The notes beneath the pieces were generated by a model, which saw only the letters and a list, made by a program, of their open reading frames with translations, was not told where the DNA came from and did no database searches. This document shows, piece by piece, positions 1-28,557 of a stretch of DNA of 28,557 bases. Both the position numbers and the translations under genes were made by a program. Origin of the DNA: Deltaproteobacteria bacterium Ga0077550. GTDB taxonomy: Bacteria > Myxococcota_A > Polyangia > Nannocystales > Nannocystaceae. The first letter of the stretch is position 1. The number at the start of each line of letters is the position of its first letter. The stretch covers positions 1-28,557 of the forward strand of contig LNFB01000258.1 of the NCBI GenBank assembly GCA_001464385.1. The letters are read 5' to 3'.

Positions 1-158
1 CCCACGATCACCGCGACCGAGCTGGCGACCGGCCGCGCGGTCGCCTGGTCCACCCCGCGGTGGGGCTGGCGGGGCGGCCTGGCCGTGCGGGTGGGGCTGG
101 GCCGGATTCCACCGGGGCCCGTGAAGCGGCGGGCCGCGGCGCGCATGGAGGGGGCAGG

Positions 159-716
159 GTGACCCCCGAACCCCAGGCCGTCTCCGCGACCGAGCTGTTC
201 CGGCGGCACGCGGGGTTCATCGCGCGCTTCGTGGTGCGCTACGGGGTCGAGCTCGCCGATGTCGACGACGTGGTGCAGGAGGTGTTCCTCGTCGCGCACG
301 CCCACGGCGGCTATCGGCCCGGGCCGGCCAAGCCCACGAGTTGGCTCGCGGCGATCGCCGTGCGCGTCGCGTCGTCGCACCGCCGCAAGCTGCGGACCCG
401 CGCGTTCGGGCGCGGTCAGGGCGAGCTGATCGACGAGGCGGCCAGTGACGCACCCAGCCCCGAGGTCCGCGCCGCGCTCGACGGCGACATGCTGCGGTTG
501 CACGCCGCGCTGCGCTCGCTCGCGCCCGAGCACCGCGTGACGTTCATCCTGTTCGAGCTCGAGGGCGAGCCCTGCACCTCGATCGCCGCCGCGACCGGCG
601 TGCCCGTCGGCACCGTGCACTCGCGGCTGTACCTCGCGCGCCGCCGACTGCGAGACGCGCTCGGCTCCCCATCGCCCCGCGCCCAGGAGATCCAATGGAC
701 GAGCCACGACCCCTGA
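159..716 (+). CDS. ECF (sigma-70 family, RpoE-like) RNA polymerase sigma factor
   Basis: ORF 60..716. The translation shows sigma-70 region 2 (ELFRRHAGFIARFVVRYGV...DVVQEVFL) and region 4 (HRVTFILFELEGEPCTSIAAATGVPVGTVHSRLYLARRRL). The Gly/Arg-rich N-terminal 33 aa look like read-through, so an in-frame GTG at 159 (VTPEPQ...) is the probable start. The stop overlaps the next gene. Confidence 0.8.
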   Translation: MTPEPQAVSATELFRRHAGFIARFVVRYGVELADVDDVVQEVFLVAHAHGGYRPGPAKPTSWLAAIAVRVASSHRRKLRTRAFGRGQGELIDEAASDAPSPEVRAALDGDMLRLHAALRSLAPEHRVTFILFELEGEPCTSIAAATGVPVGTVHSRLYLARRRLRDALGSPSPRAQEIQWTSHDP

Positions 717-1480
717 GCGACGACGATCGCGATCCACTCGCGCGGCTGGTCCGCCACGGGCGGGGCCTCGAGGTCGCGTACGACGTCGAGGCTGGGCTCG
801 CGCGGCACATTGCGGCGATCGACGGCGGCGCGCAGCCGTGGTCGATGACCAGCGGCGGCTCGGGATGGGGCCTGGGCTTGGGCCTCGGCGTCATCGCGAT
901 CGCGGCGGTGGTCGCCGGGTGGATCGCGATGCGGTCACCGGAGGCCACGCCGGTCGCGACCGCGGCGACCGACGACGTCGCGGTGATCGACGCGGCGCCT
1001 GTGCCCCAGACCCGGGCCTTCGCGTCGGCGGCGATCGTCCCCACGTCGACGGCCGCGGGCGCCGTCGCGGTCGACGAGGTCGCGCCGCCGTCGGGGTCGC
1101 TGCCGGCCGTGCCGGCGCGGGGGTTGCCGCCGCGCGCCCGGCCGGTCGCGCCGCGCGTCGCCGCGTCTGCACCGACCGCCGCGTCGGCGCCCGAGCAGGC
1201 GCCGAGTACCGACGATCGCATCGCCCGCGAGGCCGCGCAGATCCGACAGATCCGCCGCGACCTCGCCGAGGGCCGCGCGGCCGCGGCCCTGCGCAGCTGC
1301 GACGCAGGTGACGACGAGTTCGGCGACGGCGTGTTCGCCCTCGAGCGGCAGGGGCTGCGCGTGCTCAGCCTCTTCGCGCTCGGCCGCCGCGACGAGGCGA
1401 TGTCGGCCGCGACGCGCTACCTGGACGCGCACCCCAAGGGGCCGCTCGCCGCGAAGATCCGCGCCGCCGCGGCCGACTGA
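695..1480 (+). CDS. membrane-anchored anti-sigma factor
   Basis: The gene overlaps the upstream sigma gene by 22 nt. AGGAGA lies 4 nt upstream of ATG 695. The protein has a short cytoplasmic N-terminus, one TM helix (GLGLGLGVIAIAAVVAGWIAM), a Pro/Ala-rich linker and a C-terminal helical TPR-like segment. This architecture and the operon position are typical of anti-sigma partners. The family was not identified by motif. Confidence 0.55.
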   Translation: MDEPRPLSDDDRDPLARLVRHGRGLEVAYDVEAGLARHIAAIDGGAQPWSMTSGGSGWGLGLGLGVIAIAAVVAGWIAMRSPEATPVATAATDDVAVIDAAPVPQTRAFASAAIVPTSTAAGAVAVDEVAPPSGSLPAVPARGLPPRARPVAPRVAASAPTAASAPEQAPSTDDRIAREAAQIRQIRRDLAEGRAAAALRSCDAGDDEFGDGVFALERQGLRVLSLFALGRRDEAMSAATRYLDAHPKGPLAAKIRAAAAD

Positions 1481-1482
1481 CG

Positions 1483-2058
1483 CTACGCGATCGCGCTGCC
1501 GCGGTAGACGTCGTCCACGACCAGGAGGCAGTCGAGGCTGTCCACCCGCACGCGCCCGCCGGCGATCGCGACGCGGGCCGCCCATTGGCCGTCGTCGAGC
1601 CGGTGATGCACGACGACGCGACGCTCCCGGTGCGAGATGATGACGTACTCGCGAAGCGACGGGATCGTCCGGTAGTACTCGAGCTTCGCTCCGGTGTCGT
1701 ACTCCTCCGAGGAGTCGCTCGTGACCTCGACGAGTACGCTCGGATTCAACGCGGTGGCGTTCGGGCTCGGTGGGTGGTGCTCGAGTGGGCCGCAGATCAC
1801 CGCGCCGTCGGGGAACGTCGCCAGGCCCGCGGCCTCGACATAGATGCGGAGATCGGAGGTGTGGGCGCGGCACGGCCGATCGCCGATCGCGTTGCCCAAC
1901 GCGCGCAGCACCTCGGCGGCGAGGGCCGAGTGCTCCTCGGATCCGCCCGCCATCGCGTAGATCTCGCCGTCGAGGAACTCGTGCTTCGTGGGGCTCTGTT
2001 GCTCGAGCGCCACGTACTCCGCGTAGGTGTAGCGATGGACGCGGCGCGCGAACGACAT
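1483..2058 (-). CDS. Uma2-family (DUF820) PD-(D/E)xK endonuclease-like protein
   Basis: This is the C-terminal 192 codons of ORF 1483..2304, starting at ATG 2058 (MSFARRVH...). Characteristic Uma2 features are present: HEFLDGEIYAMAGGSEEHSAL, VLVEVTSDSSEEYDTGAKLEYY and REYVIISHRE. The arginine-rich N-terminal extension of the long ORF is likely non-coding. Confidence 0.8.
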   Translation of the reverse strand: MSFARRVHRYTYAEYVALEQQSPTKHEFLDGEIYAMAGGSEEHSALAAEVLRALGNAIGDRPCRAHTSDLRIYVEAAGLATFPDGAVICGPLEHHPPSPNATALNPSVLVEVTSDSSEEYDTGAKLEYYRTIPSLREYVIISHRERRVVVHHRLDDGQWAARVAIAGGRVRVDSLDCLLVVDDVYRGSAIA

Positions 2059-2144
2059 GACGCCGCCGAGCGTAGCACGGGTGATCGTCGCAGGGGCGTC
2101 GGCCGCACCGGAATTGCCGGGCGCGCGGGTGTCTGTCGCGGACC

Positions 2145-3125
2145 ATGATGCCTTCGACTTGCACTCGAGCACCGGGCGGCCTTGCGACGATCCTCGTGAT
2201 CGCGGTGCTCGGCCCCGCCGCGTGCGGCGATCCGGGGGCCGGCGGCGACGCGGGCACGACGACCGACGCGAGCACCGGTGTCGCTGAGGGGAGCGCGAGC
2301 GCATCGACGACGGCGCCGACGGGGGAGGGCAGCTCGGGATCGACGGACGGCGGCGGCTCCACGGGCGGCGGCGACACGACGGCCGACACGTCGAGCAGCG
2401 GCGCGGGCGACAGCGAGTCGAGCACGGGCGACGTCGGTCCGATGGGCCTGCCCACGCTCGGCTCGTTGGTGGTGCTCGGCGACTCGATCAGCGACGGGGG
2501 CGGTGGCGCGCCGTTCTACTACACGCTGCTGCACGCCGACCTCGACGCGTTCTACGGCGACGTGCAGTACGTCAACGTCGCGCAGAGCGGCTCCGAGACC
2601 GAGGCGCTGCTCGGTCAGGTGCAGGACCTCCCCGCGGCGCTGCCCGGCCCCGTCGCGGTGGTGATCACGAGCGGCGGCAACGACATGAAGGCCAACATCG
2701 TCGCGGTCGTGACGGGCGTCGACGGCCCGGCCAAGGCCGCGCTGCAGGCCAACATCGCCGCGGCCCAGGACGCCCTGCTCGCGCCCAATCGCTTCGGCCC
2801 GGGGGTCGAGGTCCATCTCTTCGAGGGCAACATCTACGACGCGAGCGACGGCGTCGGGGACTTCGGCGCCAACGACTGCGCGTTCGGGGGCGGCTTCCCG
2901 ACGATCCCGACCGATCCGTTCTTCGAGGCGTGGAACGCCGCGATCGCCGAGACCACCGAGGCCCACGGCGGCCGTGCGGTCGACATGCACGCGTGGTTCT
3001 ACGGCCACGGCTACCACACGCCACCGAACTGGTACGCGTCCGACTGCACGCACCCGAGCACGCTCGGCCACGATCAGCTGCGGCGGCTGTTCTACACCGA
3101 GATCACCGGCGCCACGCTGCCCTGA
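2145..3125 (+). CDS. SGNH/GDSL-family hydrolase lipoprotein
   Basis: There is a signal peptide with lipobox (AVLGPAAC|G), then a Gly/Ser/Thr/Asp-rich low-complexity linker. The SGNH blocks follow: block I LVVLGDSISDGGG, block III ITSGGNDM and block V DCTHPSTLGHDQL (catalytic D-x-x-H). Confidence 0.75.
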   Translation: MMPSTCTRAPGGLATILVIAVLGPAACGDPGAGGDAGTTTDASTGVAEGSASASTTAPTGEGSSGSTDGGGSTGGGDTTADTSSSGAGDSESSTGDVGPMGLPTLGSLVVLGDSISDGGGGAPFYYTLLHADLDAFYGDVQYVNVAQSGSETEALLGQVQDLPAALPGPVAVVITSGGNDMKANIVAVVTGVDGPAKAALQANIAAAQDALLAPNRFGPGVEVHLFEGNIYDASDGVGDFGANDCAFGGGFPTIPTDPFFEAWNAAIAETTEAHGGRAVDMHAWFYGHGYHTPPNWYASDCTHPSTLGHDQLRRLFYTEITGATLP

Positions 3126-3217
3126 GTCCGCCCTGGCGTGTCGAGTGCGCATGCGACGAGTCGCTGCGATCCGTCCCGGTTTCTCTCGCGCGCACGACAT
3201 CCCGTCGCACGTCGACG

Positions 3218-4852
3218 ATGGGCGCAGCTCGGACGCAACCGCCCTCGACGATGCCCGTCGCAACGTGCATGCATCCCTCCGCTCCACGTCGCCTCCTCGC
3301 ATTTTATCCATGGCTCGCGTCGATCTCCCTCGCCGCCGCGTGCGCGTCGGATCCACCCGCGAACGACGCGGTCGACGTCGAAGACCGCGGCCCGCTGGGC
3401 AAGGCCGACTTCATCGGCAGCTGCCAGGCGGAGGGCGATGATGACTACTGCGGCGGAAAAAGTGCGGGCGACTGCTGGTGCGACGAGTGGTGCGCGTCGT
3501 ACGGCGATTGTTGCCCGGACAAGGTCGCGGTCTGTGATTGCGCCTGCGACGGGTCCGATGACGCGCCGGAGTGCGAGGCCGTCTGCAACCCGCCGCCGGT
3601 CTGCGGCGACGGCGTGGTCGAGGGCGACGAGACCTGCGACGGCGATGACCTCGCGGGGGTGTCGTGCGAGTCACTCGGGTACACGGGCGGCACGCTCGCG
3701 TGTGCCGTCGATTGCACGCTCGACGCCGCGGGTTGCACGTCGGGGCCCGCCTGCGAGGCGTTCGCGGGCAACACACCGGAGTTCGTCGAGCAATTCACGC
3801 TGGACCTGGTCGCCCCCCGCGGCGTGCGGATCGGTGACCTCGACGGGGATGGTCACCGCGATCTGCTCGTGGTGAGTCGACAGGGCGCCGACGATGGCCT
3901 CGTGCTGCTTCGCAACGACGGCACCGCCGCGTTCACCGAGGTCGCGCGCTTCGCCGATCGTTGGTGGCCGCAGCGGCCCCGGATCGTGGACCTCGACGCG
4001 GACGGCATCCCCGATCTCGTCGACCTCGGCGCCCACGGTGGCCTCGCGGTCAACACCCGCATCGTCGTGCGCCGCGGCCTGGGCGGCTTCGCCTATGCCG
4101 CGCCCGTGGTCTACGCCGTGCCGAGCTCGAACACGCGGGAGTTCGCGCTCGCCGATCTCGACACCGACGGCGATCTCGACGTCGTCGTCGCGGGGCAAGC
4201 GTCGGTCGGCGTGCGCATGGGCAACGGCAACGGGACGTTCGCGGCGCAGGTGACCTACGCGATGGGCCAGGGGCAGGCGCGCGGCGTCGAGGTGATCGAC
4301 GTCGACGCGAATGCGGCGCTGGACGTGGTGGTGCGGACGGCCACCGGGGTCTGCATCTTCCCCGGGGCCGGCGACGGCACGTTGGTCGGCGGCGCCCAGG
4401 TGTGTACGGCCATCGGCGCCGACGTCAACGACTTCATCGTCGGTCAGCTCAGCGCGGACGCGCATGTCGACGTCGGCTGGGTCCGCGCCGACGGCTCGCG
4501 GCTGGGCCTCGGTCTGGGTGGTGCCGCCGGGGTGCTGACGGGCACGCTGGGCGAGATCGACACGGCGTCCCAGCGCGCGCGCTCCCTCGAGCTCGGCGAT
4601 CTCGACTGCGACGGCAACGCCGACCTGGTGCCGTACACGTCGGGCACCCTGCTCGACGCCTTCGAGGTCCACCGCACCGACGGCGCCGGCGGACTGCTCG
4701 ATCCGGTGATCGTGCCCCTGGCGAGCCCGACGGCCCTCGATCTCGGCGATCTCGACGGTGACGGTGCGGACGACGTCGCCGTCGCACAGAGCCGAACGAC
4801 GGGCGTCGGCGCGGTGCAACGGGTGGCGGTGTACCGCACGACGCTGCACTGA
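3218..4852 (+). CDS. secreted/lipoprotein with N-terminal Cys-rich (Myxococcus cysteine-rich repeat-like) domain and FG-GAP/VCBS beta-propeller repeats
   Basis: ORF 2930..4852. The 5' part overlaps the SGNH gene, so the real start is one of ATG 3218, 3251 or 3269; the exact start is uncertain. The signal peptide is MHPSAPRRLLAFYPWLASISLAAAC. The Cys-rich region includes CGDGVVEGDETCDGDDLAGVSCESLGYTGGTLACAVDCTLDAAGC (compare the TIGR02232-type myxo cysteine repeat). There are then at least 6 repeats of the FG-GAP type: DLDGDGHRDLLV, DLDADGIPDLV, DLDTDGDLDVVV, DVDANAALDVVV, DLDCDGNADLV and DLDGDGADDVAV. Confidence 0.7.
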   Translation: MGAARTQPPSTMPVATCMHPSAPRRLLAFYPWLASISLAAACASDPPANDAVDVEDRGPLGKADFIGSCQAEGDDDYCGGKSAGDCWCDEWCASYGDCCPDKVAVCDCACDGSDDAPECEAVCNPPPVCGDGVVEGDETCDGDDLAGVSCESLGYTGGTLACAVDCTLDAAGCTSGPACEAFAGNTPEFVEQFTLDLVAPRGVRIGDLDGDGHRDLLVVSRQGADDGLVLLRNDGTAAFTEVARFADRWWPQRPRIVDLDADGIPDLVDLGAHGGLAVNTRIVVRRGLGGFAYAAPVVYAVPSSNTREFALADLDTDGDLDVVVAGQASVGVRMGNGNGTFAAQVTYAMGQGQARGVEVIDVDANAALDVVVRTATGVCIFPGAGDGTLVGGAQVCTAIGADVNDFIVGQLSADAHVDVGWVRADGSRLGLGLGGAAGVLTGTLGEIDTASQRARSLELGDLDCDGNADLVPYTSGTLLDAFEVHRTDGAGGLLDPVIVPLASPTALDLGDLDGDGADDVAVAQSRTTGVGAVQRVAVYRTTLH

Positions 4853-5023
4853 GTTGCGGGATCAGGCTACGTAGATCGCTCGACGGTCCACGTCCGCGGA
4901 TGTCCCACCCACGGCGAGCGCGACGCACAGCAGTTCGATGCATCGACCAGGATCGGCAGGAACTCGCGGGGGGTGTCGTGGAACAACGGGGTTCGCTGGC
5001 GTCACGCCGCCACCGACACCGCC

Positions 5024-6700
5024 ATGTCCACCGCACCTCGCCGTCCGCATCACCGCACCATCACCGTCGCCCACGTCGCCGTGCTCGGCACCTCGCTGCT
5101 CGCCGCGTGCGACGAGGCGAGGGACACCCGCGACGACGGGGGCGCCGGCATCTCGGGCGTCGACGACGTCGCCCCACGCACGCTCGAGGAGATGTTCGCC
5201 GAGGCCGCGGACGACTACGACGTGCCGATGCCGCTGCTGCTCGCGATCGGCCACGTCGAGACGCGGTGGCAGATGATCGCCGGGTCCGACGAGTTCGAGC
5301 ACGGCGCGCCGGCGGTCGGCGTCATGGGGCTGCGCGGCGATCGGATCGCCGAGGCGGCCGCCCTCGCCGGGCTCGATCCTGCGGAGGTGGCCGCGGATCC
5401 CCACGCCAACATCCGCGCCGCGGCGGCGTGGTTGGCCGACCGCGCCGATGCGGCCGGGATGGAGGACCGCACGGACCTCGGCGCGTGGGCGGACGTCGTC
5501 GCCGAGTGGAGCGGACTGTCGCAGGACTGGGCGCGCGCGGCCTACGTCTACGTCGAGGTCTATCCGCGCCTGCGCGAGGGCGCCGTCGAGTACGACGCCG
5601 AGGGAGAGGTCATCGCGGAGCTCGAGCCCACCGAGGCGTATCCCAACTTCACCGTGCCGCCGCCCGAGCCGGCGCTCGCCGCCGGCCCCGACTACGAGCT
5701 GTCGGTGTGGCGGCCGTCGCCCAACACCAGCTCGCGGCCGGCGGGCAACGCAGGCAAGCGCGCGATGATCATCATCCACACGTGCGAGGGCAACTACGTC
5801 GGCTGCTACAGCTGGCTGGCGAACGCGCAGTCGGGCGTCAGCGCCCACTACGTGGTCAACTCCACGGGCACCGAGATCTCGCAGCTCGTCCCCGAGTCCA
5901 AGAAGGGATGGCACATCAGCGCGAAGTACAACTGCGCGCTCAACGACGACCACGACTGCGGTCGCAACGGCGCATCGAGCAACAACTTCACGATCGGCAT
6001 CGAGCACGCCGGGTTCGGTGACCAGGCATCGTGGGACGATGGCCTCATCGATGCGTCGGCGCGGTTGGTCTGCAACATCGCGCGGGACAACGGCATCCCG
6101 ATCGACGACGTCCACATCGTCGGTCACGGCCGGCTGCAGCCGAACAACCGCACCGACCCCGGGCCGAACTGGCCGTGGGCCGAGTACCTCGACCTCGCGC
6201 GGCAGCACTGCGACGAGGCCCAGCCGGAGCCGGAGCCGGAGCCGGATCCCGATCCGCAGCCGCAGCCCGACGTGCCGGCGACGATCGTCGTCGACAACGA
6301 CAACGCCAACAACGATGCGACCTTCGCGATGGCCGCTGCCTCCAACGCGTGGACGAAGACCAGCGCCACGGCCGGCTTCAACGGCACGAACTACCTCTAC
6401 GGCAGCTTCGCCGAGGTGTCGGATCCGGTGTCGTTCTGGTTCTACGCCCCGCAGGCGGGCGTGCGTACGATCGACGCCCGGTGGACCGCGGGCACCAATC
6501 GCACCACCTCTGCGGCGTTCGTCGCCTTCGATGCCGCGGGCAACAGCCTCGGGGTGGCCTACGCCAACCAGACGACCAACGGCGGGGCGTGGCGCGAGCT
6601 CGGCAGCTTCGCCTTCACGGCGGGGTGGAACCGCGTCGCCGTGTCGCGCTGGGGCGGAGGATCGAAGGTCGTGATCGCAGACGCGATCCGGGTGCGATAG
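5024..6700 (+). CDS. multi-domain peptidoglycan hydrolase lipoprotein (lysozyme/SLT-like N-domain + N-acetylmuramoyl-L-alanine amidase (Amidase_2/PGRP) + C-terminal beta-sandwich binding domain)
   Basis: ORF 4973..6700. The lipoprotein signal peptide begins at ATG 5024 (MSTAPRRPHHRTITVAHVAVLGTSLLAAC). The N-terminal domain resembles a lytic transglycosylase: AIGHVETRW...GAPAVGVMGL...ANIRAAAAWL. The central Amidase_2 signatures are KRAMIIIHTCEGNY, SAHYVVNSTG, NNFTIGIEHAG and VGHGRLQPNNRTDPGPNWPW. An EPEPEPDPDPQPQP linker follows, then a ~140-aa Trp/Thr/Asn-rich C-terminal domain that may be golvesin-C-like (low certainty). Confidence 0.75.
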   Translation: MSTAPRRPHHRTITVAHVAVLGTSLLAACDEARDTRDDGGAGISGVDDVAPRTLEEMFAEAADDYDVPMPLLLAIGHVETRWQMIAGSDEFEHGAPAVGVMGLRGDRIAEAAALAGLDPAEVAADPHANIRAAAAWLADRADAAGMEDRTDLGAWADVVAEWSGLSQDWARAAYVYVEVYPRLREGAVEYDAEGEVIAELEPTEAYPNFTVPPPEPALAAGPDYELSVWRPSPNTSSRPAGNAGKRAMIIIHTCEGNYVGCYSWLANAQSGVSAHYVVNSTGTEISQLVPESKKGWHISAKYNCALNDDHDCGRNGASSNNFTIGIEHAGFGDQASWDDGLIDASARLVCNIARDNGIPIDDVHIVGHGRLQPNNRTDPGPNWPWAEYLDLARQHCDEAQPEPEPEPDPDPQPQPDVPATIVVDNDNANNDATFAMAAASNAWTKTSATAGFNGTNYLYGSFAEVSDPVSFWFYAPQAGVRTIDARWTAGTNRTTSAAFVAFDAAGNSLGVAYANQTTNGGAWRELGSFAFTAGWNRVAVSRWGGGSKVVIADAIRVR

Positions 6701-6716
6701 CGCGGACGGGGTGCAC

Positions 6717-6740
6717 GGGGGAGCGCACGAGCGCGCCCCC
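6717..6740. terminator. GC-rich hairpin between convergent genes (possible bidirectional terminator)
   Basis: The sequence GGGGGAGCGC-ACGA-GCGCGCCCCC forms 9 bp of stem with one A·G mismatch. It lies in the 67-bp gap between the convergent genes ending at 6700 (+) and 6768 (-). There is no U-tract, as expected in high-GC genomes. Confidence 0.3.
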
Positions 6741-6767
6741 GAACACCCCGCATACGCCTCGCGGCCC

Positions 6768-9263
6768 TCAGGGCTTGGGCGCCTTGCGCCGCTCCCACGC
6801 GCCGTGGCGCTTCTTCTCCCACGGCTTGATCTCGCGCTCGTCGAGCAACGGCAGCCCGTCTCGCGCGCGGATCTCGTTCGAGAGCTGGCCGAGGACCGCG
6901 CGGTCGCAGTGCTCGGTGTACGCGACCTCCTCGCGACCGGTGCGCGCGAGCAGCTCCTCGGCGACGTAGTAGCCGTTCTTCGCCATCTGCTCGGGCGTCG
7001 GGATCCGGTACGTGATCTTGACGAGCTCGACCTTCGCCGGGCCGACGCCGCCGTGATCGCGGGCCCACTGCCGGCACTGCCAGCGCGCGAACCACTTGCG
7101 GTACCAGTCACCACCGCCGGACTCGCCGCCGATGATGCGGCGGTTCATCTTGCGCAGCCGGTCGTTCCAGATCCACGGGATCGGCTTGCGCTCCTCGGCG
7201 TAGACATCGCTGCGCATGTCCCAGACGTGCCCGTCGTGATCCGTGACGAGCACCTTCATGAACACGTTGCTGCGCGGGGGGTTGGGCGCGAACATGCCCC
7301 AGCCCTGCTCGGTCGTGGTCCGCGTGAGCCACATCGTGAACACGCCGCGCGCCGGGCCCCGGAAGCTCTGCAGACAGTCCTTGTCGGGGAGCAGCCACGT
7401 CGCGACCGCGGTGAGGTGCCAGGCGATGCCGAAGCTCACCACGAACCGGCCGAGCGCGCCGTAGGCCCACGGTGCCGGGGTCGCGGCGATCGTGGTGTTC
7501 GCCTCGGAGGTCGCGGTGTCGCGGGCCTGACGGGCGCGGACCCACGCGACGCCGGCGAGGAACACTGCGGTGGCCACCCAGATCCAGCGGAAGTCCCACT
7601 TCGGCGCGAGCTCGACGCGCACGACGACGCCCGCGACGACGCCTGCGAGGCCGGTGTACAGCGCCCACATCGGCAGCCGCGAGGGGTTGCGCTGCAGCGA
7701 CGGCAGGCGCGGATCCTCGGCCGGCAGCACCGGCTCGCCGCGGGCGACCGACGCCGGGATGAACGGCACCTTCCACAGCGCGAGCCGGTGGCCGACGTCG
7801 CGGAGCAGGCTCGCGATCTCGCGGCCCTGGAGGAACGCGAACGTCGCCGACAACATGCCGGTCTGGAACTGACCGACGCTCATCAGCGTGAAGATGTGGG
7901 CGTGGAAGGCGAGGTGCCAGACCAGCAGCACGCGCCGACCGAAGAACCACTTGCACATCCACTCGCGATCGATGGTCACCGGCCGTGACAGCGCGCGGCC
8001 GAACACCGCGTGCAGCACGATCGGACGGTGCTCGAGCTTGCGCCACAGCAGCCACAGCGCGCCCCAGAGCCCCACCCAGAGGCCGACGAACGTGCCCGCG
8101 CCGATGGCCGGGGTGTAGTGGACCGGCCACGCGGTGTAGACCAGCGCGGCGGTGAGGCCGATGAGCGCCGCGAACGAGGCCCGCGCCAGCCAGCGGCGGG
8201 CACCGACGATGGGCGCGATCTTCTCGCGCATCGCCCACCGCGCGATGATGCCGAAGAGGATCAGCGGGAACGCGGTCTGCCCGATCTTCACCGCCCAGGT
8301 CATCGCCCGCAGCACGGTCGTGCCGGCCAGCGACGCGAGGAACTGCGGCGGCAGCCGGTAGAAGTGATCGAGGTTCATCGCGTAGTACAGCGAGTCGCCC
8401 GCGAGCCACACGCCGCCGGTCTTGAGCGTGCCGGTCGTGACGTAGATCGTCGCGAGCTGGAACATGATCAGCTTGCGCGGCCACGATGGGATGAGCCGGT
8501 AGATCGCCGCGAGGCCCTCGGGGTGCTCGGGGCTCGGGGCCACGCCCGCGCCGTTGCCCGGCCCGCCGCGATCCGACAGCAGCCCCGCGCGGCGCAGCTT
8601 CCGGCAGCGCAGCCAGTTGTCGATGCTGTACGCGTGCCCGCTCTTTGCGAACACGAGGTAGACGAGGAACGTGCGGTAGACGACCTCGGTGCCCTCCCAC
8701 GCCAGCTGGTTGCGGACGAGGATCGAGTTCATCAGGAACCAGGTCGCCGCCGCGGCCAACCGCGTGCGAAAGCCGAGGATCAGGCACAGGCCTGCGACCT
8801 CGAACGCGAACAGATGGGCCCAGAAGAACGTCGGGCTGTCCCAGAAGTAGAGCAGCGACCACTTGGGGCCGCGCAGGAACTGCCAGAGCGCCCCCGCGTC
8901 GAAGAAGCCCCAGGGCTCGTCCGCAGAGGCGCCGTCACCGAAGCCCGCGAACTGCTCGCGGGCGAAGACCTCGCGGGCCACGGCGGTCGGGAAGATGCCC
9001 TCGTCGGTGTAGAGGTACTCGAAGTACTCCCACATGCCGTTGATGTTCGCGACGACGAAGAAGCCGAACACGATGCGGAACACCGCGATGCCGCGGGGAT
9101 CCTCCTTGGTCAGCCACCATCGACGCCACAGATCGGCGTAGGAGATGAACAGCAGGGCGGCGGCGACCGCCGCCCCGAAGAGCAACCAGCCCATCGTGGG
9201 GCCGAGCGCGATCGCCTCCGTGTTGGGGACGCGGTCGGCCAATGCGAGCAGTGTCGAAGCCAT
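6768..9263 (-). CDS. HTTM-domain (vitamin K-dependent gamma-carboxylase-like) polytopic membrane protein, ~830 aa
   Basis: The N-terminal HTTM signature is IAVFRIVFGFFVVANINGMWEYFEYLY, followed by several TM segments. There are at least 8 further hydrophobic helices across the protein. The C-terminal ~180 aa soluble region is W/R-rich (NPPRSNVFMKVLVTDHDGHVWDMRSDVY...WYRKWFARWQCRQWARD). A GGGAG motif lies 5-6 nt upstream of ATG 9263. The total size is comparable to eukaryotic VKGC. Confidence 0.75.
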   Translation of the reverse strand: MASTLLALADRVPNTEAIALGPTMGWLLFGAAVAAALLFISYADLWRRWWLTKEDPRGIAVFRIVFGFFVVANINGMWEYFEYLYTDEGIFPTAVAREVFAREQFAGFGDGASADEPWGFFDAGALWQFLRGPKWSLLYFWDSPTFFWAHLFAFEVAGLCLILGFRTRLAAAATWFLMNSILVRNQLAWEGTEVVYRTFLVYLVFAKSGHAYSIDNWLRCRKLRRAGLLSDRGGPGNGAGVAPSPEHPEGLAAIYRLIPSWPRKLIMFQLATIYVTTGTLKTGGVWLAGDSLYYAMNLDHFYRLPPQFLASLAGTTVLRAMTWAVKIGQTAFPLILFGIIARWAMREKIAPIVGARRWLARASFAALIGLTAALVYTAWPVHYTPAIGAGTFVGLWVGLWGALWLLWRKLEHRPIVLHAVFGRALSRPVTIDREWMCKWFFGRRVLLVWHLAFHAHIFTLMSVGQFQTGMLSATFAFLQGREIASLLRDVGHRLALWKVPFIPASVARGEPVLPAEDPRLPSLQRNPSRLPMWALYTGLAGVVAGVVVRVELAPKWDFRWIWVATAVFLAGVAWVRARQARDTATSEANTTIAATPAPWAYGALGRFVVSFGIAWHLTAVATWLLPDKDCLQSFRGPARGVFTMWLTRTTTEQGWGMFAPNPPRSNVFMKVLVTDHDGHVWDMRSDVYAEERKPIPWIWNDRLRKMNRRIIGGESGGGDWYRKWFARWQCRQWARDHGGVGPAKVELVKITYRIPTPEQMAKNGYYVAEELLARTGREEVAYTEHCDRAVLGQLSNEIRARDGLPLLDEREIKPWEKKRHGAWERRKAPKP

Positions 9264-9279
9264 GGTCGTCTCCCGTCGA

Positions 9280-9510
9280 TCACGAGTGGCTGACGGTGGC
9301 GGGGATGCCGAGCGTCGGCGCGGGCGTGGGCGGGCTCACGACGACGGGCTTGGAGGTCACCGCGCCGGCACCATCGCTCGGCACGCCCGAGCGCTCGAAC
9401 CGGAGGATCCAGCGGTACAGCAGCACGATGAAGACCGCGCCGCCGATCCACAAACCACCCAACGTACCGAAGATTGCAACGTCGATTGCGCGAACCGCCA
9501 GCAAGACCAT
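9280..9510 (-). CDS. small (76 aa) single-pass membrane protein
   Basis: ATG 9510 is preceded by GAGGA with 8-nt spacing. One TM helix is present (VAIFGTLGGLWIGGAVFIVLLY) with a Pro-rich tail. The stop lies 16 nt upstream of the HTTM start on the same strand, so the two are probably co-transcribed. Confidence 0.45.
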   Translation of the reverse strand: MVLLAVRAIDVAIFGTLGGLWIGGAVFIVLLYRWILRFERSGVPSDGAGAVTSKPVVVSPPTPAPTLGIPATVSHS

Positions 9511-9697
9511 GATGGAAATCCTCTGGTCTTGATTGCTACGCCGACGCGCGTCACGGTGGCAGCGATGGCTTTGCGCGCGTGCATGGGCGTCGCGACGCGT
9601 CCACGCACTTGTTTCGCCGCGCGTCCGTGTTCGAGGTCACGACGTCGGGTTGCGCACGCGATCGCGGGCCGAAGTCGCGATCGCGACGCGCCCGCGA

Positions 9698-10609
9698 CTA
9701 CTCGCGGATCGCGACGAACCCGAACCACGCGTCCGCGGTGTCGACACAGCTCACCTCGACGTGCTCCATCGCACTGCCGACCTCGATCGCCGTCGCGCCG
9801 AGGCGACCGGCGCGACGGTCGTAGACGACCTCGGCCGCGTCCCCGTCGAGGAACGCGAGCGCGGCGCGGCGGTCGACCGTGCACGGATCAGAGCAGATGA
9901 AGTCGCACGGCTCCGGGATCGTGGGCTCGATCGGGCACACGTCGTCGAGGAGCTCGACCTGCAGCGGCGCGAAGAACTCGCCGGGGGGCCCGTCGTTGCC
10001 GGCCTCTCCGGGGAGCGCCTCTGCCGACATCGCCGCGAGCATGACCTCGCCGTCGCGACGCACCACCACGTACACGTTGGCCCACCACGGCACGTCGATC
10101 CACACGCCGAGCTCGACCACGTCGCCGAGCGCGAGCGCGCTGTCGCCGACGTTCGACACGTCGAGGGAGTGCGAGCCGTCCTCGCACGCGAGCCCGAGGT
10201 GCAGGGCCGTGCCGACCGGGCCGATCCACGTGAGCACGCAGGTGGTCGTGAGCGAGGTCGGCGCGTGCTCCCAGCCGATGATGCCGTCGACGAGCACGGC
10301 GGTCTCGATGTCGTCCGGCTGCGGATCGCACGCGGACTGCGGCAGATCGCCGGTGGTCGAGTCGTCGCCGGTCGAGCTGGTGTCATCCGCGCCCGTGCCG
10401 GAGACCGAGGTCGAGCTGACCGACATGCCCTCGGTCGTGGTCAGCGTGACCGTGCCGAGGGTCGGATCCAGCGTGTCCGTGACGTCGGTCAGCGTATCCG
10501 GGAGGTCGCTGGTCCAGTCCGTGAGCTCGAAATCGGGCAGGTCGAGCTTGCCCTGGATGCAGCCTGTGAGGGCCATGACGCCGAACCACCCGAGTCGACG
10601 CCCGTTCAT
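9698..10609 (-). CDS. lipoprotein of unknown function (Thr/Asp-rich linker, 8-Cys C-terminal domain)
   Basis: This is ORF 9698..10684 trimmed to ATG 10609 (MNGRRLGWFGVMALTGC|IQG, lipobox LTGC). It has an acidic/Thr-rich low-complexity region and then a ~200-aa domain with 8 Cys. It sits on the same strand upstream of the small membrane protein and the HTTM gene. Confidence 0.6.
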   Translation of the reverse strand: MNGRRLGWFGVMALTGCIQGKLDLPDFELTDWTSDLPDTLTDVTDTLDPTLGTVTLTTTEGMSVSSTSVSGTGADDTSSTGDDSTTGDLPQSACDPQPDDIETAVLVDGIIGWEHAPTSLTTTCVLTWIGPVGTALHLGLACEDGSHSLDVSNVGDSALALGDVVELGVWIDVPWWANVYVVVRRDGEVMLAAMSAEALPGEAGNDGPPGEFFAPLQVELLDDVCPIEPTIPEPCDFICSDPCTVDRRAALAFLDGDAAEVVYDRRAGRLGATAIEVGSAMEHVEVSCVDTADAWFGFVAIRE

Positions 10610-10610
10610 G

Positions 10611-10629
10611 GTTAGCAATGTTAGCAATG
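10611..10629. promoter_or_regulatory. tandem 9-bp AT-rich direct repeat (TTAGCAATG x2) abutting the lipoprotein start codon
   Basis: The sequence is gTTAGCAATGTTAGCAATGg on the + strand and CATTGCTAACATTGCTAACC-ATG on the - strand. It is unusually AT-rich for this genome. It lies in the divergent intergenic region between the lipoprotein (-) and the 2H phosphoesterase (+). Confidence 0.3.
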
Positions 10630-10815
10630 GCCGTGTTGTCATGTCAAGCCCGTCCGTCATTCCGCGTGGGTTCGGGCTCGGCACCCCGAGGGGACACCAC
10701 CGTCGGCCGTGAATGGCTCGGCGGGCCGCGGCGCTTCGGTCGATCGTCCCTCGGAACGGTGACGAATCGGCGCCGAATCGTCCCCCGATTGGCCTCGCGC
10801 TACGCTGGCGGACCC

Positions 10816-11376
10816 GTGCCCATCCGCCTGTCCGACCGCTCGACGCTGCTGGTCCCCGTCGCCCACGACGCCCTCGCGATCCCGGCGACGGTTCGCCTCG
10901 GCGACGTCGAGCTGGTGCGCAAGTCCGAGCACCACATCACCGTGTTCGGGTTCGACATCGGCAAGCTCCTCGGGGCCGCGATCGCGAAGACGCCGGCGCT
11001 GCGGGCGGCGGTCGATGCCCTCGCCGAGGCCGCCGACTTCGGCTGGACGATGCCGAGCCCGCCGACGCTGTGGCGACTGCACCGCGATCGGCCGCGCGAC
11101 CTGCAGACGGTGATCGCGATGGTCGATGCGCCTGGGATCGCGGCGTTCTTCGCCGCGTGTGCGCGCGAGCTGCCGGCGCTCTCGCCGGGGATCGAGGCGT
11201 GGGCGTGGGATCCGCCGCCGCCCCACATCACGCTGTACACCAGCGATCCCGCCGGCAAGGACGGCATCGGCCTGCGTCGAGCGTCGGAGCTCGAGCAGGC
11301 GCTGGCCCGCGGCGCGGCGGGCGAGACGACGGGGCTGCGGGCGTTCGCCGCCGCGCTGCCGGAGGTCACTCCGTGA
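10816..11376 (+). CDS. 2H phosphoesterase superfamily protein (LigT/ThpR-like 2'-5' RNA ligase / cyclic phosphodiesterase)
   Basis: This lies within ORF 10618..11376. The probable GTG start is at 10816 and gives ~187 aa. The two diagnostic H-x-[TS]-x motifs are present in the appropriate context and spacing: SEHHITVFGF and PPPHITLYTS. There is no signal peptide. Confidence 0.6.
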   Translation: MPIRLSDRSTLLVPVAHDALAIPATVRLGDVELVRKSEHHITVFGFDIGKLLGAAIAKTPALRAAVDALAEAADFGWTMPSPPTLWRLHRDRPRDLQTVIAMVDAPGIAAFFAACARELPALSPGIEAWAWDPPPPHITLYTSDPAGKDGIGLRRASELEQALARGAAGETTGLRAFAAALPEVTP

Positions 11377-12695
11377 GGCGGTGCGTGCTGGTGCTGCTCG
11401 GGCTGACGGCGTGCACCGACGTGCGCGACGACGACGCCCAACCGACCGCGGCGAGCATCGCCGACGCCGAGACCCAGGATCCGAGCGCCGCCGACACCAG
11501 CGCCGAGAAATTCGACGCCAACGGGCCCGGCGGGCTGTTGCCACCGCCGGCGTGCGCGTCGGTGATGCCCGGCCAGGGCGGCAGCCTCGGCGATCTCGAC
11601 TTCAGCTACGTGTGGATCTCGAACTCGATGCAGGGGACCGTGTCGAAGATCGACACGGAGTCGGGCATCGAGGTCGCGCGGTACTTCACCAGCGCGCGCG
11701 AGGGCGCCGGCGATCCGTCGCGCACGGCGGTGAACCCGGCGGGCGACGTCGCGGTGACCAGCCGCGCGGGCGCGGTGACGAAGATCGCGGCGTTCCTCGA
11801 TCGCTGCGAGGACCGCGACGAGGACGGCATCATCGACACCTCGAGCGGCCCCGACGACGTGCTGCCGTTCGGCACCGACGAGTGCGTGCGCTGGAGCGTC
11901 GAGCTGCCCGGCGGCGGCGGCGATCCGAAGAACCACCAGGGCCCGCGTCCGACCGGCTGGGACGCCGGCACGCCGGAGGATCCGTGCAGCAGGCTGTGGG
12001 TCGGCTGGTACGAGCAGGCGCAGAACCGCGGCCGCTTCCAGCGACACGACGGCACCGACGGCGCGGTGCTCGACGAGGTCACGGTCGACGACTGGGACGT
12101 CGCGCAGACCGGCCGCGACTGGGGCCCGTACGGCGGCGCGGTCGATCAGCAGGGCGATCTGTGGGCCATCGGCTGGGGCGGGCCGCTGGTGCGCATCGAC
12201 GCGACCACGCTCGAGGTGTCGCGCTGGGAGACGCCCGCGGGCACGCATCCGTACGGCATCGCCCTCGACGCCGACGGCCACCCGTGGACCTCGGGCATGT
12301 CGGGCGACGTGCTGCACTTCGATCCCGACGCGCAGACGTTCGAGTCGCTGGTGCTCGACACCGGCGCGGGCCCGCGGATCCTCCGCGGCCTCGCGATCGA
12401 TCGCGACGGCGTGGCGTGGATCGCCGCGAACAGCCCGTGCGGCCTGGTGACGGTGGACACCGCGACGCACGCGTTGATCTCGGACGCGGTCGAGCTCCCC
12501 GATTGCAGCATGCCCGTCGGCGTCGGCATCGACGTGCAGGGCCGCGTGTGGGTGCCGGACTCGGTCGAGAACGTCGCGTACCGCCGCGATCCGAGCTCCG
12601 GCACGGTCGTGCGCACCGAGGGCCTGGTCGCGCCGTACACATACTCGGACATGACCGGCGCGGGGCTCGAGCTGGTGTTGAATCCGCAGGGGTGA
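11373..12695 (+). CDS. beta-propeller repeat lipoprotein (NHL/Vgb/SMP-30-like repeats)
   Basis: The frame is that of ORF 10713..12695, whose 5' two-thirds overlap the 2H gene. GTG 11373 overlaps the 2H stop (GTGA) and has GGAGGT 8 nt upstream. The signal peptide is MRRCVLVLLGLTAC|TD. The repeated blades are DLWAIGWGGPLVRID, HPYGIALDADGHPWTSGMSGDVLHFD, LRGLAIDRDGVAWIAANSPCGLVTVD and PVGVGIDVQGRVWVPDSVENVAYRRD. Confidence 0.7.
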   Translation: MRRCVLVLLGLTACTDVRDDDAQPTAASIADAETQDPSAADTSAEKFDANGPGGLLPPPACASVMPGQGGSLGDLDFSYVWISNSMQGTVSKIDTESGIEVARYFTSAREGAGDPSRTAVNPAGDVAVTSRAGAVTKIAAFLDRCEDRDEDGIIDTSSGPDDVLPFGTDECVRWSVELPGGGGDPKNHQGPRPTGWDAGTPEDPCSRLWVGWYEQAQNRGRFQRHDGTDGAVLDEVTVDDWDVAQTGRDWGPYGGAVDQQGDLWAIGWGGPLVRIDATTLEVSRWETPAGTHPYGIALDADGHPWTSGMSGDVLHFDPDAQTFESLVLDTGAGPRILRGLAIDRDGVAWIAANSPCGLVTVDTATHALISDAVELPDCSMPVGVGIDVQGRVWVPDSVENVAYRRDPSSGTVVRTEGLVAPYTYSDMTGAGLELVLNPQG

Positions 12696-12926
12696 TGATG
12701 GCGACGGATCGATCGACTCGACTGGTGGCGCTCGTCCAAACGCGGCGGTGTGCCCGGCGTCTCGGTCGTGCGTGGCCGGCCAATCGGCCAACATGCCCTA
12801 CCTACGAGATGCGGCCGTACGCGACGTACGCTTGCCACTTCCCGCACCTGAGTGGTTGACAGGTCGCCGTCGGTCGCCGAGCCTGTCCCGGTCGCCGCTC
12901 GCGAGGCAGGAGGTCGGTTCTCAGGC

Positions 12927-14897
12927 ATGTCAGGTCACGTCTCATTCACCCTTCGAACGTGGTGCGTCACGTGTGTCACCGCAGCGGGAGTTGGACTGGT
13001 GTTCGGCCCCGTCGCGTGTGTACGGGACGACCATGACCCGCTCCCTGCCGGAACCGGATACGCGATGAGCGGGCCGTGCGAGACTGATGGCGAACAAGTC
13101 GTCGCCACCACCGGCGGGGACCACGGCGAAGCCTGGCACAATCCTTTCGGGCCCGATTCCCCCGATTCCTCGGGGGCGGGTGACGACGGTGACGGCCTCC
13201 CCGAGTGGTTCGACGCTGGGATCCCGGACCCGATCCCGTGGCCCTACGACTACCCGATGCCCGACCCACAGGTGCAGCCCGATCCGACTTGGTGGGAGTT
13301 CGATCCGGCGACGGCGTTCCACTACCGGTCGGCGACGACCAAGGAACTCGCGGAGAACGGGTGGCACCCAAGCACCCTGCTGGTTGTGCCGACAGACGCG
13401 GCTCGCGATGCATTGGCCCGAGGCGCGAGATCGACCGTCCTTGCGTTGCCTATTGCAGAAGACGCCGTGCGACCGCAGGTGAACCTGGCGTTTGTTGAAC
13501 TCGACCTCGAGTTGCGAGCCTCCCATGGGCCGGTCGCGTTTCCAACCCTCAACATCGACCAGAATGGACGTCGAACGCGAGTGGTACGGCGCCCGAATCT
13601 TCACTTCTATGTGACGCGAGAGTTGGACTGGAATGAGGTGGATGATATCGCGGCCAAGGCCATGGCCAGCAGCGATGGGGCGACGGAATTGACCGGCGCA
13701 ATGGGGGATCGCGTGTTCGCATTTCGCGGCCCGTTCCCGATCGATGGGTCCGTCCATCGCGTCGATATCGCGCCTCCTCGAGGCTCATCATTCTGGTTGC
13801 TCCATACAGAGTTCGGGCCGCCGTTGATGACCTCGCGTGCCCGGGTGGGTGTCGAACTCGTGCGCCAGGCCCGGGGGGCGCAGGGACACCCCGCGAACCG
13901 TGACGCTGCCGACTTAGATGTTGCAGTTGCGCCTGAAACGACCGCAAGTGCCCTCGGCTACCAGTGCGCAGACGGATTTGACAACGACGTCGACGGCAGA
14001 GCTGATTCGTGTGACTACGAGTGCGTTCCTCATCCGGAATTCGGCGGCCTCGAGCATCAGCACACCGCGCTGTCCGAGTACAGCAAGGATATCGCACTTC
14101 TCGGCGACGCTGTGTTCTGCGCGGAGAACCCATCCACAGCTCTCACGATGATGGCGACATGGGGAATGGGAGGAGCGCAGTTGCTGAGCTGGATCGAAGC
14201 GCCTGAGCCGTACGCCGGGGATGTCCGGACTCCGCCGTTTCGGCTCGCGATGCTTGGCTGCATCACGCTTGACTCCCTGAGCGACGCTCGGGCGTGTCAT
14301 AGCGACGCGGCTGAGTGTCCCGATGGGTACCCATTCACGGGTACCGCACGGAACTGGGACGCGATTGCTCTCGCCGCATGGGACGCTGTCGAAACGCATG
14401 TGACGAATCTCGATCCGGCGGACGTGCATCCGGTGAATTTTGCCGTCGTGGTGACGATGGAACAGCACACTGGGAATCTGAGCGATGGGGGACTCGGGAA
14501 TTTTCCGGATTCCGAGCACCTCGGACGCAACGGCACCGCGGTCGTCTGGTCCGGAGCGGATGATATTCTCGAACTCGAGCGTGTTGTTGCGCACGAGATC
14601 GGTCACACGCTTGGCCTTGCGCACGACACGGCCGCAGAATACGGAGTCTCAGGCATCATGAATCCTACCCACAGCCCGTGGGCGCCAGTGCTCGATTGGG
14701 ATGCTCCCTCGGCATACAAAGACACGAACAACCCAGGTACCTTTCTTGCGCAGGGCGAGGTGTGGGGCAGGTTGGTCGGGGACAAGTGGTTTCCGAGACC
14801 TCGCGGGTTCAAACTCTCGCCCTGTAGCTCGGATGCCGACTGCGAGGGTGGGTTCCCCGGCCTCGAATGCGTAGACGGTGTGGGGTGGTGCAAGTGA
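12927..14897 (+). CDS. secreted metzincin-type zinc metalloprotease (HExxHxxGxxH + Met-turn), 656 aa
   Basis: ORF 12852..14897. The start is ATG 12927 (MSGHVSFTLRTWCVTCVTAAGVGLVFGPVAC...), with GGAGGT 13 nt upstream. The C-terminal catalytic signature is VVAHEIGHTLGLAHD, followed by SGIMNP (Met-turn). Several Cys-rich segments are present, such as CADGFDNDVDGRADSCDYEC and a C-terminal CSSDADCEGGFPGLECVDGVGWC. GC content is ~60% versus ~73% in the flanks. Confidence 0.75.
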   Translation: MSGHVSFTLRTWCVTCVTAAGVGLVFGPVACVRDDHDPLPAGTGYAMSGPCETDGEQVVATTGGDHGEAWHNPFGPDSPDSSGAGDDGDGLPEWFDAGIPDPIPWPYDYPMPDPQVQPDPTWWEFDPATAFHYRSATTKELAENGWHPSTLLVVPTDAARDALARGARSTVLALPIAEDAVRPQVNLAFVELDLELRASHGPVAFPTLNIDQNGRRTRVVRRPNLHFYVTRELDWNEVDDIAAKAMASSDGATELTGAMGDRVFAFRGPFPIDGSVHRVDIAPPRGSSFWLLHTEFGPPLMTSRARVGVELVRQARGAQGHPANRDAADLDVAVAPETTASALGYQCADGFDNDVDGRADSCDYECVPHPEFGGLEHQHTALSEYSKDIALLGDAVFCAENPSTALTMMATWGMGGAQLLSWIEAPEPYAGDVRTPPFRLAMLGCITLDSLSDARACHSDAAECPDGYPFTGTARNWDAIALAAWDAVETHVTNLDPADVHPVNFAVVVTMEQHTGNLSDGGLGNFPDSEHLGRNGTAVVWSGADDILELERVVAHEIGHTLGLAHDTAAEYGVSGIMNPTHSPWAPVLDWDAPSAYKDTNNPGTFLAQGEVWGRLVGDKWFPRPRGFKLSPCSSDADCEGGFPGLECVDGVGWCK

Positions 14898-15382
14898 TGC
14901 CTCGGACTGGATTCCGACGGCTCGCGGGAATGGTGCTCGCAGTGCTCGTGTGCATGCACGGATGTGGCGACGACGTCTCAGGTGCATGCTATCCCGCCGT
15001 TGACCCTGAACCAGTGGATCCGGAGTCGCCGCCTGGTTTCGGAGACGAGCCATGGTGTGAGTGGACGGTGACGACGATTCCGGATGGCGTGCCGCACCTC
15101 AACGGCCCATATCTGGTCGACGTCTGCGACGATTTGAGCACCGTGAGCTGTGACGCATGCCCACCGGATATGGACGATAGGCTCCGCGCCGAAGGCGAGG
15201 AGTTGTTCGCCACCTTCACGGCCGAGGATCCGCTCGGGGGCGAGTGTGTCCCGACGGTCGATCACTTCATGCGCGGGTGCTATGGAGTGTGGGAGCGCGA
15301 CGTCTGGGGAGGCGACTTCGACAGATGCTGCTACCGCGCCGCGGTGTGGAGCGCGACGTGTGTTCCCGCACCTGGTGGTTGA
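14897..15382 (+). CDS. small exported Cys-rich protein (161 aa, 10 Cys), translationally coupled to the metalloprotease
   Basis: ATG 14897 overlaps the protease stop (TGATG). The signal peptide is MPRTGFRRLAGMVLAVLVCMHGC. There are 10 Cys in 140 mature residues. The lower GC matches the upstream protease gene. Confidence 0.55.
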   Translation: MPRTGFRRLAGMVLAVLVCMHGCGDDVSGACYPAVDPEPVDPESPPGFGDEPWCEWTVTTIPDGVPHLNGPYLVDVCDDLSTVSCDACPPDMDDRLRAEGEELFATFTAEDPLGGECVPTVDHFMRGCYGVWERDVWGGDFDRCCYRAAVWSATCVPAPGG

Positions 15383-15448
15383 CGCGGCCGGTCGGTCCAG
15401 GAGGGAGCCAACCTCAGGTCGCGGAGGGTTGAGTCGCGGCGGCGAGGC

Positions 15449-18643
<3,195 letters not shown>

Positions 18644-18646
18644 CGC

Positions 18647-20821
18647 ATGCGCGCACGGGTTCGAGGTCGGGTCGCGTTCGTGGTGCTCGGTGTGCGGGCG
18701 AAGGACATCCCCGGCGTCGCCGAGGAGGCGGCGGTCCGCGCCTGGCTACAGGGCGTGCGCGCCGACCTCGAGCAGGTCGGCCTGGGCGCGATCACGATCG
18801 AGTTCGAGTGGCATGGTTGGCTCGAGAGCCCGCTGCTGCAAGAAGAGCTCGCGTGCCTCGAGCTGGCGGAGTTGGCCGCCCACGCGCGGACGCTGACCGC
18901 CGAGCCGATCGCCGGGGGCCTCGTCGCGATCGTGAACTGTCGGCTCGCGCGCACCGGTGCCTCCGGAGGCGACGTCGTCGCCGATTGGATCACGCACGGT
19001 GGCCAGGGCGGCCTGCGACGCTGCCGCTACTGCGGCGCGCTGCACCTCGCGCCGAACGCCGCGCTGTCGCACTGCTGGGGGAGCCCCGAGGGTGGACACG
19101 TGTTCGACGATCGCGGCACGTTCGAGCTCGCGCGCGCGACCGAGGGCGAGATCCACTACCAGAACTGCTCGTCGTGTCACGCGATCTGGGCGTTCGACGG
19201 CAACTCGCGCGGACACTGCCCGAAGAACCCCACCGGCCACACCGGCGGCGACCGCTTCAGCCTCGCGCGCGCCGCCGACGGCGACGTGCAATGGGCCGAG
19301 TGTCGCGATTGCCAGCGCGTGATCTCGGTCGAGCTCGCCGATCGCGGCTGCCTCGAGAGCACCGAGGGCGTGCCGGTGCCGCACAACCTCGATCTCGATC
19401 GACCGCTCGCGGTGGCGCAGGAGTCGTTCCCCACCTCGAGCTGGGGCACGCGGGCGGTGGCCGCGGCGATCGGGATCCACGACGATCTCGACGCGACCGG
19501 CCGCGGGTTCCGGCCGGCCCCGCACCCGCGGTTCGCCGAGCGCGGGCCGGTGCCGCCCTTGACTGCGTCGTGGCTCGCCGGTTGGCTGCCGCCCGAGCGG
19601 GTGATCACCGTGACGTGGAAGCCGGGCCGACGCTTCGAGGCGACGATCGGCCTGGCCGACGCGGCCGCGCCCGAGCCGGTGCTGCTGCAGATCGACGCGC
19701 CCGGCGGCGTGTACACGGTCGAGGCGCGCAGCGGGCGAGGGATCGAGTCGCACCTGCCCGCGGACGAGCGGCTGCAGCTGCGACGTCTGCTCGGTCGCGG
19801 CGCCCGTGGGGTCGATGGCTGGCGCGCGTGCACGGCCTGCGGCGTCGCCGTCGACACCGCCGAGCTCGGCTGTCGCGCCGGTGGGGTGCACGCGTTCGAG
19901 AGCACCGATCTCGCGGTGCCCTTCGACAACGGCTACGTGCGCGCGGTGCCCGGGTGGCGGCGGTGCTTCCGCTGCAACGGCCTGTGGCACGCGGGCTCGG
20001 GCGAGGGCAGTGCGTGCGCCGCGGGCGGCGAGCACCGCAGCGACATGTCGACCGCCTACGCGCTGCGCACCAGCGAGACCGGCACGGGCTTCCGCGCGTG
20101 CAGTCGCTGCCGCACGCTCATCGATCCGCAGCGCGCCACGGCACCGTGCGCCGCCGGTGGCGCCCACGAGGTCCGTCGCAGCCCGTTCTTCACCCTCGAC
20201 GTCGTGCGTCGCGGCGCGAGCACGCACCAAGGGTGGTCGACGTGTCGCAAGTGCGGGATCGTCGGGTACACCCGGTCGCAGCGCTGCGCCAAGACCGGCG
20301 GGGCGCATGTGCTCGAGGATCACGATCACGCCGCCGAGCGCTGGCGCATCGTGCCCGGCATCGTCTCGACCTGGCGGTGCACCAAGTGCGCGTGCATGTT
20401 CGGCCATGCGGGGGCGTGCGCGGCGGGCGGGCGCCACACCGCCGCGGGGCTGTTCCCCGAGTTCGCGCTGCGCGAGGCGTCGGTGGTCGATCGCGTCAGC
20501 GTGCCGCAGGGCGCCGAGCCGCGCTTCCCCGGCGGGGCGCAGGCCATGCTCGCGCTGCGCCGTCACTGGCAGATCTGTCGCGAGTGCGGCGTCGTCTTCA
20601 CTCCCGGCACGGGTACCAAGTGCGCCGCCAAGTCCGGCAAGCACGTCGCGGTCGGGCCCAAGCTGGTGATGAGCAGCGCGCGGCTCGAGAGCTGGCGGGT
20701 GCTGGTCGCCGTGGGCGACGAGCTGCACGCCGATCGCGACGCCTTCAAGGTGACGCTGGTCGAGCGCGACGACGCCGAGGCCAAGCTCGTCGTCGAGTCG
20801 GTCCCGATCGCAGACGCGTGA
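18647..20821 (+). CDS. uncharacterised tandem Cys3His-repeat protein (9 x C-x2-C-x(8-14)-C-x2-GG-x-H modules), 724 aa, no signal peptide
   Basis: After a ~110-aa N-terminal region there are nine ~45-50-aa repeats. Examples are CRYCGALH...SHCWGSPEGGH, CSSCHAIW...GHCPKNPTGH, CFRCNGLWHAGSGEGSACAAGGEH, CSRCRTLIDPQRATAPCAAGGAH, CRKCGIVGYTRSQRCAKTGGAH, CTKCACMFGHAGACAAGGRH and CRECGVVFTPGTGTKCAAKSGKH. The gene is divergent from kinase 1 (starts 4 bp apart) and convergent with kinase 2 (stops 4 bp apart). The exact start is uncertain. Confidence 0.6.
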   Translation: MRARVRGRVAFVVLGVRAKDIPGVAEEAAVRAWLQGVRADLEQVGLGAITIEFEWHGWLESPLLQEELACLELAELAAHARTLTAEPIAGGLVAIVNCRLARTGASGGDVVADWITHGGQGGLRRCRYCGALHLAPNAALSHCWGSPEGGHVFDDRGTFELARATEGEIHYQNCSSCHAIWAFDGNSRGHCPKNPTGHTGGDRFSLARAADGDVQWAECRDCQRVISVELADRGCLESTEGVPVPHNLDLDRPLAVAQESFPTSSWGTRAVAAAIGIHDDLDATGRGFRPAPHPRFAERGPVPPLTASWLAGWLPPERVITVTWKPGRRFEATIGLADAAAPEPVLLQIDAPGGVYTVEARSGRGIESHLPADERLQLRRLLGRGARGVDGWRACTACGVAVDTAELGCRAGGVHAFESTDLAVPFDNGYVRAVPGWRRCFRCNGLWHAGSGEGSACAAGGEHRSDMSTAYALRTSETGTGFRACSRCRTLIDPQRATAPCAAGGAHEVRRSPFFTLDVVRRGASTHQGWSTCRKCGIVGYTRSQRCAKTGGAHVLEDHDHAAERWRIVPGIVSTWRCTKCACMFGHAGACAAGGRHTAAGLFPEFALREASVVDRVSVPQGAEPRFPGGAQAMLALRRHWQICRECGVVFTPGTGTKCAAKSGKHVAVGPKLVMSSARLESWRVLVAVGDELHADRDAFKVTLVERDDAEAKLVVESVPIADA

Positions 20822-20825
20822 CGCG

Positions 20826-28557: not shown

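What the first reader, a model, noticed from the sequence alone, without database searches (positions are those of the whole stretch)
6768..10640. HTTM (vitamin K-dependent gamma-carboxylase-like) giant membrane protein in a three-gene minus-strand cluster
An ~830-aa protein begins with a textbook HTTM domain (ANINGMWEYFEY...) and has a long C-terminal soluble extension. This is closer in size to metazoan VKGC than to typical ~400-aa bacterial HTTM proteins. It is preceded on the same strand by a 76-aa single-TM protein (stop 16 nt before the HTTM start, good RBS) and a Cys-containing lipoprotein. This suggests an envelope-modifying module. The biochemical function of bacterial HTTM proteins is unknown.
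Basis: partly seen in the sequence, partly recalled or inferred. Interest (0 to 1): 0.55.

Follow-up and report, generated by a model that had tools for sequence, protein, structure and literature searches.

The report
Divergent vitamin-K-carboxylase-like membrane protein with partner
The 831-residue gene is a real but very distant bacterial relative of the human vitamin K-dependent carboxylase. It keeps the residues that activate the quinone cofactor, has lost those that hold glutamate, and is paired with a small conserved membrane protein, so it is probably a quinol-using enzyme with an unknown, non-glutamate substrate.

Summary
The ORFs are real and sit at the stated coordinates. These are the 831-aa gene (6768-9263, minus), the 76-aa single-pass gene (9280-9510) 16 nt upstream with an RBS, and a lipobox protein further upstream.

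The catalytic Lys218/Trp223 pair is kept as K281/W286. The mapping of Phe299 onto F466 rests only on a weak alignment. The Glu-binding Asn159-His160 is replaced by G191-T192. The HTTM core is split by insertions that add transmembrane helices. Only about 180 C-terminal residues are soluble, and they match no solved fold.

The family is specific to Myxococcota, mainly Nannocystaceae, and has at least 12 paralog clades with 2-5 or more copies per genome. The 76-aa protein occurs in 17 of 18 loci of the window's own clade and upstream of none of 77 other paralog copies. The lipoprotein is not conserved, so this is a two-gene module, not three.

The most likely function is a menaquinol/O2-dependent "strong-base" oxygenase or carboxylase acting on a periplasm-facing non-Glu substrate. 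This is inferred, not shown. It is a new variant of a known kind and of moderate interest.

The parts
6768..9263 (-). Gene for the 831-aa polytopic membrane protein, a distant member of the HTTM/VKGC superfamily (stop codon 6768-6770).
8352..9134 (-). Residues 44-304, the N-terminal part of the HTTM core. It aligns to human GGCX residues 49-241.
   Evidence: hhalign of the family plus 22 bridging relatives against GGCX gives prob 94.4%, E 9.2e-8, with 191 aligned columns.
8421..8423 (-). [quoted passage not shown] W286 (8406-8408) is the equivalent of Trp223.
   Evidence: Two routes give the same mapping: hhalign and shared Pfam HTTM profile coordinates (position 162). K is present in 94 of 95 paralogs and W in 94 of 95.
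8685..8699 (-). W189-E-G-T-E193 motif. It aligns to GGCX W157-N-N159-H160-S, so the Glu/CO2-binding Asn-His pair is replaced by Gly-Thr flanked by acidic residues.
   Evidence: Searches give the mapping. Across paralogs G191 is present in 95/95, T192 in 91, E190 in 92 and E/D193 in 95.
8493..8588 (-). Residues 226-257, a conserved Gly/Pro-rich loop (LLSxRxGPGxGAG...HPxGL) inserted relative to GGCX. It is predicted to be cytoplasmic.
   Evidence: It appears as a gap in GGCX in the hhalign alignment. It is conserved in A1. The loop carries 8 K/R.
7938..8351 (-). Residues 305-442, the stretch between the two GGCX-alignable segments. It is about 100 residues longer than in GGCX and carries extra transmembrane helices and a beta hairpin. 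It contains the clade-specific K326 (8286-8288).
   Evidence: AF2 secondary structure. The hhalign blocks flank this region. K326 is present in 18/18 members of the window clade, against His in 75/75 of the others.
7782..7907 (-). Residues 453-494, aligning weakly to GGCX 286-327. F466 (7866-7868) corresponds to Phe299 (the CO2-stacking residue) and G464 to Gly297.
   Evidence: The hhalign local hit is weak (E 0.04-0.32). F466 and G464 are each present in 95/95 paralogs.
7260..7319 (-). Residues 649-668, TTTEQGWGMFAPNPPRSNVF, the family's most conserved motif. It is the proposed counterpart of the GGCX lumenal loop LL9 (Y395...W399-D-M401-M402).
   Evidence: It is the best local hhalign alignment of this region but is not significant (E 0.24). 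W655, M657 and F658 are present in 94-95 of 96 paralogs.
6771..7316 (-). Residues 650-831, the soluble and probably periplasmic C-terminal domain, with near-invariant C730 and C786.
9264..9279 (-). The 16-nt spacer with a GGGAG ribosome-binding site between the two genes.
   Evidence: Read directly from the sequence. The spacer is -4 to 24 nt in 17 of 18 loci that carry the small ORF.
9280..9510 (-). Gene for the 76-aa single-pass membrane protein. Its head (residues 1-40, nt 9391-9510) is conserved, with invariant D10 (9481-9483) and a Gly-rich helix face. Its Pro-rich tail is variable.
   Evidence: GC3 is 0.87. tblastn finds it in 17 further loci, always directly upstream of the large gene. 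Mean pairwise identity is 65% for the head and 23% for the tail.
9511..9697 (-). The 187-nt intergenic region upstream of the small gene. It holds three copies of the palindrome CGCGATCGCG just after the lipoprotein stop codon.
   Evidence: There is no Rfam match.
9698..10640 (-). A neighbouring lipoprotein gene (lipobox L-T-G-C) that is not part of the conserved module.
   Evidence: Lipobox read. Homologs occur only on the same-species contigs and in L013. A promoter-like site lies at 10647-10618.

Best explanation
The 831-aa ORF encodes a polytopic inner-membrane enzyme of the HTTM/vitamin K-dependent carboxylase superfamily. It belongs to a subfamily found in Myxococcota, chiefly Nannocystaceae, that has expanded into at least 12 paralog clades.

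Shown by homology: it has the overall VKGC fold and keeps the quinol-activating centre. K281 corresponds to GGCX Lys218 and W286 to Trp223.

Supported more weakly: F466 corresponds to the CO2-pocket Phe299, and the W655-G-M-F loop to the Met401/402 loop.

Also shown: the Asn159-His160 pair that grips the substrate glutamate is replaced by Gly-Thr flanked by invariant acidic residues. The proposed Tyr395 position is a Thr, on a non-significant alignment.

Inferred mechanism: with its active site at the periplasmic face of the membrane, the enzyme binds the cell's own menaquinol. K281 deprotonates the quinol, and O2 converts it into a strongly basic oxygenated intermediate, leaving menaquinone epoxide. 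That base removes a proton from a periplasm-exposed substrate that is not a Gla-type glutamate, possibly followed by addition of CO2.

The 76-aa protein encoded 16 nt upstream is most likely a membrane-embedded accessory subunit specific to this ortholog clade. Its small-residue-rich helix would pack against the enzyme. Its invariant Asp10 may pair with Lys326, the one residue that distinguishes this clade from all others.

The adjacent lipoprotein is an unrelated neighbour.
For: Homology:
- Foldseek's top 16 PDB hits are all human GGCX (E down to 1.5e-7, ~730 aligned columns).
- hhalign of the family plus bridging relatives against GGCX gives prob 94.4%, E 9.2e-8.
- The family profile finds relatives at E 1e-53 that pass the Pfam HTTM cutoff (P0219, 54.7 bits).
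- 32 of 53 remote relatives hit HTTM and 10 of 53 hit DUF5819.

Active-site mapping:
- Two independent routes agree on K281=K218, W286=W223 and G191/T192=N159/H160: hhalign and ungapped Pfam coordinates of fragments.
- These residues are near-invariant in 96 paralogs.
- Residue roles are taken from PMC12647623. Lys/Trp/Phe are also conserved in another bacterial HTTM protein (bioRxiv 10.64898/2026.08.19.745780).

Topology:
- Loop charges follow the positive-inside rule when the GGCX topology is assumed.
- Two near-invariant Cys lie in the C-terminal domain.

Small partner:
- It is present in 17 of 18 loci of the window's clade and absent upstream of the 77 other paralog copies examined.
- The spacer is -4 to 24 nt in 17 of the 18 loci that carry it.
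- The TM head is conserved and the tail is variable.
- K326 is the only column that separates this clade from all the others.
Against: - There is no biochemical evidence of any kind.
- The window protein itself misses the Pfam HTTM cutoff.
- Neither the sequence nor the family profile finds GGCX in PDB by HMMER.
- The F466/Phe299 alignment (E 0.04-0.32) and the LL9 alignment (E 0.24) are not significant on their own.
- GGCX Asp263 has no identifiable counterpart.
- No substrate candidate or conserved gene context beyond the small ORF was found.
- The D10-K326 pairing and the subunit role are inferences. No complex model could be made.
- One clade member (L022) lacks the small ORF.
Confidence: 0.5

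Rival explanations
1. [quoted passage not shown] This is the reader's implied view.
For: It has the GGCX fold and the Lys/Trp/Phe centre. PMC12647623 reports genuine bacterial GGCX orthologues, including in Myxococcota (Chondromyces), with conserved catalytic residues.
Against: - The Glu-binding Asn159-His160 maps to G191-T192 in 91-95 of 95 paralogs.
- The proposed Tyr395 position is a Thr.
- Invariant acidic residues E190 and E/D193 next to the site would repel a carboxylate.
- No Glu-rich substrate is encoded nearby, and the neighbouring lipoprotein is Asp/Thr-rich and not conserved.
Confidence: 0.1
2. It is not an oxygenase. It would instead be a quinone-binding or purely structural membrane protein of the wider DoxX/HTTM group, for example a maturation factor or chaperone for secreted proteins, or a thiol-redox partner.
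For: - Weak DoxX hits occur (E 0.026 and 0.00058), and JGI names some homologs 'DoxX/SURF4 family'.
- Other bacterial HTTM proteins are fused to DCC-type thiol oxidoreductase domains (bioRxiv 10.64898/2026.08.19.745780).
- The substrate site differs from that of GGCX.
Against: - The catalytic Lys/Trp pair is near-invariant across about 12 paralog clades, and so are F466 and the W-x-M-F loop, whose mapping to GGCX is weaker. This argues for retained chemistry rather than a scaffold.
- There is no CxxC motif. The only near-invariant periplasmic cysteines, C730 and C786, are 56 residues apart.
Confidence: 0.22
3. The 76-aa protein is the enzyme's substrate or precursor peptide, as in a RiPP-like pair, and not a subunit.
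For: The two genes are tightly coupled and clade-specific. VKGC substrates carry a recognition peptide next to the modified region (PMC12647623).
Against: - The conserved part is the transmembrane helix. The tail is variable in length (13-47 aa) and sequence (23% identity) and has no conserved acidic cluster.
- The charge distribution (YRWILRFER after the helix) predicts a cytoplasmic tail, on the opposite side from the active site.
Confidence: 0.1
4. The lipoprotein, the small TM protein and the HTTM protein form a three-gene envelope-modifying operon.
For: All three lie on the same strand and are adjacent.
Against: - The lipoprotein is found only on same-species contigs and in one 94%-identical relative, and is absent from the 16 other loci that carry the small ORF.
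- A 187-nt gap with GC-rich palindromes follows its stop codon.
- It has its own promoter-like site.
Confidence: 0.05

Closest known systems
[quoted passage not shown]
   Same: - The sizes are similar (831 against 758 aa).
- It has the N-terminal DPxxxAxFRxxFG motif.
- Lys218/Trp223 are conserved as K281/W286. Phe299 and the W-x-M-M loop probably correspond to F466 and W655-G-M-F.
- The inferred topology is the same, with the C-terminal domain outside the cytoplasm.
   Different: - Sequence identity is 11-15%.
- Asn159-His160 is replaced by Gly-Thr. On weaker, non-significant alignment, Tyr395 is replaced by Thr. Asp263 is not identifiable.
- There is an extra N-terminal TM helix.
- There is a ~30-residue Gly-rich cytoplasmic loop and two insertions carrying extra TM helices.
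- It has a separate small TM partner.
MloH (Streptomyces, malonomycin pathway), the characterised bacterial VKDC-related carboxylase
   Same: It is a bacterial HTTM enzyme in which the HTTM region is fused to a DUF5819-like region, and it acts on a non-Glu substrate (alpha-carboxylation of Asp), according to PMC12186529 and bioRxiv 10.64898/2026.08.19.745780.
   Different: - MloH sits in a PKS-NRPS gene cluster and is reported to keep the GGCX catalytic residues (PMC12647623).
- This gene has no biosynthetic neighbours within the +/-8 kb annotated, and it lacks the Asn-His pair.
- No direct sequence comparison with MloH was made here.
Two-protein bacterial HTTM + DUF5819 systems
   Same: - A membrane HTTM protein works with a single-pass partner encoded next to it.
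- Lys/Trp/Phe are conserved around a predicted menaquinol pocket (bioRxiv 10.64898/2026.08.19.745780).
- Relatives of this family give weak DUF5819 hits in their C-terminal part.
   Different: Here the DUF5819-like part appears to be fused to the enzyme. The separate partner is a 76-aa protein with no extramembrane domain and no Pfam match.
Pfam HTTM (PF05090) bacterial proteins of ~300-450 aa, e.g. B. subtilis SdpB (recalled from memory)
   Same: The transmembrane core is shared.
   Different: This protein is twice as long, its core is interrupted by insertions, and it scores below the Pfam cutoff.

Membership tests
Pfam HTTM domain (PF05090) | Score at or above the curated gathering cutoff (27.7 bits). 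| tested here: not met
   The window protein scores 23.2 bits, E 5.8e-5. 14 of 29 close homologs hit at E<=0.01. More distant relatives found by the family profile do pass, e.g. P0219 at 54.7 bits.
HTTM/VKGC superfamily (homology) | Significant profile-profile and fold similarity to a bona fide member (human GGCX). | tested here: met
   [not shown]
Vitamin K-dependent carboxylase (VKGC) | The general base Lys218 and the stacking Trp223. | tested here: met
   K281 and W286 map to them by two routes and are present in 94 of 95 paralogs.
Vitamin K-dependent carboxylase (VKGC) | Asn159-His160, which bind the substrate Glu carboxylate and are needed for CO2-coupled carboxylation. | tested here: not met
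   They align to G191-T192. G is present in 95/95 and T in 91/95 paralogs.
Vitamin K-dependent carboxylase (VKGC) | The CO2-pocket Phe299. | tested here: inconclusive
   F466 aligns to it, but only in a weak local alignment (E 0.04-0.32). F466 is invariant in 95/95 paralogs.
Vitamin K-dependent carboxylase (VKGC) | The conserved lumenal loop LL9 (residues 393-404: Tyr395, Met401, Met402). | tested here: inconclusive
   The best local alignment puts W655-G-M657-F658 on W399-D-M401-M402 and T651 on Tyr395, but with E 0.24. The motif is near-invariant.
Vitamin K-dependent carboxylase (VKGC) | A lumenal, substrate-clamping domain fold. | tested here: inconclusive
   [not shown]
Vitamin K-dependent carboxylase (VKGC) | Vitamin K epoxidase and carboxylase activity. 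| not testable with these tools
   This needs biochemistry.
DUF5819 (PF19136) | A Pfam match in the C-terminal region. | tested here: inconclusive
   Window C-terminal fragments give no hit even at E<=10. 10 of 53 remote relatives hit at E<=0.1, the best at 1.9e-4, and the one relative whose score was seen (P0148, 18 bits, cutoff 27.1) is below the cutoff.
MloH-type natural-product carboxylase | Location in a PKS/NRPS or other biosynthetic gene cluster. | tested here: not met
   Neighbours within +/-8 kb are an amidase/SLT protein, an FG-GAP protein, a GDSL lipase, an ECF sigma factor, a kinase and hypothetical proteins. None is conserved across orthologous loci.
Bacterial lipoprotein (the neighbouring gene) | A signal peptide ending in a lipobox [LVI][ASTVI][GAS]C. 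| tested here: met
   MNGRRLGWFGVMALTGC was read from the sequence. No predictor was run.

The most novel reading that the evidence does not exclude
Nannocystaceae carry a dozen-clade family of menaquinol- and O2-driven 'base-amplifying' enzymes derived from the vitamin K carboxylase. These enzymes would carboxylate, or otherwise deprotonate and modify, non-glutamate targets such as lipids, cell-wall components or proteins at the outer face of the inner membrane. Some would work as two-subunit enzymes with a 76-aa helix that supplies an intramembrane Asp, and others as tandem paralog pairs. That would be a new class of vitamin K-dependent modification in bacteria.
Probability: 0.25. Interest if true: 0.7.

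Novelty: new variant of a known kind. Interest (0 to 1): 0.42.

Why it matters
The vitamin K-dependent carboxylase uses an unusual chemistry, in which quinol oxygenation creates a very strong base, and only two substrate types are known: Glu in animals and Asp in MloH. This family keeps the quinol-activating residues and has systematically changed the substrate-holding ones. It has also multiplied within one bacterial lineage that uses menaquinone as its respiratory quinone (recalled from memory, not tested here). That makes it a defined set of candidates for new vitamin K-type reactions and a way to ask what bacterial HTTM proteins do. The clade-specific small partner and the K326/D10 prediction give concrete experiments. 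In practical terms, the result also corrects the annotation. This is not a textbook HTTM protein, not a Gla-forming carboxylase, and not a three-gene module.

Tried and rejected
- HMMER against PDB sequences, with the single protein and with the 29-sequence profile, found no GGCX. Homology appeared only with fold search and with a profile widened by bridging relatives.
- hhalign in global mode failed. With A1 alone it gave only 15% probability.
- Pfam scans of C-terminal fragments gave nothing even at E<=10. NCBIfam gave nothing useful.
- The afdb50 fold library was unavailable.
- I considered modelling a fused small-plus-large chain. I dropped it because the tool returns no contacts or PAE, and fused sequences are not accepted.
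- My first manual guess, that N185-Q186 corresponds to N159-H160, was rejected after both hhalign and Pfam coordinates placed N159-H160 on G191-T192.
- I looked for a conserved gene context beyond the small ORF (lipoprotein, amidase, the 252-aa ORF) and found none.
- Rfam found no RNA family in the window.
- Literature searches for HTTM or GGCX in myxobacteria found nothing specific.

Full report
**What is in the sequence**

The window is 68-77% G+C except for a 62-65% stretch at 13-15 kb, so most long ORFs are spurious and third-position GC is the useful guide. Three minus-strand ORFs have coding-like composition:
- 6768..9263, 831 aa, GC3 0.96.
- 9280..9510, 76 aa, GC3 0.87.
- 9698..10684, GC3 0.92.

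The overlapping alternative frames do not have this composition.

The 76-aa ORF stops exactly 16 nt before the ATG of the 831-aa ORF. The spacer is TCGACGGGAGACGACC and contains GGGAG. AGAGGA precedes the small ORF's own ATG.

The upstream ORF has a plausible lipoprotein signal, MNGRRLGWFGVMALTGC. The coordinates and the basic description in the finding are therefore correct.

Identical or near-identical contigs come from activated-carbon and drinking-water-plant metagenomes. The nearest genome bins are Nannocystaceae.

**Is it an HTTM/VKGC protein?**

It is, but only distantly. Pfam HTTM scores 23.2 bits, below the 27.7-bit cutoff, and covers only residues 257-310. Of 29 homologs at 52-78% identity, 14 hit HTTM at E<=0.01, the best at 2e-7. 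HMMER finds no PDB sequence with either the protein or the family profile.

Three other lines establish homology:
2. An exhaustive profile search finds 3787 proteins at E<=1e-3. They include shorter (~580 aa) and ~800-aa relatives that do pass the Pfam HTTM cutoff, for example P0219 at 54.7 bits. Of 53 such relatives, 32 hit HTTM. Ten hit DUF5819, which is the only other recurrent family.
3. Adding 22 of these bridging sequences to the family alignment raises hhalign against human GGCX to 94.4% probability, E 9.2e-8. Query residues 44-304 align to GGCX 49-241. I verified the GGCX sequence I used against the PDB chains.

**Anatomy compared with GGCX**

The protein has an extra N-terminal TM helix (residues 21-41) ahead of the shared DPxxxAxFRxxFG motif. 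A conserved Gly/Pro-rich loop at 226-257 is absent from GGCX. A long stretch (305-442) with additional TM helices and a beta hairpin lies between the two alignable core segments.

A second weakly alignable core segment covers residues 453-494 and corresponds to GGCX 286-327. Further TM helices run to about residue 648. They are followed by the family's most conserved motif, TxTxQxWGMFAPNPPRxNVF, and a ~180-residue soluble domain.

The 'long soluble C-terminal extension' is therefore mostly membrane-embedded.

If the GGCX topology is assumed, the loops predicted to be cytoplasmic are rich in K/R and those predicted to be periplasmic are acidic or neutral. The C-terminal domain carries two near-invariant cysteines. 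Both observations fit a periplasmic location.

**Active-site residues**

Residue roles in GGCX come from PMC12647623:
- Lys218 is the base that deprotonates the hydroquinone.
- Trp223 stacks on Lys218.
- Asn159, His160 and Tyr395 hold the Glu carboxylate.
- Phe299 stacks on CO2.
- Met401 and Met402 close the pocket.
- Asp263 sits next to Lys218.

Two independent mappings agree with each other. One is hhalign. The other uses ungapped Pfam HTTM coordinates of matching fragments of both proteins. Both give K281=Lys218, W286=Trp223 and W189=Trp157, and both place E190-G191-T192 opposite Asn158-Asn159-His160.

Weaker local alignments give F466=Phe299 and W655-G-M657-F658=Trp399-Asp-Met401-Met402, with T651 at the Tyr395 position (not significant). 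No counterpart of Asp263 could be identified.

Conservation across 96 paralogous genes taken from related loci:

| Residue | Present in |
|---|---|
| K281 | 94/95 |
| W286 | 94/95 |
| F466 | 95/95 |
| W655, M657, F658 | 94-95/96 |
| G191 | 95/95 |
| T192 | 91/95 |
| E190 | 92/95 |
| E/D193 | 95/95 |

The quinol-activating half of the site is kept. The glutamate-holding half is systematically different and has become acidic.

**The C-terminal domain**

The same result means that its equivalence to the VKGC lumenal domain is not demonstrated by fold. [quoted passage not shown]

**The family**

All named homologs are from Myxococcota, mostly Nannocystaceae, Nannocystis, Pseudenhygromyxa and Paraliomyxa. 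A scan of one genome per species found 204 encoding stretches.

The 96 full genes from the best 80 loci and from the loci fall into at least 12 clades at about 58% identity. Individual genomes carry 2-5 or more copies. HK-STAS-MYXO-17 and Co_bin.371, for example, each have five. Two pairs of clades are repeatedly found as adjacent tandem genes.

**The small protein**

tblastn finds it in 17 loci beyond the window's own contigs, always directly upstream of the large gene. The spacer is -4 to 24 nt in 17 of the 18 loci and 72 nt in one.

It is present in 17 of 18 members of the window's clade. It is also present in L052, which clusters apart, possibly because of a frameshift. L022 lacks it. It is absent upstream of the 77 other paralog copies examined.

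Residues 1-40 are conserved, with mean pairwise identity of 65%. The invariant positions are M1, L3, D10, A12, I13, F14, G18, L20, W21, G24, F27, R33, W34 and R37. The tail varies in length and sequence (23% identity).

Three features suggest a membrane-embedded subunit with a cytoplasmic tail, and not a substrate:
- a helix face rich in small residues;
- the positive cluster YRWILRFER after the helix;
- the unconserved tail.

Exactly one alignment column separates the window clade from all others. Position 326 is Lys in 18/18 members and His in 75/75 of the rest. It lies inside a TM helix, in the motif that aligns with GGCX H256-W-G-G. An intramembrane Lys that appears only where a partner with an invariant Asp exists suggests a D10-K326 pair. 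This is a hypothesis, not a result.

**The lipoprotein**

The lipoprotein, the convergent 575-aa SLT/Amidase_2/Golvesin_C protein and the divergent 252-aa ORF are found only on same-species contigs and in one 94%-identical relative. A 187-nt gap with three CGCGATCGCG palindromes follows the lipoprotein stop. A promoter-like site precedes the gene. The conserved unit is two genes, not three.

**Most likely function**

*Shown:* superfamily membership, retention of the Lys/Trp centre, loss of the Asn-His pair, and the conserved small partner. Retention of the Phe299 and Met-loop equivalents is supported only by weak alignments plus near-invariance.

*Inferred:* the enzyme binds menaquinol and uses K281 and O2 to generate the strongly basic oxygenated quinone intermediate, as GGCX does. 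That base would deprotonate, and perhaps carboxylate, a periplasm-exposed substrate that is not a Gla-type glutamate.

I put about 0.9 on the structural and homology statement, about 0.6 on the small protein being a subunit, and about 0.35-0.4 on the chemistry.

Rivals, in order of my confidence in them:
1. A non-oxygenase quinone-binding or maturation-factor role.
2. A classical Glu carboxylase.
3. The small protein as substrate.
4. The three-gene module.

**Comparison with known systems and novelty**

- The closest solved structure is GGCX.
- The closest characterised bacterial enzyme is MloH. It is a fused HTTM plus DUF5819-like protein that alpha-carboxylates Asp, but it sits in a biosynthetic cluster and is reported to keep the GGCX catalytic residues (PMC12186529, PMC12647623).
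- The closest architecture in two pieces is the HTTM + DUF5819 pair.

This family differs from all three in its altered substrate site, its insertions, its lineage-specific expansion and its minimal 76-aa partner. Databases already label some members 'HTTM domain-containing protein'. I therefore rate it a new variant of a known kind, of moderate interest, with testable predictions.

Noticed in passing
L042-L045, L049, L056, L060, L063-L068, L076 (clade 8 gene followed by a clade 3 gene); L047, L059, L077 (clade 11 followed by clade 5): Two specific pairs of paralog clades recur as adjacent same-strand tandem genes in many Nannocystaceae genomes, including cultured Nannocystis species. This hints at heteromeric or sequentially acting enzyme pairs.
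   Followed up: partly
window 8286-8288 (K326) and 9481-9483 (D10 of the small protein): Position 326 is Lys in all 18 members of the clade that has the small partner and His in all 75 others. It is the only such discriminating column. The partner has an invariant Asp at the edge of its helix. An intramembrane charge pair is possible.
   Followed up: partly
window 8493-8588 (residues 226-257): A strongly conserved Gly/Pro-rich loop (LLSxRxGPGxGAGxAP...HPxGL) is predicted to be cytoplasmic. It is absent from GGCX and from the ~580-aa relatives but present in ~800-aa relatives. Its role is unknown.
   Followed up: no
window 9657-9715: Three copies of the palindrome CGCGATCGCG (one imperfect) lie at and just after the lipoprotein stop codon. 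They could form GC-rich hairpins without a T-run. This may be a terminator or a protein-binding site.
   Followed up: no
window 10618-10647 (-): The site TTGACA-18 nt-TAACAT, with a TG extension, ends 8 nt before the ATG at 10609. If used, the lipoprotein mRNA would be nearly leaderless.
   Followed up: no
window 4973-6700 (+): A 575-aa protein combines SLT lytic transglycosylase (weak), Amidase_2 and Golvesin_C domains with a Pro/Glu/Asp-rich linker. It is convergent with the HTTM-like gene and is not conserved at orthologous loci.
   Followed up: partly
window 13001-15000: G+C drops to 0.62-0.65, against 0.70-0.77 elsewhere. The drop lies over the 681-aa ORF at 12852-14897 (+), which has GC3 of only 0.70 and a faint DUF4953 hit in the public gene call. 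The region may have been acquired more recently.
   Followed up: no
L022 (RFGU01000195.1), upstream of the large gene: This is the most divergent member of the window's clade (61% identity). It keeps K326 but has no small ORF upstream.
   Followed up: partly

Follow-up and report, generated by a model that had tools for sequence, protein, structure and literature searches.

What is the role of a protein built largely from small Cys- and His-containing modules when its gene lies between the genes for two Ser/Thr kinases? The window, by which we mean the whole stretch of 28,557 nucleotides that was analysed, presents such a case. A preliminary description of this DNA had proposed tandem zinc-binding repeats of a novel type and a place for the 724-residue product in kinase signalling. 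We find that the protein shares its scaffold with a family of zinc peptidases, that the peptidase motif has been lost and that the modules are grouped in threes. The reading that we regard as probable, though not strongly so, is that of a cytoplasmic, non-catalytic, multi-zinc binding protein that would act in the pathway of the divergently encoded kinase.

The gene and its product

The reading frame (Table 1) holds 724 codons and a TGA stop. Its GC contents at the first, second and third codon positions (0.72, 0.58 and 0.91) are the coding signature of a genome of 71.6% GC. Ten orthologues with 50–100% identity to the protein were recovered; a second search, with another alignment, returned only the same ten, and a third only short 'hypothetical' repeat proteins. 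The loci compared for synteny all come from Nannocystaceae/Nannocystales MAGs, a single family. Given the GC3 of 0.91, the ten orthologues and dN/dS values of 0.12–0.49, the gene is real and under purifying selection; the intact frame bears out the gene as first described, and the gene is conserved in relatives. Long reading frames arise in many frames at high GC, which is the case for a spurious frame, but this is ruled out by the codon-position GC, by the orthologues, by dN/dS as low as 0.12 and by the large family to which the protein is homologous. Equally, a secreted disulfide-rich protein is at odds with the missing signal peptide and with the odd number of Cys residues (three) in each module, which is ill suited to disulfide pairing. 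We give these two ideas together next to no credence.

Neither a signal peptide nor a hydrophobic or transmembrane segment was detected in the 724-residue sequence. The N-terminus, MRAR(V/F)RGRVAF, is conserved, aligns with the N-terminus of the paralogues discussed below and forms strand 1 of the fold. Both features make a cytoplasmic location, as originally suggested, the most likely one. AF2 models the full-length protein poorly (pLDDT 49), and the Foldseek matches obtained from this model are weak support.

Table 1. Features at the locus, with window coordinates and strand.
Feature	Coordinates	Strand	Remarks
Divergent receptor-type Ser/Thr kinase	15449..18643	-	Pfam, motifs, hydrophobic segment
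Probable shared divergent promoter region, ~99 nt	18548..18646	.	Would apply if the kinase starts at Val33
Complete CDS, 724-residue Cys3His-module predicted pseudo-peptidase	18647..20821	+	ATG 18647, TGA 20819-20821
N-terminal alpha/beta subdomain, residues 1-118	18647..19000	+	Homologous to the N-subdomain of metzincin/M6-like paralogues
Triplet domain 1, residues 119-250 (modules 1-3)	19001..19396	+	An insertion that immediately precedes the vestigial active-site helix; putative ligands C126/C129/C143/H151, C174/C177/C191/H198, C219/C222/C235/H246
Residues 251-387	19397..19807	+	Peptidase C-subdomain remnant and beta-rich 'GWLPxxRV' domain
Degenerate active-site helix, residues 262-281 (TSSWGTRAVAAAIGIHDDL)	19430..19489	+	Alignment, hhalign
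Triplet domain 2, residues 388-531 (modules 4-6)	19808..20239	+	Putative ligands C395/C398/C409/H415, C440/C443/C457/H463, C485/C488/C501/H507
Triplet domain 3, residues 532-672 (modules 7-9)	20240..20662	+	Putative ligands C533/C536/C547/H554, C578/C581/C591/H597, C644/C647/C659/H666
Small C-terminal beta domain, residues 673-724	20663..20818	+	Four strands, AF2 pLDDT 75-87
Convergent Ser/Thr kinase with TPR, ~1025 residues	20826..23903	-	Orthologue of 1025 residues

Nine Cys3His modules

The protein carries nine C-x2-C motifs, with the first Cys at residues 126, 174, 219, 395, 440, 485, 533, 578 and 644. In every module the third Cys follows 9–13 residues on and a His 5–10 residues after that; the x5 spacing between third Cys and His is found in 4/9 modules here and in about 80% of modules in the wider family. 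A single-module HMM, trained solely on proteins of other organisms with the query excluded, detects nine domains in the frame (full E 4e-39) and matches none of the other frames of the window. Eight of the nine have a per-domain i-E of 0.01 or below, and module 3 is nominal only (i-E 1.5).

The count of about nine modules was correct, the exact number being nine, but they do not form one tandem array. A stretch of 137 residues free of repeats separates three modules (residues 119–250) from six (residues 388–672), domains of 118 and 52 residues that also lack repeats flank the blocks, and the periods are 48 and 45 residues in the first block and 45, 45, 48, 45 and 66 in the second. The C-x2-G-G-x-H ending given as general is strictly present in modules 4, 5, 6 and 8 and absent from the other five. 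The F-x-L-A-R segment said often to precede modules exists, but it belongs to the module before, of which it is the third strand (Y/F-x-L).

All 36 putative Cys and His ligands, 27 of them Cys, are invariant in the ten orthologues (here 50–69% identity), against 27% of columns overall (hypergeometric P = 2e-22). In the AF2 model of a triplet the CxxC lies at a beta-hairpin turn, between two strands. With the invariance and this predicted position, the modules are most simply read as nine putative structural metal sites of the zinc-ribbon type, most likely holding Zn, which is also the reading first advanced. Zinc-ribbon models in Pfam and PDB searches gave no significant match. Their nearest PDB sequence matches, which are non-significant, are the Cys3His zinc ribbon of bL36 (E 0.2) and the AccD zinc ribbon. 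Several exported members of the wider family bear twin-arginine signals. These signals, together with the Cys3His and Cys4 zinc ribbons that are the best, if weak, analogues, make a metal cofactor plausible. The bL36 motif (C-x2-C-x12-C-x4-H) has the same ligand set and a spacing near to the C-x2-C-x9-13-C-x5-10-H seen here. bL36 is a single-copy RNA-binding ribosomal protein, whereas the present modules always occur in sets of three that pack together.

The modules form triplet domains

The modules are not nine independent beads but three domains of about 140 residues, each of three modules. Of the 267 module runs found across the wider family, 81% have a length of 3, 6, 9 or 12 (p = 3e-58), a pattern to which the runs of 3 and 6 in the 724-residue protein conform. 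Modules three apart resemble one another (lag-3 similarity, p = 8e-7), and a 10-residue loop is position-specific: typical of the first position of a triplet, it is present in modules 4 and 7. For a single triplet AF2 gives a confident, beta-rich model (pLDDT 88, pTM 0.81). Run lengths, lag-3 similarity, loop and model together identify the triplet as the unit. Comparison of the model with folds in the PDB found no analogue. Beta-trefoils (ricin-B lectins, FGF) are also domains of about 140 residues made from three sub-repeats of about 45 residues, used as portable recognition domains on enzymes and toxins, and a Q-x-x-W motif precedes many modules, but the triplet domain does not show the trefoil fold of three beta-beta-beta-loop-beta units. 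In triplet 3, an insertion of 21 residues separates module 8 from module 9.

Conservation along the protein is highest in triplet 1, where 42% of columns are invariant. This triplet contains four extra invariant His residues (H133, H142, H170 and H190) that adjoin ligand Cys residues and are absent from the paralogues. These extra His residues tell against our preferred reading in that they could mean a new active site. The protein would then still be an enzyme, in which the four His residues, together with GGQGG and HTGGDR, make up a new site, catalytic or metal-binding, that replaces the lost metzincin site. Triplet 1 occupies the position expected for the substrate cleft in the ancestral fold. 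We judge this very improbable: there is no similarity to any catalytic family, and His residues beside Cys ligands may instead tune or add structural metal sites.

A peptidase scaffold without an active site

The query itself gave nothing significant in Pfam, NCBIfam, PADLOC or PDB sequence searches, and the relationship to peptidases emerges from its paralogues. Residues 1–118 (AF2 pLDDT 61–88) match the N-terminal parts of 18 paralogues with HExxH in hhalign with a probability of 96.9% (E 1.6e-10), and the mid domain matches HExxH-bearing paralogues with a probability of 96.1%. In an hmmsearch the match to P0014 reached E 3e-9 at library-size Z. Taken alone, the N- and C-terminal domains have no HMMER match at library-scale Z, and it takes profile-profile comparison to link the N-terminal domain. 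A collinear alignment places the C-terminal beta domain where the paralogues have theirs, its HMM alone being non-significant. The top Foldseek matches of the full model are InhA2 (M6, 4yu5), ADAMs and fragilysin, none of them significant (E at least 0.035).

The active site has not survived. In the degenerate helix the paralogue motif H-E-x-x-H-x-x-G-x-x-H aligns with R269-A270-x-x-A273-x-x-G276-x-x-D279. A deletion of about 22 residues after the helix removes the GAYGDxxDIMS Met-turn segment, leaving D280-L-D-A-T. HExxH is absent from the query and the nine other orthologues aligned, whereas HExxHxxGxxH and D-I-M-S are invariant in 17 intact paralogues; HExxHxxGxxH is found in 34 of the best 149 clusters. 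Because the protein is collinear with HExxHxxGxxH-bearing paralogues and both the motif and the Met-turn segment are lost, we read it from its sequence as a pseudo-peptidase, a dead member of a metzincin/M6-like peptidase family.

The intact paralogues themselves belong to an uncharacterised peptidase family. Against PDB profiles the paralogue core matches serralysin and MMPs at E of about 1e-3, and paralogues have weak Pfam matches to M11 and Reprolysin_4. The matches of intact paralogues to NCBIfam TIGR03296 (M6; E 3e-7 to 2e-5) score 25–31 bits, far below the cut-off of 110.8. In relation to metzincin and M6 peptidases, the 724-residue protein has an N-subdomain and mid domain homologous to proteins with HExxHxxGxxH and D-I-M-S, but it and its orthologues lack the zinc His residues, the catalytic Glu and the Met-turn segment. 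A triplet of 130 residues is inserted before its active-site helix. It shares the scaffold, without HExxHxxGxx(H/D), the Met-turn or a score at the curated cut-off.

A large family of portable domains

The family profile matches at least 1365 protein clusters (50% identity) at E of 1e-3 or below; this count comes from the whole-protein profile, and among the matches listed all align within the part that bears the modules. The family is represented in Myxococcota, Streptomyces, Bacillus, Paraburkholderia, Bacteroidota and Planctomycetota, and the source names of its members are all 'hypothetical'. We define the family by modules of the pattern W-x2-C-x2-C-x(9-14)-C-x(5-6)-H-...-[YF]-x-L with run lengths divisible by three, and the 724-residue protein conforms to it. 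The module was not found to be covered by any family in Pfam, NCBIfam, PADLOC or the PDB, and the literature yielded nothing relevant on the motif CPAGG or on tandem or repeated zinc ribbons. The proposal that the family is undescribed holds, but it is not rare: it is large and taxonomically broad.

Fusion to Peptidase_M23 is seen in 13/62 family proteins. Other fusions are to Hemopexin, Tyrosinase, Pro-kumamolisin (S53), Endotoxin_N (the Cry-toxin pore domain), Laminin_G_3, LGFP, Peptidase_C70, CARDB and matrixin, the last in the secreted Spirosoma protein WP_231780091.1. Attachment to so many different hydrolase and toxin domains suggests that the triplet serves as a portable domain for recognition or binding. 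The idea of a phage-lysin domain that binds cell walls was considered and dropped, as relatives of the Cys3His protein number zero in 50,697 phage records. PADLOC gave no defence-system match for the protein, and short repeat-only proteins in Isosphaera and Streptomyces have no recurring neighbour gene.

The neighbouring kinases

Both flanking genes encode Ser/Thr kinases with TPR repeats, as first described: the HRD, DFG and APE motifs are intact, and Pfam supports the assignment; PADLOC matches them to generic kinase models only. Myxobacteria encode very many such kinases, and the region is locally rich in them, which counts against a specific partnership. The divergent kinase has a ZAS/zf-HC2 motif (C36...H61-x3-C65-x2-C68) that is conserved in six orthologues, a kinase domain (119–383), a transmembrane segment (404–425) and a C-terminal TPR region. 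In both kinases the TPR part lies beyond the transmembrane segment, so it is probably not a docking site for a cytoplasmic protein. The stops of the 724-residue protein and the convergent kinase are 4 nt apart (20822–20825), exactly as reported. The longest frame of the latter extends to 25031, with about 376 initial codons that are Arg/Ser-rich and probably untranslated. The 4 bp gap claimed between the divergent starts is 3 nt, and that only with the longest kinase frame. The kinase probably starts at a GTG near 18547, since orthologue calls and alignments begin at 'VDACPDP' (Val33), which would leave about 99 nt between the genes.

An orthologue of the divergent kinase directly adjoins the gene in 6/7 lineages, down to 51% identity, while downstream neighbours change. 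The convergent kinase is adjacent in 4/7 lineages only. The synteny, drawn from a single family, may reflect shared descent, which counts against our preferred reading. The gene may have no functional tie to the kinases: on this account the gene order is inherited and the pseudo-peptidase acts on its own, for example as a decoy or regulator of intact paralogues, or by binding the ligand that the triplet recognises in other proteins. Pseudoenzymes often regulate active paralogues, and intact paralogues are numerous, as the 34 HExxHxxGxxH-bearing clusters attest. No kinase fusions occur among the 182 family proteins retrieved, and a five-sequence peptidase-core scan of metagenomes recovered two intact-paralogue loci (L009, L010), neither with a kinase, a sample too small to gauge kinase linkage in the intact paralogues. 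The divergent kinase is absent in one lineage (L003/L016), and unrelated genes, including those for a 312-residue lipoprotein and an MVP-like protein, are also syntenic. Against this stands the persistence of the divergent kinase in six lineages where the downstream neighbours were replaced; conserved head-to-head gene pairs are good predictors of functional linkage. We consider an absence of any kinase tie rather unlikely. The substrate, scaffold or redox-sensor role originally assigned to the protein was drawn from gene order, and neither the fusions nor the two intact-paralogue loci lend it support.

A redox or metal sensor deserves separate consideration. Here nine labile or redox-active Cys3His sites would signal to the ZAS kinase and to an ECF sigma factor encoded nearby (24601–25278), with oxidants or metal limitation changing the conformation of the protein. 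The sites could hold thiol-oxidisable zinc like those of ZAS anti-sigma factors; alternatively, they could hold mononuclear Fe or Fe-S, for which the 3Cys-1His CDGSH proteins are the model. The 27 invariant Cys residues in a cytoplasmic protein, the conserved ZAS motif (C...HxxxCxxC) of the partner kinase, the sigma-factor gene and the four extra His residues beside ligand Cys in triplet 1 are all compatible with such a role. The analogies have limits. CDGSH domains (mitoNEET type), which are sometimes tandem in bacteria, also have three Cys and one His per unit of about 40 residues, but the modules do not fit C-x-C-x2-(S/T)-x3-P-x-C-D-G-(S/A/T)-H and have no Pfam zf-CDGSH or rubredoxin match at E of 1 or below. 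ZAS domains (zf-HC2; RsrA/ChrR) likewise place cytoplasmic Cys/His zinc sites in signalling, and the partner kinase carries one, but the present modules have another motif and are predicted to be beta-rich, not helical. Moreover, the invariance and regular spacing of the ligand sets resemble those of structural zinc ribbons, and the occurrence of modules in hundreds of hydrolase and toxin fusions makes a structural role simpler. A sensor is, in our estimate, quite unlikely.

Proposed role and implications

Our preferred reading, a non-catalytic binding protein in the pathway of the divergent kinase, can be set out as follows. The ancestor would have been a member of an uncharacterised family of metzincin/M6-like zinc peptidases. 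The domain order of that family (N-subdomain, triplet, active-site helix, beta domain, at least two triplets and small C-terminal domain) has been kept, but the zinc site HExxHxxGxxH is lost, as is the Met-turn segment. Three domains of about 140 residues, each of three Cys3His zinc-ribbon-like modules, have been retained as the most conserved part, presumably with nine structural metal sites that would most likely hold Zn. Binding, not catalysis, is most likely how the protein works. The head-to-head arrangement of its gene with the gene for a membrane Ser/Thr kinase is conserved, and the cytoplasmic part of that kinase comprises the ZAS and kinase domains. This pairing suggests that the protein may be a cytoplasmic adaptor, substrate or regulator in the pathway of the kinase.

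A wider proposition, possible though on balance doubtful, is that the triple Cys3His unit is an undescribed tri-metal fold, widespread in bacteria, that targets peptidases and toxins, and that a dead-peptidase carrier of three such units was recruited as partner of a ZAS kinase in Nannocystaceae. If true, the carrier would be a dedicated cytoplasmic partner of a ZAS receptor kinase, serving as substrate, adaptor or metal/redox input, and a pseudoenzyme would be linked to bacterial eukaryote-like kinase signalling.

A large domain family for which no Pfam or NCBIfam model, solved structure or paper was found is a target for family curation and structure determination, and it comes with a testable rule, that modules occur in threes (81% of the 267 runs). 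The fusions suggest a targeting role, in which the domain would bring hydrolases and toxins to a ligand, and the identity of this ligand would annotate hundreds of 'hypothetical' effector-like proteins. How the hundreds of Ser/Thr kinases of myxobacteria choose their partners is poorly understood, and the pseudo-peptidase and the ZAS kinase offer a genetically defined pair with which to study that choice.

The Cys3His gene and its modules

The window has a GC content of 71.6%, and GC1, GC2 and GC3 of the ORF encoding the Cys3His protein (0.72, 0.58 and 0.91) follow the pattern typical of a real gene. The 724-residue product contains 30 cysteines, 27 of which lie within nine C-x2-C-x(9-13)-C-x(5-10)-H units, with first cysteines at positions 126, 174, 219, 395, 440, 485, 533, 578 and 644. 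Ten full-length orthologues (50-100% identity), all from metagenome or MAG sources, carry neither names nor Pfam domains. All 36 module Cys/His positions are invariant in the orthologue alignment, compared with 27% of all columns (P = 2e-22), and comparison with four orthologous genes gave dN/dS values of 0.12-0.49. A single-module HMM, trained solely on proteins from other organisms, found nine domains in the ORF (E = 4e-39), eight of them with i-E <= 0.01, module 3 scoring just 2.4 bits; it matched nothing in the remaining frames of the window. From the invariance, the dN/dS values and the independent HMM it follows that the array is a genuine feature, far above chance expectation, and we give practically no credence to the idea that the protein is an artefact. 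The nine Cys3His modules of the preliminary description are thus borne out. The motif proposed there was somewhat idealised, its strict C-x2-G-G-x-H ending being present in only four of the nine, and the supposed single tandem array is in fact split into blocks of three and six.

Features of the window
Feature	Position (strand)	Remarks
Putative endonuclease	1483..2487 (-)	Uma2-family
Cell-wall hydrolase	4853..6700 (+)	Multidomain: SLT, Amidase_2, Golvesin_C
855-aa protein	6768..9335 (-)	Weak HTTM and SLATT_1 matches
681-aa ORF	12852..14897 (+)	Weak metzincin zinc-site match (DUF4953 Met-zincin, Peptidase_M10, Reprolysin)
Divergent kinase, longest ORF	15449..18643 (-)	ZAS (zf-HC2) at residues 33-70
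Cys3His gene	18647..20821 (+)	724 aa
Clade-specific segment of triplet 1	18998..19255	Residues 118-203
Convergent kinase, longest ORF	20826..25031 (-)	1401 aa
ECF sigma factor	24601..25278 (-)	Sigma70_r2/r4, Sigma70_ECF
Predicted lipoprotein	25293..26231 (-)	312 aa; signal ...LLIGC
PF11978-type gene	26412..28557 (+)	Continues past window end

A probable domain built from three modules

Among 192 family proteins, 217 of the 267 runs of consecutive modules delimited by HMM (81%) comprise 3, 6, 9 or 12 modules (binomial p = 3e-58). Module similarity is highest at a spacing of three, compared with spacings of 1, 2 or 4 (Wilcoxon p = 8e-7), and a 10-residue CxxC-to-C loop occurs at 86 of 275 first positions of a triplet against 2 and 8 of 275 second and third positions; modules 4 and 7 of our protein carry exactly this loop. 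The A-B-C-A-B-C pattern is also obvious in two of the protein clusters matched by the orthologue profile, P0013 and P0020.

An AlphaFold2 model of residues 388-531 (modules 4-6), for which the input was a 76-row alignment of three-module windows, has a pLDDT of 88.2 and a pTM of 0.81 and indicates that these modules would form one compact domain and not beads on a string. Each modelled module consists of a strand leading to the first Cys, a CxxC turn, a second strand, a C-x5-H loop and a third strand with Y/F-x-L. A profile search of PDB sequences gave no significant match; non-significant matches were to the Cys3His zinc ribbon of ribosomal protein bL36 (E 0.2) and to the AccD zinc ribbon. 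We infer that each module is a predicted zinc-ribbon-like site, with three in a domain of about 140 residues, and three such domains would then probably bind nine metal ions.

Invariant columns make up 42% of triplet 1 and 38% of triplet 2. Triplet 1 has clade-specific invariant residues, GGQGG (118-122), His133, His142, His170, His190 and HTGGDR (198-203), which the catalytically intact paralogues lack and which could constitute an extra metal or functional site. That the four histidines make a new active site seems to us very improbable.

A peptidase scaffold without its catalytic machinery

Run with HMMER against 1.84 billion representative proteins, the orthologue profile matched just one cluster over the full length, together with at least 1365 partial matches at E <= 1e-3 (302 at E <= 1e-10). 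The best of the partial matches (P0011, P0012, P0014-P0019 and others) are collinear with the Cys3His protein from end to end. The order common to both starts with an N-terminal alpha/beta subdomain and three modules, continues with a helix with HExxHxxGxxH and then a GAYGDxxDIMS segment (both as in intact paralogues), and ends with a beta-rich GWLPxxRV domain, a further six to nine modules and a small C-terminal beta domain. With repeats excluded, profile-profile comparison of the family with these paralogues gave a probability of 96.9% (E 1.6e-10) for the N-subdomain and 96.1% (E 3.4e-9) for the mid domain.

The intact-paralogue core, in which H-E-x-x-H-x-x-G-x-x-H plus Y, D, D and M are invariant, matches serralysins and MMPs in the PDB at E ~1e-3. 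Intact paralogues also match the NCBIfam M6 metalloprotease domain (E 3e-7 to 2e-5, under the model's cut-off) and, weakly, M11 and Reprolysin_4 of Pfam. A low-confidence full-length AF2 model of our protein (pLDDT 49 overall, 61-88 in the N-subdomain) placed InhA2 (M6), ADAMs and fragilysin at the top of a Foldseek search, none significantly. The zinc motif reads R269-A270-x-x-A273-x-x-G276-x-x-D279 and is replaced in all orthologues too; a deletion of about 22 residues, shared by all of them, takes out the Met-turn segment. Judged by sequence, these losses mark the protein as a pseudo-peptidase that keeps the scaffold and has lost the catalytic machinery. This structural identity is the part of our interpretation that we hold with high confidence. 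The 681-aa ORF elsewhere in the window, with its weak match to a metzincin site, lacks Cys3His modules and has no connection with this protein.

The triplet domain in other proteins

The Pfam and NCBIfam libraries contain no model for the triplet domain, family members are named only 'hypothetical protein' or bear stray zinc-finger auto-names, and nothing relevant was found in the literature on the motif or on tandem or repeated zinc ribbons. A Pfam scan of 62 family proteins having large non-repeat regions found Peptidase_M23 in 13 and, among others, one case each of Hemopexin, Tyrosinase, Pro-kumamolisin, delta-endotoxin N-terminal domain, Laminin_G_3, LGFP, Peptidase_C70 and CARDB; a matrixin-triplet fusion (WP_231780091.1) is encoded on a Spirosoma plasmid. 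Hosts include Streptomyces, Bacillus, Paraburkholderia, Isosphaera, Bacteroidota and Chitinivibrionales. Given fusions to such varied domains, the triplet is a portable accessory of hydrolases and toxins, and recognition or binding would be its simplest predicted role. For our protein, a function in redox or metal sensing is an improbable alternative. Signal peptides are absent from about 90% of family members, and the twin-arginine motif in several that have one fits cytoplasmic folding of the domain around a cofactor. No relatives were found among 50,697 phage records, and PADLOC models did not match the protein.

Clusters P0013, P0020, P0061 and P0090 (1350-1410 aa) begin with 9-12 modules, followed by some 800-900 residues with no Pfam match; in P0013 and P0020 this region is Ala/Leu/Gly-rich and reminiscent of large toxins.

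Genomic context

The gene does lie, as first described, between two Ser/Thr kinase genes with TPR. The catalytic motifs of both products are intact. A hydrophobic segment between the kinase domain and the TPR repeats suggests that they are probably receptor-type, with the kinase domain cytoplasmic. The ZAS motif of the divergent kinase (C36...H61-x3-C65-x2-C68) is kept in all six orthologues examined.

Kinase neighbours in seven distinct lineages (L numbers, loci with homologues in other metagenomes or MAGs)
Lineage	Identity to Cys3His protein	Divergent kinase adjacent	Convergent kinase adjacent
Window / L005	94% (L005)	yes	yes
L002 = L004	68%	yes	yes
L011 / L012	54%	yes	yes
L013	52%	yes	yes
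L014	51%	yes	no
L001	51%	yes	no
L003 = L016	69%	no	no

Orthologues of the Cys3His gene occur in Nannocystales/Nannocystaceae MAGs. The divergent kinase is its immediate head-to-head neighbour in six of the seven lineages and the convergent kinase adjoins it in four; other downstream neighbours vary (PSD-family genes, small ORFs, Cys-rich lipoprotein gene copies). The 4-nt stop-to-stop gap reported earlier is correct. The very short start-to-start gap, 3 nt, holds only for the longest kinase ORF, which probably begins 32 codons too far upstream; in orthologues the annotated start is the Val of VDACPDP, implying about 99 nt. The first ~376 codons of the longest convergent-kinase ORF are Arg/Ser-rich and overlap better-supported genes in other frames or strands; from the orthologue length of 1025 aa, that gene probably starts near 23903.

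There were no kinase fusions among 182 family proteins and no kinase at the two recovered intact-paralogue loci, so the kinase link appears specific to the pseudo-peptidase clade. We regard the partnership as tentative. The contrary view, that the protein is functionally unlinked to the kinases and acts, for example, as a decoy for intact paralogues, is unlikely.

Several neighbouring genes deserve mention. The acidic, very Cys-rich mature part of the predicted lipoprotein belongs to a protein with no match in Pfam or the PDB; its gene is immediately upstream of the ECF sigma gene, and most lineages have homologues close to the Cys3His gene, L014 carrying three in tandem. The sigma factor gene lies near the kinase with the anti-sigma-type ZAS domain, and the two may form a combined kinase/sigma-factor switch. 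The PF11978-type gene is homologous to an 836-aa protein with a major-vault-protein shoulder domain in L001 and L002 and is syntenic in L001, L002/L004 and L005; L003, which stops about 3.4 kb downstream of the Cys3His gene, gave no match. In the window the match shifts from frame 3 to frame 2 near nt 27548, so the gene may contain a frameshift or an assembly error or be a pseudogene.

Proposed function

The components, namely zinc-ribbon-like modules, a metzincin scaffold, a pseudoenzyme and a kinase-linked gene pair, are known in kind. The obligate three-module domain is broad, yet has no solved analogue or family model in the sources searched, where the pairing of a dead peptidase with a kinase is likewise undescribed. 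Taken as a whole, we lean slightly towards a cytoplasmic, non-catalytic protein derived from a peptidase, which would bind multiple zinc ions. Its conserved triplet domains, especially triplets 1 and 2, would bind a partner or ligand, and the protein would serve the head-to-head ZAS-kinase pathway as an adaptor, substrate or regulator.
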